The notes: generated from the letters alone by a model not told the origin. Numbered from the stretch's first letter, positions 1-64,000 are shown. The stretch is DNA of 64,000 bases from a virus (IMGVR_UViG_3300028805_000067:1-64000), one strand, 5' to 3'. A program made the numbers and translations.

Positions 1-886
1 TATAAGTAGTTTCTTTCTCATTTAATTCTTCCTTTTTGCAACTATCTAATAATTCAAAAGTAAAATTCCATATTCCATATTTTTGCATAGCATTATATAG
101 TTTATTTGATGCGGGAGTGTCTATTCCGCAGCCGCATTTACAATGTTCCTGCCATCGCTTGTTAACATCGACCGCTTGCCCCACATAACACTCGCCAGTA
201 GGTATATAAGTAATTTTATAAATACCAGTAACAACTTTATCACCTAATACTTTGGATGATAATGTTTTAAGCGGTTTTTGTATATATGTTTGCCATAATA
301 ACATAGACAAAATACGCGGCGCATTTAACTGCTCTTTCCAACCAGACAACTTAATAAAATCTGCTTTATCAGCCTCGCTAATATGTAGCATATAAAATGA
401 TTTCTGTTCTTCAGCAGCTTGAAGCCGGCGCAAAGACTCGGTTGCCGCCACAACTATATCATTTATTTTATTAAACTGTTCTTTTGTTTCAGATATACTA
501 TCTTGCAAAGTTTCTGTAATATCTTGTTCCATTACTTTTGCATCATTTTTATATATATCTATATCAGTTGCGTATTTATTTTTTATATCAAATGCTTTAC
601 TTCTTTCTTGTTCTTCAATTGATTGTAAAGCAATTTCTTGTTGCTGCAGCGCTGAACTTAATTGTTCATGCAGCTTTTGCATTTGTTCATTTTGATTTTC
701 AATTTCTTTTGTATTTCTTGTTTTTATTTTTGCAAGATTATTAACTTCTTGTTGTAAGCGTTCCCGTTCACTAATAATCTCTTTATCTATCGTAATTTTA
801 TTTTGCAATTTTTGTTGCAACTTTAAATTAGATATTATTAATAATATTACAATAATACAAATAATAATTGCCAGAAATATCTTCAT
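1..886 (-). CDS. Membrane-anchored coiled-coil protein with C-terminal GIY-YIG nuclease domain (3' end runs off window; not in ORF track)
   Basis: Manual translation from ATG at 886: MKIFLAIIICIIVILLII (TM), Q/E-rich coiled coil, then VTGIYKITYIPTGECYVGQAVDVNKRWQEH...NFTFELL...ELNEKE (GIY-YIG motif with catalytic R and E). Confidence 0.8.
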   Translation of the reverse strand, partial: MKIFLAIIICIIVILLIISNLKLQQKLQNKITIDKEIISERERLQQEVNNLAKIKTRNTKEIENQNEQMQKLHEQLSSALQQQEIALQSIEEQERSKAFDIKNKYATDIDIYKNDAKVMEQDITETLQDSISETKEQFNKINDIVVAATESLRRLQAAEEQKSFYMLHISEADKADFIKLSGWKEQLNAPRILSMLLWQTYIQKPLKTLSSKVLGDKVVTGIYKITYIPTGECYVGQAVDVNKRWQEHCKCGCGIDTPASNKLYNAMQKYGIWNFTFELLDSCKKEELNEKETTY

Positions 887-887
887 A

Positions 888-917
888 ATAAAAGGCGGAA
901 AATTTTTCCGCCTTTAT
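888..917. terminator. Intrinsic terminator-like hairpin
   Basis: AAAGGCGGAAA-AT-TTTTCCGCCTTT inverted repeat downstream of ORF 937-1218. Confidence 0.6.
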
Positions 918-936
918 GCAGTTTTATATGAAGTTA

Positions 937-1218
937 TTATTCAGCGTCGGGAACATACTCTGGATCGAAGTCTTTATCTACAAGTTTAACAAACTTAATA
1001 GTCTTATTCTTACCATCTTCGCCCTCAACAATAGCCTCTTCTCTAGTCATAACACCATTCTTTGAGAATGTGAAGTTGATAATTGCGTTTACAGACCTAA
1101 CACCCATGTCAAGACCGTTTGCAATATCTGCTGCGGTAATATTAATACCCTTATCAGCTGCATCCTTTACAAAATAAAAAATCTGCTTTGCGTTGTCACT
1201 TAAACCTTTTGTTGCCAT
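937..1218 (-). CDS. Small winged-helix DNA-binding protein
   Basis: ITAADIANGLDMGVRSVNAII HTH-like pattern; AAGGAG RBS. Confidence 0.55.
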   Translation of the reverse strand: MATKGLSDNAKQIFYFVKDAADKGINITAADIANGLDMGVRSVNAIINFTFSKNGVMTREEAIVEGEDGKNKTIKFVKLVDKDFDPEYVPDAE

Positions 1219-1275
1219 AATTTTTCTTTTCTCCTTTAAATTATATAATATTTATTAAAAAGGTATTATTACCTT

Positions 1276-1512
1276 TTATACAAAATTATTCATCTGATGG
1301 TCACGACTAATTTTTACCTCTACCAATTGTGCAAGGTCACATAATTTGTCAAATGGGGTATCAGACATTAGTTTATCAATTTTAGCTTCGTTTTCTTGCA
1401 CATTTATGCCCAAAGAAATTTCTTTTTCTGCTTTATAAATCAAAGTCGCTATATCATTAAGTTCTCTATCAACAATTTGATGTTGTTTATTCATTATGAA
1501 TTTTCCTTTCAT
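1276..1512 (-). CDS. Hypothetical protein
   Basis: ORF directly downstream of a class-1 promoter. Confidence 0.55.
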   Translation of the reverse strand: MKGKFIMNKQHQIVDRELNDIATLIYKAEKEISLGINVQENEAKIDKLMSDTPFDKLCDLAQLVEVKISRDHQMNNFV

Positions 1513-1542
1513 CTTTCATAATAATATTATATCAAAATTTTT

Positions 1543-3531
1543 TTATTTTTTCAACAATTCTTGCAATTGCTCTTCATTAATGATTGACACACCTGACTCT
1601 TTTGCTTTCACATTTTTAGCAGAAGTGCTGTTTACATCATTATTAATAAGATAAGTTGTTTTTGAAGATACCGCGGAGGCCACTTTACCGCCTGCCGCCT
1701 CAATCATTTCCTTAACTTTCTCTCTTGAGCCAAGATTAAGTTTACCTGTAATAACAAAAGTTTTTCCTTCAAGAGAAGTAGCAATTTTTTCTTCTTCTAA
1801 TGCTTTCTCAAAAGTTAAGAAATTTTTAACTATATTTTTAGCCTCTTCATAATCAAAACGATACATAGACTTAATCATTTCATAACCAAAGCCTTTTAAG
1901 TTCCACTTATATGTATCATCCTCTATTGCCGCCATAAAATTATCCCAAGTGTTAAAATGTTTTGCAAGTTGCTTCGCGGCGGTCTGTCCAATCAAAGGAA
2001 TACCTAGAGCTGATATAAACTTATCAAGCTGAACATTTTTACAGCTATCATCTATTGCTTGCAATATCTTGCTTACTGAGGCCTGACCGAAGCCCGCAGT
2101 ATTAATCCATTTCTGCTCATACTGTCTTAATGTATACATATCAGAAATGCTATTTACCCATCCCCAATCAATTAACTTTTCAATTGTTGCTTTTGAGATA
2201 CCTTTTACATCAAGTCCTTTTTTACCAAAATAATGGTCTATTACATTTACAAGTTTACCTTCACAATTTGGGTTACTACAATATAGATTTATTGTTCCAT
2301 TGTTTTCTTTATAATTTACATTTCCTTCACATATAGGACATCTTTCTGGTTTATCATTTGCAGTCGCTCCTCCATGAGAAATAATATAGCTATAATCATA
2401 ATGCGGGCCCGCTTCTGCAATTTGAGGTATTATTTGATTAGCTTTATAGATTTTTAACGGTTCTCCTACATAAGCACAATCTCCAAGTAATTCTTTCATT
2501 ATACTAACATTATGTAAACTTGCTCTTTCTACTATTGTGCCATCAATTTCAATAGGGTCAAATACAGCAACAGGTGTTAATACTCCTGTTCTACCCATAG
2601 TCCATTTTATATATTTCAATCTTGTATCATATAATTCATCATAAAACTTATAAGCAAGCCCGCCATTAAAGTGATGTTCAGTTCTGCCAGCATTACTGTA
2701 TTCTTGGCAATCATCCCACTTAAATACAATACCATCAATTGGATAACCAGTAGCATCTTTTTGTATGCGTGAAATTGCGTACTCAATTTGCTCTGTATTA
2801 TTTTCAAGATTATGCTGTATAGGTGCTATTGTAAAACCTAAATCTTCTGCTTCATATAATTTATTTACCAATGTTAAATCTTTTTTATATGTATATCCTG
2901 CAATAACATCCCAAGCTATAAAGCTAAGTTCTCTCTTTGCACATTCTCTTGCATTAAGTAACCTAATACTACCAGCAGCGAAATTACGAGCATTTTGATA
3001 CTTATCTTTGAACCAAGAGAAAGTTTCATCATCACATATAATTTCTCCGTCAATAATATATTCTTCTTTTATATCTATCTTTTTAGGCACATTTCTAACT
3101 GTCATTATATTATGAGTTATATCTTCGCCTATTTCACCATTTCCTCTTGTTTCTGCTCTAACAATCTTGCCATCTTCATAGGTTATTCTACAACTTAACC
3201 CATCAAGTTTAGCCATAGCAACCCAATTATGTTTTCCAAGGAAAGCAGATACTTCTTCTATACTTTTTGTTTTAGCAAGAGAAAGCATAGGTTGATATTC
3301 ATGTTTAACTTTCTTTAATTCATTTACAACTTCATAATTAATTTTTTTAGTTGGCGAATTATCTGCACATATTTTATTTATTTCTTCATATTTAGCTATT
3401 TTAAAATATAAATCGTCCCACTCTTTATCAGATACTATAGGATGTCCTTCATCATAAGCTTTAGTCCATTCATTTAATTTATTTATTGCTATAAAATATC
3501 CTGTGTGGTCAATTCTTGCCATTATCTCCAT
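1543..3531 (-). CDS. ligA: NAD+-dependent DNA ligase
   Basis: KLDG adenylation motif, TRGNGEIGEDIT, NARNFAAGS, GRTGVLTP, RASLHN, Zn finger, HhH repeats, C-terminal BRCT (VITGKL...VSSKTTYLI). Confidence 0.97.
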   Translation of the reverse strand: MEIMARIDHTGYFIAINKLNEWTKAYDEGHPIVSDKEWDDLYFKIAKYEEINKICADNSPTKKINYEVVNELKKVKHEYQPMLSLAKTKSIEEVSAFLGKHNWVAMAKLDGLSCRITYEDGKIVRAETRGNGEIGEDITHNIMTVRNVPKKIDIKEEYIIDGEIICDDETFSWFKDKYQNARNFAAGSIRLLNARECAKRELSFIAWDVIAGYTYKKDLTLVNKLYEAEDLGFTIAPIQHNLENNTEQIEYAISRIQKDATGYPIDGIVFKWDDCQEYSNAGRTEHHFNGGLAYKFYDELYDTRLKYIKWTMGRTGVLTPVAVFDPIEIDGTIVERASLHNVSIMKELLGDCAYVGEPLKIYKANQIIPQIAEAGPHYDYSYIISHGGATANDKPERCPICEGNVNYKENNGTINLYCSNPNCEGKLVNVIDHYFGKKGLDVKGISKATIEKLIDWGWVNSISDMYTLRQYEQKWINTAGFGQASVSKILQAIDDSCKNVQLDKFISALGIPLIGQTAAKQLAKHFNTWDNFMAAIEDDTYKWNLKGFGYEMIKSMYRFDYEEAKNIVKNFLTFEKALEEEKIATSLEGKTFVITGKLNLGSREKVKEMIEAAGGKVASAVSSKTTYLINNDVNSTSAKNVKAKESGVSIINEEQLQELLKK

Positions 3532-4070
3532 CTCCTAAATATACTATTCTGGTCTGGTACAAAATCAGCTTGCCATTCCCTATTGCGTTTTGTAAAAAAT
3601 CTTTTTGGATATTCAATATCATTAAAGCCAGGAAATGTATATATCCAATTACTTTCTAATTTTATTACTTCTTTATTATAAGCTAGATATTGTTCAAAAA
3701 CATTATAATCAATTAATTCTTTTATTGAAATTGTAACTCCATTAATTGCATAAAGTTTTCCATATCGTTGTAAATATTCATATAATTCAAGAGCATTAGT
3801 ATATACATAAATATTTTTTATATTTGGATACTTATCTTTTAATTCTTTAGCAAACTTACAAGGATCTTCATAAGCAAAAGGTTCTCCGCCTGTTAAAAAT
3901 ATACGCTCTGCATTTTTTAATTCATCATCTGTAACAAAATCTATATCATTAATATTATATTGATTATTACAACATAATGGACATTTTCTATCACAAATAT
4001 CAGTTATCATTAAATGTATTGTTTTTTCCGTGCGTTCATTCTTTTCATTTAGTTTTGCCATTTTTATCAC
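3522..4070 (-). CDS. Radical SAM protein (NrdG/QueE-like activase type)
   Basis: CDRKCPLC (CxxxCxxC), LTGGEP, VYTN. Confidence 0.85.
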   Translation of the reverse strand: MIKMAKLNEKNERTEKTIHLMITDICDRKCPLCCNNQYNINDIDFVTDDELKNAERIFLTGGEPFAYEDPCKFAKELKDKYPNIKNIYVYTNALELYEYLQRYGKLYAINGVTISIKELIDYNVFEQYLAYNKEVIKLESNWIYTFPGFNDIEYPKRFFTKRNREWQADFVPDQNSIFRRWR

Positions 4071-4156
4071 CTTTTTCTTTTTTATTTTTTACAATTATAT
4101 TATATCAAAAATTTCATAAAAAATAAAGGCGGGGTGCGCAGCCTCGCCTTCATTAA

Positions 4157-6535
4157 TTAAAGTGTAACAACTTTTGTAATAGTGCTATCTTTTATCATTA
4201 TATTTCCCATAGCAATTTTAGATGTTACAGGGATATCAGTAGTCGATATGCAAATACTATTTGGGCTACCTATTAACAATATTGAATCGGCATCCTTAAT
4301 ATATGCGGCGCCTGCAATAGGTGTTTTAGATAATTGCACACCTTTTCCACCTCTTGCTTGAGCTGTCAATTCAATTGGTTTAATTTGTTTACCATATCCA
4401 TTAGTAGTAAATACAGCTAAATTGCTATCTTGTACTACAAGGCCTTGGATAACATAATCATTATCTAGTTTAATACCTTTAACACCCTGAGTAGTTCTAC
4501 CAGTTGCGCTAACTTCATTACTATTGAACTTAATACTATAACTTCTTGCAGTAATAATTTGCACTAAATCATTTGAGTTCACAAAAACTACATTAACAAG
4601 ACTATCTCCTTCTTTAAGTGTGATTGCGGCGATACCTGTTCCACGCTTTACTTTTGAGTATTCATCAAATGCAGTTTTCTTCACAAGACCATTTTTTGTA
4701 AAGAACATTACATATTCAGAATTATTTTCATAACTCATTGTAGTTACTGCAATTACTTCTTCATCCATACTCATTTTAACAAGCTGCTTAATATTTGTTC
4801 CTTTACTTGCATTTGTGCCAATAGGAACATTGTCTACAAGTAGCTTATACATCTTTCCAGAGTTGGTAAAGATAAGTACATTATCAATAGTGCTAGTTTT
4901 AACTACTGATAATAATGCTTCGTCAAGAGTTTTAGTTCCTTTCCCGTTGCGGCGTTGCGTCTTAAATGATGTTTTAGGGATGCGTTTAATGAGGCCACTT
5001 TTAGTTGTAACTACTACGACATCCTCAGGAACAACTGCTGCTACTTCTTTTTCAGCTCTTTCTTCTGCTACTTGTATAACTTCTGTTTTACGAGGCTTGC
5101 CATATTTTTTTGCAAAAGCATTAAATCTATCAATAAATATTTGCATTTGCTTATCAGCATTGGTTAAAATTTCATCACAAATTTTAATTGTTGATTCAAG
5201 TTGTGCAGCTTCTTTTTCAAGTTCAATACCATCAAGTTTAGTTAATGAACTTAATTTCATAGCAAGAATAGCCTTAGCTTGTTTTTCAGTAAAATCCCAT
5301 ACTTTCATCAGGGTTTCTTTAGCAACTATAGAATTAGATGATTTTTTAATTTCCTCTATAATATTATTTATATCTGCTAGCGCTTTAAGAAGTCCATCTA
5401 CAACTTCTTTTCTATCTTTTGCTTTTTCTTTTATAAATTTATATTCATTATAAATACAGTTTATATTATGTTGAATATAAATAGTTAAATATTCTTTAAG
5501 ATTAAGTAATTGAGGTGTTTTACCAACAAGGGCAAATTGATTAGCTGAGTATGATTTTTGTAAATCAGTATCTTTAAAAAGTTTTTTCAATACTCCTTCA
5601 GGGTTGCCGCTACATTCAACTTCAACTAAAATACCTTTTTTATTACTTCTATTATATATAGATTCAATTGCAATATCATCACTAGCTATTAATTTTTTAA
5701 CGCTATCAATCCAAGATTCAATATATACTTGATAAGGAAATTCAGTTATATATATACTATTACCTTTAATTTCAGTTTTCGCTCTTAATACAACTTTACC
5801 TTTTCCTGTTTCATATATATTTTTAACTTCATTTTTATTAATAATAATACCACCACTTGGAAATGAAGGATAAAGATTAGTATAATCTACTTCTTTTGTA
5901 GTGTTATATGTATCACAAAACTTATTAATAACTGGTACTAAATCACTTAACTCATGTGGCAGCCATACATTTGCAATAGTGACACCTATTCCTTGACAAC
6001 CATTAATCATAAGTCTAGGATATAGAGCTGGCAACACTTCAGGCCACTCATCATCTTCTGAAAAGTTCTTAATCATATTAACAGTATTTTGTTTAATATT
6101 ATTAAATAAACCTTCTTCAACAGCTTTAGAAAGGCGGGCTTCAGTGTATCTACTAGCAGCTGGTTCTCCACTTATTATTTGAGAACCATTTGCTCCGTGC
6201 CAATCTACTTCTGGAATGTTATTAATCCATGACTGAGACATTCTAGCAAATGTTTCATATATAGCAGCATCACCATGTGGCCACCAGTTAGCAATAACAC
6301 CGCCGCTAATTTTTGCAGATTTTACATGAGGTTTATTGCTAGTATAACCTTTATTATACATTTCCCAAAGGCAAGCTCTTTGCCCTGGTTTTAAGCCATC
6401 ACGCGCATCTGCAAATGCACGCTGTGAATTGGCCTCATAAGCAAAATCAATAAAATTTTGATGCAATTCTTCGCATATATCAATTTTCTGCAAACCAAAT
6501 ACACCAAATGTATTAAATGTTGATTTATTAATCAT
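4157..6535 (-). CDS. gyrA: Type IIA topoisomerase subunit A (gyrase A-like)
   Basis: DARDGLKPGQR, PHGD, ASRYTEARL active-site Tyr, beta-pinwheel CTD with QRRNGKG GyrA-box; likely start ATG 6535. Confidence 0.92.
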   Translation of the reverse strand: MINKSTFNTFGVFGLQKIDICEELHQNFIDFAYEANSQRAFADARDGLKPGQRACLWEMYNKGYTSNKPHVKSAKISGGVIANWWPHGDAAIYETFARMSQSWINNIPEVDWHGANGSQIISGEPAASRYTEARLSKAVEEGLFNNIKQNTVNMIKNFSEDDEWPEVLPALYPRLMINGCQGIGVTIANVWLPHELSDLVPVINKFCDTYNTTKEVDYTNLYPSFPSGGIIINKNEVKNIYETGKGKVVLRAKTEIKGNSIYITEFPYQVYIESWIDSVKKLIASDDIAIESIYNRSNKKGILVEVECSGNPEGVLKKLFKDTDLQKSYSANQFALVGKTPQLLNLKEYLTIYIQHNINCIYNEYKFIKEKAKDRKEVVDGLLKALADINNIIEEIKKSSNSIVAKETLMKVWDFTEKQAKAILAMKLSSLTKLDGIELEKEAAQLESTIKICDEILTNADKQMQIFIDRFNAFAKKYGKPRKTEVIQVAEERAEKEVAAVVPEDVVVVTTKSGLIKRIPKTSFKTQRRNGKGTKTLDEALLSVVKTSTIDNVLIFTNSGKMYKLLVDNVPIGTNASKGTNIKQLVKMSMDEEVIAVTTMSYENNSEYVMFFTKNGLVKKTAFDEYSKVKRGTGIAAITLKEGDSLVNVVFVNSNDLVQIITARSYSIKFNSNEVSATGRTTQGVKGIKLDNDYVIQGLVVQDSNLAVFTTNGYGKQIKPIELTAQARGGKGVQLSKTPIAGAAYIKDADSILLIGSPNSICISTTDIPVTSKIAMGNIMIKDSTITKVVTL

Positions 6536-8438
6536 TATTAGCCTCCTCACTATGTTTAAGTAAATATTCTCGACGCGGCGGAACTGAAGGCCCCATTAAA
6601 CATTCAATTAGCCAGCTTGCTTTTTCCATATCATTTACTGTTATTTGCATTACATTTCTTGTTTCAGGATTAATTAAACAGTCCATTAATTCAGTTGAGT
6701 CTTGTTCACCTAACCCTTTATTTCTGTTTATCAGATATTTTTCACCTTGATGCTGCATTTTATATTCATCAAGCGCAGCACCATCTTTTAAGAAGATATA
6801 TTCATTTTTCTTTGTTGTAATTCTAAAAAGTGGCGGCATTGTTGTATATATGTGACCATATAAGATAAGTTCCGGACACAACCACCAAAACATTTCAAGT
6901 AGAAGATTTTTAATAGCTTGACCATCTGGATCACCATCTGCACAAAGTAAAATTTTACCATATCTTAATTTTGTTTTATCATATATTAATTTACCTGTTT
7001 TTGTGTCTAATTCAAGTCCTAATGCTTTTACAAGATTATTTACTTCTTGATTAGCAAATATTTTTTCTATTGTATTTTTATATGCCGCAATAATTTTACC
7101 TCTAATGGGAAATATAGCATGTATTTCTGGATTTCTTGCTTCAACTAATCCAGATGCAGCACTATCACCTTCTACAATTAGTAGCTCACATTCTAATCTA
7201 TTTTTGCTATTGGCATCTACTAATTTGCTAGGCATATTTAATAGAGTTTGCTTTTTGGTTTTTTTACCTTGACCTCTAGCAGCGTCTCTAGCTTTCTTAG
7301 CAGCCTCACGAGCCTTACGCGCATTGATAGATTTATCAGCAATTGCTTTAATTTCTTTTTCATTCTGATTAAGCCATATTTGGAGGTTTTCTACCAAAGC
7401 CTGACTAAAAGGTGTCATATCTATCTTCGTTACCCTGCTTTTTACTTGCGCGTCATATGATACACCAGATGTAGTTATATTGAATACTATATATAAGCCT
7501 TCTTGTATATCATCACCTGTCAAATTTTCATCTTTATCTTTTAGCCATTTCTTTTCTCTAAAGAATTTATTGAACTCTCTTGTAAGAATAGTTTTTATCT
7601 GTGTAATGTGTGGGCCGCTATCTGTAAGACCTGTATTAACATATGGAACAATAGTTGAGCTATATTTATCTGTATAAGTCAATATCATATCCATTTTATT
7701 TTTGCCATTTTCATATTTAATCTCAAGTCTGTTTTTAATAATTTCAGAATCACCAATAGCGATATCCGCCAAATCATTCAATCCATTTTTTGAAAAGAAG
7801 ATTTCTTTTTTGCCATTGTTATTTAATTCAATTGTTAATCCAGGACACAGGCAAGTAATTGTATGAAACAGATTCTTTACTTTTGTTATTTCTACTTCTG
7901 TATGCGTAAAAAATTCTTCTGAAGGTGTCCAAGCAACTTTAGTACCATGAGTAGCTTTATCACAAGTACCTAATGTTCTCTTCTTAAATACACCCTCTTC
8001 AAATACTATATTTTCAGTTTTGCCATCTCTACATGTTAATACTTCTAGCCAATGTGAAAGATATGTAGTTATCTTACTACCTATACCAAAGCTACCAAGT
8101 GAAGTTCCTTCATAAGTACCATCTTCTCTATATTTGCCAGAAGTGTTAAGCTCACTAAAGGCAGCTTCAAGTACTGTCATATCAGAACCTTCCATTTTCT
8201 GATTAATAAGAAAGCCCTGTCCATTATCGGTAACTACAATGGTAGAGTCATTAATATCAACAGTAATGGTTGAGCCATTACCTAATCTATATTCATCTAC
8301 CGCATTAGAAACAATCTCTACAAGTAACTGTGTACTATAAGTAGTATCACCACAATATACACCTGGCTTAAGTCGTGTAAACTCAAGTGGTGACAAGTGC
8401 TCAATACTTGATTTATCATAAAGTTTATTTGCCATCAT
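6528..8438 (-). CDS. gyrB: Type IIA topoisomerase subunit B (gyrase B-like)
   Basis: GHKL motifs EIVSNAVDE and DNGQG; TOPRIM VEGDSA, PIRGK, DGDPDG; NKGLGE. Confidence 0.93.
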   Translation of the reverse strand: MMANKLYDKSSIEHLSPLEFTRLKPGVYCGDTTYSTQLLVEIVSNAVDEYRLGNGSTITVDINDSTIVVTDNGQGFLINQKMEGSDMTVLEAAFSELNTSGKYREDGTYEGTSLGSFGIGSKITTYLSHWLEVLTCRDGKTENIVFEEGVFKKRTLGTCDKATHGTKVAWTPSEEFFTHTEVEITKVKNLFHTITCLCPGLTIELNNNGKKEIFFSKNGLNDLADIAIGDSEIIKNRLEIKYENGKNKMDMILTYTDKYSSTIVPYVNTGLTDSGPHITQIKTILTREFNKFFREKKWLKDKDENLTGDDIQEGLYIVFNITTSGVSYDAQVKSRVTKIDMTPFSQALVENLQIWLNQNEKEIKAIADKSINARKAREAAKKARDAARGQGKKTKKQTLLNMPSKLVDANSKNRLECELLIVEGDSAASGLVEARNPEIHAIFPIRGKIIAAYKNTIEKIFANQEVNNLVKALGLELDTKTGKLIYDKTKLRYGKILLCADGDPDGQAIKNLLLEMFWWLCPELILYGHIYTTMPPLFRITTKKNEYIFLKDGAALDEYKMQHQGEKYLINRNKGLGEQDSTELMDCLINPETRNVMQITVNDMEKASWLIECLMGPSVPPRREYLLKHSEEANND

Positions 8439-8694
8439 CCACCTCTGTAATTAAAATATTTGGTTTAAGCTGTTTTAATATTTTTACAATTATTTCATAT
8501 AAAGTTTCTTTATTAGTTAGTTCTATATTTATTGTGTCTGGTAAAGCATATACTTGTTTATTTGGATTATTTTCTTCTATCATATCATATGCTTCTTTTA
8601 AATCAGATATATCTATTAATGGTTGACCATATTCATCAACTTTATAATATATTATGATATAATCATCTTTAACAACTGTATAAGTTTCTTGCAT
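8425..8694 (-). CDS. Hypothetical protein
   Basis: Tightly packed ORF between rnhA and gyrB. Confidence 0.55.
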   Translation of the reverse strand: MQETYTVVKDDYIIIYYKVDEYGQPLIDISDLKEAYDMIEENNPNKQVYALPDTINIELTNKETLYEIIVKILKQLKPNILITEVDDGK

Positions 8695-9222
8695 TTAATC
8701 TTCTCCTAATAATATGTCATAATATTTTTCAATTTTCTTTGCGTTTTTTGTTGCTAATGCATCTGCATACTCATTACCTGGATTACCATTATGTCCTTTA
8801 ATATAAGTTATACTATAATTATGACCTCTGAGGCGGGAAAGGCAGTCATAAAGCTCCATTACTAGTTTGAGATTTTTTATCTCGCCACTAGATTTTTGCC
8901 AATCATTTGCTTGCCATTTCCATATCCAGTCATTACACATATTTACTACATAAGAAGAATCACAAAAGATAATAATATCTGCTACATCATCTTGTTTTTC
9001 TTTTAATTCAGAAATATAATTTAATGCCCAAATCATACCTTTTATTTCTTCTTGATTGTTAGTAGTATTCTCACAGATACAAGAAACAGAAGCAACAATA
9101 TCTTTTTCTTCAATAATGTCATCTTTATTTACTAACATTTCAATTACAACTACTCCAAAACCACCGGGGCCTGGGTTAGGCGCTGCTGAACCGTCAGTAT
9201 AAATATGATATATTTTTCTCAT
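8695..9222 (-). CDS. rnhA: Ribonuclease HI
   Basis: YTDGSAAPNPGPGG, TTNNQEE, CDSSYV, KGHNGNPGNEYADALA; likely start ATG 9222. Confidence 0.93.
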   Translation of the reverse strand: MRKIYHIYTDGSAAPNPGPGGFGVVVIEMLVNKDDIIEEKDIVASVSCICENTTNNQEEIKGMIWALNYISELKEKQDDVADIIIFCDSSYVVNMCNDWIWKWQANDWQKSSGEIKNLKLVMELYDCLSRLRGHNYSITYIKGHNGNPGNEYADALATKNAKKIEKYYDILLGED

Positions 9223-9288
9223 ATCTTTTCTCCTTTTTTTATTTTTCATAATTATTATATCATAATTTTTCAAAAAAAGCAAAAAAAA

Positions 9289-9322
9289 TAGAGTGTAAGT
9301 ATATTTACATACTTACACTCTA
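9289..9322 (-). terminator. Terminator after endolysin
   Basis: TAGAGTGTAAGTAT...ATACTTACACTCTA hairpin followed by T-run on minus strand. Confidence 0.7.
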
Positions 9323-9332
9323 AAAAATTTTA

Positions 9333-10247
9333 TTATTTACTGTATGCTTTAGCTGCCGCTAATGACTTCTTACCAAATAAACCATCTGCCGCAATCTTAC
9401 ATTTAGACTGAAAATCAATTACAGCATTTCTTGTAACCTTACCATACCAACCATCTACAGTAAGTTTATAGTTACTAAACCAATTGAGATACTTCTGAAG
9501 CTTTTTAACTTCGTCACTCCTATCATTCAAGTGGAAATAACCTCTTGCGGGCAATGTAGGATATGCACCAGTATATTTACTTTTTACAACTGGTGCGGGT
9601 GTAGGCTCTTTTAATAAAGCAGCTACATCTTTTCTAACATCATCCATTGTTTTACCATATTTGTTAAACCAATGATAAACATCCACATGATTGCTACCAA
9701 GTTTTAAATTAGCACTATCTTTATGGCATAAAATAGTAGGCACATCTAATGTACCATATTTAGTTTTTCCAAGAGGATTGATATTATACTTTTTACAAAG
9801 ATATGCTGTCAACTCACAGGCTTCCTTATATACAGCATTAAAGTAGTTCTTATCCCCAAGAGAATCCTCGCATATTTCAAACTGTATCCAGCCATTGTTA
9901 CATGAACCTCTAGACCCTGAACCACAACCCCAAGGTCTATAATCCCAAGGCATGGTTTGAACTGCGGCAACACTGCCGTCCGCCATCTTACCAATCCAAG
10001 CATTTAATCCAGCTGAACGATAAATATGATTCCAATCATTGTTATAAGGATTTTTACCAATAATTTTAATTAATTTATCTCTATCAGCTGCATTATCATC
10101 TGGCTGAACATATCTTTTAACATTAGGATTATTTACACCTGTACTATGCCATAAGATACCTTTAACATCCATTTTTCTTGTACCCTTATAGCAAGTGCTT
10201 TGAGTCATCATGCAAACTAAAGGTTTATTTATATCACTATATTTCAT
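9333..10247 (-). CDS. Endolysin: N-acetylmuramoyl-L-alanine amidase with C-terminal peptidoglycan-binding domain
   Basis: Amidase_2-like ILWHSTG...IQFEICED...ILCH...SNHVD; PG_binding_1-like VKKLQKYLN..VDGWYG..T..AV..FQ...ADGLFG. Confidence 0.9.
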   Translation of the reverse strand: MKYSDINKPLVCMMTQSTCYKGTRKMDVKGILWHSTGVNNPNVKRYVQPDDNAADRDKLIKIIGKNPYNNDWNHIYRSAGLNAWIGKMADGSVAAVQTMPWDYRPWGCGSGSRGSCNNGWIQFEICEDSLGDKNYFNAVYKEACELTAYLCKKYNINPLGKTKYGTLDVPTILCHKDSANLKLGSNHVDVYHWFNKYGKTMDDVRKDVAALLKEPTPAPVVKSKYTGAYPTLPARGYFHLNDRSDEVKKLQKYLNWFSNYKLTVDGWYGKVTRNAVIDFQSKCKIAADGLFGKKSLAAAKAYSK

Positions 10248-10248
10248 A

Positions 10249-10581
10249 CTATGATTCCTCCTTTTGCGCAATACTAGGATGTACATTCATATTATCCTCA
10301 ACTTCTTGTAATACTTGTTCTACTAATATTTCAAACATTTCAAAATTAATCTTTTTGGCTAATTTAGGAAATGCTTTTACAAATTGATTATATACATCAT
10401 GTAATTTAACTACACCAGTATCTTCACCATAGCTAATTTCAGCTTTGTAAATAATCATCCATAACCAATTTTTCAAGATTTCTACATTATCATCACCAAT
10501 TTTTGCGGCGAGCATCGCAAAAATGCAGCCTATTCCACCACCTATTAATGCTGCAATAATACTAACTATTATAGTCCACAT
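10249..10581 (-). CDS. Holin-like protein (LL-H family-like)
   Basis: N-terminal TM helix, AE..YG..TG..KL motif, adjacent to endolysin. Confidence 0.6.
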   Translation of the reverse strand: MWTIIVSIIAALIGGGIGCIFAMLAAKIGDDNVEILKNWLWMIIYKAEISYGEDTGVVKLHDVYNQFVKAFPKLAKKINFEMFEILVEQVLQEVEDNMNVHPSIAQKEES

Positions 10582-10852
10582 TTTCTTCTCCTTTCTGCTT
10601 CATAGCAGTATCATATACTATTCCGCCCATTGTATTTTCTTTTAATGCTTTTAATGAATAAATTGCATATGCTATCACTTCACCAACGACCGCACCTATT
10701 AAACTTAATAAAGGGGAAAAATCAGGTGCAATGCCAGTCGAAATAGCAACATCAATACTTTTTAAAGTAACAAACATAGTAAAAAATTCTATGATTGTAC
10801 AATTAATAAATAAAAAAGCAATTAATAATTTTGAAGTTGTTACTTTTTTCAT
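10562..10852 (-). CDS. Two-TM membrane protein, holin-like
   Basis: Two hydrophobic segments, KALKENTMGGI tail, lysis-cluster position. Confidence 0.55.
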   Translation of the reverse strand: MKKVTTSKLLIAFLFINCTIIEFFTMFVTLKSIDVAISTGIAPDFSPLLSLIGAVVGEVIAYAIYSLKALKENTMGGIVYDTAMKQKGEENVDYNS

Positions 10853-10862
10853 TTTTACCTCC

Positions 10863-12101
10863 TTACATTTGTTCTGCTAATTCAGCAATCTTAGAACGAT
10901 GAATATATTGTAATTCTATCTCGCCATAAAAATCTTGGCCTCGAAATACTTCTGATACCCTATCTAGACCATTATTAATACCACTATATATAGGTACATC
11001 TACTTGAGTATCACTATCTCCGTCTAAAATACAAATACAGTCATCACCAATTCTTTGTAAAGCGAGTTTCATCATATCTATTGTCATATTTTGAGCTTCT
11101 GTAATATAAATACCAGCCTTCATTCCAGTTGTATCAAAACCACGCACATCCGCCATAGGTAATAAAAGAAGTTGATTTTTATTCATTAAATCTTCTACAA
11201 TTAATTTATCACCAAATTTAGCGGATAAGAAATTACCTATTTGACTATCTAATAGTTTACTATCGCGGGTGCCTGGATAGTAACCAAGTTTAGCAGCGCC
11301 TCTTACTGCAACTGGATTACAGAAAATAATTATTTTATCAATAATTCCTTTTTCAAGAGCATAACATAAATAGCCAAGTGCAAGATAACTTTTTCCAGAA
11401 CCTGCATGGCCGCGGAGGACGGTAAGTTTGTTGCATAAAAGCGAATCTAATGCGCAGCGTTGATAGCCATCATCCGCCATAGGCTTAATAGTTCCTAATA
11501 AATTAGTTTTAAGTTGAAAATAAGGAACTTTAATTAGTTTATCGCCTGTCCATTTATACTCGTCAATTGTTTTATTATCCTGCGTTAAGATTAAGTATTG
11601 ATTAGGTAGCATATGATAGCCTTGAATAGTACCATTAAACTCATTCAATTGTGTTGCATAAAAAAATGCTAATTCATCTTCTGATAAATTAGCATCTATC
11701 CAACCATAATACTTTTCTTTGTCTTTTGATAAATTAATAATTGGAACTTGTAATATTTTTGCAAATTGCTGACATAATATATCTTCAGTAACAAAAAATA
11801 TATCATAACTAATGTGAGCTACATATGCGCACGCACATATTTTAGTATCATTATTAATTTCAAGATGATGTTCTTTTAATATATCATCATATCCATTTAA
11901 ATATCTCCACACCATAAAATCAGCATTTTTAAGCCAATCTACAACGCGGCGTGCTTTATATTTAATTTCATCATCTTTATAACTAGCAGTTTTAATATTT
12001 TCCAGCTCTTGTATAGTAATACTAGATATAATAAAACGCTGATTCATTTTTTGTATTAAACCTAAATTGTTTAATAAACTACAGGTATCATAAAAATACA
12101 T
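10863..12101 (-). CDS. phoH: PIN-domain PhoH-family ATPase
   Basis: N-terminal PIN (YDTCSLL...NNDTKI...VTED), Walker A GHAGSGKS, LGYYPG, EAQN, GDSDTQVD, HRSKIAELA. Confidence 0.9.
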   Translation of the reverse strand: MYFYDTCSLLNNLGLIQKMNQRFIISSITIQELENIKTASYKDDEIKYKARRVVDWLKNADFMVWRYLNGYDDILKEHHLEINNDTKICACAYVAHISYDIFFVTEDILCQQFAKILQVPIINLSKDKEKYYGWIDANLSEDELAFFYATQLNEFNGTIQGYHMLPNQYLILTQDNKTIDEYKWTGDKLIKVPYFQLKTNLLGTIKPMADDGYQRCALDSLLCNKLTVLRGHAGSGKSYLALGYLCYALEKGIIDKIIIFCNPVAVRGAAKLGYYPGTRDSKLLDSQIGNFLSAKFGDKLIVEDLMNKNQLLLLPMADVRGFDTTGMKAGIYITEAQNMTIDMMKLALQRIGDDCICILDGDSDTQVDVPIYSGINNGLDRVSEVFRGQDFYGEIELQYIHRSKIAELAEQM

Positions 12102-12352
12102 TATTTTTTTCTCTCCTTTTTACATTCTTCACATTCTTCTTCTTCTGGTGTATATTGAAAGCCAATACATTGAGTACTTACTTCTTCTTCTTTCTTTTGA
12201 AGATCCTGAGCTGCCACTATCATCTTAGCAGAAGATAAATTTACTTTATTTTCAATCCAAGTGCTCACAATGTCAAGAGTAGATATGAAGAAATTAAAAA
12301 GGGGGTATGATACCGCCCCTATTAAAATACCTTTATAAAACTTATCTTTCAT
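12101..12352 (-). CDS. Hypothetical protein
   Basis: AAGGAG RBS; first gene after a class-2 promoter motif. Confidence 0.6.
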   Translation of the reverse strand: MKDKFYKGILIGAVSYPLFNFFISTLDIVSTWIENKVNLSSAKMIVAAQDLQKKEEEVSTQCIGFQYTPEEEECEECKKERKK

Positions 12353-12427
12353 AAAAAACTCCTTTCTATGAAATTCTAATATTCTACAAAGTTATGATAT
12401 TAACTTTTTACAGTTTTGTCCAATTTT

Positions 12428-12832
12428 TTATTTCTTTAAATTATTAAGTAAATTATTTATTACAATATTGCTAGCTATTGCAGAATATATACTAAGCTCT
12501 ATAAACTGTATCTGTTTTTCAGCATCTCTAATTTTTTGAGCTAGCTTTTGAATCTGACTACATATATAATCATCATCATATCGTCTATCGCTTAAATCTC
12601 TATAAACTTTTAATTCAATTTTTGCATTAGCAATATATTTTTTATACATCTTTCTAACAGCTTTCTTTTCAGCTATATCATAACCAAGAAATCTAGATTT
12701 ATTTGGCTCATCTTCTTTATCAAGAACACTAATGCCAGAAAAAATACCAATAGGCGCCTGTATAGTAACTTCATAATTAGTTAAACCATCTTTATCTACA
12801 AATTCACGAGTATCTTTAATCTTATACTTCAT
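12428..12832 (-). CDS. Hypothetical protein
   Basis: Overlapping operon arrangement. Confidence 0.6.
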   Translation of the reverse strand: MKYKIKDTREFVDKDGLTNYEVTIQAPIGIFSGISVLDKEDEPNKSRFLGYDIAEKKAVRKMYKKYIANAKIELKVYRDLSDRRYDDDYICSQIQKLAQKIRDAEKQIQFIELSIYSAIASNIVINNLLNNLKK

Positions 12833-13367
12833 TTTTATATCTCCTTTTTATATCTGAAATAATATCTTCAATTGATACTGGATAATTATTATGTGCATCA
12901 AGTGCAACATTATAACTATTTGTTCTTACATCCCATAACTCTTTTGAATGAGTGTGTCCACTTAAATTATGTACTCTTGACTTTAATGTTTTATGATCAT
13001 CAAAGTTAGAAGTGGCAGTAGGATAATGGGATAAGAAAAAATTAAAACCATTATGCTTATAATAGGCGGCAAGACCTAGGCAGGTAACATTAGGCATAGT
13101 TTTATATAAATCAATTCTAGCAGTAGTATCATGATTGCCATATATAATATATTTTTCGCCTGGTATCTGTCTCAGTAACCGAAGCCCGCCATCATTATCA
13201 TTAAGTATTAAATCACCAAGAATATAAAGTTTATCATCCCACTTAATAACTTCCTGAAAATTTCTAACAATTGCGTCATTCATTTCTTTTACGCTATTGA
13301 AACCTCTAGGCTCATAGATAAAAGGACGAGTATGACACAGGTGTAAATCTGCTGTAAACCAATCCAT
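12822..13367 (-). CDS. Calcineurin-like metallophosphoesterase
   Basis: DLH, GD, GNHD, LSH, GHTH motifs. Confidence 0.9.
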   Translation of the reverse strand: MDWFTADLHLCHTRPFIYEPRGFNSVKEMNDAIVRNFQEVIKWDDKLYILGDLILNDNDGGLRLLRQIPGEKYIIYGNHDTTARIDLYKTMPNVTCLGLAAYYKHNGFNFFLSHYPTATSNFDDHKTLKSRVHNLSGHTHSKELWDVRTNSYNVALDAHNNYPVSIEDIISDIKRRYKNEV

Positions 13368-13378
13368 TTGAAACTCCT

Positions 13379-13888
13379 TTACATTAACATTTTTCTTATT
13401 GCACCTAATTCATTAACTTCATAAATAGATGAAAAACCTTCATCTTTAGTTGGATACTGAAATCTATTCCACATTCTTCTTAGCTGTTCTTCTGGCACTA
13501 CTCTAATACCTTTTCTTGAACTATTTCTAGCCTTACATACTGGATAAGGTGTTGTAAATACAACAGCAACAGCTTTTCCATAGCTAGCATATATTCTATT
13601 TAATAATTCTTTGCGGGAGGCGGGATGTAAATTAGTAGCATCTGCAATAACATCTTTACCGTTTTCAAGACATTTATTAATTATTTCAAAAAAGTTACTT
13701 TTCACCTGTGTTTCTTTTGAAAAATAATTCCGTAATGTTACTTTATCTTCTCCACCAAGTAAATTATATCTTATTTCATCTCTTGATACCCATAAAATAT
13801 CTTTATGATTATTTACATAATTTTGAGCAAAATAGCTTTTTCCACAGCCGGGGATTCCACATAAAACATAAAGTATATTATTATTCAT
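13379..13888 (-). CDS. Polynucleotide kinase-like P-loop kinase (AAA_33/T4 Pnk kinase domain)
   Basis: GIPGCGKS, SRDEIR, DATNL, RNSSR lid motif. Confidence 0.85.
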   Translation of the reverse strand: MNNNILYVLCGIPGCGKSYFAQNYVNNHKDILWVSRDEIRYNLLGGEDKVTLRNYFSKETQVKSNFFEIINKCLENGKDVIADATNLHPASRKELLNRIYASYGKAVAVVFTTPYPVCKARNSSRKGIRVVPEEQLRRMWNRFQYPTKDEGFSSIYEVNELGAIRKMLM

Positions 13889-14135
13889 TATTATTCACCA
13901 CCTCTTGAATTAGTCCATTATTAAAATCTTCTATAAAATCATAATAAGTATAACTATTAGATATTTCTATATGTTTAGTAACTGTATTACAATATATACA
14001 ATATAAATCTTTGATATGTCCTTTTTCTCTTGATTGTCCATGTTTACGGGGAATAGATATACCTCTTTTTCCGCATTTAGAGCAATAAAAATCAGATATA
14101 GAAAAATTTTGTCTAATCATTCTTATTCTCCTCAT
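13881..14135 (-). CDS. Zinc-ribbon protein, ribosomal protein L33-like
   Basis: CSKC...HIKDLYCIYCNTVTKHIE pattern. Confidence 0.5.
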   Translation of the reverse strand: MRRIRMIRQNFSISDFYCSKCGKRGISIPRKHGQSREKGHIKDLYCIYCNTVTKHIEISNSYTYYDFIEDFNNGLIQEVVNNNE

Positions 14136-14421
14136 GCAGTACTTTATTTACAATTCTGAAAAAATCCTCTCTTTCTTTTAATTCACGCAGTCTATTTTCT
14201 TCTCTCTCTTTTTCCTTTTCCAAATAAGTTTTTTCTCTATATTCGCTTAACTCTGTATAATCTTCCTTTTTCTGGAAGCCTCTTCTCATATACTCATGCC
14301 CGCCATCTACAAAAACTCTTTTACAAGAACAATATTTAAAATCATGGGCGTACTCACTTTCAATTACATCTCCGCAATAATTACATTTAATTTTATTACT
14401 TATAATTTTTATATCTTTCAT
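14113..14421 (-). CDS. Conserved phage Zn-binding hypothetical protein
   Basis: CNYCGDVIES...HDFKYCSC..VFVDGG. Confidence 0.65.
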   Translation of the reverse strand: MKDIKIISNKIKCNYCGDVIESEYAHDFKYCSCKRVFVDGGHEYMRRGFQKKEDYTELSEYREKTYLEKEKEREENRLRELKEREDFFRIVNKVLHEENKND

Positions 14422-14494
14422 TTATTTAAACACCTCATTTCTTTTTTGTTTCAACCTTAATTATATTTTACCATAAAAATTTAATTTTGTCAAA

Positions 14495-14755
14495 TTAATC
14501 CGCATTTGGATAAGATTTAAGTAAGAAAAACAAATCTGCTTTAATTTCAGTGTCATCACGCATTTTGATGATTTCTTTAAGCAATTCTACATCTCTTGCA
14601 TTTCTTGGTGAGAGATTGGACATGATTTTATCAAACATAGCAGATTTTTTTAACAGAGTTTCAAGTTCTTTTTCTGATACAATTTTATTCATTCCTTTTT
14701 TCTCCTTTTTTATCTTTTTCATATATATTATAACAAAAATTTTTATGATTTTCAA
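14495..14755 (-). CDS. Hypothetical protein (true start probably MNKIV)
   Basis: ORF after class-1 promoter with AAGGAG RBS. Confidence 0.5.
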   Translation of the reverse strand: MKIIKIFVIIYMKKIKKEKKGMNKIVSEKELETLLKKSAMFDKIMSNLSPRNARDVELLKEIIKMRDDTEIKADLFFLLKSYPNAD

Positions 14756-14889
14756 TTGAATAAAGTTAATGCTACCTTTGTTGATGTTTTGAAAAATTTA
14801 TGATATAATAAAAATGGTCAAAGATATATAACTTCCTTATTTTAATTTTGATAAGAATTAGTAAAGTTTATAAGAAGGAGGGGAAATAA

Positions 14890-15360
14890 GTGGAATCTAG
14901 AACTAAAGTCAAATTGATTCGCACTACATTAGATAAAATTGACAGTATACCAATTGTAGATGGACAATTTATTCTTGTAACCAATAATATAGGTAAAAGC
15001 GAATATATTGCAGAAGATAATGAATATGGTAGACAAAAATTTTCTAATATAGAAGATTTAAGTTTTGAACGCGAAAGAGATATGATAGTCCCTTCAGAAA
15101 ATAAAATATATTATATTAAAGAAACAGGTTTAATATATAAATATACTAATGCTACTTGGGACTGCTTAAATAAAACAAAAGTGATACAAGTTAATAGGGT
15201 TATAGATTTACCTGTTACAGGTAATCCATTTGCAGTATATTTTATAAAATCAAAAAATCAAGTATACTATTGGAATGAAGATGAGTTACATTATTTCTGT
15301 GCTGGTTCTGACTGGCATGATATAGAAACAATTGATGCTAATTTTACAACAAATAATTAA
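14890..15360 (+). CDS. Putative virion structural/tail adaptor protein
   Basis: Strong RBS; first gene of fibre operon after class-2 promoter motif. Confidence 0.55.
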   Translation: MESRTKVKLIRTTLDKIDSIPIVDGQFILVTNNIGKSEYIAEDNEYGRQKFSNIEDLSFERERDMIVPSENKIYYIKETGLIYKYTNATWDCLNKTKVIQVNRVIDLPVTGNPFAVYFIKSKNQVYYWNEDELHYFCAGSDWHDIETIDANFTTNN

Positions 15361-15371
15361 GGAGGGGTATA

Positions 15372-17675
15372 ATGGCTGACAATATTTTGAGAACAAGATT
15401 AATCAGCGCGTATAATACTTTAGATTATTGGTCTACCGCTACTACAATACCACTTGGCGGTGAAGTATGTTACGCTGTTGATGATGATAATAAGATATTA
15501 GAAATTAAAATTGGTGATGGTATTCATAAATATTCTGAATTACCAACTCAATCTTTTGATAGCGAAGACCATTTATATAAATTGTCTACACCAGCTTCGA
15601 CGGCTGCGGATGCCACTAATTTTTCTGCTACAACTTATTTGCAAGTTAATAATGGTGCAGGCGGCAGCTCTTATAGTAATGCATCTAGCGCTGTTTTAAC
15701 CATTCCAGCTGCTACAACATCTAAAGCTGGTGTTTTAACAGCTTCTGATAAAAAGATTGTTGATGCTGCCGCAGATACAAGGCTTACAGGTGGCACTACA
15801 GGTTCAACCGCCGCTGGTAACGCATATGTAACTGTTAATACAAAAACTGTTAGCAGTGCTGGCGCAACATCTACAGGAACTTCTACTCTTAAAGTAGATG
15901 GTCTTGGTACAATGGCGTTTGAATCATCTGCGGATTTTGTAAGTGTTGTAACTACTGCGGCATATAATACAAATGGTGTTACAATAAAGCAAACTAAAGG
16001 CGGAACAGCTTCTACAGTTGCCAATTTCGGCTCTGCTGCTAAATCTAATATTGTAACATCTATTGGGTCAAGTCCGGCATCTTCAAGTACAAATGTTCCT
16101 ACAGATTATGCAGTATGGAAAGCAATCGATGATTTGCCAGAGCCAATGATATTTAAAGGTTCTGTAGGTACTGATGGTACTACTGCATCACTTCCCACAA
16201 CTGGATTAAGTACTTATGAAGGTTGGACATATAAAGTAATTACAGACGGTACTTATGGTGGGGTTACCGCTGAAGTAGGTGATTCATTAATCTGTAATGG
16301 TACTGAATGGGTACTTATTCCTTCTGGTGATGAACCTTCTGGTACAGTTACTTCTGTAGGTGTAAGTTCAACTGCTACAGATAGTCCATTATCTGTAACT
16401 GGTAGTCCAATTACTTCGTCTGGTACAATTGATATTGAACATGCAGCTGGTAATACAACTACAGCTAAGTATGGTGCAACTGCAGCTAAATCAGGTCTTG
16501 GTGGAACTGTAAATGTTCCGTTCATTCAAGCAGATAAATATGGACATGTAACATCCGCAGGTCATTTCAAATTCACTGCGCCGACTGAAGCTCAAGTTAA
16601 GGCAGTTAAAGTTAACAATGCTTCTAGTGCAGATAATGCAGATTATGCAACATCTGCTGGAGATTCTGCTAAATTAAATGGTGTAGATGCTTCTAATTTC
16701 TTACAAGCTGATGATATTTCTGCGGGCACTGGTATAACAGTTACAACTGCTGCAGGCGCATCTACAGTAAGTGCAGATCTTGCAACCACAGTTAAGTATA
16801 ATGGTGCCGCTGCAACTGTAACAGCCGCACAGAGTACAGCAGTAGCTAATAGAGTATATGCAATACAGCCAGATAAAAATGGTGACCTTGCAGTATATGT
16901 ACCTTGGTCTAATACACAAGATGGTCATACTTATTTAAAAAGTGATCAGTTTACAAATACTCCAGCATCTGCTTCAGTTAAGTTAGGTATACAAACAAGT
17001 GGTACATCCGCAGCAAAAGCTGAAACAACTATTGCAGCTGCAAGTACAAGTCAAGCCGGTGTAATGACAACTGCTCAAGTTGCTACATTAAATAAAGTAG
17101 TATCTGCAACTTCTGCTGTTGAAGGTATTACAAAGAAGCCTAGCGGAACAGCTCCTATTTCAGTAGATGCTAATAATGTAATATCGTTAGATGATTCTGG
17201 TGTATCTGCTGGAACATATGGCGCTTCGGCTAATGTACCAGTTATTACAGTTGATGCAAAAGGTAGAGTAACTTCTGCTACTACTGTTGCTGTTAAAGAT
17301 ACTACTTATAGTGCTTCTGCAAGTGATAGAATTGCTTTAAGTGGAACTACTTTTTATCATACTACTGCTATTACAGCTGGTAAAACAGTTACAAATACTG
17401 CAAGTACAGCAGATACATGGGGAGAAAGTGTATCATTTTCAGTACCAGAAATTTCATATGATAAATGGGGACATACAACTGCTGTAACAAGTAAAGCTTT
17501 TAAAGTTTCAATACCTGCAAGTTCTGCTTTTAATTATACTATTAGTGCAGATAATGAAGCTATTAAATTATATAGAAATGGAACTTTAGCAAGTTCTGCA
17601 TCAACAGTAAGCACTGATTTACTTAGAAATGGTGTTAATACTTTAATACTTAATGGTAATTTTACAACTGCTTAA
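15372..17675 (+). CDS. Tail fibre-like protein
   Basis: N-terminal ..GEVCY..KIGDG fibre-attachment motif; Ala/Thr/Ser-rich; DKYGHVT/DAKGRVT and PAATTSKAGV repeats. Confidence 0.75.
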   Translation: MADNILRTRLISAYNTLDYWSTATTIPLGGEVCYAVDDDNKILEIKIGDGIHKYSELPTQSFDSEDHLYKLSTPASTAADATNFSATTYLQVNNGAGGSSYSNASSAVLTIPAATTSKAGVLTASDKKIVDAAADTRLTGGTTGSTAAGNAYVTVNTKTVSSAGATSTGTSTLKVDGLGTMAFESSADFVSVVTTAAYNTNGVTIKQTKGGTASTVANFGSAAKSNIVTSIGSSPASSSTNVPTDYAVWKAIDDLPEPMIFKGSVGTDGTTASLPTTGLSTYEGWTYKVITDGTYGGVTAEVGDSLICNGTEWVLIPSGDEPSGTVTSVGVSSTATDSPLSVTGSPITSSGTIDIEHAAGNTTTAKYGATAAKSGLGGTVNVPFIQADKYGHVTSAGHFKFTAPTEAQVKAVKVNNASSADNADYATSAGDSAKLNGVDASNFLQADDISAGTGITVTTAAGASTVSADLATTVKYNGAAATVTAAQSTAVANRVYAIQPDKNGDLAVYVPWSNTQDGHTYLKSDQFTNTPASASVKLGIQTSGTSAAKAETTIAAASTSQAGVMTTAQVATLNKVVSATSAVEGITKKPSGTAPISVDANNVISLDDSGVSAGTYGASANVPVITVDAKGRVTSATTVAVKDTTYSASASDRIALSGTTFYHTTAITAGKTVTNTASTADTWGESVSFSVPEISYDKWGHTTAVTSKAFKVSIPASSAFNYTISADNEAIKLYRNGTLASSASTVSTDLLRNGVNTLILNGNFTTA

Positions 17676-17710
17676 TATAAATTATAAGATAAAAAGGAGA
17701 TAAAGGAATA

Positions 17711-18859
17711 ATGGAAGAAAATAACATTCTTGAAGGTAACTTTACGGAAATAGATGGGGCGGCAACCGCTCAAGAAGCGCCCGCCCAAATACCTTTTATG
17801 TCAGTTATCATTCCAGCATATAATTGTAGGAATGAAATTGAAAAATTATTATATTCTATTGTGGCACAAAATTGGTCAAAAGATAAATTAGAAGTAATTA
17901 TTTGTGATGATAATTCTACTGATGGTTTCATGGAACTTGTTGAACCATTTTATGAGCAATTAAATATAAAGTATTTTAAGACTGAACCCAGAGATATTCA
18001 TTGTCCTGGCAACACAAGAAAAGATGGATTAAGTCATGCTACAGGTGAATGGGTAACATTTATTGATAATGATGATGTATTTGATAATGGTGCTTTTGAT
18101 ATGATTGAAAATCATATTAAGACCACTGGCGAAACACGCATGGTATTTACAATATTCCACGAGTGGATTGATAAGAAATGGGTTCAAGAAGGTACTAAAT
18201 GGGGATACGGTAGGGATTTTGATGGTAATACTTGGTTGCATGGTAATTGGTATAATAGAGCATGGTTAAAGAAATTTAATATTGATTTCAAAGAAAATCT
18301 TGAAAGCCATGAAGATTTATATTTTAATTCTATGTGTACTACAGCGTTATTGAGTGAGGGAGTTTCATATTCTATTCCCGCTGAAAACCTTAATACAGAA
18401 AATAGAAAATATGCTTATACTTGGGTTTATAGACCAAACTCTTTAAGCAGAAGTTATTTTTCAGAAACGCATTATTATATTGAAGTATATTTAAGAGATT
18501 ATATTTACTCTGCAACTGAGCCTTGGTTATATGGGTATAGATTATATTGTCAAAATGGACAGAATCCAGAATTAAGAGAATTTTTTATTAAACAATGTGT
18601 TGCTACTATTTTATATACTTTCTTCTATTGGGAGGCTGGATATTATAGAATAGGTGAACAAGTATTGCCTGAGAATATTCCCATTATTAAAGATGCTGTT
18701 GAACAGATTTGTTTTAGGTTTAAGATAACTCGAACAGAAATCATTCAAAGAGTTTATGCAAGACCTGATGAATATATGAGAATTAAACAGGAATCTTTTA
18801 GCGGCGGTGGTTCTTTTGTAGAGCTTCATACATTTAAAGATTTTATTATGAGTTTATAA
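17711..18859 (+). CDS. Glycosyltransferase family 2
   Basis: SVIIPAYN, IICDDNSTD, GEWVTFIDNDD (DxD), HED. Confidence 0.9.
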   Translation: MEENNILEGNFTEIDGAATAQEAPAQIPFMSVIIPAYNCRNEIEKLLYSIVAQNWSKDKLEVIICDDNSTDGFMELVEPFYEQLNIKYFKTEPRDIHCPGNTRKDGLSHATGEWVTFIDNDDVFDNGAFDMIENHIKTTGETRMVFTIFHEWIDKKWVQEGTKWGYGRDFDGNTWLHGNWYNRAWLKKFNIDFKENLESHEDLYFNSMCTTALLSEGVSYSIPAENLNTENRKYAYTWVYRPNSLSRSYFSETHYYIEVYLRDYIYSATEPWLYGYRLYCQNGQNPELREFFIKQCVATILYTFFYWEAGYYRIGEQVLPENIPIIKDAVEQICFRFKITRTEIIQRVYARPDEYMRIKQESFSGGGSFVELHTFKDFIMSL

Positions 18860-18885
18860 TATATTAAGAAGGAGGAGTTGCCGAT

Positions 18886-21800
18886 ATGGCAGATAATGTA
18901 ATTGATGTTAGGCTACAGTCCGCCTATAAAACGGCAGCAGTCTGGTCTACTTCTAATCCAGTTTTAAAGCTGGGCGAAGTAGGCTATGAATCGGATACGG
19001 GTGGATTATTTAAAATAGGTAATGGAACTTCTACATGGAATCAATTACCTTACTCTAATCATCGTCCACTTACTAATAATGATTTTGATACTGCCAATAT
19101 AAGTACAGCGGATGTGGGTTGCGTAACTGCATCTAGCGCGGCGGGCGCCACTGAACATAGCGCAGGTACAACAGGACAAGCGTTAGTTAGTGATGGTGAT
19201 TCTGTATATTGGGGCGACCCACAGCATGCGGGTACAACAGATGAAGCGCAGCATGCAACCTCCGCCGCCACATTAGATGACACCGAATTTATAGAAGATA
19301 ATGAACCATATTTATTTAGAACCGCTCCGAATGAGGCAGGAAATCGTGTATATGAAGATGCTATTGTTGGCGGAAGTGTTGCGTGGAATCAGCTTGTGCA
19401 GAATGGGGATTTTAGTGATACAAGTAATTGGACAACACGAGGCGGTACAAGTTTTTCTGTAAATAATAATGTTGCAACTGTAACATTTGGAAGTGACAGT
19501 ATAAGCGCACTATTAAGCTCAATGGTTCCACTATATAAGAATCATGTATATCTATTGCACGCAACAATTAAGAGTAATGATACAGGGAAGTTGACTATGT
19601 GTATGACCATAAACAGTGGCAGCATAGTAAATCCTCATGTTGATGTTACGACAACATCCAATTGGACAGACATATATGCTCTTGGCGTATTAAATGCAGA
19701 ACCATCAAGTCCTACACGCACTGCAAATAATATAATGTTTAGAAGGCTTGGTTCGGATGTATTTTCGGTTGATATTAAAAATGTATATACAACTGACCTC
19801 ACCCTCATGTTCGGCACCGCCATAGCCGACTACATCTACTCATTAGAACAAGCCCGAGCAGGCAGTGGCATCGCATGGCTTAAATCCTATGGATTCTTTA
19901 CAAAAGACTACTATGCATATGACGCAGGCGGTATTGAATCTGTTAAGACAAGTGCGAAGAAAGTGGTTGGGTTTAATCAGTGGGATGAGCAGTGGGAAGT
20001 TGGTTCAATAAATGGAGAAACAGGTGCGAACGTAAGTCATAGTTCAAGATTTAGAAGCAAGAATTATATTCCTGCATTGCCTAATACTGGATATTTTATC
20101 AAACACCCTACTTCAACATTTAGACTTATTTATTATGATTTAAATAAAAACTGCATCGGTTCATCATCAACTTTTTTACAAAACAAAGTGTTAACAACTC
20201 CTGAAAATTGTTATTATATAAGATTTTGGCAAGAGGGTGCAACCTACAACCACGACATCTGCATCAACATCCGTTGGGATGGTGAAAGAGATGGTGAGTA
20301 TGAACCCTACACCGAGCACACCTATCCGCTTGATTCTACGAAAGAATGGAGAGGATTGTTTAAGTTAGACGCAAATAATAACCTCTATGCGGATGGGGAT
20401 ATTTACCCTGCAAGTGGGGAAGCGAGTAGAAGGTATATTTTGGTGGATTTGGGAACGCTGACATGGACATACAATAGTACAGACGCAAGATTTATTTGCG
20501 ATAATGGCATTACGATTAAGAATACTGTAACATCATCACAGTTATACAATGCAATTTGTAGTAAATATGTGGTAGTGCCAAGAGGCGAACTCTCTGATAA
20601 AAATATAAGCCTTCATTATTCGTATTCGCAACACTCATATATCAATGTGATGGATAGTACATATACAGATGCCGCAACATTCAAAACCGCAATGAATGGT
20701 GTCTATCTCGTCTGCGAACTCGCAACCCCCACCACCGAATCCGCAGATCCCTACACATCACCTCAAATCGTAGATAATTGGGGAACAGAAGAATTTGTGG
20801 ATGAAAGAACAGTACCTATTCCTGTGGGACACAATAGCAGATACCCTAAAACTGACAATTATAAACTAGCTAATATTCCAGCACCTCCTGGTGGAGCTGG
20901 TGATTATATAGTGCATACTGATGAATATGGTGAGAGTGTTTATCAACAAGCATCAGATATAAAAGTTAATTATGCGGGCACCGCCGATGTAGGTAAACGA
21001 AGAATATTCATTCAAGGTTCACAAACTACTGCAACCACTACTGGATTATGGACAGGGGATGCGTCACCTTACTTTAATTCAGCAGATGACTTACAAGACG
21101 GACAAGAGATAACATATTGGTTGCCATTACCTACAACTGGTGATGCTACATTAAATCTTAAGTTTGGTGATGGTACTTCATCAGGTGCAGTAGATTGTTA
21201 CTATAGTGGTACAAGTAGATTAACTACACATTACGGACAAGGTAATGCAATTCACTTAACTTACAGAAAAAATGTAAAGATACCTAGCACCGGTTCTACA
21301 ACATATACAGGATGGTGGGCGGATGCCAATTATGATACTAATAGTAATACAGTATCTACTTTAAGAGGTGACTACACTTACTTAGTAGCCGGGCCCACTG
21401 TAGGTGTTAAACAATATTCACTAATTGCAAGAGATGCTAATGGTAAGTATTCTTCATTTACATCCTCACAGGGAACAGCAACATCTAAACCCGCTAATAG
21501 AACAGATTATTTTGATATAAGCAAAATATTTTATTATAATGGTTCAGCATCTGTTGCGGCTAATGACAATATGTCGACTGCTACTTTGCATTGGGCAGTA
21601 GCTGGTGCGGATCTAAGATATTCACTTAATATCAGCAAATCTGCATTAACTGTTAGCAAACCAGTGTACTTAAAATTTAACGCTAATGAAAGTACAGTAA
21701 GTAGTATTACAGGCGCAGTTTGTTATAAACTTGGCGGAACTGCTAATGATGATTATTGGTCACAAACTTTACCTACTTCTGCTGATGGTATGATATATGT

Positions 21801-23763
21801 AGAAATTGGTAGAGGTACAAGAGATTACAGAATGGATCTAGCCGAAGATCAGCATTATTATCAGTATACAGATAAATTACATGAATATGATAGCTGGAGC
21901 GCTAAACTTGCTGAACATTCTGAATTTACAGATGGTACAATAGTATATAAAGAGACTGTAGCAGATAATACAAACGATGGCAAGTTAGCATTTCTTGAGT
22001 TTACTAACGCAGGAATACGAAAATGGAATTTTCCTAGTACCTCCAGTTCAACATATATTTCGGATAAAACAAGTCCATGCATTTGTAGATACAACAATGG
22101 CGAAATGATTTATGTGGATGCGGGGCTTGTAGATGTCACCTTAATGCAGGATATTGAACTAACACCAAATAAAATGGTATATTTAAATATATCAAGTTAC
22201 AATGTATTTGATGATATATCTGCATCTTGGGGCGTATCCGCATCGCCGTTTACTCAAACTGTAACTGCTTCTGACCAAATGGTGTTAGGTATAGCAGTGG
22301 ACAGCAGTCATTTCTACTTGCTTCCCGATAATAGAATCAATGACAAGAAAGGTCGTAGCGGTCATGCTTATGCTCGTAGTGCTTATAGCGCTGAACGATT
22401 AAGTAATAACACTCAAATAGGTGGAGGTACTAGTGCAGTATACTTTACAAATTTAGGTGTACCCACTCCAATTGATATTGCTGCGATAACTGTAAATAAT
22501 GCAACTAATGCAGCTAAAGTGAATGGCACAGCATTCGGATCAGCATCTACAATGGCATCTGGTGCATTTGCATCATCCAGTCATACACATACAACTGCTG
22601 ACATTACTAGTTTCACTTCTGCTGTAGACGATAGAATTACAAGAGATAAAATATTAGGAACTGTCAGTACTGGTGCAACTTGGACAGGTAGTTATAGTTT
22701 TGTTGAAGGTAATAATACAACTGCAAGTGGCGCCGCTTCACATGCGGAAGGTTATGATACAAAAGCTATTGGAAATTATGCTCATGCTGAAGGTTATTTT
22801 ACTTCAGCTAGCAGTGATGCTTCTCATGCAGAGGGTGGAAATACTACAGCCAGTGGAAGGCATTCGCATGCTGAAGGTTATAGAACTTTATCAAGTCTTG
22901 AATGGACACACTCAGAAGGTTATATGACTACAGCATCGGGTCAAAGCTCACACGCTGAAGGGGACACAACTTTTGCAAATGGTGCAGCTGCACATTCAGA
23001 AGGCATAAATACTATTGCTGATACTCTGGCTACGCATGCAGAAGGTTTAGGTACTACTGCAAAGTCAGTGCACTCTCATTCTGAAGGATATTATACTTTA
23101 GCTGGTAATGCAACTTTCAATGGTACAGCTGCGCATGCAGAAGGATATCAGACATCTGCATTAAGTAACTACAGTCATTCTGAAGGCGCATATACTAGAG
23201 CAGATTGGATGGCTACACATGCAGAAGGGTATGGTACTACTGCAACTGGAAAATATAGTCATGCGGGTGGGTACTATACAATCGCTAATAAAGATGCACA
23301 GACTTCAATAGGTAAGTTTAATGCCACAGTTGATTCAGCACTATTTATAGTAGGTAATGGCAGTAGTGCAGCGAGTACTGGTGAGGTGCGTTCAAATGCG
23401 ATGTATGTAACTACTGCCGGTAATATCAACTGTGTATCAGTTACCCAAACATCTGATGAACGATTAAAAGAGAATATACAATCATTAACATCTACTGATA
23501 AGTCTATCCTTGATGTGTTAGAACCAAAGCAATTCACACTTAAAGCGGATGAGAAACATCAGTTACATTATGGCTTTATTGCACAAGATGTAGAACGACA
23601 AATTAATGCATTAGGTTTCCCTACTTCATCACATAGCTTAATTGATATAGCGGATAATGAACAAGCATATTATAGTTTGAATTATACAGAGTTAATTCCT
23701 CTACTTGTTCAGAAAGTAAAAGATTTAGAGGCACGGATTGCCATATTAGAAAAGAATAAATAA
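18886..23763 (+). CDS. Large tail fibre/spike with YadA-head-like (SHAEG) repeats and C-terminal intramolecular chaperone (peptidase S74)
   Basis: NPVLKLGEVGYESDT..KIGNG N-terminus; many 14-aa (S/A)HAEG repeats; SDERLKENI...HYGFIAQDV...LNYTELIP. Confidence 0.85.
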   Translation: MADNVIDVRLQSAYKTAAVWSTSNPVLKLGEVGYESDTGGLFKIGNGTSTWNQLPYSNHRPLTNNDFDTANISTADVGCVTASSAAGATEHSAGTTGQALVSDGDSVYWGDPQHAGTTDEAQHATSAATLDDTEFIEDNEPYLFRTAPNEAGNRVYEDAIVGGSVAWNQLVQNGDFSDTSNWTTRGGTSFSVNNNVATVTFGSDSISALLSSMVPLYKNHVYLLHATIKSNDTGKLTMCMTINSGSIVNPHVDVTTTSNWTDIYALGVLNAEPSSPTRTANNIMFRRLGSDVFSVDIKNVYTTDLTLMFGTAIADYIYSLEQARAGSGIAWLKSYGFFTKDYYAYDAGGIESVKTSAKKVVGFNQWDEQWEVGSINGETGANVSHSSRFRSKNYIPALPNTGYFIKHPTSTFRLIYYDLNKNCIGSSSTFLQNKVLTTPENCYYIRFWQEGATYNHDICINIRWDGERDGEYEPYTEHTYPLDSTKEWRGLFKLDANNNLYADGDIYPASGEASRRYILVDLGTLTWTYNSTDARFICDNGITIKNTVTSSQLYNAICSKYVVVPRGELSDKNISLHYSYSQHSYINVMDSTYTDAATFKTAMNGVYLVCELATPTTESADPYTSPQIVDNWGTEEFVDERTVPIPVGHNSRYPKTDNYKLANIPAPPGGAGDYIVHTDEYGESVYQQASDIKVNYAGTADVGKRRIFIQGSQTTATTTGLWTGDASPYFNSADDLQDGQEITYWLPLPTTGDATLNLKFGDGTSSGAVDCYYSGTSRLTTHYGQGNAIHLTYRKNVKIPSTGSTTYTGWWADANYDTNSNTVSTLRGDYTYLVAGPTVGVKQYSLIARDANGKYSSFTSSQGTATSKPANRTDYFDISKIFYYNGSASVAANDNMSTATLHWAVAGADLRYSLNISKSALTVSKPVYLKFNANESTVSSITGAVCYKLGGTANDDYWSQTLPTSADGMIYVEIGRGTRDYRMDLAEDQHYYQYTDKLHEYDSWSAKLAEHSEFTDGTIVYKETVADNTNDGKLAFLEFTNAGIRKWNFPSTSSSTYISDKTSPCICRYNNGEMIYVDAGLVDVTLMQDIELTPNKMVYLNISSYNVFDDISASWGVSASPFTQTVTASDQMVLGIAVDSSHFYLLPDNRINDKKGRSGHAYARSAYSAERLSNNTQIGGGTSAVYFTNLGVPTPIDIAAITVNNATNAAKVNGTAFGSASTMASGAFASSSHTHTTADITSFTSAVDDRITRDKILGTVSTGATWTGSYSFVEGNNTTASGAASHAEGYDTKAIGNYAHAEGYFTSASSDASHAEGGNTTASGRHSHAEGYRTLSSLEWTHSEGYMTTASGQSSHAEGDTTFANGAAAHSEGINTIADTLATHAEGLGTTAKSVHSHSEGYYTLAGNATFNGTAAHAEGYQTSALSNYSHSEGAYTRADWMATHAEGYGTTATGKYSHAGGYYTIANKDAQTSIGKFNATVDSALFIVGNGSSAASTGEVRSNAMYVTTAGNINCVSVTQTSDERLKENIQSLTSTDKSILDVLEPKQFTLKADEKHQLHYGFIAQDVERQINALGFPTSSHSLIDIADNEQAYYSLNYTELIPLLVQKVKDLEARIAILEKNK

Positions 23764-23769
23764 AAAATT

Positions 23770-23805
23770 TAAGCCAATCTGTTAAAGCGGATTGGCTTAT
23801 TTTTT
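23770..23805 (+). terminator. Intrinsic terminator
   Basis: TAAGCCAATCTG...CGGATTGGCTTA followed by T-run. Confidence 0.7.
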
Positions 23806-23846
23806 ATTATATTATATAAAGGAGTTTTGGGAGGTGTAAGGAGGAT

Positions 23847-24239
23847 ATGGATAATAATGTTTTATCTATGCAACAGAATTTGGTTGATGCGATACAGACT
23901 ATTGTAGATGCCGCCTTAGCCAAACAATCTCGTGATATAACAATTGTAGGTAAGATTACAAGAGTTAAAGATATAGAAAAAGGTATTTATGTGGTACAGT
24001 ATGAAGATTTATATTTTGATGGGTATGCGGCGGGCGCCGGCTCATACGCTGTCGCAGATGCTGTATATGTACTGATACCGCAAAATAACTTTGCAAATAA
24101 AAAGATAATATTGAATAAGGCGGAAGGCGATATGTTAGTAGGCTGCGTCAAGAAAGAAGTTACGCAAGCTGAGTACGATGCGCTACCGCCAAGTAAAGAT
24201 AATGATGGAATAATTTATTTTATTTCAGACGGAGAATGA
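23847..24239 (+). CDS. Baseplate/tail-associated protein with C-terminal TQAEYDAL motif
   Basis: OB-like N-terminus (VYVLIPQNNF); C-terminal VTQAEYDALPPSKDNDGIIYFISD. Confidence 0.55.
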   Translation: MDNNVLSMQQNLVDAIQTIVDAALAKQSRDITIVGKITRVKDIEKGIYVVQYEDLYFDGYAAGAGSYAVADAVYVLIPQNNFANKKIILNKAEGDMLVGCVKKEVTQAEYDALPPSKDNDGIIYFISDGE

Positions 24240-24254
24240 AAGGAGTTTAATATT

Positions 24255-24746
24255 ATGGGTAAAATAATGTTAAATGATATAGAATATAGTAGTGGCGGTT
24301 CTGGTGGCTCTAATTTGCCTCCTGTTACTGCTGAGGATAAAGGTAAAGTCCTTACAGTTGATTCAAATGGTAATTGGGATGCAATGACACCTTCTGGTGG
24401 AAGTTCTATGGATTTTTCTACAACTTCTGAAGTAGAAGTCGGTGTATGGATAGACAATAGACCTATTTATAGACAAATATTTACATTCTCAGGATATACA
24501 GGTTCTAATGTAACTGAACACACTATGGGTTCAATTTCAAATCTCAGAGAAGTTTTACCTATGTCAACAATGGTATTTAGAGATGAAAGTATATACTATG
24601 TACCTAATTATACAGTTCAAGCATATACAAATTCTAATGGCGTAAAAATTGATGGTAGTGGAAATGTTATATTTAGAAACCAGCATGAAAATTTTAATAA
24701 TGCATTAGTGAGAGCTGTAATTTATTACACAAAAACAACAGATTAG
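24255..24746 (+). CDS. Small fibre/receptor-binding module
   Basis: Shares MGKIMLN N-terminus with 43380-45371 and STT.E..VG.WID.RP domain with C-terminus of 45388-48903. Confidence 0.6.
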   Translation: MGKIMLNDIEYSSGGSGGSNLPPVTAEDKGKVLTVDSNGNWDAMTPSGGSSMDFSTTSEVEVGVWIDNRPIYRQIFTFSGYTGSNVTEHTMGSISNLREVLPMSTMVFRDESIYYVPNYTVQAYTNSNGVKIDGSGNVIFRNQHENFNNALVRAVIYYTKTTD

Positions 24747-24887
24747 TTAATCATTTAATATAGCTTATGATTCATAACAAAATTTTTGGTCTTTTTAATA
24801 TAGTTTTATTTATGAATTTTTTATAAATATATGGATAGGTTAGAAATAACCTATACTACTTATATATTTAAGGAGGTAAACTATCTT

Positions 24888-25481
24888 ATGGAAAATGGTT
24901 TATCTAACTCAGATGTTGCTTTATTAGCTGGTCGCAACAATGATGGTATCTTTGGTGGTGACAACGGTTTAGTATGGCTTCTTGCATTCTTTATGTTTGC
25001 TGGCGGCGGATTTGGTGGCTTTGGCGGCAATCGTGGTCCAATTGATGTGGTAACCAGCGCAGAATTGCAAGCTAGTCAGAATGCTCAGACTAATTCCATT
25101 CAGCTGGGACAGATTCAGCAAGCTCTTGCTGACAATCGCTATGATATTGCCCAGACCATTAATACTCAGACATCTGAACTTGTTGCACAGAATAATACTA
25201 ATCTGATTAATGCTATTCAAGGCTTCAATAATCTTGGTTTACAGATTACTAATCAGACTAATGTATTGTCACAACAGCTTATGGGACTTGATGCTAAATT
25301 AACTCAGTGCTGCTGTGAGATTAAGACTCAGATGCTGCAGAATAGACTTGATGACGCTCAAGCTAAAAATGTTACTCTGCAGAATGCAATTGATAATGCT
25401 AACCAGAGTCAGTATATTCTTAGTCAACTTGGTAGATTTGTAGCTTGGCCTGGTTCAGGTACCCCTACAACAGCTGGTTAA
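24888..25481 (+). CDS. Gly-rich/coiled-coil protein with CCCE motif
   Basis: AGGAGG RBS before ATG 24888; GGGFGGFGG, QCCCEIKTQ. Confidence 0.65.
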   Translation: MENGLSNSDVALLAGRNNDGIFGGDNGLVWLLAFFMFAGGGFGGFGGNRGPIDVVTSAELQASQNAQTNSIQLGQIQQALADNRYDIAQTINTQTSELVAQNNTNLINAIQGFNNLGLQITNQTNVLSQQLMGLDAKLTQCCCEIKTQMLQNRLDDAQAKNVTLQNAIDNANQSQYILSQLGRFVAWPGSGTPTTAG

Positions 25482-25580
25482 ATTAATTTTTCATTATAGT
25501 TTTTAAGATTATTGCGGTTGGCTCATTGGATTTTTATTGTCCGGTGGGCTGGCTGCAATAATAATATATAAGGAGTAGAT

Positions 25581-25886
25581 ATGGACTTACAATATTTTTA
25601 TGATAAAATTGTTGATGAGTTAGATGGGGCACAAGAGTATATAAAAAATGCTATGGAAATAAAAGCGATGGATGATAGTTGGGGGAAGCGTTTTTATGAA
25701 ATGGCACAAATGGAATTAGAGCATGCAACAATGTTGTATAAGATGTCTAATGAATTATATACTAAAGTAAATAAAGCATTTTCTGAACCTCCTAAATATA
25801 TGCAAGATATCCATCACAACATCACCGATTGTTATGCAACTAAATATGCAAATGTAAAAGTGCTTTTAGATGCATATAATAAATGA
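25581..25886 (+). CDS. Ferritin-like four-helix protein
   Basis: DELDGAQEY...MAQMELEHA (ExxH). Confidence 0.55.
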   Translation: MDLQYFYDKIVDELDGAQEYIKNAMEIKAMDDSWGKRFYEMAQMELEHATMLYKMSNELYTKVNKAFSEPPKYMQDIHHNITDCYATKYANVKVLLDAYNK

Positions 25887-25908
25887 AATAATTAAAGGAG
25901 AGTGACAG

Positions 25909-26196
25909 ATGGAAGTTAATTTAACTGTTGCTGAAATATCTGCCACTTTAAGTAATGAGCATATATTAAATGCTGTAATTGATAAGGGCGGATATAGCGA
26001 AAATGAAGATAGTGTTGCGGCGGGTAAGGCTATAGTGGCTGCCGCCATAAGTAACAAAGGTGTGCCAACTAGCGGCATAGTTAGTTTTAACCAGATGGCT
26101 AAAAATATAGATAAAATTAGAACTGGTCCAGAGGCAGCAAGTAATAGTGTAATGGTAGATACTACTGTTACTGTAACTGCGGAGGTGATTGAATGA
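25909..26196 (+). CDS. Putative structural protein (paralog of 28071-28346)
   Basis: AAAISNKGV..SFNQMAKNIDKI motif. Confidence 0.6.
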   Translation: MEVNLTVAEISATLSNEHILNAVIDKGGYSENEDSVAAGKAIVAAAISNKGVPTSGIVSFNQMAKNIDKIRTGPEAASNSVMVDTTVTVTAEVIE

Positions 26197-26798
26197 TAGT
26201 TAGTAATTATAATTTATTAAAAGCATTTTTTATAAATACCAGTATAGGACAAACTTCTATGGGAAATACTCCACCTTGGTATACTGAAACACTTGCAAAA
26301 ACTATTGACAATGTAAATGTTAATGTGATTAATAAAGTGTTTAATTATAGTGCAAATCAAACTATTTATACTAATTGTGCTTTTTCAATTGAGCGTAGTA
26401 TGCTATCTTATGCGAGACTAAATCAAATAGATGATATACAATTTACAGAGGATGTAATAACTCCTGCTTATACTGATATTACTTTATCTAATTTAATTTC
26501 TAATATTGCAAAACAAAGCATTACTAATAATGCAATTATGGAAGATGGAATATTAAAAAATACTGTAATTGCAACTTATATAAATAACAACGATACTGCA
26601 ATCACTATTAACGGTTACGGATTAATACATAATGTACAATGGTCACAAAGTTTGTCAGATGCTCATAATTTAGGTGGCGGAACAAGAACTCAAAATGTAT
26701 TAATTTATGAAAATAATCTTGTAGAAACTTTAACAGTTCCAGCTCATACTGGTTTTACTGTTACAATTACTTGGTCTGATACTAATATTGAGAAATAA
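26193..26798 (+). CDS. Putative structural protein (distant paralog of 27542-28057)
   Basis: ATGA overlap with upstream gene; similar termini to 27542-28057. Confidence 0.55.
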   Translation: MIVSNYNLLKAFFINTSIGQTSMGNTPPWYTETLAKTIDNVNVNVINKVFNYSANQTIYTNCAFSIERSMLSYARLNQIDDIQFTEDVITPAYTDITLSNLISNIAKQSITNNAIMEDGILKNTVIATYINNNDTAITINGYGLIHNVQWSQSLSDAHNLGGGTRTQNVLIYENNLVETLTVPAHTGFTVTITWSDTNIEK

Positions 26799-26811
26799 TA
26801 TAAACAAAAAT

Positions 26812-26855
26812 AAAGGGCTTAACTTCAAATATTATGAAGTTAAGCCCCATTTTTT
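26812..26855. terminator. Bidirectional terminator between convergent operons
   Basis: GGGCTTAACTTCA...TGAAGTTAAGCCC flanked by A/T runs. Confidence 0.75.
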
Positions 26856-27165
26856 ATTGTCTTGTTTTCAAATATTGCGCTATCATTTGCTCTACTTGAG
26901 CTGGATTAGTAATACCTTTCATCCTAGCCATAGCGAGCGCTGCATCTTTATATGTTCCACTTTGCAGCAGTGACATGTATTGCTGCAACTCTGGATTGTT
27001 TGCCGCCATAGCATTTATTAATTGATTAGGAGATTGTCCATTATTAATTAAAGTCATTAGACTGTCTAATTGCTGTTTTTGCGCGGGCGTCAGCTGCAAG
27101 CCTGCTGAGCATTGTGGATTTGTCTGATTCTGCGGCATTTGATTGCTGAATAGAGAACTTGCCAT
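26854..27165 (-). CDS. Q/N/M-rich hypothetical protein
   Basis: GAGGA RBS, ORF. Confidence 0.6.
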   Translation of the reverse strand: MASSLFSNQMPQNQTNPQCSAGLQLTPAQKQQLDSLMTLINNGQSPNQLINAMAANNPELQQYMSLLQSGTYKDAALAMARMKGITNPAQVEQMIAQYLKTRQ

Positions 27166-27514
27166 TTAATAGTTCCTCCTTAAAGTTTTCAAAATCATTT
27201 TTTGTTACAATAATATCTTTTAAATTATTAAAATCTTCTAAGGTGATATACTTTTTATCACTTTCAGAATTTTCTATATTAATTTTTTCAAGCTTTTTGC
27301 GGAAAAAATCATATGCATCAATAGTAGCGTAACCACCAGCGTCCGCACTTTTAATATACATGATATCTTCATTTGCATCAAATAAAGGTATACGGCAATT
27401 AGGGCGGATTGGGTATGCGCGTGCGCCTTCAATACCATTAACTCTAATTAAATCTTGATTCATTGTTGGCATTGTAGGATAAATACCATTAGAAAATAGG
27501 TTATCACCTAACAT
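27044..27514 (-). CDS. Conserved Clostridia-phage hypothetical protein
   Basis: VNGIEGARAYP...LFD.NEDIMYIKSAD motif; AAGGAG RBS. Confidence 0.6.
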   Translation of the reverse strand: MLGDNLFSNGIYPTMPTMNQDLIRVNGIEGARAYPIRPNCRIPLFDANEDIMYIKSADAGGYATIDAYDFFRKKLEKINIENSESDKKYITLEDFNNLKDIIVTKNDFENFKEELLNGKFSIQQSNAAESDKSTMLSRLAADARAKTAIRQSNDFN

Positions 27515-27541
27515 TTGTTTATATCTCCTTTTTATTTATAT

Positions 27542-28057
27542 TTATGCCTCATCCCATTCAATGGTAATAGTAGCAGATTCACCACTTTGTAGTGATACTG
27601 TATTGGCTAATATTACACGAACAAGTAATACTTCTTTCATTGTACTTCCACTATAAGTGGTAGGAAAACTTTTAGTTATACCAACTTCATTAATATTTAT
27701 ATCTGTGCTTGCAGTAACATTAAAACTAAGTATGCGTTTGCTACTATTTTGTGTAGATATATTCCAATTAATATTAGATACTGTGACACCAGATGAAATA
27801 GGTGATTTTAAAGTGTAATCTGTTACACTTCCTTCTTCAGTTGAATCTCCTAATCGAATTGCTACATTTGAAGTTAAATTAAAAGATTGACTTATAAAAG
27901 AATATACTGAACCGTTTGAAGTAGAAACTCCATTACAAAAAGTAACAGTATCACCATTATTTATATCTTTCATAGTGGTATTTATATATTGTTCTGACGC
28001 TTCAATTTTATATAGTTGTTGCACTCTTCGCAATTCCCAATAATTATTTAATATCAT
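27542..28057 (-). CDS. Putative structural protein
   Basis: Beta-rich, RBS. Confidence 0.55.
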   Translation of the reverse strand: MILNNYWELRRVQQLYKIEASEQYINTTMKDINNGDTVTFCNGVSTSNGSVYSFISQSFNLTSNVAIRLGDSTEEGSVTDYTLKSPISSGVTVSNINWNISTQNSSKRILSFNVTASTDININEVGITKSFPTTYSGSTMKEVLLVRVILANTVSLQSGESATITIEWDEA

Positions 28058-28070
28058 AATTCTCTCCTTA

Positions 28071-28346
28071 TCAAATTAATTCAACAGTAGTAGTAATAAT
28101 ATTATGACTTGCAATTTTATTAGCAGTATAATATTGTGATGCATGAGAACCACCGCCTGTTGTTTTAATTTGGTCTATATTTTTACTCATTTGACTAAAA
28201 CTAGCTGTTTTATCAGTAGCAATACCCTTGGCGGAGATGGCTGCGGCGAGGCCCGCCTTAGCTGTAACAATAACAGTATTTTCTTCAGTTGCTACGCTAT
28301 CTAGATTAGTTTCAACCAATTTAGCAGTTAATTGTTCCATAGCCAC
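28071..28346 (-). CDS. Putative structural protein (paralog of 25909-26196)
   Basis: AAAISAKGI..SFSQMSKNIDQI. Confidence 0.6.
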   Translation of the reverse strand: MAMEQLTAKLVETNLDSVATEENTVIVTAKAGLAAAISAKGIATDKTASFSQMSKNIDQIKTTGGGSHASQYYTANKIASHNIITTTVELI

Positions 28347-28349
28347 CTC

Positions 28350-28763
28350 CTAAGTTGTTGTATTCAATCTTTTGCCTACTTCATTTGTAACTGTCAAGGT
28401 AGCAGAAATTATAGTAAACTCATCCCAATCACAAGGCGCGATGCCTTCTTCAATAGCGTCATCCGCATTTATAGGATTACCTTGTTCATCTGTATAAAAA
28501 TTATGAAATAATTGAATATCATATAAATAATCATCTAAATTTAATTGTGTAAGTGTAGGTGGAATTCGTAATACATTACTTGCTGCATCACCTTCTTGTC
28601 TTTTAATAATTGTAGGTGATTTCTTTCTTTTGATTGCAAATACCAAATAGTCAGCAGCAGTCATTTCATATGCTGTTCCATCACTTTTTTTAATATTTAA
28701 AGTTAAATATGCACTATCACCGCGTGTAATGCGTATATTATTATTACCATCTATTGTTAGCAT
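28350..28763 (-). CDS. BppU-like baseplate/fibre adaptor domain protein
   Basis: ITRGDSAYLTLNI...YLYDIQL pattern. Confidence 0.55.
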   Translation of the reverse strand: MLTIDGNNNIRITRGDSAYLTLNIKKSDGTAYEMTAADYLVFAIKRKKSPTIIKRQEGDAASNVLRIPPTLTQLNLDDYLYDIQLFHNFYTDEQGNPINADDAIEEGIAPCDWDEFTIISATLTVTNEVGKRLNTTT

Positions 28764-28819
28764 ATATTACCCTCCTTAAAAAAATAGGCTCAAGACAAAC
28801 ATTATCTTGAGCCGCAGCA

Positions 28820-28894
28820 TTGCAGGAAGCAGATTTGAACTGCTGTCTCTTGGTTATGAGCCAAGTATCCTAGACCGGACTAGAAGATCCTGCG
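28820..28894 (-). tRNA. tRNA-Met(CAT), initiator-like
   Basis: CGCAGGA..CTTGG-CTCATAA-CCAAG..AGCAG-TTCAAAT-CTGCT-TCCTGCA-A; C1:A72 mismatch. Confidence 0.88.
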
Positions 28895-29001
28895 ATATAT
28901 TTATTAATTTGTCTGCGTAATTTACGCAGTACGCCCGCACTTTTCTTACCTCTATTTTCAATTTTGTTTAATCTTGCTTTCATTTGCTCTAATGTATACA
29001 T
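28870..29001 (-). CDS. 43-aa basic peptide overlapping 5' end of tRNA-Met
   Basis: MYTLEQMKARLNKIENRGKKSAGVLRKLRRQINKYIAGSSSPV*; AGGTAGG upstream. Confidence 0.45.
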   Translation of the reverse strand: MYTLEQMKARLNKIENRGKKSAGVLRKLRRQINKYIAGSSSPV

Positions 29002-29121
29002 TGGATTATACCTACCTTTACAAATTATATATAACTTTAATCAAAAGAAAAAGTTAAGAAGAAAAAGATTAAAGTAATTTTTCATTCTTATAAAATTAAG
29101 AAAGAGGTGCTTATGCAATAT

Positions 29122-29746
29122 AATTGAATAATTTAACTATAATAACTTGTACTAGACCTTCGTCTTACCTCTATTACCTTTACAAATATTCGGTCAGTAG
29201 ATAGTTAAGTCTGAGCCTATAGTCCGTCGATTATAAACTTCTTAACTAGCGTTTCCGCCTCATGTCTACAAGGGATTGCTTACCCTTAACTTTCACCCAC
29301 CATTCAGAATGTTAAATATATTTCTAATTAAATACCATCTACCACGATAGTTTGCAGATTTGGGCTACTCGTACCAACAACACCTTTCTCTTATAGTGTA
29401 TTGCTACACATTCAACTGCAACTATTCCCTTAGTGTGCGTTTCTTAGGTTTGCGGAGGTTGCACAGCCGCCGCCTAACTAAGATTCTCTCTTGACTTTTG
29501 AATCAAGCCGTCTATTGCGGGAACGAGAAATGTTGTACCTTTTTATACGATAACTTTAGCACTAAAATCTGGGAAACCAACTAGTTTTTAATTGGCATTG
29601 TGCTTTTCTCACGAAAAGAAACTTTTATTATAACAAAAGTATCCTTATGTTATAACTTATTTCCGTTACCAGATTTTATCTCGGAACACATAGCATTGTG
29701 TCTTTACACCGAGTTAGTAAAATTATTATAATTAAATTATTCAATT
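29122..29746 (-). ncRNA. Large ornate ncRNA, ROOL-like (~625 nt)
   Basis: No ORF; ~27-bp terminal closing stem whose G.U wobbles work only on the minus strand; GNRA-capped hairpins (GTGTA-GCAA-TACAC, GCG-GAAA-CGC, CTTTTC-GTGA-GAAAAG); own promoter; tRNA-cluster context. Family assignment rests on size and context only. Confidence 0.65.
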
Positions 29747-29794
29747 TTCATTTTCTATAATTATTATATCAAAAATTTTTAATTTTTTCAACTT

Positions 29795-30073
29795 TTATTT
29801 TCTGAAGAACCATTTACACCATTGTTCAAATAAATCATCTTCATCTTTGTCGTAAAAATAAAAATTTTTGTGTTGCGCTAAATACATACTTAAAGTTTTG
29901 TACCAACGATAATCTTCAATATTCCAAGGATTAATTACTTTTTTGTAATCATTACCTTTTAAAATATAATTTTCATCTTTTAATCGTTGTCTTATAACCT
30001 TATTACTATATCGCTTCATATACTTATTTTTGCCTTCACCACAAGAAGGCGTGTGTTTGTAACTTCTACTCAT
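29795..30073 (-). CDS. Small basic hypothetical protein (MSRSYKHTP...)
   Basis: AAGGAGG RBS before ATG 30073. Confidence 0.65.
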   Translation of the reverse strand: MSRSYKHTPSCGEGKNKYMKRYSNKVIRQRLKDENYILKGNDYKKVINPWNIEDYRWYKTLSMYLAQHKNFYFYDKDEDDLFEQWCKWFFRK

Positions 30074-30176
30074 AACAAACCTCCTTGTTAAGCACAATAA
30101 TCAAGTGGTGCCCATATCTCACTTGAACCTACACTACTCTCCCACAATACATATAAGTAGCACCCAATTGTTTGCG

Positions 30177-30249
30177 TGGACCAGCAACGGTTATGCTCCG
30201 TTTACTCCTGCTTGCAGGGCAGGTGTTTTCCTGATTAAACTAGCAGCCC
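30177..30249 (-). tRNA. tRNA-Ala(TGC), atypical T-loop
   Basis: GGGCTGC..CCTGC-CCTGCAA-GCAGG..AACGG-AGCATAA-CCGTT; G3.U70. Confidence 0.8.
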
Positions 30250-30664
30250 ATTATTTTCAACCTAGTAGCCTCCCCTATTGTGGTTCCGCCTTCCACACTC
30301 TTCTAGTCTACTTCTCTTTGCTTAGCTAGATGAGATTTTATGCTACGCTAGCAGTAACAAATGCGTATTTTCTCTATCAGGTTCTTTAAATAATTCTACA
30401 CTCGGTTGAAAGCCCCTTTTACAGTGGTAGCTTACTATCCTTACGATAAAGTCGACCTCGTAAGTAAAGTTCATTTTATTTTTGTTATTGGTAAAAGAAC
30501 ATTTCTAAACAAAAACCTCACCGTCACCTTCCTTTTTTACTCTCTGATAAATTTAGGTATGGCACGATCTTATCAGAAGAAGTCTTTTTCTATGTATATC
30601 TTCTCTTAATTAGCGATAGAAAAAGAGGGTGTATATATTAACGATTAAAACGATAATATCAAAA

Positions 30665-31057
30665 TTACTTTCTCAATAATTCATCAAATTTATAATCTGT
30701 GAGTTTATGTTTTTTGACCACAGGTTTTATTTTTGTGTAATCATGCGGATTCGGCTCTGTAGCTACCGCCATATAATCAACAATAAAATTGTTCATTAAA
30801 TTATATAAATCCGCATCTAATGTATGATGACAACTATCTACAATAGCTAATGCTTGTACATCAGTTTCTTTATCAATGAAAACAAGATAATATCTGCAAA
30901 TAGCACCAAAACCATCAGGATATCTATAAGCGTCTATATGAATAGGTACAATGCAAAATCTACCTAACAATAAACTATCGTTTTTAATATTATTATTTAC
31001 TTCTCTAATTGCTTTTGTTACTTTTCTCATTTGCTTTCTAATATCTTTATTTTTCAT
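30665..31057 (-). CDS. Hypothetical protein
   Basis: GAGGTG RBS, class-1 promoter upstream. Confidence 0.65.
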   Translation of the reverse strand: MKNKDIRKQMRKVTKAIREVNNNIKNDSLLLGRFCIVPIHIDAYRYPDGFGAICRYYLVFIDKETDVQALAIVDSCHHTLDADLYNLMNNFIVDYMAVATEPNPHDYTKIKPVVKKHKLTDYKFDELLRK

Positions 31058-31128
31058 TTTTCATCACCTCTTACTTTCTATAATTATTATATCAAAATTT
31101 TTTATAATTTTCAAATAGAAAATAAGTA

Positions 31129-31201
31129 AGCTCCCACTCGGGTATGATCCGAGATTACTGGGTTACAAATCCAGTGTTTTATCCGTTTAAACTAGAGGAG
31201 C
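31129..31201 (-). tRNA. tRNA-Thr(TGT), atypical T-loop
   Basis: GCTCCTC..CTGGA-TTTGTAA-CCCAG..CTCGG-ATCATAC-CCGAG-TGGGAGC-T. Confidence 0.8.
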
Positions 31202-31346
31202 GTAGGGTGTTTGCAACCACCCAAAGTTGTATCGTAACCACCGTTGTTCATTTTTATTTACCCGAACAATAGGCCGCGTGCTCACCAATGCCGCCGGAGG
31301 ATCCCAATGGGTGTAGAGGGGCTTGAACCCTCGACAACACGATTAA

Positions 31347-32122
31347 GGCAAGAAATGAGATTTGAACTCAAATTTTTTCCCATTCATTATCTGAATACTT
31401 TTGTATTTCAGTTTTCCTTCTAGGCAAATTCATAGAATCACACCATTTCCTAATGGAATTATCAGTAACTCCATACATAGCTGCAATTTTAGTAAAAGGC
31501 TGTTCTCTAATTAATTGTTTTAATTCTTCTCTTGAAGGTCTATCACACCTTTGTTGAGCTTTGTGTAAACATTCTAAACTACAATATGTCATACTAGATA
31601 AAATTGGTTTACCACAAATTAAACAAAAATTATTTGATTGTTGTATTTTTTTATTTAATTGATTTTTTGGTAAATCATCAATTAATTGTTGTGCTATTTC
31701 TTCATCATAATAATCTTTCCAATTATTTGGTATTTCATAATAACCACTATGAATACCTCTATGGCAATTTGCACAAACTAAAATACATTTTTTCATTTCA
31801 TTTAATTGTTTTTCAAGTGCTTTGGTAACGGCATTAGAATCACAAACACCAAATTCTTTTTCATCAGGGTTAACATGATGAAATTCTAATGCTTCTTGAA
31901 ATTTATCAAAACCACAAAGACAACATTTAGAATGAAACACTTTAATTAAATTACCTTTTCTTCGTTTAATAAATGAAGCTACATTTCTGCTATTATCATT
32001 TTTATACATTTGAATAATCTCCTTTAGATTAATATTTTTACATAATATATAAAAATGAATTCAGATAAAATATATTATTTTGCCCAGAGAAATAGAAAAA
32101 GTTTTACTTAAACTATTCTCAC
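31347..32122 (-). mobile_element. 776-nt tRNA-shaped intervening sequence carrying an HNH homing endonuclease gene
   Basis: Starts GTGAGAA-TA-GTTT-AAGTA-AAAC (acceptor strand + D-arm) and ends TGAG-TTCAAAT-CTCA-T-TTCTTGC-C (T-arm + acceptor strand + discriminator). Confidence 0.85.
31368..32009 (-). CDS. HNH homing endonuclease with Zn finger and C-terminal HTH
   Basis: CCLCG..LEFHHVNP...CILVCANCHRGIH; CLICGK..YCSLEC; FTKIAAMYGVTDNSIRKW; AAGGAG RBS. Confidence 0.9.
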   Translation of the reverse strand: MYKNDNSRNVASFIKRRKGNLIKVFHSKCCLCGFDKFQEALEFHHVNPDEKEFGVCDSNAVTKALEKQLNEMKKCILVCANCHRGIHSGYYEIPNNWKDYYDEEIAQQLIDDLPKNQLNKKIQQSNNFCLICGKPILSSMTYCSLECLHKAQQRCDRPSREELKQLIREQPFTKIAAMYGVTDNSIRKWCDSMNLPRRKTEIQKYSDNEWEKI

Positions 32123-32355
32123 AAGTCGTGTGCTCTACCTACTGAGCTATACACCCAGATAAAGAATGTACTCGGCGCGGGTTGTATGCAGATACCGCCA
32201 TACTGTAGAAAAAATCTTTATTTTTGCCTAAACGCACATTCTTTATTAGTTTTAACTTATAGTTATAATGATGAGCATTGGTATTATTCCTATAAGAACA
32301 CATTAAAAGGGCGTGTCAACCACTTAATTAAGACTAGCTTTATATGCTAGGCTGA

Positions 32356-32428
32356 TGGAAGTGGCAGGACTTGGACCCGCGGCATCTGCATCCCAAATGC
32401 AGCATTCTACCAACTGAATTACACTTCC
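32356..32428 (-). tRNA. tRNA-Pro(TGG)
   Basis: GGAAGTG..CTGCA-TTTGGGA-TGCAG..GCGGG-TCCAAGT-CCTGC-CACTTCC-A. Confidence 0.9.
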
Positions 32429-32495
32429 ATAGTGGGGAACTTCCCCACATTTGCAGAATTATTATTTAATCAGGCGCCCTCGCTAGCGCCTCATA

Positions 32496-32568
32496 TACCC
32501 CGTGTCAGGATTGAACTGACATCGCCACCGTGAAAGGGTGGTATCCTTGCCATTTAGACGAACGGGAC
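32496..32568 (-). tRNA. tRNA-Glu(TTC)
   Basis: GTCCCGT..CCACC-CTTTCAC-GGTGG..GTCAG-TTCAATC-CTGAC-ACGGGGT-A. Confidence 0.9.
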
Positions 32569-32696
32569 CAAATGGTCACAAGAACATTGGTGGTGGATTG
32601 CACAGTTTTTGGTATTTCTACGAGGCTTCCTCACCTTAGTGTTCCACATTCTTATTATCTTCGCGCCTTTTTACATATTCTTGCGACCTAATCAAA

Positions 32697-32787
32697 TGCG
32701 CTACAAATCCCGCTTTACCTTTTGCGTACCACGGCAGTGCCAGTACCGTAGGTGAGAGTTGAACTCACAACAACAGATAGTAACGAC
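32697..32787 (-). ncRNA. Circularly permuted tRNA mimic (YrlA-like topology), copy B
   Basis: Order: stem strand, T-arm GTGAG-TTCAACT-CTCAC, CTACGGT-loop-GCCGTGG, TA, D-arm CGC-AAAAGGTAAA-GCG, complementary stem strand. Confidence 0.75.
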
Positions 32788-33103
32788 TTAGTGTTTACCG
32801 ACTAACACTCAAGGCTAAAATATATGGCTATAAAAATATGAGTTCGCTATTTTTATGCAAAGTCCTCTCGTATTATCCTGCATTTGTGACTTATCAGCAA
32901 TAACCGTACATATTAAACAGTTGTAAGTGCCACGCTATCTTACTTTCCAGCCCAAGGTTAGATTTTATTCACCTCTGCGTGATGCTGTTGCCATCAGCTT
33001 GCTCTTCTCTTGCCGTATATCTAGAATCATCAAGAGATTAGGTATTCTCATATCTTTTTACAATTATATTATACTAAAATTTTTTATTTTTTTCAAGAAT
33101 GTG

Positions 33104-33176
33104 TGCCCCGCCCAGGACTCGGACCTGGATCGAAGGATTAGAAATCCTTTATTCTATCCAATTAAACTAACAGGGC
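33104..33176 (-). tRNA. tRNA-Arg(TCT)
   Basis: GCCCTGT..AAGGA-TTTCTAA-TCCTT..CCAGG-TCCGAGT-CCTGG-GCGGGGC-A. Confidence 0.9.
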
Positions 33177-33180
33177 TAGA

Positions 33181-33251
33181 CAGCGGATGAGGGTTACGCT
33201 CCCCCGCCAAGAGCTTCAAAGGCTCCTGTACTACTATTATACGAATCCGCT
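33181..33251 (-). tRNA. tRNA-Gln(TTG), atypical D/T loops
   Basis: AGCGGAT..GGAGC-CTTTGAA-GCTCT..GGGGG-AGCGTAA-CCCTC-ATCCGCT-G. Confidence 0.82.
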
Positions 33252-33260
33252 AAATAGTAC

Positions 33261-33476
33261 CTACTCTTGATTCTGATGTATAGTACTTGTAATAGGAGTT
33301 GCAATACTATCAACCACTAACATTAAACATACACCTTGCCAATAAGTAATAGTTGGTAAGTTAAATAAGTATGGCATTACAGCGTTCCAAGTTGGTGTTA
33401 AAATTAATGCTATTATTAAACATCCAAGCATAGTTACTAATATTGTAATTGCCAGTGCGCATAAAATATCTTTCAT
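33261..33476 (-). CDS. Small membrane protein
   Basis: Two TM segments, WN.VMP.LF.LP.ITYWQ motif. Confidence 0.65.
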   Translation of the reverse strand: MKDILCALAITILVTMLGCLIIALILTPTWNAVMPYLFNLPTITYWQGVCLMLVVDSIATPITSTIHQNQE

Positions 33477-33745
33477 TTGCTACCTCTATATACATAATGT
33501 ATTTCTTTGGTGGGAATTTCTATCCAAACTTCTTGCTCTTTATCTATTTTTCTATCAGTATAAGTATTTCCATCACAACCAGAATCCAGAATCATTACTG
33601 CATCTTCTGTATGTCTTTTAACTATACCGCCAAAACCTTGATCTGGTGTCCAATAAATCTGAATATCAGGCCCTACTTCTTTAATTTTAACTTTCATTCT
33701 TAATGTTTGATTTACTTTATCATAAAAATATTTATAATCTTTCAT
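33473..33745 (-). CDS. Hypothetical protein (start trimmed to MKDYK, downstream of tRNA-Tyr)
   Basis: GAGGT RBS before ATG 33745. Confidence 0.55.
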   Translation of the reverse strand: MKDYKYFYDKVNQTLRMKVKIKEVGPDIQIYWTPDQGFGGIVKRHTEDAVMILDSGCDGNTYTDRKIDKEQEVWIEIPTKEIHYVYRGSK

Positions 33746-33772
33746 AAAGTACCTCATTTTTAATATATTTAG

Positions 33773-33855
33773 TGGGTAGAGGTGGACTCGAACCACCGGT
33801 GTTTCTGATGTGGCAAATTTACAGTTTGCTCTCTTCGCCGCTAGAGTACCTACCC
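33773..33855 (-). tRNA. tRNA-Tyr(GTA)
   Basis: GGGTAGG..GCAAA-CTGTAAA-TTTGC, long variable region, GGTGG-TTCGAGT-CCACC-TCTACCC-A. Confidence 0.92.
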
Positions 33856-34170
33856 TTATCCTATTGTGAAACCGCAAAAATGTTTCATACAATCATAATC
33901 TTTAATTTGAGTAAAGCCAAAATCATTAGTCCAAACATAAACTTTTCTTTCAGAAGCGCCAGCTGGATTATACAATCCTTCTCCTACTCTTTCAATAATT
34001 GCGTAATTATAACAATGCTCTTGTATGTCACAAGCATTTACTTCAACTGCATATGTAGCAGTTCGTTCATCAGTATAATAACCAACTATTCTTGAATCGC
34101 CAAAATATGGCATTTTAGTTTTTTCATCTAATTCATAATTAGTTGATACCATTATTGTATAGATTGCCAT
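33856..34170 (-). CDS. Hypothetical protein
   Basis: AAGGTG RBS. Confidence 0.65.
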   Translation of the reverse strand: MAIYTIMVSTNYELDEKTKMPYFGDSRIVGYYTDERTATYAVEVNACDIQEHCYNYAIIERVGEGLYNPAGASERKVYVWTNDFGFTQIKDYDCMKHFCGFTIG

Positions 34171-34194
34171 AATTACACCTTCTTTCTTATAAAA

Positions 34195-34269
34195 TGTCGC
34201 TAGTGAGACTCGAACTCACACTGGAGGGTTTTTAAGACCCTTGCCTACTGCCAATTGGGCTATAGCGAC
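34195..34269 (-). tRNA. tRNA-Leu(TAA) with short variable region
   Basis: GTCGCTA..AGGGT-CTTAAAA-ACCCT-CCAGT-GTGAG-TTCGAGT-CTCAC-TAGCGAC-A. Confidence 0.88.
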
Positions 34270-34395
34270 CTATTTCCTATGATAGTGCCATAGGTAGTAT
34301 ATATATCTGCTCTTACAGCGCCATCCCAGACAGGCACTTCTGTTCTAGTATTGGGCGAATGGTCGGAGGTATGACCTCTAGATTATATATACTAA

Positions 34396-34469
34396 CGGAA
34401 GCTGGGGGACTTGAACCCTCGACCTAGTGATTAACAGTCACTCGCTACCACCAACTGAGCTAAGCTTCC
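34396..34469 (-). tRNA. tRNA-Asn(GTT)
   Basis: GGAAGCT..AGTGA-CTGTTAA-TCACT..GAGGG-TTCAAGT-CCCCC-AGCTTCC-G. Confidence 0.9.
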
Positions 34470-34537
34470 AGCAGAAGGTACTTTCTCCGCCTGTTTAACG
34501 ACTCTGCCCTCAGAAAGTACCAAACCCTGTTTTGTCG

Positions 34538-34624
34538 TGTAAGTGATTAATAGCTCACCAGTGCAGCAACTTCCCCGTATTTGGCGAAGTTGAAGGAATC
34601 GAACCTTGAATATCAATCCTTACA
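34538..34624 (-). ncRNA. Circularly permuted tRNA mimic (YrlA-like topology), copy A
   Basis: GTAAG-GATTGATA..AAGG-TTCGATT-CCTT-CAACTTC-GCCAAATACGGG-GAAGTTG-CT-GC-ACTGGTGA-GC-TATTAATC-A-CTTAC; begins at predicted TSS of a class-1 promoter. Confidence 0.78.
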
Positions 34625-34715
34625 ATTATATTATATCATAATTTTTTTATGATTTCAATTTATTTTTTATTTTTCTTTTTGTTTCTTTTTCTTTTCATTT
34701 TGTAATTATATTATA

Positions 34716-35087
34716 TCAAAAATTTTTACTTTTTTCAATTAAGTGTTTTATGCCGCTGTTAATTTCAAAAAAATCAAACATCTGATAAGAATTATTACGG
34801 CTTAAAAAGTTCGCAAAGGCTTCATTATCTATAACGCCATCTTCTATTAACTTATAATAACCGTCATTAAAATTAACAGTTCTTAAATCATTAAGCTCTT
34901 CAGCAGCATCATACCCATAGCAATCGCCATATTTAGTAACAATACTGAAAATTTCATCACCACTTATAACATAAACAGTAAAATCTTCTATTAAATCCAA
35001 TGTTGGAATTTTAACTATTTCACTCTTGTCATCCCAATTGAGTATCTTAATTTCGTACATCTGCCCTTCAATATTAGCTTTATGCAT
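34716..35087 (-). CDS. Hypothetical protein
   Basis: Overlaps RNA ligase stop; likely start MHKANI. Confidence 0.55.
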   Translation of the reverse strand: MHKANIEGQMYEIKILNWDDKSEIVKIPTLDLIEDFTVYVISGDEIFSIVTKYGDCYGYDAAEELNDLRTVNFNDGYYKLIEDGVIDNEAFANFLSRNNSYQMFDFFEINSGIKHLIEKSKNF

Positions 35088-35997
35088 TGAGTACCACCTT
35101 TCTTGCAAGTTCCATTGTCTTGTTTGAACAAAATTTACCAAAATTATTACATAATTTAAGACCTTCTGCTACCGATTCAGGCTCTTCTTTATTAATATCT
35201 TCCCAAATTCTTTTAGGCAGATGCTTAGCAATAATACCCATCTGCTTTGCATCATAAGGTTCTGCGATAATGCCATCATCACGAAGATTGCAAAGCATCT
35301 TTTCAATTCGTCTTTCAGTTACAATACTATCTACAATAGCTTTTGCGAGAGCTTCATTAGGGTCTGCCGCTTTAGGTTCTTTGATTTTAACTTTCATTAC
35401 TTCACTAAAGCTATCACAAACAAGTTTCAGATAGTATTCATCTCTTGGTGCATTAAGTAGTGTCTGATTCTTAACTACAACACCTTCACCTTCAACAAGA
35501 GCAAGATTAGACTTACCCATAAACTGACGCATATTATCCCAATTCTTAAACTCACCTACATAAAGTGTGTTTACATAACCAAGATTAAGTATTTTAGCAA
35601 ACTCTTTTACTTCTTCCTGAACAAGATACTTTTCATTTGCTACATCATAAATATCATAAAAGTAAAAGTTATTGTAATATTCATCTTTGTACTGAACTTT
35701 ATTCTTAACACCCCATTCACCAAAGAAAACAAGATTAGCATGAGATTTTACAATATCTGCAAAGTTTTTGTCATTTGTTTCTTTAGTCTTTATCCAATTG
35801 TAGAAACCATTAAGAGTATTTGTAGGGGTTAATTCTTGGCGGCGGCTGAATGCCTTAATCTCACCGCTAGCCTCATCATACTGAAAGCTAGCATTACTAC
35901 CATCCATTTTTTCCTGAACTACTACAATATCATTCGGGAACCAGTTCTTATCATTGTATCCTTCTTTAAGTCGTTCAATATCCATATACTTCTTCAT
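35080..35997 (-). CDS. ATP-dependent RNA ligase, Rnl2-like family
   Basis: Nucleotidyltransferase motifs I EKMDGSN, Ia SRR, III FFGEW, IIIa FYFYDI, IV EGVVVK, V LK; helical C-domain. Confidence 0.85.
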   Translation of the reverse strand: MKKYMDIERLKEGYNDKNWFPNDIVVVQEKMDGSNASFQYDEASGEIKAFSRRQELTPTNTLNGFYNWIKTKETNDKNFADIVKSHANLVFFGEWGVKNKVQYKDEYYNNFYFYDIYDVANEKYLVQEEVKEFAKILNLGYVNTLYVGEFKNWDNMRQFMGKSNLALVEGEGVVVKNQTLLNAPRDEYYLKLVCDSFSEVMKVKIKEPKAADPNEALAKAIVDSIVTERRIEKMLCNLRDDGIIAEPYDAKQMGIIAKHLPKRIWEDINKEEPESVAEGLKLCNNFGKFCSNKTMELARKVVLNA

Positions 35998-36010
35998 ATC
36001 TTTGTTCTCC

Positions 36011-36250
36011 TTAACCGTAAACTACAGTATGAATTTGCCACTCTCCATTTTCATATAAAAATACATAATGACATAAGCGCTGTCTTGTAGGAAAATCAAA
36101 TGTAACACTATCAATAAAATATAAATGAATAGCATTAAACTTATCTACTTCAAACCTGTCATACTTAAGCCAATAATATCTTTGACTTATATGAGCGAGA
36201 GCTTTCTCTTTACAAATTGCAACTGCTTTCTTTAATTGTTTCTTAGTCAT
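36011..36250 (-). CDS. Hypothetical protein
   Basis: GAGGT RBS after class-1 promoter. Confidence 0.55.
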   Translation of the reverse strand: MTKKQLKKAVAICKEKALAHISQRYYWLKYDRFEVDKFNAIHLYFIDSVTFDFPTRQRLCHYVFLYENGEWQIHTVVYG

Positions 36251-36390
36251 TTCTGACCTCTTTCTCCACCAGTTAAGAAATGTTTTTCTTTTTTATCTCT
36301 TTCTCATTTCTTACAATTATATTATATCAAAATTTTTTAAAAAATACAAAAAAGAAAATGCGGCAGCCGCATAAACGACCGCCGCCACTT

Positions 36391-36618
36391 TTATTCATTA
36401 ATATTTAGCAATACTTCAATATCTAAAACTTTAATAGGTTGAATATCTGACAATTTGAATAACTCAAGAAGCCCCTCCACAGTATCTGTCAATTGCTGTA
36501 TATCATCTGTTTCATAATCTACAAATGAAACAACACCTTGTTCATCTGTTTCAGATACTTGATAATAATAATAAACTGGTTTAGTAGAGTTGCCTCTACG
36601 GATAAGAATTTTGTACAT
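36391..36618 (-). CDS. Hypothetical protein (end of structural operon)
   Basis: GGAG RBS. Confidence 0.6.
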   Translation of the reverse strand: MYKILIRRGNSTKPVYYYYQVSETDEQGVVSFVDYETDDIQQLTDTVEGLLELFKLSDIQPIKVLDIEVLLNINE

Positions 36619-36630
36619 AGCTTTTCACTC

Positions 36631-37911
36631 CTATTGTATACTATTTGGTATGGCTGCTGGTAATTCATGAAACCAATCGCCTTCATTATCTGTTCTTATA
36701 AACATAGCTGTCAAATAAAAATTTGCAAAGTAAATATCAGTACCTACAACAGGTTTCTTTTTACAATATATAATTAACTGAGCGCGTTTGCCAATAGATG
36801 CAGCATCAGTTGTTTCTTGCAACCATTCAATTATAAAATAATCATGGAAATATTTAAAGCCATTCTTACTACGCCAATTATGAATACTCCAAATAATAGA
36901 TGGTTTTTCAGTATAATCATTAGCAAAAGAATAATTCCATGTATAAGTCTTACCAGCAACCCAGTTAAGTTTAGAAAAGTCTAAACGAACTGTTTCAAAA
37001 TGACCTGAATCTAATAACATACGAGTATCCCATGCACCAGCCCAAGATTTATTTACCCCCATTTTCTTTTTTACAAAAATACCATTACGAGGTATATCTT
37101 TGACTGTACCATTTTGCATATCATATTCTTTTTTAGTCCAAGTAGAGGCACCTGTAACTAAATATGTATTACCTAAATTGCAACCAAGACTATTATTACC
37201 ATTTTGAGCTTGTCCGCCTAAGTATACATTTCCGCTTTGTTCTAATCTAATTGCACTAATAGGCGTTGCAGAACCATAAATATCTTTTATTTTTGCATTA
37301 TCAGTACGCTGAGTAGGGACAATATCAGTATTGGCGCTAAAAGCTGTACTAAATAAATGTTTAAATGTATATTGTGGATAATGCGAAGTATAGATTGGAA
37401 CATTATTATCGCCACGGTTACCTACAACTACGCCGGCATCTTGTACACCAACACTACCTTGTACTTCAATATTGGTCATAGTTTGTCCATCTACTGCAAC
37501 AGCAGAACTAGAATATAAAGGTGAAATAGTATCACTGTCTGTAACTACATGCTGAGTAACACCAACAACTGGCATTGAAAAAGTGCTATATCCATTAAAA
37601 GTAGCACCTCTTTCAGGCGGCTCTGTACTACTACCTACTTGGTTAGGTGTATAAGCTATATATTCATCACCACTTTGAATAATACGAGATGCACCAGTAA
37701 TACCACCATAAGCCTGTATTGTTGCTAAAAATTCATCCCAATGTTCCCATTCAGTTGTATCAACCAATCCTTGTTCTTTCAGCCAAGTATGATAAACATC
37801 TTCACCAGCTTCACCGCGGATAACGGGCCAAGGTTCCCATGAATAACCTTCTGGTGCAGTTCCATCTATTGTTTTTTCATAAATGGCGTCTTTATAAATT
37901 GTTAATCCCAT
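36631..37911 (-). CDS. Putative tail/baseplate structural protein
   Basis: RGEAGEDVYHTWLKEQG..EFL fibre-type motif; operon context. Confidence 0.55.
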   Translation of the reverse strand: MGLTIYKDAIYEKTIDGTAPEGYSWEPWPVIRGEAGEDVYHTWLKEQGLVDTTEWEHWDEFLATIQAYGGITGASRIIQSGDEYIAYTPNQVGSSTEPPERGATFNGYSTFSMPVVGVTQHVVTDSDTISPLYSSSAVAVDGQTMTNIEVQGSVGVQDAGVVVGNRGDNNVPIYTSHYPQYTFKHLFSTAFSANTDIVPTQRTDNAKIKDIYGSATPISAIRLEQSGNVYLGGQAQNGNNSLGCNLGNTYLVTGASTWTKKEYDMQNGTVKDIPRNGIFVKKKMGVNKSWAGAWDTRMLLDSGHFETVRLDFSKLNWVAGKTYTWNYSFANDYTEKPSIIWSIHNWRSKNGFKYFHDYFIIEWLQETTDAASIGKRAQLIIYCKKKPVVGTDIYFANFYLTAMFIRTDNEGDWFHELPAAIPNSIQ

Positions 37912-37929
37912 TTTTCCCCTTTGTCCTCC

Positions 37930-40116
37930 TTAGAATTTCTGTAATAATTTTGTTGTAGTTATATTCATAGTTCCATTTGAGTCAAATGGAATTGACACAC
38001 TTTTTACCCAATATGTACCTTTTATATTATATTTATCTAACTTTAATATAACTTGACAATTAGCATCCATATAATAAATAGGTAAAGAAGTTAATTGTAC
38101 TGTTTCATTATAATTAGTGTATTGATATAATAAATCTCTTATTGCGGTGTAGGCTGACCGCCACCCATCTTGTATTGTCTGCTGTAGCCACTTTGTATTT
38201 ACATCAAATATAGCGTAATTACTATTTTGCGCTTTAATATCATTAATTGCTTGTTGATAATTATCATTTGCAACTATATTATTTTTATTATAGTAATCAT
38301 CTACATTTATAAATACATAGTCTGGCATATCCGCTGGTTCAAATAAGCAATTTATTTTATCACTTTTATACACATAAGTTCTTCTACCGATATTTTTAAT
38401 ATTATATTTAGATACTGCTGCACCACTAATTAATTCTAAATAAAAATCAGAATTTGAATTATCTTTTAAAAAAGAATCTTTAAAGGTATTAGCTTCTAAA
38501 TCAAATACTTTAGGCCATTCATTGATTAATCTAGTGTAATAATATGAAGTTTCTTGTCCGTCATGTGCAAAAGCTAAATCTCTGTAATATACATATGTTT
38601 GCCATTCTTTCATACTGCTAGTTGAAATTGTTTTTAATTCTGTGGCGGATTCCACAAGAACAAAAGTTTTAGTATCTGGATCGTAAGTATATATTTTACC
38701 ATCCCCAGGTGTATAAAATTCGCCTTCTATTGGATAAGCAATACTTTCCATTTCTTCTTGGCTACTATACTTACGAGGGATGCCCGCCTTCCTCAATCCT
38801 GTATCATTATCTGTATAATAAAATACTTCATATGTGATATTTACAGGAATTGTTGGTATATCATCAATGCATACTTGATAGCATATTGGTAACTTACTTT
38901 CTGTCTTTTGCCCCCAGACAATAAAGTCATTTTTAATATTTTGTATATTAGGGTTCATACTAATTGCTGTTAAAATAACATCATCATTAAAACTATAAGC
39001 AATATTATTATTTTCATTTAAGCTAATGTCTAATGAGCCTATAGAAAAATCATAATTATTAATTAAGTTAGATAAATCATTTGATTCAGTTATATTTAAA
39101 TTATTAGTTTTTTGTCTAAAAATAAAATTACCATACACATCATAAAAATATTCAACATTATCTAAATAACTAACAAGTTTATCTAATACAGAAGTAATAG
39201 TGTCGCCAGGTTGAGCTATTAATCCTTCTTTTGAGCCAGTGTAAATAAAATCACTCCAGCAATAACCAATAACATCTGTCTTAAAAAAGATGTCATAATA
39301 ATTTTGTGCCTCTTCAGTTAGTTTCCAATCATATTTTTCTATACCTGGATCTATACCTTGTTCTAGTTCTGTGGCGGCGGCTACTTGGTCCTCCGCCACA
39401 AGGGTATGAAATTTAACTTCTGTATCAATATAAGCACTTGCATCTTCAGTTGCTTTATGTATGATTAATGGTTGCACTTGATTCCATTTCCTAACAGCCA
39501 GTATTTTTTCTGGGATATCTGACACAATAATGTTACCCAATTGCTCTTTACCCCAGTGATTTACTAATTCAGTAATAATTTGTTTAATAATTACTGGTCT
39601 ATCTACTTTATTACCATCTTTATCTATTGTTTCCATTCTATCAAGTACCATTGCGGCAGGCAGCTTCCCGCCAATTGTACCATTAAGTAAACACATTTTA
39701 TCTTGAACAGTTAAACTTAATTGAATATTATTATTAGTTTGGATTGTTACTGAAACACCTGTAATAATAAATAATCCATAAGGAAACCATAAAATAGGAT
39801 AATTTTTATAAGTAGTATCTACAAAAGGATTAGCTAATCCTTTTTCTATAATAATTTTTTTATTTATGCTAAATAAATTAGAAATGTCATTAATATCATA
39901 TTGGGAAGAATCTAACACAGCGGTTAAAGAACCAGAACGGCGTAAAGTTGAGTCGCCATTAATACTAATATTACCGGTAGTAATATAACTTTGTACTGAA
40001 GCTACTTCATTTTCTTCCCAATCTAATACTGTAATTTTAACATAGTGCTCTCGAAATTGTTGCTTATCAACTTCCGCCAAGAAAGTTTTATTATTTAAGT
40101 ATGGATATTTTTTCAT
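37930..40116 (-). CDS. Baseplate hub/tail-tip-like protein (DUF5048-like)
   Basis: GNISINGDSTLRR, WFPYGLF, QDKMCLLNG, EYFYDVYGNFIF, IKNDFIVWG. Confidence 0.65.
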   Translation of the reverse strand: MKKYPYLNNKTFLAEVDKQQFREHYVKITVLDWEENEVASVQSYITTGNISINGDSTLRRSGSLTAVLDSSQYDINDISNLFSINKKIIIEKGLANPFVDTTYKNYPILWFPYGLFIITGVSVTIQTNNNIQLSLTVQDKMCLLNGTIGGKLPAAMVLDRMETIDKDGNKVDRPVIIKQIITELVNHWGKEQLGNIIVSDIPEKILAVRKWNQVQPLIIHKATEDASAYIDTEVKFHTLVAEDQVAAATELEQGIDPGIEKYDWKLTEEAQNYYDIFFKTDVIGYCWSDFIYTGSKEGLIAQPGDTITSVLDKLVSYLDNVEYFYDVYGNFIFRQKTNNLNITESNDLSNLINNYDFSIGSLDISLNENNNIAYSFNDDVILTAISMNPNIQNIKNDFIVWGQKTESKLPICYQVCIDDIPTIPVNITYEVFYYTDNDTGLRKAGIPRKYSSQEEMESIAYPIEGEFYTPGDGKIYTYDPDTKTFVLVESATELKTISTSSMKEWQTYVYYRDLAFAHDGQETSYYYTRLINEWPKVFDLEANTFKDSFLKDNSNSDFYLELISGAAVSKYNIKNIGRRTYVYKSDKINCLFEPADMPDYVFINVDDYYNKNNIVANDNYQQAINDIKAQNSNYAIFDVNTKWLQQTIQDGWRSAYTAIRDLLYQYTNYNETVQLTSLPIYYMDANCQVILKLDKYNIKGTYWVKSVSIPFDSNGTMNITTTKLLQKF

Positions 40117-40118
40117 AG

Positions 40119-42824
40119 TTAATTATCCTCCTTGAGCGGGCCCCATGTATCTATTTGATTAATTAATTTATTGAGAGCTTGGCTGTGAGCAGAAGAACTT
40201 GTCAATCTAATATGATATTTACGCATATCTTCTTCACCAATTAAAGCGGCAGTATATTTCTTAATATCCTCATCTTGCATAATATAAAAACCATTTGGTA
40301 ATACTTCTAAATCTTCATCATTATCAAATAGAGGATCATAAGTAGCTGTTGTAATATTAAAAGTTAAATTAGCAGTATCATCTTGGATATTATATTTAAC
40401 TAAATTTTTTGTAGTAGCCTCGCCGACCTCAGTTAAAGTACCACTGAAAGACCATATCATTCTACTTAAAGTTTGATTTGGTGTAAATGATACATCATGA
40501 ACTTTAACTAAAATATTCCCTTCGGTTAATGATTTAAATAGTTTTGGCTTATTAGACATTAAGAAATCAGTAACTTTATCTCTAAATTTTTTCTCTAATA
40601 TCCAATCATAATGAGCCTCAAAATTATTCTCTGTGATAAAGTTCATATGCAGCGGCAGAGCCTTTGCCGTGAAAATCTCACGCTTTTGAGCGAAGTTTTC
40701 TTCATCATCCATCCATGTAGCAATAGTGCCACTAAAAGGAAATGTTTTATAATCAATAACTGCATTTCTATTGAAGAATGGATATTTACTACCTAAAGTT
40801 TCAATGCTGCTTTCTGTTATTTTTCTCTTGAAACTGCTAATAGTTGGATCAAATTTAATTTTTAACTGTTTATAATCGCCAATTAAAAAGCTATCATCTA
40901 AAAATAAAGTAACAGGTTCTTTATTATAAATCATATCTGTTTCTACTGATTTAAGTGCTGTCTGCTGATTTCCATAAATATCTTCATAAACATAGCTAAA
41001 TTCATTACTGTATATAATAGCATATCTATACCATTCTCCAGCTATTGCACTTCTATCAATCCAATATATAGTATTTACTGCATTAACATTATTAAAAGTC
41101 ATAATGTTATCCCATTCTTCAAAGTTACTTAAAGATGAAGTTCTACGAACAATAACTGTACCATTGAAATTAGAGTCTGTATTCCAAATTCTAACTAATA
41201 TTTCACCAGATTCGTGATTAGGAATAGTATCTAATTCTATATTAGTATTTAATACATTATCAATTGCCATATCAATTGTGGCATAAGGATATAATACAGT
41301 AAGTGCAAAGTTATCTGCAAATGCGCTAGAATTAACTGTTGTACTAAAAGAAATATAGTTATCAATAAAGCCATTATTAGTTTGATAATAAATATATAAT
41401 ATATACTGTTGCTTTTTCTCATACAATTTTTTAAATGTATATGAAAAATCATTCTCACCATTTAATCCGTTTGATTGGCTCTTAATCCAACCGCTATCTT
41501 CTAAAATGGTAGTAACATCATTTTTATCATATAATACAAATCGCATTGAATCTAAATATTCAATTGCAGTATTAGTTGCTTGTTCAAAAGTAACAGTACC
41601 ATTAATGGTTAAGAAATGTTTATGAATCCGCAAGCCCGCAAAATTAATCTGTGTTCCATAAGGATTCAAACTTAATATACTATTTTTTAATGTTACTATA
41701 GGTTGCGCGATGCGTTTAAGTAAGCAGACACTAGACCATTCACTAAAGTTATAAATATGATTATCCATCCAATAGGTGGATTCATAAGGAAAATCATTTA
41801 TATAATCTATATTTTTATCTAAAAATCTAATTTGAATTTTATAATATTCATCTATGCTAAAAGTATTTTCTGTATCATTTTCTTTTATACTTAATACATC
41901 ATTTGCAGGAATTTCTATGAAATAACAATTTGTTTCGCCAGCTTGATATAATTCTTCATCACGCTGCATAGTATAAAAATGTATGCCGCTATCTAAAGAA
42001 CTATCATTTTCAAATTGTATTGGTTTAAATTTGTTAATTCCTGATTGGTCTTTACATGTAACCATTATCCAAGGGTATACATAACCATCTATGGCGGGGT
42101 ACGCTTGAGGGTCTATTTTAAATTGAACTTCTTTAGCAACTGCTTGTGTAGTTTCTGTTGTTGTTGGAACTAAACTGTTTAAACTCTCATAGTATTTTTC
42201 CATTTGTGCGATGTCAGGATAAACATAACCTCTCTCAATTGGATAATCCCATAAGTAGCTAAATTTGCTTGGATCATCCTCATAATACTCTGGCGGCAGG
42301 TATACAGCTTGCGTATCAGTAGGTACATGCGTAACAATCAGCACCATATCTGTAGTTAGTTCCCATTGTGCTGTAATATGTAAATCCGTATAAGTCATAC
42401 TAGGGTTAGATAACATTGGACCCAGGCATGCACCTGTTAATTGCATTTCAAATGCTTTTGGATGTTCTTTATAAACAGATAAAGGCATAGCACAATAAAA
42501 TCTGCGCCACCCTTGTTCTTCATGTTTATCTAACCATAAATGATATAATTTTTCTTCTCGTGTACTATATGTATCATAAGGATTTACTACTTTTTCTTCA
42601 TATACAGTAGAAGTAGTCATATCTTCTTGTACTGGAATATTATATGAAGTTGTTTTAGCTACTACTATTCCTTGTGTTGCGGGAATCCTCGCAAAATTAT
42701 TTAAAGAATTATAATCTGAAATTGAAAAGTATACCCTAGTACTTGTTATATTCCTAGCCGGGTCTATAACAAAAGTAGGCATTTTTGATTCTATCACTGG
42801 AGGATATAATATTGTACTAGCCAT
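40119..42824 (-). CDS. Large tail/baseplate structural protein
   Basis: Fn3-like segment (WIDRSA..GEWYRYAI); C-terminal ETLGSKYP...EKKFRDKV..FL...KPKLFKS.TEGN. Confidence 0.6.
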   Translation of the reverse strand: MASTILYPPVIESKMPTFVIDPARNITSTRVYFSISDYNSLNNFARIPATQGIVVAKTTSYNIPVQEDMTTSTVYEEKVVNPYDTYSTREEKLYHLWLDKHEEQGWRRFYCAMPLSVYKEHPKAFEMQLTGACLGPMLSNPSMTYTDLHITAQWELTTDMVLIVTHVPTDTQAVYLPPEYYEDDPSKFSYLWDYPIERGYVYPDIAQMEKYYESLNSLVPTTTETTQAVAKEVQFKIDPQAYPAIDGYVYPWIMVTCKDQSGINKFKPIQFENDSSLDSGIHFYTMQRDEELYQAGETNCYFIEIPANDVLSIKENDTENTFSIDEYYKIQIRFLDKNIDYINDFPYESTYWMDNHIYNFSEWSSVCLLKRIAQPIVTLKNSILSLNPYGTQINFAGLRIHKHFLTINGTVTFEQATNTAIEYLDSMRFVLYDKNDVTTILEDSGWIKSQSNGLNGENDFSYTFKKLYEKKQQYILYIYYQTNNGFIDNYISFSTTVNSSAFADNFALTVLYPYATIDMAIDNVLNTNIELDTIPNHESGEILVRIWNTDSNFNGTVIVRRTSSLSNFEEWDNIMTFNNVNAVNTIYWIDRSAIAGEWYRYAIIYSNEFSYVYEDIYGNQQTALKSVETDMIYNKEPVTLFLDDSFLIGDYKQLKIKFDPTISSFKRKITESSIETLGSKYPFFNRNAVIDYKTFPFSGTIATWMDDEENFAQKREIFTAKALPLHMNFITENNFEAHYDWILEKKFRDKVTDFLMSNKPKLFKSLTEGNILVKVHDVSFTPNQTLSRMIWSFSGTLTEVGEATTKNLVKYNIQDDTANLTFNITTATYDPLFDNDEDLEVLPNGFYIMQDEDIKKYTAALIGEEDMRKYHIRLTSSSAHSQALNKLINQIDTWGPLKEDN

Positions 42825-42846
42825 CTTTGTTCTCCTTTTTCTCTAT

Positions 42847-43272
42847 TTATAAGAAGGTATGTTTTTCTAAGCACTCTTGATATTGCTTCTTAATTCTTTC
42901 ACTAGTAATAACAGTTGTATTATTAGGAAAATCTTTATGCGTAGAACAATATTGTTCATACCTATCTATATCTTTCAATATTTGTTTAAAATGTTCTTGG
43001 CTATGTTTTCTATCATTCATCATTTCATCACCAAAACGAAGAATGCGAGTGCGAGATGTAATAGCTTCATTTTCATCTACTTTTTGCGAAAGCTTTTCAA
43101 CATCTTGTTTAATAGCATCTATACCTATAAGTTTTGCTATTAATTTACCAAACCAAGTCCAGGGGTCTATTTTTAAAGGTGATAATTGTATAAGTGATGT
43201 AATAATGATAATAAAAACCCAATTATTACCAATAGTTATACCAACTTTGGTTAAAATGTCCATTAAGTCCAT
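42847..43272 (-). CDS. Holin-like membrane protein
   Basis: N-terminal TM, KIDPWTW, RTRILRFGDE motif. Confidence 0.55.
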   Translation of the reverse strand: MDLMDILTKVGITIGNNWVFIIIITSLIQLSPLKIDPWTWFGKLIAKLIGIDAIKQDVEKLSQKVDENEAITSRTRILRFGDEMMNDRKHSQEHFKQILKDIDRYEQYCSTHKDFPNNTTVITSERIKKQYQECLEKHTFL

Positions 43273-43379
43273 AAAAACACCTCCTTCATATAATATTTAT
43301 AAAAATTTACACGATAGAATTATAAAAAATAGACCAAAAAAGAATTGCGGGCGCAGCATTAAAGCCGCACCCGCGTATT

Positions 43380-45371
43380 TTAAATTATATTAGCAGCAGA
43401 AAGAACTGCACCTAAGTTATAAGTTTGACCATTGTATGTGAATGTAATGTCACCAGCTGCCGCCACATTTCCATTCCAATCTACTGTAAGCGCATTACTT
43501 CTTGCATCTGTTGTACCGTTACCAATTGCAAAAGCAGTAGCAGTTGTAGGCGTAGTATTGAATTTGCCAAAAATAGTTTGATTTTCAGCATTAGCAATAA
43601 GACTATTACCACCAACTACTGAATATGAGGCAGATGTTACATTATTTTTATAACCAGACACTAAAGCATATTTAGAATCTGAAACTGTACTATAGAAACC
43701 ACCAACAATTACACTTTCTACTTCGCCTGTTAATGCATTAGCACGACCTGAAAGTAAGCCACCTTCAATATCAGCACTTGTTAATGAGTTTCCTTCACCT
43801 ACAATAATACCACCATATATATTAGAATTTTCTACAGTAGTTAAGAAACCATGTATAATTCCACCATAAGGAGATACTGTTGATTGATAATTAATCTGCT
43901 GGCCACCAATCCAAGAACCATATGTATAGCTATTAGAAGTCTTAACTGTACTTGAATTACCATAAATAAAAGTACCATCTAAACTACTACAAGTGGTTTT
44001 TAAACTTTTTCCTCCAATTATACTACCAGCTACATCACCATTGACCTTTATTGTATTACCATATCCATTTATAATGCTGCCTGCATTTCCTTTGATTTCA
44101 GCATCACTAAATGCAAGCTGATATAAACCACCATATTGATTACCGGTTAATGTAACAGTAGACCAATAGCCACCAAGCATAGGACCATATTGTAAAGCGC
44201 CATCAGCTGAACTTTCTAATTTTAAAGATCTACCAAGTACTACAGCACCTTCAATTGTACCACTTCTAGTAGCACCAGCAGGTGAGGCTGATATTGTACT
44301 CATGCAGCCGCCTAATAATGAGCCTTCTATTTGTGCTCGCTCACTACCACAAGTCATTACATTATCTGTACCTAAAATTATATTACGGTCAGATACAGTA
44401 GAGCCATTAAATGTATTATGTTTACCAATGATAAAGTTATAATAACCATTAATAGCTTCGTTACCTTCACCAAATATGTAAGTATATTGTGGCGCATAAC
44501 CATTAAGTTTATTATTATGACCTACAATAGCATTTTTATCACTTGTCGAAGCATATAATACATTACTAGAACCAAACACTAATGTTTGTGTACTAGCAGA
44601 ACCATACATAGAGTTATTAGAACCAACTAATATATCTTTATAGTGACTTGTTGTTGAATTTGATATTGAATTGTTTGAACCAAATGCAGCTGTATATGTT
44701 CCTGCAGTTTGGTTAGTATCACCAATATTCATATTATGACTTCCACATGCTGTACTATAATGCCCTAAAATTATAGTATCATCTACACTATTAGAAGCTG
44801 TAGTAATATTATAATCACCTATGATAGTAGTTCTATCCATATTAGTGCCACGATTATTATTACCAGAACCTATTACATTATTATTTCTTAATCTTGCAGC
44901 TGATAAAGTAGTATATGAACCATGAAAAAAGTTTTCTTGTAAATCGCCGCCAGAAAGCACTGCATATGTTCCGCCTACATGGTTTGTATTACCAGGCCCG
45001 CTTATTACATTATGATAACCTTCTATATGATGATAATATCCATTACCAGATACAGCATTGTTTGCACCTTCAATATGAGTATCTCCAACACCAGATAAAG
45101 TGCTCTCACGACCTTCTACATAGTTGTAACTATTATTAGTTTGCACTTTGTTATGATAACCTTGTATAAAATTGTAACTTGTATTGTTATCAAGACCTAA
45201 TGTATGGTCACCAAATACAATATTTTGAATACCGCCTAATTTGCTAGATGTAGATTCAAGGTTCAGGTACATGCTACCTGAACCCTCGGGATCTACTTTA
45301 TTCATATAGTCACCAGTGGTGCCGCCTCTGCCGCCACCGTAACTAACTCCATTTAACATTATTTTACCCAT
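43380..45371 (-). CDS. Beta-solenoid tail spike/adhesin-like protein
   Basis: Regular G-x-x-N repeats; C-terminal AFAIGNG...RSNALTVDWNGN. Confidence 0.7.
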   Translation of the reverse strand: MGKIMLNGVSYGGGRGGTTGDYMNKVDPEGSGSMYLNLESTSSKLGGIQNIVFGDHTLGLDNNTSYNFIQGYHNKVQTNNSYNYVEGRESTLSGVGDTHIEGANNAVSGNGYYHHIEGYHNVISGPGNTNHVGGTYAVLSGGDLQENFFHGSYTTLSAARLRNNNVIGSGNNNRGTNMDRTTIIGDYNITTASNSVDDTIILGHYSTACGSHNMNIGDTNQTAGTYTAAFGSNNSISNSTTSHYKDILVGSNNSMYGSASTQTLVFGSSNVLYASTSDKNAIVGHNNKLNGYAPQYTYIFGEGNEAINGYYNFIIGKHNTFNGSTVSDRNIILGTDNVMTCGSERAQIEGSLLGGCMSTISASPAGATRSGTIEGAVVLGRSLKLESSADGALQYGPMLGGYWSTVTLTGNQYGGLYQLAFSDAEIKGNAGSIINGYGNTIKVNGDVAGSIIGGKSLKTTCSSLDGTFIYGNSSTVKTSNSYTYGSWIGGQQINYQSTVSPYGGIIHGFLTTVENSNIYGGIIVGEGNSLTSADIEGGLLSGRANALTGEVESVIVGGFYSTVSDSKYALVSGYKNNVTSASYSVVGGNSLIANAENQTIFGKFNTTPTTATAFAIGNGTTDARSNALTVDWNGNVAAAGDITFTYNGQTYNLGAVLSAANII

Positions 45372-45387
45372 TTATGCACCCTCCATT

Positions 45388-48300
45388 TTATACCGTTTTA
45401 ATATATCTGAATATTAAATTATCATTAGCTGCAATATTTTCATGGGGTGAGTGATCACTAGCTCCACATATATCACTACCATCAAAATAAAATCTTATCG
45501 AAGACTTATTTGGCACGGAACCAGTATATATAGCATCTATTAATTTATCTATTCCTGAAGGTACTGTTTCTATAAAAGGAATTGCGGCCCATGCAACATC
45601 TGACACTTGCGTAGTAGCTGCAACTGTTAATGTTATTTCATATACAGGTCTACCATCAATCCATTCACCAACAACCTGTTCAGTTGTAGAATACTTATGG
45701 AAAGGCTGAGCGCCCCACTGACCGTTATCATCTACAGCTAATATCTTACCAGCATCCGCAATAGTTGTGGCGGGAAGCAGTTTGTCAGCAACTGTAACCG
45801 CAGCTGTACCATTATTTAATGTTAAATCACCAGCTATAGCAACATTACCATCTACATCAACTGTAAATGCATTTGACAGATTGATTTCATTATCTGCTGC
45901 TGAAGTACCATTACCTATAATAAATAAAGCATTACTTGCAATTGCATTAAATTTACCTATTGCAGTTTGATAATTTTCACTGGCGATTGTATAATAACCA
46001 CCAGCATGACTATAATCACCATTAGCTGTAGTTCTAATACCTTCTGCATGTGAATATAATCCATTTGCTCTTGTAAAATATCCTTCAGCATGTGCAGCAG
46101 TGCTACCAGCATAAGTGCCATGACCTTCTGTATGACTGCATGCATTTGAAGCTGTTGTATAAAGACCTTCAGCATGTGCAGCTGTACTAGCCGCGTATGA
46201 ACCTTCACCTTCAGCATGTGCAAATCTAGTAGCAGTTGTAAGATGTCCTTCAACATGAGCGCCATAATCTGCAGCATGAGTCTGCACTCCTTCAGCATGA
46301 GATATTAAGCCACTTGCAGTTGTATTCCATCCTTCTGAATGTGAATGGTTGCCAGAAGCGCGTGTAGACCACCCTTCTGCATGTGCATGAACACCAGAAG
46401 CAGTTGTTGCTTCACCTTCACTATGAGTGCTTTCTCCAATAGCTTTAGTACTATTGCCTTCAGCATGTGCTATAGTGCCAATTGCAGAACTACTATATCC
46501 TTCAGCATGCGCGTAACTAGTAGATGTATATGTAGCATTTCCTTCTGTATGGGAACAATCTCCATAAGCGCTTGTATTTTGACCTTCAGCATGGGTATAT
46601 ATAGCAGTTGCTTGTGAGCCATACCCTTCTGCATGAGAATAATAACCAGCCGCATATGTATTTAAACCTTCAGCATGAGCTGCGTCTCCGGCAGCTTTAG
46701 TTTGATAACCTTCTGCATGAGCATATTGAGCAGATGCTGTAGTAGCTCTACCTTCTGCAAAAGCAGCTTTTGCAACTGCAGAGGCAGCAATACCTAAAGC
46801 AAAACTTGATTCACCATCTGATGTGGTTGAATTACCAATAGCAATGCTACCAACTCCAAGAGCACTATTATCATATCCTAAAGCAATAGAACCATTACCT
46901 AATGCATTGCTTGTATTTGTACTAAAAGTACCATTATAAATAGGATTTGTTTTAGGTAAATAATCACCAAATTTTCCATTTATATCTGATACAGCGGTAG
47001 TCAAATCACCAATAGCAGTTGTGGCTGTTGATAAAGAACCTTGTAAGTTTTGAATTTGTGTAGTATGTCCATTAACAACAGTAGCAACATTATTAATATT
47101 ATTTGTTACATTATTCAATGCATCACTTACATTAGTTGTAGTAGCATATGTAACTGCAGTAGCTTCAGTTTTAGGATTAATTGTTATTCCATTATATGTT
47201 AAAACATCATTATTAACAGTAAATAAGTTATTTATATGATTATTATTATCTATATTAATTCCAGTTCCAGCACTATAAGTAGTGTCAGTTGCGGAAATAG
47301 TATTATTATCAATTGTAATATTAGTTCCTGCTGTTAATGCGGGCTGCATTGCCTCTAAAGCTTCAGCTACGACTTTATTTTGAACTGCATTTTCAGAAAT
47401 GGAACTTAAGTCTGTATCAGGAGCTATAGAAATAACATTATTAGTAATATCAATACCAGTACCAGCAGAATAGCTACCACCGCCTTCACTGCCAGCATCT
47501 GTTATAAAATATACAGACCCATTTTTCTTAATAGCAGTAGGTAAAGCATTATATTCAGCTTGAGTAATTTCTACTTTATTTGTATTTGCATTTGTAGAAA
47601 TTTGTAATGAATCTGTAGCTTCATCATAAGTTAAAGTAACATTATCTCCACCAGTCACCTTAGTATTTACAATATTTACACCCATTGTAGAAGCATCTAC
47701 ATTAATACTATATACTTTATTAGGTGCAACAAATACAAAAGCAATACTATCAGTTTTAGTAACAACCTGATATAAATTTTCAATAGTTTCTGGTGTAGCA
47801 CCCGCAATCTTAGGTGTTACAACTAATTCAAACTTATCATGTACATTTGCATCTAACAACTGTGCATTAGTTTTATTGCAAGTTAATTCTCCTGTATCTT
47901 CATCGTAAGTGAAGATTATTGTATCAGAATAAGTATCTGTAGCTACCCAAGTACCTTGGCTATTTACCATCAGTACCTTACCAGCATCTGTGGCTGTTGC
48001 ACTAGGAATAGGATTATCAACAATAATTTCATTATTATTATTAATTGTAATACCATTACCCGCAGTATAAACAGTATCAGTTGCAGATATTTCATTATTT
48101 GTATCAATAGTAATATTAGAGCCTGCGGTATAAGTAGTATCAGTTGCAGAAATTACATTATTATCAATACTAATATTTGTGCCAGCTGTATATGCAGCAG
48201 CATCCGCAGAAATTACATTATTTGCATCAATTGAAATATTAGCACCAGCAGTATATTTAGTATCAGTAGCAGAAATTACACCATTATCAATTGAAATATT

Positions 48301-48903
48301 AGTGCCCGCAGTTAACTGTTGAGCCGCCAATGCATCTTTAACAGCTTTACTTGTAATAGGCAATTCATCATCTGATACATCATCCGCTAACTCTACTGAA
48401 ATCCGTTTAGTACCATCTTGCATAACAGTAATAGTAATTGCGGTCCCAGCAGCTATATCACCACTTGAGCCAGCGTCTATTATATAATAAACTGTACCAT
48501 TATTCTGCTCTTCTGGTGTTAATGCATCGTATTCTGCTTGAGTAACCTGTATAGGATTTAATTTTAATATATTATTAACAACTGTCAATCCTTCACCAAT
48601 AGTTAATTCAGAATTATATGTACCATCCGCATTTTTTAATGCAGTTTTTTGTGCTTTAAGGTTAATTATATCTTCAATAACAGCTGCATAATCATCTTCA
48701 TGCTCGCTTAACCATTGTGCAATTTCCAGCAAAGTATTATACTCTTCTGGCGCACCAGCGATAACTTCCGCAATTTGATATTGTACAGAACCAGGTGTAG
48801 AAGAATCACCATTTAGTATATCGACCTCTTGTTCAAGTTGACTTAATTCTTCTGAGGCTTTTTTAATTTTGCCTTTTAAAAGAGCATAAGTTATTATATC
48901 CAT
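45388..48903 (-). CDS. Long tail fibre/adhesin with YTAGTNISID repeats and YadA-like HAEG repeats
   Basis: Tandem ~19-20-aa TAG.NI.IDNN.ISATDT repeats, coiled coil, many 14-aa HAEG repeats. Confidence 0.8.
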   Translation of the reverse strand: MDIITYALLKGKIKKASEELSQLEQEVDILNGDSSTPGSVQYQIAEVIAGAPEEYNTLLEIAQWLSEHEDDYAAVIEDIINLKAQKTALKNADGTYNSELTIGEGLTVVNNILKLNPIQVTQAEYDALTPEEQNNGTVYYIIDAGSSGDIAAGTAITITVMQDGTKRISVELADDVSDDELPITSKAVKDALAAQQLTAGTNISIDNGVISATDTKYTAGANISIDANNVISADAAAYTAGTNISIDNNVISATDTTYTAGSNITIDTNNEISATDTVYTAGNGITINNNNEIIVDNPIPSATATDAGKVLMVNSQGTWVATDTYSDTIIFTYDEDTGELTCNKTNAQLLDANVHDKFELVVTPKIAGATPETIENLYQVVTKTDSIAFVFVAPNKVYSINVDASTMGVNIVNTKVTGGDNVTLTYDEATDSLQISTNANTNKVEITQAEYNALPTAIKKNGSVYFITDAGSEGGGSYSAGTGIDITNNVISIAPDTDLSSISENAVQNKVVAEALEAMQPALTAGTNITIDNNTISATDTTYSAGTGINIDNNNHINNLFTVNNDVLTYNGITINPKTEATAVTYATTTNVSDALNNVTNNINNVATVVNGHTTQIQNLQGSLSTATTAIGDLTTAVSDINGKFGDYLPKTNPIYNGTFSTNTSNALGNGSIALGYDNSALGVGSIAIGNSTTSDGESSFALGIAASAVAKAAFAEGRATTASAQYAHAEGYQTKAAGDAAHAEGLNTYAAGYYSHAEGYGSQATAIYTHAEGQNTSAYGDCSHTEGNATYTSTSYAHAEGYSSSAIGTIAHAEGNSTKAIGESTHSEGEATTASGVHAHAEGWSTRASGNHSHSEGWNTTASGLISHAEGVQTHAADYGAHVEGHLTTATRFAHAEGEGSYAASTAAHAEGLYTTASNACSHTEGHGTYAGSTAAHAEGYFTRANGLYSHAEGIRTTANGDYSHAGGYYTIASENYQTAIGKFNAIASNALFIIGNGTSAADNEINLSNAFTVDVDGNVAIAGDLTLNNGTAAVTVADKLLPATTIADAGKILAVDDNGQWGAQPFHKYSTTEQVVGEWIDGRPVYEITLTVAATTQVSDVAWAAIPFIETVPSGIDKLIDAIYTGSVPNKSSIRFYFDGSDICGASDHSPHENIAANDNLIFRYIKTV

Positions 48904-48923
48904 ATACTACCTCCTCCTTTCAT

Positions 48924-49094
48924 TCATTTTATGTCAGTCCAATATATTTCGGTTTCTGGAAATGGACCGGCATTAATAGTTTCTCCATTTTTTAAAGTAA
49001 TGATTATGTCACCATTTTCGTCTACTTCCATCTTTTCAATGCGTTGTCCTTTGACATATTTTTTTAACAACACATATGTGGCTACATCAAACAT
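48924..49094 (-). CDS. 56-aa structural-type protein (below ORF-track cutoff)
   Basis: MFDVATYVLLKKYVKG..., N-terminus resembles MDIITYALLK of the downstream fibre. Confidence 0.55.
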   Translation of the reverse strand: MFDVATYVLLKKYVKGQRIEKMEVDENGDIIITLKNGETINAGPFPETEIYWTDIK

Positions 49095-49095
49095 A

Positions 49096-49281
49096 TTAGC
49101 CCTCTAATTCTATCCACTTGCCTTGTGAGTTTTTCATATATACTTGTGAAGTAGCAATTATAATAGCGACAGAACCAGGAGCAGCATTTTGAGGAAGATT
49201 TTGTAAATCGGCAACAGTATCACAACTAAATTCAGTTACATAAGTGTATACTTTGCCACTTTGTTCTCTTATACTATACAT
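49096..49281 (-). CDS. Small structural-type protein
   Basis: AGGAGG RBS; DTVADL..LP...PGS motif. Confidence 0.6.
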   Translation of the reverse strand: MYSIREQSGKVYTYVTEFSCDTVADLQNLPQNAAPGSVAIIIATSQVYMKNSQGKWIELEG

Positions 49282-49476
49282 AAACTTTCCCTCCTTTAAG
49301 TTTATTTCATTAAGCTAATATATATAAAAAAAATGGACAGAAGTTTTTACACTTCTGTCCAATAATATTTATTATTATTCCTTTTTATTATCTTCATCAT
49401 TTAATTCTAAACTATATCCATAGCCTATTAATAGAACTAGTACAAATAAAACGACTAACATCTCAATCCCTTCTTT

Positions 49477-50217
49477 CTACAATCTCCAATTAACAGCTAT
49501 ATCTAATTGAGTTTGGTTCGTCTTTGCAAAACCGCCAGTATCTACAACAATGCCCCATCCAAGTGAACACTCTATAATTGTTCCAAGTGGTCTGATATTG
49601 AAGGCGGCGGCGACCATGATATAGGGGCCTAGCATTTTACAGCCATCATCTCGTATCCAGTAAGGATAGTCAGCTTCTGAATACCCCCGTCTGCGCATCC
49701 GCTGAATACAAAATGTCATATCTAAATTATAATATGTTTCCTTTCCAGAGGGCCCTTTATTAACCCCGCTAGTTTTAGTTAATTTACTTCCAGTCCAAGT
49801 TACAGCTGGTGCTGTAACAATTCCTAATTCCTCCGTATTGACTGTGATTTCATTTGCTGCCAATACCGCAGCAGTAGGGGTGTTTGTTGGTACTACTACT
49901 TTTGTAGCAGTTGGCATAGGCGAAGGTGAAGGGGTTGCAGTAAATGTAGGAATTATTAATTTATCTTCCTCTATTTCTTCAACTTGTTCAACCTCTTGTA
50001 TTACTACTGCTGTAGGTTACGGTGTTGGTGTTGATGTAATGATTATAATTGTTGGTGTGGCGGAAGGCGTTATTGTAGCGGCCTCCGCAACTTGTTTTGA
50101 TTCTACTATTTCTTGAACTTCATTAGTATCATTCTCATTGAACGCATTTCTCTCAATTATTACTATAATAATTAAAAGAATAATACACAGAAATCCAACT
50201 ATAAATTTCTTTTTCAT
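49477..50217 (-). pseudogene. Membrane-anchored PT-rich protein with 3D/RlpA-like cell-wall lytic domain, interrupted by one in-frame TAA (50017-50019)
   Basis: ORFs 50017-50217 and 49477-49917 share a frame and are joined by 99 nt of open sequence; C-terminal GIVVDTGG...QLDIAV. Confidence 0.7.
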
Positions 50218-50369
50218 GCTCTTTCCTTTCTTTTGAAAAGAAAATAGTGTGCCAAGCTATTTTCTAGTTGTTATTCTTTCTTTGATATTGATGCTTTTGA
50301 AGGAATAATAAATAATACATATATAATTGAAAAATAAAAAGGGCAACTTATTAAGAGTTGCCCAAAAGC

Positions 50370-50660
50370 CTAAATTTCTACTTTTTTATTTCGTGCAATT
50401 CTGTTTATCATCAGTTTATACTTATGTGCATACGCATATTCCTTGTTATCCCAATGTCCTATTACATTTAAGCTATCATTGAAAGCAGCGTCTGGTGTCC
50501 AATGATACTGTTCTTTTAGCATAACTAAAAATTCATCAAGTGGCATATTTAATATCCGAGCTGGAAACCACCATTGACTTGATGCTGTTCCTAATTTTTG
50601 AACTGATTTTACATGCCAGCACCCTGTTGGATCTTGCCATTCAACTGCTTCGTATATCAT
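50370..50660 (-). CDS. Hypothetical protein
   Basis: AAGGAG RBS. Confidence 0.6.
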   Translation of the reverse strand: MIYEAVEWQDPTGCWHVKSVQKLGTASSQWWFPARILNMPLDEFLVMLKEQYHWTPDAAFNDSLNVIGHWDNKEYAYAHKYKLMINRIARNKKVEI

Positions 50661-50669
50661 ATTATCTCC

Positions 50670-50951
50670 TTACAGTTTCCAATTGTCAAAAAGTTTCTTA
50701 ATACTTGCTTTTTCACTTTCAGTTGGTGTATCTGATACTGGTGCGGCGGGCTCTGTCTGTGATGCTGCCTCATTAACCACACCTCCGCCAAGAATATCCT
50801 TAGCACAAGTCAATGCCAATTTAATTTCTACAGTTTCACCGCCATCATCCATAGGCACTCTGATAACTTTGTCATCCATGAATGAACCAGAAAACATTTC
50901 CAAAATCTGCTTTGTCAATTTCTCTTTTGCTACACTACCTCTTGCCGCCAT
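50670..50951 (-). CDS. Hypothetical protein
   Basis: GAGG RBS after class-1 promoter. Confidence 0.6.
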   Translation of the reverse strand: MAARGSVAKEKLTKQILEMFSGSFMDDKVIRVPMDDGGETVEIKLALTCAKDILGGGVVNEAASQTEPAAPVSDTPTESEKASIKKLFDNWKL

Positions 50952-50998
50952 ATTTTTAACCTCTTTCCATATTTTCTATATATATTATAACAAAATTT

Positions 50999-51796
50999 TT
51001 ATTCTTTTTCAACTGCTACATTTTTGTCTGGTACTTTTATCTGTTGCAAGCAGATATCACAATGATTTTTGCCAGCTCTACATCTCTGTTTACAAGTAAA
51101 TCTGCGTTCAGTAAATATAGGTGACACTAATGCTTCTGACATATCTGTATTTTCTAGCCCTTGAATAACAGGCCAGAGTTCCATGCCCCAATTATGATCT
51201 CTATATATATCTGTCACCACACCCATTTTCTTGTTCATTTGGTTGATAAATAAAGTATTAATACCAAAGGCCTCCGCAGTATGAACAGATTGTTCATTTG
51301 GTAATAGATACCAACCTCTTGCAGTTTCCGCCCCCTGCCAATTGCCTTCTTGCTGTACTACATCTGGAATAATGTAAATGTTAGGCTGATAATTAGCCTG
51401 TTTAATTAAATTATTTACACCTAACATATCAAAAGTCAATGGTATACTAATACCAATATCATCTACACCAATTGATAATAAATAAGCTAACCTATCATAT
51501 GACATACAAACCTCTAAAGAGCTTGTTTTAATATTTCTATTATGGCACATTTCAACGATTTCTTTTGTAATGATTACACATGAATCTAACATAATTCCGC
51601 CTTGAATCGCTTCTATTGTAGTTAGCATATTATCATATGGCTTATAAATTGGCATATACCAAATAAAAATATCTGGATATTCTTCATGGAACTTTAATAA
51701 TTCATTTAACTTTTGAGATGAAGAAAATACTAATTCATCTATGTGCCTATGCTTTAAATCTAGCATAGCATTAGAATAAAACATTCTGTATTTCAT
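50999..51796 (-). CDS. Hypothetical protein with C-terminal Cys cluster (possibly peptidase U32-like fold)
   Basis: CKQRC..CDIC C-terminus; family call weak. Confidence 0.4.
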   Translation of the reverse strand: MKYRMFYSNAMLDLKHRHIDELVFSSSQKLNELLKFHEEYPDIFIWYMPIYKPYDNMLTTIEAIQGGIMLDSCVIITKEIVEMCHNRNIKTSSLEVCMSYDRLAYLLSIGVDDIGISIPLTFDMLGVNNLIKQANYQPNIYIIPDVVQQEGNWQGAETARGWYLLPNEQSVHTAEAFGINTLFINQMNKKMGVVTDIYRDHNWGMELWPVIQGLENTDMSEALVSPIFTERRFTCKQRCRAGKNHCDICLQQIKVPDKNVAVEKE

Positions 51797-51865
51797 TTTT
51801 TCTCCTTATGTAACAATGGGGATGGCGACCGCCGCCATCCCCAACATCTTTTTTATAGAAAGCTA

Positions 51866-52237
51866 TTAAGCCATTCTATACTTAGTAACTCTCTTCTTAT
51901 CAACTGTAACGATTTCCTTTACAATTGCACCACTTGCAATTGGCTCACGAAGTCTTGCAGCAACCTTTGCAACAGTAACTTCATCATCACCAATAGCAGC
52001 TACAATCTCTGCTGCGGAAATGAGTTCATTACCAATAAGGCTAAGTACTACTTTTGTAAGTTCATCAGGCTCTTTATTAGCTCTCTTCTCTGCTCTACGA
52101 GCTGCTTCCTTCTCATTCTTAGCTACAATCTGCGCGATCTTCTTATTGCAAAGTTCCTTAACTGCATCAGATGCCTCTGCGTATCCAAGAATCTCATTGT
52201 AAAGTTCGGTTTCAGTAAATTTCTTTTCGTCTGCCAT
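51866..52237 (-). CDS. Winged-helix DNA-binding protein
   Basis: ISAAEIVAAIG..VTVAKVAARL...IVKE. Confidence 0.55.
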   Translation of the reverse strand: MADEKKFTETELYNEILGYAEASDAVKELCNKKIAQIVAKNEKEAARRAEKRANKEPDELTKVVLSLIGNELISAAEIVAAIGDDEVTVAKVAARLREPIASGAIVKEIVTVDKKRVTKYRMA

Positions 52238-52400
52238 GTTTGTGTTCTCCTTTTTCTCTTTATAATCATATTATACTAAAATTTTTTATAAAAGTAAAGA
52301 ATGTTTGTAACTCTTTAAGCGAGCACCTTTCCTTATCTTCTGAATATATTATATCAAAAATTTTTAAGTTTTTCAACTGCATGATAAAAAGCTAGCTTAA

Positions 52401-52697
52401 TTAATCAAAACGCAAGTTGTTCATTAAAGTAGCAACTACATCTCTGTAATTCAAATCATATTCGTCTTTTATCATATACAGATAATTAACATTATTTACA
52501 AATACTTCCTGTTCATCTGTTGTCATATCATGCCAGCCTGGGTCATTTGTAAACATATAACCACAATTGCGCAAAAATCCTTCTGCAACTCTTTCAATCA
52601 TAATATAAATATCATCAGTATTTCTTTTCTTTTCGCCAGTTGTCAGGTCATAACCCTCGGCCTCCGCCATATAAAGTCCAAACGCTAAGTCTATCAT
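52401..52697 (-). CDS. Hypothetical protein
   Basis: ORF in operon. Confidence 0.55.
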   Translation of the reverse strand: MIDLAFGLYMAEAEGYDLTTGEKKRNTDDIYIMIERVAEGFLRNCGYMFTNDPGWHDMTTDEQEVFVNNVNYLYMIKDEYDLNYRDVVATLMNNLRFD

Positions 52698-52699
52698 AA

Positions 52700-52903
52700 T
52701 TAATCCCTTCCAAAATCATCAATCAAATCAGATAATGCTTCTACATCTTTTTCTTCACAATACTGCAACTCAATGTGTCTCATTGCAAGTAGCTTTAATA
52801 CTTCGATATCACTAATGCGTAGTTTGTATTTCTTTTTCAGCCGCTTAATTTCTTTAATCAGCCTCCGCAATACATCATTCGGTGATTCTTCCATTTGCAA
52901 CAA
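52700..52903 (-). CDS. Hypothetical protein
   Basis: ORF after class-1 promoter. Confidence 0.5.
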   Translation of the reverse strand: MLQMEESPNDVLRRLIKEIKRLKKKYKLRISDIEVLKLLAMRHIELQYCEEKDVEALSDLIDDFGRD

Positions 52904-52986
52904 CCTCTTTTCTTTTTCATTTTTTACAATTATATTATAACAAAATTTTTCAAAAAATAAAAGCCGACTTTATAATCGGCTTTATT

Positions 52987-54093
52987 TTAAATATGTGTTG
53001 GACGGGGCGGGATTTGCTCTAAAAGCCACTTCATAGGTTTTTTATAAAAGATTTCCTCTACTGTTGCGCCTTGAAATAAAACTGCAAAAGCAAAAGAGGC
53101 ATATGGCTCATCCTTTATCCTCAATGCTAATTCTTTTCTATTGTGGTCGCTCTCGCAATAGATGGCTTCCGCATAATTAACAAAGTTATTAATATCCTCA
53201 AGTAATTCCGCAATCTTATACTGATAATATAATATATCCACTTTAAACATCTTCTGCATTTCTTCAGAGATATTATTAGTAAATACTAATTCAAGCAACT
53301 CTTTATGAGGTGCGCCATTATTGCGTACATGATGTGCCATAAGATATTCTGGCGTTTTTACCTTAATTCTATGATACTGATCATCAACTACAACAAATCC
53401 TTCTTTTATACCTTCTGCGCTGCACAATTGATTAACAAGTTCTACACAATCATTTAAGTTATATTTAGTTAATTGATACTCTTTAGGATGCGGAATTCCT
53501 ATATTAATAGTGTATTCTTCACCTGTTATATTATTACGAGTACCAGTATGATATAATTTAGTCAATGGATAATCAATAACTATTTTATTATATGGTGAAA
53601 CCAATTCAAATATATAAGTATAATTACGATTAAGCAATTCAAAATCAATATCATTAAAATTAACAGCAGATTTAAACAATTCCGCATAAGTAACATTGTA
53701 ATTACTTACCAATGCTTGATTTGCATCAATACAACTATTAGTAGATATCATCCAACCAGTACCTGAAGTATACCACAATTTCATAATTGAACCATCTATC
53801 TTCTCTTGAATTTGTGCAGTAGACCAATCTATTTTATCCACATACCCTTCCCAATAATTGCCAAATTTGCGAAATGGTAAGCAGACAACAGGAAAATCAT
53901 TAGAAGATATATCTATAATTATACCTCTAGCCTCTTGTACATAGGGATCGTAGAAATCTGCACCTATATCATAGTTAAATATTAAAAGATCGCCATCCGA
54001 TTTAATGCGTATCTTTTTATCCGCACAAATAGAATATACTTCTGATAATGGGTAATTAAGTAATAATTCTCTTATTTTGGAATAATTATACAT
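52987..54093 (-). CDS. T4 RNA ligase 1 (Rnl1)-like RNA ligase
   Basis: EARGII, PFRKFGN, EKIDGS, FELVSP.NKIV, EGFVV, RIKVK..EY. Confidence 0.88.
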   Translation of the reverse strand: MYNYSKIRELLLNYPLSEVYSICADKKIRIKSDGDLLIFNYDIGADFYDPYVQEARGIIIDISSNDFPVVCLPFRKFGNYWEGYVDKIDWSTAQIQEKIDGSIMKLWYTSGTGWMISTNSCIDANQALVSNYNVTYAELFKSAVNFNDIDFELLNRNYTYIFELVSPYNKIVIDYPLTKLYHTGTRNNITGEEYTINIGIPHPKEYQLTKYNLNDCVELVNQLCSAEGIKEGFVVVDDQYHRIKVKTPEYLMAHHVRNNGAPHKELLELVFTNNISEEMQKMFKVDILYYQYKIAELLEDINNFVNYAEAIYCESDHNRKELALRIKDEPYASFAFAVLFQGATVEEIFYKKPMKWLLEQIPPRPTHI

Positions 54094-54127
54094 ATAAAAT
54101 CACCTCTTATTAAAAAATTATTATAAA

Positions 54128-54364
54128 TTAAAATGTAGGTATAAATATATACAATAATATACTACATAAAGTTATACATAGAAATATATAAAAAATAGAT
54201 TTCATGCGTTTTTGATCGGCATTATCCATTTCTGCGCATAAAAACAATCCAAGCATAGTTGCAACTATTGCACCAAGTATAGCTAATGCACCACTAATCA
54301 TACATATCTTATTACAAATATTCTGAATATATAAAAGTTTAACACTCTCTGTCATATCGTTCAT
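54128..54364 (-). CDS. Small membrane protein
   Basis: Two TM segments. Confidence 0.55.
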   Translation of the reverse strand: MNDMTESVKLLYIQNICNKICMISGALAILGAIVATMLGLFLCAEMDNADQKRMKSIFYIFLCITLCSILLYIFIPTF

Positions 54365-54542
54365 CCTTCTTTCTTGCTCTTTCTAACAGCTCGCCCCGCC
54401 TATCTTCACGACAAGGCTTTCTTCCTTTTGCTGGGGTATAGCTTTTACATACCTGACAATGTTTCCAAAAAGTTCCTTCTTTACCTAATCTACACATATT
54501 TTCACATTCATAATGTTTACAAGGGACACATCTATCTTTCAT
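54339..54542 (-). CDS. Small Cys-rich protein
   Basis: CKHY..C...HCQVCKSY. Confidence 0.55.
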   Translation of the reverse strand: MKDRCVPCKHYECENMCRLGKEGTFWKHCQVCKSYTPAKGRKPCREDRRGELLERARKKDERYDREC

Positions 54543-54544
54543 AT

Positions 54545-55177
54545 CTATACTCCTTCATACCAGCCTGAATAATCAAATACTTTTGGTATCTGCTTATCAT
54601 CTTTTAATATGTAACCTAAATTATTATAATGCAAATCATTTATACCAATTGTTTCTATGAAATCTGTAAAAGCGGCGGTGCTTGCGGCGCCGAAAGTTCT
54701 AATGCACTCCGCCACAAAGTTATCGTTAAATGAATTGTTAATCTTGTTATCTTTGATTACTTGACTATTTTCTTTTGAGCTATAATCACTAACAAAAGTA
54801 GTCTGATTAGCTCTTTCTTGCGCATATACATAAATATTATTAAATGAACCAATATACTGTTCTTCACAAAAGAACTCACTTACATTATAAGTTTTAGCCT
54901 CTTGATACATATCACATTCCATTTCACAATAATCTGGAATTAGAACAACATCTCCGACATTTGTATCATATGTATGGGTAAAAGGTATCTTTAATACAAA
55001 GTCATCATCTTTGTCAATACAAATGACAAGTTTAGATGCGCCACACCGCCACCATTCATAAGGTGCTTCAAAGTAATTCATTAAATGTTCAATAGTATCT
55101 TCACTAAATTCACCCTCAAAGATGGCAAAACATTCTTTATATTTTTCAAAATATGCACGCGCCTTTGCTATATTCAT
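54545..55177 (-). CDS. Protein-kinase-like fold protein
   Basis: GASKLV, VLKIP, E, DLHYNNLG (HxD..N-type loop), VFDY. Confidence 0.7.
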   Translation of the reverse strand: MNIAKARAYFEKYKECFAIFEGEFSEDTIEHLMNYFEAPYEWWRCGASKLVICIDKDDDFVLKIPFTHTYDTNVGDVVLIPDYCEMECDMYQEAKTYNVSEFFCEEQYIGSFNNIYVYAQERANQTTFVSDYSSKENSQVIKDNKINNSFNDNFVAECIRTFGAASTAAFTDFIETIGINDLHYNNLGYILKDDKQIPKVFDYSGWYEGV

Positions 55178-55178
55178 T

Positions 55179-56051
55179 TTACATCACCTTCACTCTTGTT
55201 ACTGTTGTCTGTTTTGTTCCTTTATAATCTTCATGTTTCTTTACTGTTGCTATAATATGATATACTTTGCCTTCATCCATATGCGGATTAGAAGCGGTAA
55301 ACCATACAAGTTTATTACCGTTGCTATTTAATATATATACATGCCCGCTGCCATATTTGCCGCTATATCCACCAATAGAAGAAACTTCTATGTCTAATTC
55401 TACTTTCTCACCAACTATACCAATATAGTCAGAAGTAGCGAATTCTTCATCTACTATTCTTGTTGCATTTTCAATCTTATCTTTTGCATCTGGTAACAAA
55501 CAGTACATATCAACATTTTCATCTAAATTATAAATATCATAAAAAGATACAAGTGTAACAAAAGTACCTTCAGGAACTTCTATCGGCTGCGGAGAATGCC
55601 ATCCAAGTGTATAATCAAATACTGCGCCATTAGCTTTTAATTCATCTTTAATACTGTAAGTTTCACCATAATACAGATAGCTTTCATCATTACTATTGAA
55701 GCCGTGTTTAGTTTTAAATTCTTCCTTCATCTTTCGGTGGCGGTCGTCGCGTTCATGCTGCCTGCGAGCTTCTGCCGCCGCTTGCTGATTTTTATAGGTT
55801 TGGTACTCATTTTCAGTATAAAGTCTTATCTTTTTAGTTTCCCATTTATTGCCACAGCATTTAAAGCAAGTATAATCAGGTCTAATGTACCAACCAGCAC
55901 CTCCGCAACGACTGCAAAGTCTTTTCATATTTATATATAATTTATTATTTACTTCATAAATATCGCTATAAGGAAAATATCCTTTAATATCATAGCTATC
56001 TGCTACAAATAACTCAATTCCTTTGTAAGTTAAATTACATTTTGACATCAT
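55179..56051 (-). CDS. Zn-finger plus C-terminal OB-fold protein
   Basis: CSRCGGAG..CFKCCG; GNKLVWFT...ATVKKH..YKG.KQT. Confidence 0.65.
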   Translation of the reverse strand: MMSKCNLTYKGIELFVADSYDIKGYFPYSDIYEVNNKLYINMKRLCSRCGGAGWYIRPDYTCFKCCGNKWETKKIRLYTENEYQTYKNQQAAAEARRQHERDDRHRKMKEEFKTKHGFNSNDESYLYYGETYSIKDELKANGAVFDYTLGWHSPQPIEVPEGTFVTLVSFYDIYNLDENVDMYCLLPDAKDKIENATRIVDEEFATSDYIGIVGEKVELDIEVSSIGGYSGKYGSGHVYILNSNGNKLVWFTASNPHMDEGKVYHIIATVKKHEDYKGTKQTTVTRVKVM

Positions 56052-56171
56052 TATTACCTCTTGTTCTTGTTTTTTAGGTTTTATTTATTTTATATATTTT
56101 TCCTTTTTCTTAACTTTTTACAATTATATTATATCAAAATTTTTTAAAAAAATAAAGTAGCATTAATTATG

Positions 56172-56402
56172 CTACTTTATTCTCCTATAATCTATTGAAG
56201 TAATTTCTATTTTAGTTACTTGTACATCATAATCATATACGCGAGTCATTAAGAAAGCGCTATTATTTGTTATTTGTATCGCTGTAGTTTTATTAAGTTT
56301 CCTCCAAATTGCATCTTCCTGTGGCCATATAAAATAATCTCCTAAAATTAAATCACCAAAAACAGTTGGTTCAGTATTTGTTACATCATGTAATGTTATC
56401 AT
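56172..56402 (-). CDS. Hypothetical protein
   Basis: AAGGA RBS. Confidence 0.55.
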   Translation of the reverse strand: MITLHDVTNTEPTVFGDLILGDYFIWPQEDAIWRKLNKTTAIQITNNSAFLMTRVYDYDVQVTKIEITSIDYRRIK

Positions 56403-56421
56403 TATTTTATCCTTTCAAATA

Positions 56422-56856
56422 TTAGTCATGTATATCAATAACAGTATAAGAAATATCATTCTCTATACATGTTGATATAAGCCATCTAGTTGCGGTACAA
56501 GTGTTATCAAATAATTCTGGCATAATAATGTCATGTGTAGTATCTATCCAATAGTAATCATATGGGCGCTGTTGTTTTGATGGCTGCTTGTAAAGTTGAT
56601 ATATTGTAGCGGTATCCATTATTGTAGGCTGCACCATAATTGTAACACCCGTTTTTTCTACCTCATCATTTTCATCATCCGCATTATTAAAATGCTCACA
56701 CGCAAATTCATCTATCCAGTGAGCTTCTTGTTCTCTTGTTTTATTCTCGCATTCATTAATTTGTAGCTGCTGATTAGCATACATTTTATTTTTACAATGA
56801 TTTTCTTCCTCTTCATTGTTGAAATATTCTTCATCAAGTATATCTAATTCTGTCAT
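56422..56856 (-). CDS. Acidic hypothetical protein
   Basis: GGAGGG RBS. Confidence 0.55.
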   Translation of the reverse strand: MTELDILDEEYFNNEEEENHCKNKMYANQQLQINECENKTREQEAHWIDEFACEHFNNADDENDEVEKTGVTIMVQPTIMDTATIYQLYKQPSKQQRPYDYYWIDTTHDIIMPELFDNTCTATRWLISTCIENDISYTVIDIHD

Positions 56857-57444
56857 ATTACCCCTCCATTACAATTGAATGAATAGCAAAAATAGGCTGT
56901 CCATGATAATCAGATTGAGCAATAGCTAATGCTGCATCTGCAAAACTTTTTGCTGCTACATATATTGTTACTAATTCATAATTATCCGTTTCTGTAATTA
57001 CGAATACTTCTGCTTTGTATATATTTACATCCATAATCTTTCCCTTTCTTCATTTTTTACAATTATATTATATCAAAATTTTTTATTTTTCTCAAGCGGC
57101 GGCGGAAAAGCAAAAAATTTCCTTTTTAAAATACGCGCGTGTGCGTGCGCGCGAATAACATAATTTTTTTAAAATGTCAAATGCGGGCAGTAGCTAGAGT
57201 GGCAGCATGAAAGCTGGGTCGCCGCATCCATTTCAAAAAATATGAAATTTTTGATATAATATAATTGTAAAAAAATTAAAGAGGTGAGTTTAATGAGAAT
57301 TGTCCTTATAGTGTTGTTAATTATATTCCTTATTTGGGCTTGGAAAACCAAATAACAAGAGATAAAGTTGCATTTGGAAAAAATACAAATTTTTGATATA
57401 ATATAATTGTAAGATAAAAAAAGAAAGAAAGGAAAAAAATAATT

Positions 57445-60400
57445 ATGTTAATAGATTCTTGTACAGCATATCTTTTAAGTAATGAATATTTATCTAATTA
57501 TTCAAGAAAACAGTTAAATGACATTGGGGAGGCTATTAAACAGGCTTGTAGAAAAGGACACTTTTGGGTAGAAATAGATGGTTATGCAGATGAATTTATT
57601 AGAAAAGAATTGGAAAACCGAGGGTATGTAGTAATACAGCATATGGATCAAAGAGATGGTTGTAATTATGTAATTAAATGGGGAAAGAGATGATAACAAT
57701 GATAAAAGCAATATGGACAGGTAAATATCCTAATTTATGCTCTGGCACTTGGAAATTATATAGAAATGATGAAGATATATCTAATATGATTCCAGAAGAA
57801 TTAAGGCATGGACATATGAATACTTTTAATGAATATAGCAAATGGCATTTTAATTCACATTGGAGTGAAGAATGGGATACTTATACTGATGGTTTGGATG
57901 TAGAAGAGTGGATTCAAAAAAATGATTATTGGTTAAATAATATTACTAATGATTATGAAACAAAAGTAGATATTTATTTTACTTTTCAAGCATCTGATTG
58001 GCGATATGGTGAATGTGGAGGTTGTATATGATTAACGCAAAGTATGCAAATGCATTGACTGAAGAAATGTTTTGTACTGGTGGTTACATTAGAAATATTA
58101 ATCAGGCTATCCTTCAAGCGGTTGCTGATGGGAAACCTCATACATATCTTGATTATACTATATTAGATGATGAAATTCTTGCGCATTATGCTAATCTTGG
58201 TTATACAATAACAAGAACAGTTATATGTAAAGCAAATGGTAGTTATTCATATAAATATATAATTAGTTGGTGAGGTAAAATATGATATATATAGGACAGG
58301 ATGATGCAGCAATAATAGCATTTACAATATTACTTATTATTTGTATTGCTTTATTTATATTTAGCATAGTATTAATGATTAAAAAGGACTTTGAGTTAGG
58401 GGAGTTAGGGGTTGTATTGTGTGTTAGCAGTTTAATAATGGGTTTTGTATGTTGGGCTTTAGTATTTGATATAAGCCATTGCTATAAGATTAAAATTGTT
58501 GATAAAAATGTAACCGTAAATGAATTAACTGATAAGTTTATAATTAAAAACTATGTTGTGAGAAATGATATTTGGTATGTTTATGAAAAAGATGGCGGTT
58601 ACAGTGTAAAGGCGTTAAATAATGATAATAATTGAAAGGAGAAGATTTATGAAGAAGATTAAAATTGTATTAGCTTTAGTAATTATATTAGCGTTGGTAT
58701 TGACCGGATGTAATAAACAGATATTTGATTTTCAGTATACTTTTGATACTGCTATTGTAACTGTAAATGGTGAAACTAAAATTTATTCTATAAGCAGTTG
58801 GACAGATTATGCTGAAGGCGAACAGTTACAGTTGATTTTACAAGATGGCTCAGTTATATTAGTAAGTTCATATAATACTATATTGGTTTGTACAAATGAT
58901 AATAATAGTAGTGTATTGATTAATGATTTAAATAAATGAAAGGTCAAGAATGAAGATAGTAATTGATATATCAGACGAATGGAAAACAAGAATTGAATAT
59001 AATCGGCGACCAAACACTATAGAATGCGGAGAACTTGTAGCAAGCATTTGGCGAGGTAAGATACTTCCGAAAGAACATGGAAGATTGTCCGATATGGATG
59101 AACTTGTAAAAAACATCGTGAAAGAATACGGTGTTAATAGTATTTACGAATTACCACAGGATATTAAGATGTTTTATGACAAGTTTATCAAGTCTGCACC
59201 GACTATTTTAGATGCAACATTTGATTATAAATTGAAAAATTATGCTTTTTTATTGCCGCCGTGTGAAATGTGCAAAACAGAAAGCGAGGAGTAAGAATGA
59301 CAGATAGAGAAAAAGCAATAGTAATGGCATATACGGGAGTATGCATGCTGACAGGTAATAAGTTTGAGATATTCCACAAATATGTTGAGGATATTATGGG
59401 CAGGCCAGTATGGACACATGAAATGGGGGTTAGGTCTATTATAAATGAGATAAAAGAAAAATCAAAGGGCGATTTCTTGGCATTGTGTCGTGGTGAGGAC
59501 ATGAAATGAATGGATATTTAGATCGTGAAGGTAAATTGCATCCCTGTAATGCGTGGGGACACCTTGGCAAAGCGGCTGAGATAGTTGAAGGAATGGGCGT
59601 GAATGTTAAAAGCAGGCTTGATGCGGAAGAACACCTCAAAAGGCTCGGCTGGATAGTTGTGAGAAACCGTGATGTTTACGGTCTCATCGGACTTCGTGTT
59701 GACGGCAAGCGTTTGCACCTTACTGATGCTCAGAAAAACTTTCTGAATAAGTTGTACGGAGAAGTAAGCGAAGGCTGTATGATATCTATTGATAAGATTT
59801 TTGAGAATGATAGATAAAGGGGTGAATAGACATGAAAGCATTTATTACAGTAATTGATGACAACGAAAAAGTAATTTGCAAGGAAAAAGTTTTAGAACCT
59901 GTTAAAGAAGAAATTGTCAACGATCTCTATCAACTGCCAATAAAGAAAACATGTTTTGCTTTTATAATCACACAACTTGCAGATTTTCAAAACTTGGAGG
60001 CAGAAGATGCAGATAGTAATTGATATACCAGAGATAGATTATGTTTTAGCTCATATAAAAGATTACAGTAGCATATATACTGATCGACACATAGCAGAAG
60101 CAATTGCAAATGGCACACCATTGCCAAAGGGACATGGGCGACTGATTGATGCAAGAGAATATGAAAACGATATTCGCAAGCATTATTTTGATAACAATAC
60201 AGTTATCCGATGCACTGAGATAGCACTTGATAATACACCAACAATTATAGAAGCAGATAGGGCAGAAAGTGAGGAGATCGAAGTACGGGAAGAACCGAAA
60301 GCAGAAAACAAGAAAAGGCTTACCAACGCAGAATGGAAAGATTTCCTGTCAGAGCAGTTCGGAATCAGCAGAACATCGGCGGCAGAAATGCTTCACGGAA

Positions 60401-62393
60401 TGATGAGATGGAAAGGTGAGGACAATTTCAAGAAAAGATTTAACGGAGGAGAAGCAAGATGAGCAATTTGTATAATTTAAAAAGCTGTCCGTTCTGCGGC
60501 TCTAAAGCGTACTTTAAAACAATTAGTAGTGTCTCGAATGCAAGCAATCGGGGTGTTGGATATGAATTTAAAATAGCTTGTAATAATCATGACTGCCGTG
60601 TCTCAACACCAAAAACATACAAAATTGGTATGAAATTAAATGAGGTCGGTGAAATAAATATATACTGTGATGAAAGGATAAAAGCTGTTGAAGATTGGAA
60701 TGCGAGGTATAAAGGAGAAGAATAAAGGAGGAATAAGCATGGCTGATATAGAATTAGTAATTAAGATTCCCGAAAATTATGATTTATCAAAGATATAAAA
60801 TGGGAGTATTGCAAGTAAAATGATTCTTAATGCTGTAGCAAATGGCAAACCCTTACCAAAAGGACATGGAGATTTGATTGACAAAGACAGATTATTAGAT
60901 GAATTGGAAAAGACGGTTAAATCTGTTGATGATACTAACAGACATTTTCTATTTTGGGATAGAGCCGTTGCACACATTCATCTATCAAAGCCAATCATTG
61001 AAGCAGACAGGACAGAAAGGGAAAACAATGAGTATTTTTATTAAGGGGATTGATATACCAAAATGTTGCGATGAGTGTGTACTTAAATACGATATTAAAT
61101 GTAAGTGTTATATTGGCTATCATCATCAGGATACAAGCAGGGCAAGTAAATGTCCTATCATAGTAGAACCAAATGACATGTCACTTTCAAGAGAAAAACA
61201 AAATAATTTGTATAAAGATTTATGCCAATATAAGAGCATTCTTGATCAAACAGTAAATAATCTTGATATTACACAAGGCGATTTTCTTTATGGCAAATGG
61301 TTGGCATATACAGATTGTTTAACTATGATAAATGGCATAATAAATAAGTATAAGAATGCGGGAACGGGTAGTGAGGCAGAATGCTAGCAGCGTCCGCCGC
61401 TTTGCATTTTCTTAAAATTTTTGATATAATATATATAGAAAATAAGAAAAGAGGTTATAAAATATGTTGGAATTAACAATGAATTGGAAAGATGATCATA
61501 CAAATGTAACAATACAGCAGAAAGAGGCAGATTTTACTGAGGATACTCCACTTTGTTACTCAGACGCTACAGACACTGCTTGTACGGCTGCCGCAGATAC
61601 TTTTAGAAATATACTGATTGCTGCTGGATATAGCCAGCAGACTATAGCTAAATATATGGTAGATGCTGGTCTGAGTTTGATGTTTAATACAGCGTCCCCT
61701 GCAGAATTTAATGATTACATGAATCAGATATATAGAGATTGGGAGGATTGAAAGTGATTTATTCAAATGCAGCTAAACAAGCGTTACAGAATCTAACGGA
61801 TTATTGTGAATATATAGAAGAACAAAATATCCGCCTCGCAAAAGAAAATGAAAAATTGAGAGATAATGCGTATAAAGACAAAGAATTAGCAGAATTGCGA
61901 GAAAAATACGACAAGCTAGCTAAGGAAGCGTTTGTTCTTCCAGATGAAATACAAAAGAAAGTAAATGAACATAGTGAGAAGTATCATCATTATGGATTCA
62001 ATTATACTTTTGGACCATGTGCAGTTGGAACTTGGTATAATGTCAAGTGTGATAGATGTGATTGTGGTTGGGAGGTTGATGAGTTTTTCTAATGATTATA
62101 GTAATGGCAATTTGTTTGTTAACTATTGCGGTAATTATGGTTAGTAATTATGCAAGTGAAGTAAAGAATTATGAGAAGGATGATTGGTTTCTATGATAGA
62201 AGTAGTGTGTGAAGTAAGAGCTTGTCCGTATAATTTTGAGAAGTTGTGCGGGCGGCAGTTGGTGCGGATTGGGGTTAATGGCGGTTGCCGCCAACTATAT
62301 TTAAAAGACGGGAAACCTAGTCCAAGAGCAAATGAAGTAGAAGAAAATGCGAAGCGTGATATAGAAGGTTATGAGGTGGCGGCAGAGCAGTGA
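57445..62393 (+). other. Cluster of ~17 short early-type ORFs (57445, 57678, 58013, 58282, 58622 lipoprotein-like, 58950, 59270, 59506, 59832, 60007, 60459 Lar-like Zn finger, 60739, 61028, 61464, 61739, 62184)
   Basis: Tightly overlapping ORFs with RBSs after class-1 promoters; LKSCPFCG motif in 60459; three paralogs with NG.PLPKGHG.LID..PTIIEAD (58950, 60007, 60739). Confidence 0.7.
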
Positions 62394-62431
62394 ATCCCGC
62401 CGCCTTTTTTTATTGATTTTAAACAAATTAG

Positions 62432-62691
62432 TTAAAAAGTGATAGTCCTCGATTAATAAATTGGTTAAAAAGTGATAGTCGGGGTTTAATAAATTATTAG
62501 TATTTTGTTAAAAATTTGAACAAGTTATTGGTAATATATATAATGGTTGCCGCAAAGACAAAAATTTTAGTTAAAAAGTGATAGTCGGGGTTTAATAAAA
62601 ATATAATGATTTGTTAGAAAAATACACAAGTTATTGGCAGCATTTAAAAAGCAGCCGCCGCATCTTAAATTTTTATTAAAAAGTAATAGTC
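62432..62691 (+). repeat. Iteron-like direct repeats TTAAAAAGT(G/A)ATAGTC x4
   Basis: Copies at 62432, 62465, 62571, 62676. Confidence 0.85.
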
Positions 62692-62775
62692 ACATTTTAA
62701 CAAAATTGGTCTTTTTACTAAAAATTACTAATAAGTTCTTTCAATATAAGTAAAGAAACATAGGAGGAAAAAATT

Positions 62776-63555
62776 ATGGCAAATTATAGTAGTATACCAA
62801 TACCAATTGTTACTAAAGTGATAGATGAGGAGACACATAAAATGATTGGTTCTGAAAGTGTGTTAAATAATAAAAGAGTTGATTTGCAAATTTTTGGATT
62901 TTTTCAGGTGAATAGTTTATTAATTGATGGTAAGTGGTATAATGATGATGGTGAGCTAATAGATACTAAAATTAGGTATATTCCTAAAAAGGGCAATACG
63001 CAAGAGCAATTGTTCAATAAATTTAAAAAGTATCTAGAAGAATATAATGCAAAGGTAGTGAAAGAAGAGTATAAGGTGAAGATATGCAGCTACTCTACCT
63101 TCCGTTCCCGCTTTAAGGATTTAAAAATGTATCAAATGATAGTTGAAACTACTATTGATATAGGGGGCGTTGCTACTAAAGTTTATAAGATTCAAACGCA
63201 GTTTAATATTTTTCAATATGTGCCTAAACCAACAATGGAACAGCTGGCTTATGGTACCAATAGTGCTACTATTAAGGTGTATGGGTATCTGTTGAATAAG
63301 TATAAGATGGCGCAAGAGAAAGGTGAAGATACAATCTTTTCTTCTATTGAGTTGCTGCGGATGTTGGGTATGTCGGATACCTACGGGGATAATTATAAAC
63401 ATATCAAGGCTATCTTATATACTTTACAGATATACGGGCTATTAGATTACTGTTGCTGGGTAGAGAAAAAAGATGGGGAGATAGTACAAAAGAAGAGGGT
63501 ACTTAGTATGAGTGTGGATTTGAAATCTATGGGGTATGCCATCTTTAGGGTTTAG
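62776..63555 (+). CDS. Putative replication initiator / winged-helix DNA-binding protein
   Basis: IKVYGYLL...FSSIELLRMLG...IKAILYTL...GLLDY wHTH pattern; flanked by repeats. Confidence 0.5.
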   Translation: MANYSSIPIPIVTKVIDEETHKMIGSESVLNNKRVDLQIFGFFQVNSLLIDGKWYNDDGELIDTKIRYIPKKGNTQEQLFNKFKKYLEEYNAKVVKEEYKVKICSYSTFRSRFKDLKMYQMIVETTIDIGGVATKVYKIQTQFNIFQYVPKPTMEQLAYGTNSATIKVYGYLLNKYKMAQEKGEDTIFSSIELLRMLGMSDTYGDNYKHIKAILYTLQIYGLLDYCCWVEKKDGEIVQKKRVLSMSVDLKSMGYAIFRV

Positions 63556-63885
63556 TAACAAAAAAATTTATTAAAAACCTATGCGGGCCTCGTAAAATTT
63601 TTATTAAAAACCTATAGGATTTAAATATAAATATGGTTTTACTCGCTTCGCTCGTAAAACCATATTTTAATATGAATATTTTTCAACTGCTTCGCAGTTG
63701 AAAAGAAAGCTCGCCGTTCGCTGCGCTCACAGGTTCGCAATCGTTCAACCATTTGTGCGAGCGCAGCGAGCAAAAAAAGATCTTTTTTCTACAAGGGTAA
63801 GAAGAGGTGGGAAGAAAAATTTTTTAAAAAATTTTTTTAAGAGAGAGAATGGTACTCTCTATTTTTTTATTTTAGAAGGGAAGGG

Positions 63886-63977
63886 TTTTTATCTGAGAGA
63901 ATAATTTTTTATTTAAGAATGATTTTTTATCTGAGAGGCTATTTTTTTGTCTGAGAGAGTATTTTTTATCTGAGAGG
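63886..63977 (+). repeat. Four TTTT(A/G)TCTGAGAG direct repeats
   Basis: Visible near 63887, 63925, 63945, 63964. Confidence 0.75.
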
Positions 63978-64000
63978 TGGAGGCCCAGCCAGCACAATAT

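What the first reader, a model, noticed from the sequence alone, without database searches (positions are those of the whole stretch)
31308..32156. A tRNA inside a tRNA: candidate new intron class excised by tRNA-maturation nucleases and sealed by RNA ligase
Seen: tRNA-Lys is split after position 34 into a 34-nt and a 39-nt exon, both flawless, that join into a perfect 73-nt cloverleaf. The 776-nt insert (31347-32122) itself folds as a tRNA. It has a 7-bp acceptor stem GTGAGAA/TTCTTGC plus discriminator C, U8-A9, a D-arm GTTT-AAGTA-AAAC (the style used by this phage's Ala, Thr and Arg tRNAs), an anticodon-stem equivalent TTTTTC/GAAAAA and a T-arm TGAG-TTCAAAT-CTCA. Its 'anticodon loop' is ~700 nt holding a promoter and an HNH gene whose TGA stop lies in the T-stem. 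The inner tRNA's position 1 and discriminator fall exactly at the exon junctions. Established: RNase P cuts 5' of position 1 and leaves a 3'-OH on the upstream piece; RNase Z cuts 3' of the discriminator of CCA-less precursors and leaves a 5'-phosphate on the downstream piece. Inference: the two cuts would free exon halves held together by base pairing with 3'-OH/5'-P ends, the direct substrate of Rnl1/Rnl2 ligases (both encoded here), restoring loop CU-UUU-AA. This is not a group I, group II or BHB intron, and I know of no described intron that works this way.
Basis: partly seen in the sequence, partly recalled or inferred. Interest (0 to 1): 0.97.

Follow-up and report, generated by a model that had tools for sequence, protein, structure and literature searches.

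The report
tRNA-shaped mobile intron in phage tRNA-Lys
The only lysine tRNA gene of this 135-kb sheep-gut phage is split in its anticodon by a 776-base insert that folds like a tRNA, carries a homing-nuclease gene and ends where tRNA-trimming enzymes cut, which points to an untested, ribozyme-free way of splicing tRNAs in bacteria.

Summary
On the minus strand, exons 32156-32123 and 31346-31308 join into tRNA-Lys(UUU). The 776-nt insert has acceptor, D, anticodon-stem-like and T arms around a 213-aa HNH gene.

Comparison supports the structure. I found 17 distinct homologous inserts (15 in tRNA-Lys-UUU, 2 in tRNA-Asn-GUU). Each starts at position +1 of a 7-bp helix. Each ends 1-2 nt after that helix, or 4 nt after it (N-CCA or a near-copy). 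Removing each restores a 7-nt anticodon loop, although the split point varies (34/35, 35/36, 36/37). All inner stems covary.

The 3' tail follows how the phage's own tRNAs end: 4 nt where they encode CCA, 1-2 nt where they do not (one exception in 18). ORF-less inserts of 44-70 nt obey the same rule.

An insert-free allele exists in another sample. There is no match to group I or II introns, and no splicing endonuclease or RtcB in this phage. Rnl2- and Rnl1-family ligases are encoded.

The proposed route (RNase P, RNase Z, then ligase) fits but is unproven; no spliced RNA was seen. In print I found only two passing remarks on 'enigmatic' phage tRNA introns. This scan has flagged the class before on other DNA.

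The parts
32123..32156 (-). Exon 1 of tRNA-Lys(UUU): positions 1-34 (acceptor 5' strand, D arm, anticodon stem 5' strand, loop C-U-U)
   Evidence: ARAGORN calls tRNA-Lys(ttt) on the joined exons.
31347..32122 (-). 776-nt tRNA-shaped insert (candidate intron)
   Evidence: It is the unique solution of the junction finder. An insert-free allele occurs in DNA run X4.
32116..32122 (-). Inner acceptor stem, 5' strand (starts at the first insert base; preceded by U)
   Evidence: It forms 7 bp with 31348-31354. Six of its 7 pairs show compensatory change across 14 inserts.
32101..32115 (-). Inner U8-A9-like dinucleotide and D arm (4-bp stem, 5-nt loop with AAG)
   Evidence: A 4-bp D stem is present in 14 of 14 inserts, with swapped pairs.
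32093..32100 (-). 5' strand of the anticodon-stem equivalent
   Evidence: It forms a perfect 5-6-bp helix with the Trp-Glu codons in 12 of 14 inserts.
31368..32009 (-). HNH endonuclease gene (213 aa) plus zinc ribbon and C-terminal HTH-like region; it fills the inner 'anticodon loop'
   Evidence: Seven PHROG HNH families match (best E 2e-19). There are 866 relatives. The Cys/His/Asn motif residues are invariant.
31377..31382 (-). 3' strand of the anticodon-stem equivalent (Trp-Glu codons of the HNH C-terminus)
   Evidence: L109 changed both the codons and the partner strand.
31355..31371 (-). Inner T arm (5-bp stem, 7-nt loop T-T-C-A-A-A-T); the ORF stop codon TGA (31368-31370) lies in its 5' strand
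   Evidence: Across inserts, 69 of 70 cells are paired. TGA/TAA stop variants are compensated on the other strand.
31347..31354 (-). Inner acceptor stem 3' strand (31348-31354) and discriminator C (31347); no CCA
   Evidence: None of the 8 ordinary tRNAs of this phage encodes CCA either.
31308..31346 (-). Exon 2 of tRNA-Lys(UUU): positions 35-73 (loop U-U-A-A, anticodon stem 3' strand, variable loop, T arm, acceptor 3' strand, discriminator A)
35080..35997 (-). Rnl2-family RNA ligase, at the edge of the tRNA array
   Evidence: PF09414 at 90.8 bits; PHROG 548 at E 4e-53.
52987..54093 (-). Rnl1-family RNA ligase (T4 gp63-like)
   Evidence: PF09511 at 53.4 bits; PHROG 562 at E 9e-47.

Best explanation
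The insert is a mobile intron whose RNA is built as a tRNA look-alike, so that ordinary tRNA end-processing removes it.

Proposed steps:
1. The tRNA array is transcribed as a precursor.
2. The insert folds into an acceptor/T-arm stack (7 + 5 bp) with a D arm. The HNH mRNA sits where the anticodon loop would be.
3. Host RNase P cuts 5' of insert base 32122. This leaves a 3'-OH on exon 1.
4. Host RNase Z, which must serve this phage because none of its tRNAs encodes CCA, cuts after discriminator 31347. This leaves a 5'-phosphate on exon 2.
5. The two halves stay paired in the outer cloverleaf. A phage ATP-dependent RNA ligase (Rnl2-type at 35080-35997 or Rnl1-type at 52987-54093) seals them, restoring loop C-U-U-U-U-A-A.
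6. At the DNA level the HNH nuclease spreads the element into uninterrupted tRNA-Lys genes by homing.

Shown here: the structure, its conservation and covariation, the border rule, the presence/absence polymorphism, and the presence of the ligases.

Inferred: each cleavage, the ligation and the homing.
For: 1. Borders. In 17 distinct inserts the first base is +1 of a 7-bp terminal helix. The last base lies 1, 2 or 4 nt after that helix. Deleting exactly that stretch gives a 7-nt loop with U33 between a perfect 5-bp stem. The result is Lys(UUU) in 15 and Asn(GUU) in 2, although the split point differs.

2. Shape under selection.
- Acceptor: 95 of 98 cells paired, 6 of 7 pairs compensatory.
- T stem: 69 of 70 paired.
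- D stem: 4 bp in 14 of 14 inserts.
- Anticodon-like stem: perfect in 12 of 14, including a double change against the protein codons.
- None of 10,000 partner shuffles reaches the observed pairing.
- There is never a spacer between the acceptor and T stems, so the 12-bp stack that RNase P and RNase Z measure is kept.

3. The tail tracks the local tRNA 3'-end style. There are 13 four-nt tails in CCA-encoding outer tRNAs, 4 short tails in CCA-less ones, and 1 exception (Fisher p = 0.0016). Short tails arise at 3 or more separate places on the HNH tree.

4. The shell matters, not the ORF. ORF-less inserts of 44, 66 and 70 nt obey the same rule.

5. ARAGORN accepts 12 of 17 ORF-deleted inserts and none of 60 shuffled controls.

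6. Mobility. A DNA contig from another gut sample lacks the insert, and its 116-nt upstream flank is identical. Intact identical target cores occur in L237 and L238.

7. Other routes are not supported. No Rfam intron family matches at E up to 10. The genome has no EndA or RtcB.

8. Ligases are present here. They are also present in all three other insert-bearing records at least 47% complete, except G002.

9. Established chemistry (my knowledge): RNase P and RNase Z leave 3'-OH and 5'-phosphate ends, which Rnl ligases join directly. RNase Z that cuts after CCA is known in Thermotoga maritima (cited in PMC7479834).
Against: - No spliced RNA was observed. The one RNA library holding the locus gives only contigs. 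One of them spans the exon 1/insert junction unspliced, so it is either precursor or carried-over DNA.
- Ligases are just as frequent in sister phages without the insert, so co-occurrence is not specific.
- G002 (84% complete) shows no ligase.
- Most relatives need a precise cut after N-CCA. Many bacterial RNase Z enzymes avoid that position.
- Two inserts have degenerate 4-nt tails and one has a 2-nt tail (L088). L109 and the L022 mini-insert carry CCA although the outer tRNA (L109) or the neighbouring tRNAs (L022) lack it.
- Five of 17 ORF-deleted inserts are not accepted by ARAGORN. Position 55 of their T-loops varies.
- The acceptor pairing was partly selected for by my junction finder. 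The T, D and anticodon-like stems were not.
- Precise insertion alone would also conserve the 7-nt loop sum.
Confidence: 0.5

Rival explanations
1. The insert is a homing-nuclease cassette that has inactivated the tRNA-Lys gene. Its tRNA-like ends serve only to cut the HNH mRNA out of the tRNA-array transcript and stabilise it, as in tRNA punctuation. The exons are never rejoined.
For: The same HNH family often sits free-standing beside tRNA-Lys genes, and the two contexts interleave on the tree. No promoter was found in front of the ORF, so release from the array transcript would be useful. No spliced RNA was seen. Precise insertion by itself keeps the loop sum at 7.
Against: ORF-less inserts of 44-70 nt have the same shell and borders, and they have no mRNA to release. 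All 17 outer tRNAs keep perfect, mutually different anticodon stems, and ARAGORN of the 14 it was run on once spliced. This is the phage's only tRNA-Lys. The 3' tail tracks the CCA style so that the exon 2 end comes out exact, which mRNA release alone would not require.
Confidence: 0.2
2. It is a true intron, but it is removed by another route. Either an unidentified endonuclease leaves cyclic-phosphate and 5'-OH ends that a host RtcB-type ligase seals, or the RNA itself catalyses cleavage and ligation.
For: The 3' cut lies at variable distances (1, 2 or 4 nt) from the inner helix, and CCA is sometimes degenerate. G002 has no detectable ATP-dependent RNA ligase. Many genes of these phages have no known function.
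Against: This phage and G001-G005 have no RtcB, and this phage has no EndA. The minimal inserts are 44 nt, with nothing conserved besides the T-loop and helices. The acceptor sequence varies freely, which suits a shape-reading enzyme and not a catalytic core. No Rfam ribozyme or intron family matches. The tail/CCA link points to the tRNA 3'-end machinery.
Confidence: 0.15
3. It is a degenerate group I or group II intron with the HNH ORF in a peripheral loop.
For: Exon 1 ends in U. The insert begins G-U-G-A-G, which faintly recalls the group II 5' consensus. HNH ORFs are common in phage group I introns (my knowledge).
Against: There is no hit to RF00028, RF00029 or any intron family at E up to 10. 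The insert ends in C, not G. Only about 135 nt are non-coding. There is no reverse transcriptase. The 44-nt relatives cannot hold either core.
Confidence: 0.02

Closest known systems
'Enigmatic' tRNA introns of Lak megaphages (Devoto et al. 2019, PMC6784885); repeated for jumbo phages with alternative codes (PMC13037316, 2026)
   Same: They are inserts in the anticodon loops of phage tRNA genes. The intron 'itself may encode a tRNA'. Alleles with and without the intron exist.
   Different: Those reports are one-paragraph observations on short inserts. They give no border rule, covariation, CCA link, mechanism or nuclease gene. Here the shell carries a 213-aa HNH gene in its 'anticodon loop', and the phage is a 135-kb standard-code sheep-gut phage.
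Group I introns in bacterial, plastid and phage tRNA anticodon loops, some with homing endonucleases
   Same: They sit in the anticodon loop, follow a U, and can be mobile through an encoded endonuclease.
   Different: This insert has no group I core and no terminal G. Its minimal relatives are 44 nt. Excision would depend on proteins.
Archaeal and eukaryal tRNA introns (bulge-helix-bulge, EndA/TSEN plus RtcB or Trl1)
   Same: These are protein-dependent tRNA introns in or near the anticodon loop. The exons are held by the mature tRNA body and then ligated.
   Different: This phage has no EndA or RtcB. The splice sites flank a 7-bp acceptor-like helix, not a BHB. The expected ends are 3'-OH and 5'-phosphate, not cyclic phosphate and 5'-OH.
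tRNA punctuation, t-elements and mascRNA-type processing (tRNA-like structures that recruit RNase P and RNase Z to cut other RNAs)
   Same: A tRNA look-alike is used as a handle for RNase P and RNase Z.
   Different: In those systems the flanks are released and not rejoined. Here the flanks are two halves of a tRNA that would need ligation.
Phage T4 tRNA-Lys repair (PrrC cut; Pnkp plus Rnl1) and free-standing tRNA-cluster homing nucleases (T4 SegB, T5 HNH genes)
   Same: A phage Rnl ligase reseals a broken tRNA-Lys anticodon loop. Nuclease genes live in phage tRNA arrays.
   Different: Here the break would be programmed by the gene's own insert, with ends that need no healing. The nuclease sits inside the tRNA, not beside it.

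Membership tests
tRNA-shaped phage tRNA intron (Lak-type 'enigmatic' intron) | The insert lies in the anticodon loop of an otherwise intact tRNA gene | tested here: met
   The joined exons give tRNA-Lys(UUU).
tRNA-shaped phage tRNA intron (Lak-type 'enigmatic' intron) | The insert itself has tRNA architecture, with ends at +1 and the 3' end | tested here: met
   Of 156 ORF-deleted variants, 64 are called as tRNA; none of 60 shuffles is.
tRNA-shaped phage tRNA intron (Lak-type 'enigmatic' intron) | Removed from the RNA to give a working tRNA | tested here: inconclusive
   Only contigs were available and no spliced form was seen. This has not been shown for any member in print.
Group I intron | Conserved P3-P9 core (RF00028) and a terminal G | tested here: not met
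   One search finds no hit at E up to 10. The insert ends in C.
Group II intron | Domain V/VI core (RF00029), GUGYG...AY ends, usually an RT-maturase | tested here: not met
   One search finds no hit. The 3' end is C-C. The ORF is an HNH nuclease, not an RT.
BHB intron (EndA/TSEN-dependent) | A splicing endonuclease is available and a bulge-helix-bulge lies at the junctions | tested here: not met
   PF01974 is absent from the phage, while the controls ring in archaea. Both junctions abut one end of a 7-bp helix. The host genome is unknown.
Genuine decoding tRNA (inner element) | A 7-nt anticodon loop on a 5-bp stem | tested here: not met
   The 'loop' is about 700 nt and holds an ORF. The element is tRNA-like, not a tRNA.
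HNH homing endonuclease | HNH catalytic motif with zinc-binding Cys pairs | tested here: met
   PHROG HNH families match at E 2e-19. C, H and N residues are invariant in 27 relatives. Pfam PF01844 matches only in some relatives, not in this protein at E 0.1.
HNH homing endonuclease | Presence/absence polymorphism at a fixed target; cleavage of the empty site | tested here: inconclusive
   An insert-free allele and intact identical target cores exist. Cleavage cannot be tested here.
Bacterial RNase P / RNase Z substrate | A 12-bp acceptor plus T-stem stack, a T-loop, U at -1, and no CCA with U after the discriminator | tested here: met
   Searches show the sequence features. Actual cleavage cannot be tested with these tools.
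Rnl1 / Rnl2 RNA ligases | A match above the curated cut-off to PF09511 / PF09414 | tested here: met

The most novel reading that the evidence does not exclude
This is a third, ribozyme-free kind of tRNA intron, found in bacteriophages. A tRNA-mimicking RNA is excised by the cell's own RNase P and 3'-end endonuclease, and the exons are joined by an RNA ligase of the 'repair' type. Its 3' tail evolves to match the host's way of finishing tRNAs (N versus N-CCA). It moves as DNA through an HNH nuclease carried in its 'anticodon loop'. The ends are always the mature RNA ends while the split point wanders (34/35, 35/36, 36/37). New insertions may therefore even arise at the RNA level, by ligase-mediated insertion of the excised RNA into a nicked anticodon loop.
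Probability: 0.45. Interest if true: 0.92.

Novelty: new variant of a known kind. Interest (0 to 1): 0.85.

Why it matters
If the route is real, bacteria and their viruses have a protein-dependent tRNA splicing pathway. Such pathways are thought to be confined to archaea and eukaryotes. This one would be assembled from enzymes every cell already has, plus a ligase so far seen only as a repair enzyme.

That would have four consequences:
- It would give phage Rnl1/Rnl2 ligases a routine job.
- It would explain the 'enigmatic' introns reported in megaphages.
- It would show a new way for a selfish nuclease gene to live harmlessly inside an essential RNA.
- It would provide a simple, portable design for programmable RNA excision.

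For annotation, tRNA finders miss these genes or misname them. ARAGORN called this one 'tRNA-Stop' and called its relatives Met, Gln, Thr and Asn.

Tried and rejected
- **Group I/II or other known RNA family.** The Rfam scan of 31100-32400 at E up to 10 gave nothing relevant.
- **Splicing endonuclease and RtcB.** Both are absent from the phage.
- **Internal sigma-70 promoter.** None lies before the ORF.
- **Spliced RNA.** One RNA library (X3) holds the locus, but only as contigs. No joined form was seen. Gaps in its cover over exon 2 and the T arm prove nothing.
- **The look-up of encoding contigs.** I obtained context through the search for related loci instead.
- **'Ligase-less' relatives.** Pfam genome searches suggested that G001 and G002 lack RNA ligases. 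For G001 this was wrong: a 469-aa ORF matches PHROG 968 'RNA ligase' at E 6e-62. G002 remains without one.
- **Ligase as a marker of insert-bearing phages.** Rejected, because it is equally common in insert-free sisters.
- **Strict 'N or N-CCA' tail rule.** Too narrow. L088 (2 nt), L100 and L104 (degenerate 4 nt) were missed until the rule was relaxed. By eye, the L014 mini-insert also has a 2-nt tail.
- **ARAGORN's own intron calls.** Their borders were wrong by 1-3 nt, which gave false identities.
- **Solved structure of the HNH protein.** No hit by sequence.
- **Annotated phage collection.** It has no full-length close relative inside a tRNA. The best hit, Bacillus phage SDFMU_Pbc (38% identity), is free-standing near tRNA genes.
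- **Prokaryote genomes.** They hold only distant relatives; the best is a Clostridia MAG contig.

Full report
**What is in the window.** The window is the first 64 kb of a 135,255-bp viral record with 33% G+C. Runs holding it come from sheep gut. Coordinates 28.8-34.5 kb hold a minus-strand tRNA array (10 tRNAs by ARAGORN plus Rfam) and a ROOL RNA.

Read on the minus strand, 32156-32123 and 31346-31308 are the 34-nt and 39-nt halves of a tRNA. When joined, ARAGORN calls them tRNA-Lys(UUU). With its long-intron option ARAGORN finds this as the only interrupted tRNA of the genome. It misplaces the borders by two bases and so calls it 'tRNA-Stop'.

The 776-nt insert (32122-31347) holds a 213-aa ORF (32009-31368). 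PHROGs names it an HNH endonuclease. Pfam sees only weak zinc-ribbon and HTH matches.

- a 7-bp acceptor that starts at the first base;
- T-A, then a 4-bp D stem;
- a stem equivalent to the anticodon stem;
- a 5-bp T stem with the loop T-T-C-A-A-A-T, directly abutting the acceptor 3' strand;
- one discriminator base.

The TGA stop lies in the T stem.

**Is it more than chance?** With the ORF deleted, ARAGORN calls a tRNA ending exactly at +1 and the discriminator in 64 of 156 cut-point variants. It calls none of 60 versions in which the two ends were shuffled.

**Relatives.** I therefore used an alignment of 27 relatives to fetch loci from viral contigs, metagenomes and genomes. Nearly all full-length relatives lie in phage tRNA arrays.

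I ran an automated search for three features together:
- a 5-bp outer anticodon stem;
- a 7-nt loop with U33 after deletion;
- a 7-bp helix between the two insert ends.

It gave one tRNA-validated solution in each of 17 distinct inserts. ARAGORN then called the spliced outer gene Lys(UUU) or Asn(GUU) in 13 of the 14 it was run on. Fifteen inserts restore C-U-U-U-U-A-A and two restore C-U-G-U-U-A-A.

The split point differs between inserts (after position 34, 35 or 36). Even so, the insert always begins at +1 of the helix. It ends 1 nt (3 inserts), 2 nt (1 insert) or 4 nt after it. The 4-nt tails are N-CCA in 11 inserts and a degenerate form in 2.

ARAGORN's own intron calls had named these genes Met, Gln, Thr or Asn, because its borders were off.

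**Covariation.** Across 14 inserts:
- The acceptor is paired in 95 of 98 cells, with compensatory change at 6 of 7 pairs.
- The T stem is paired in 69 of 70 cells. This includes the switch between TGA and TAA stop codons, which is compensated on the other strand.
- The D stem is 4 bp in all 14, with at least five different pair sets.
- The anticodon-like stem is a perfect 5-6-bp helix in 12 of 14.

The 3' strand of that last stem is the Trp-Glu codons of the HNH C-terminus. Where the protein reads Trp-Leu (L109), the partner strand changed to match. No partner shuffle in 10,000 reached the observed pairing.

The acceptor pairing was partly imposed by my finder. The other three stems were not. 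The acceptor and T stems are never separated, so the 12-bp stack is kept. T54, C56, A57 and A58 of the T-loop are invariant, while position 55 varies.

**The tail follows the phage's tRNA style.** None of this phage's 8 ordinary tRNAs encodes CCA, and its insert has no CCA. The same holds for L019, L021 and L088. Inserts with 4-nt tails sit in outer tRNAs, and among neighbours, that encode CCA.

The table is 13:0 / 1:4 (Fisher p = 0.0016). Short tails occur at three or more separate places on the HNH tree, so this is not one inherited state. The exceptions are L109, and the L022 mini-insert by its neighbouring tRNAs.

**The shell is the constant part.** ORF-less inserts obey the same border rule:
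- 44 nt (acceptor plus T arm only) in tRNA-Lys of L004 and L005;
- 66 nt in tRNA-Ile-UAU of L109;
- 70 nt in L022.

Infernal scores their outer tRNAs above threshold, treating the insert as an insertion.

On the tree, nuclease genes inside tRNAs and free-standing ones beside tRNA-Lys genes are interleaved; starred branches force at least 6 switches. L094 (nuclease inside the shell) is sister to L004 (mini shell in tRNA-Lys, nuclease just downstream).

**Mobility.** A DNA contig from another gut sample (run X4) joins 31346 to 32129, with six replacement letters that change the anticodon stem. Its 116-nt upstream flank is identical. It is an insert-free tRNA-Lys in a close relative. Two unrelated viral contigs carry uninterrupted tRNA-Lys genes that share an identical 31-nt core around the insertion point.

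**Mechanism.** No Rfam intron or ribozyme family matches. The phage has no splicing endonuclease and no RtcB. It encodes an Rnl2-family ligase at the edge of the array and an Rnl1-family ligase.

RNase P and RNase Z read the acceptor/T-arm stack and leave 3'-OH and 5'-phosphate ends, which Rnl ligases join directly (established knowledge). RNase Z that cuts after CCA is documented for Thermotoga maritima (cited in PMC7479834). The model therefore fits this CCA-less insert very well.

It remains inference, for four reasons:
- The only RNA library with the locus is held as contigs. One contig spans the exon 1/insert junction unspliced, and no joined form appears.
- RNA ligases occur in insert-bearing G001, G003 and G004, but also in insert-free G007, G008, G010 and G012.
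- G002 has no detectable ligase.
- The Pfam-based 'absence' in G001 was a false negative, corrected with PHROG 968.

**Literature.** Devoto et al. 2019 report 'enigmatic' introns in Lak-phage tRNAs, one of which 'may encode a tRNA'. A 2026 jumbo-phage survey repeats the remark. Neither gives a mechanism, and neither describes a nuclease-bearing form. Six further searches found nothing that explains them.

Earlier notes of this scan describe the same class in many other phages, all with the mechanism untested.

**Verdict.** I class it as a new, nuclease-carrying variant of a barely described kind of phage tRNA intron. If its proposed splicing route is shown, it would be a new intron class.

Noticed in passing
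window 29134-29737 (-): A full-length ROOL RNA (RF03087, 284.7 bits) lies inside the tRNA array, between tRNA-Met and a tRNA seen only by Rfam.
   Followed up: no
window 30178-30249 (-) and 33181-33251 (-): Rfam finds two tRNAs (32 and 49 bits) that ARAGORN misses. Both have odd T-loops. They share the GTTT/GTAT-type D stem seen in the insert.
   Followed up: partly
window about 32078-32092 (-); same place in L003-L026: A conserved motif (roughly GAAC-N-GG-N-CAAA) lies in the 5' leader of the HNH gene. It occurs in copies inside tRNAs and in free-standing copies. It is not a sigma-70 promoter by the scan, and its role is unknown.
   Followed up: partly
L013 about 1380-2170; L099 about 1090-1880: A free-standing HNH gene is preceded by a 5' fragment of a tRNA and followed directly by an intact tRNA-Lys(UUU). 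This looks like a nuclease-plus-spare-tRNA cassette, not an intron.
   Followed up: partly
L004 482-525 and L005 1330-1373: A 44-nt acceptor-plus-T-arm minihelix ending in N-CCA splits tRNA-Lys(UUU). The related HNH gene lies about 125 nt downstream, outside the tRNA.
   Followed up: partly
L109 133-198 and 1131-1842: One 12.7-kb contig has two tRNA-shaped inserts. A 66-nt one lies in tRNA-Ile(UAU) and the HNH-bearing one in tRNA-Lys. Both end in N-CCA, although the outer tRNA-Lys lacks CCA.
   Followed up: partly
L022 1937-2006: A 70-nt complete cloverleaf ending in A-CCA is nested in a tRNA whose restored loop would read C-U-G-U-C-U-A (Asp anticodon with U37). The 8 neighbouring tRNAs lack CCA. 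The borders are uncertain.
   Followed up: partly
L234 18240-19649 (G001 118240-119649, -): This is a divergent RNA ligase (PHROG 968, E 6e-62; Pfam PF09414 only 18 bits). It lies next to a metallophosphoesterase and about 4 kb from the interrupted tRNA-Lys. Pfam-based genome searches miss it. A GIY-YIG nuclease gene sits in the same array.
   Followed up: yes
L003, L009-L012, L104 (TAG) and L023 (TGA): The HNH ORFs of several relatives contain in-frame TAG or TGA codons. Those phages therefore use recoded stops. The window's phage reads with the standard code.
   Followed up: partly
L087 about 700-740: This is a near relative of the window's insert, with the same acceptor 3' strand. The first exon 2 base is C instead of T, which would change the anticodon. 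The contig is cut upstream, so exon 1 is unknown.
   Followed up: no
window 31075-31114: A short stretch just downstream of tRNA-Thr attracts many partial contigs from all four runs (depth spike). It is a repeat or a widely shared element.
   Followed up: no
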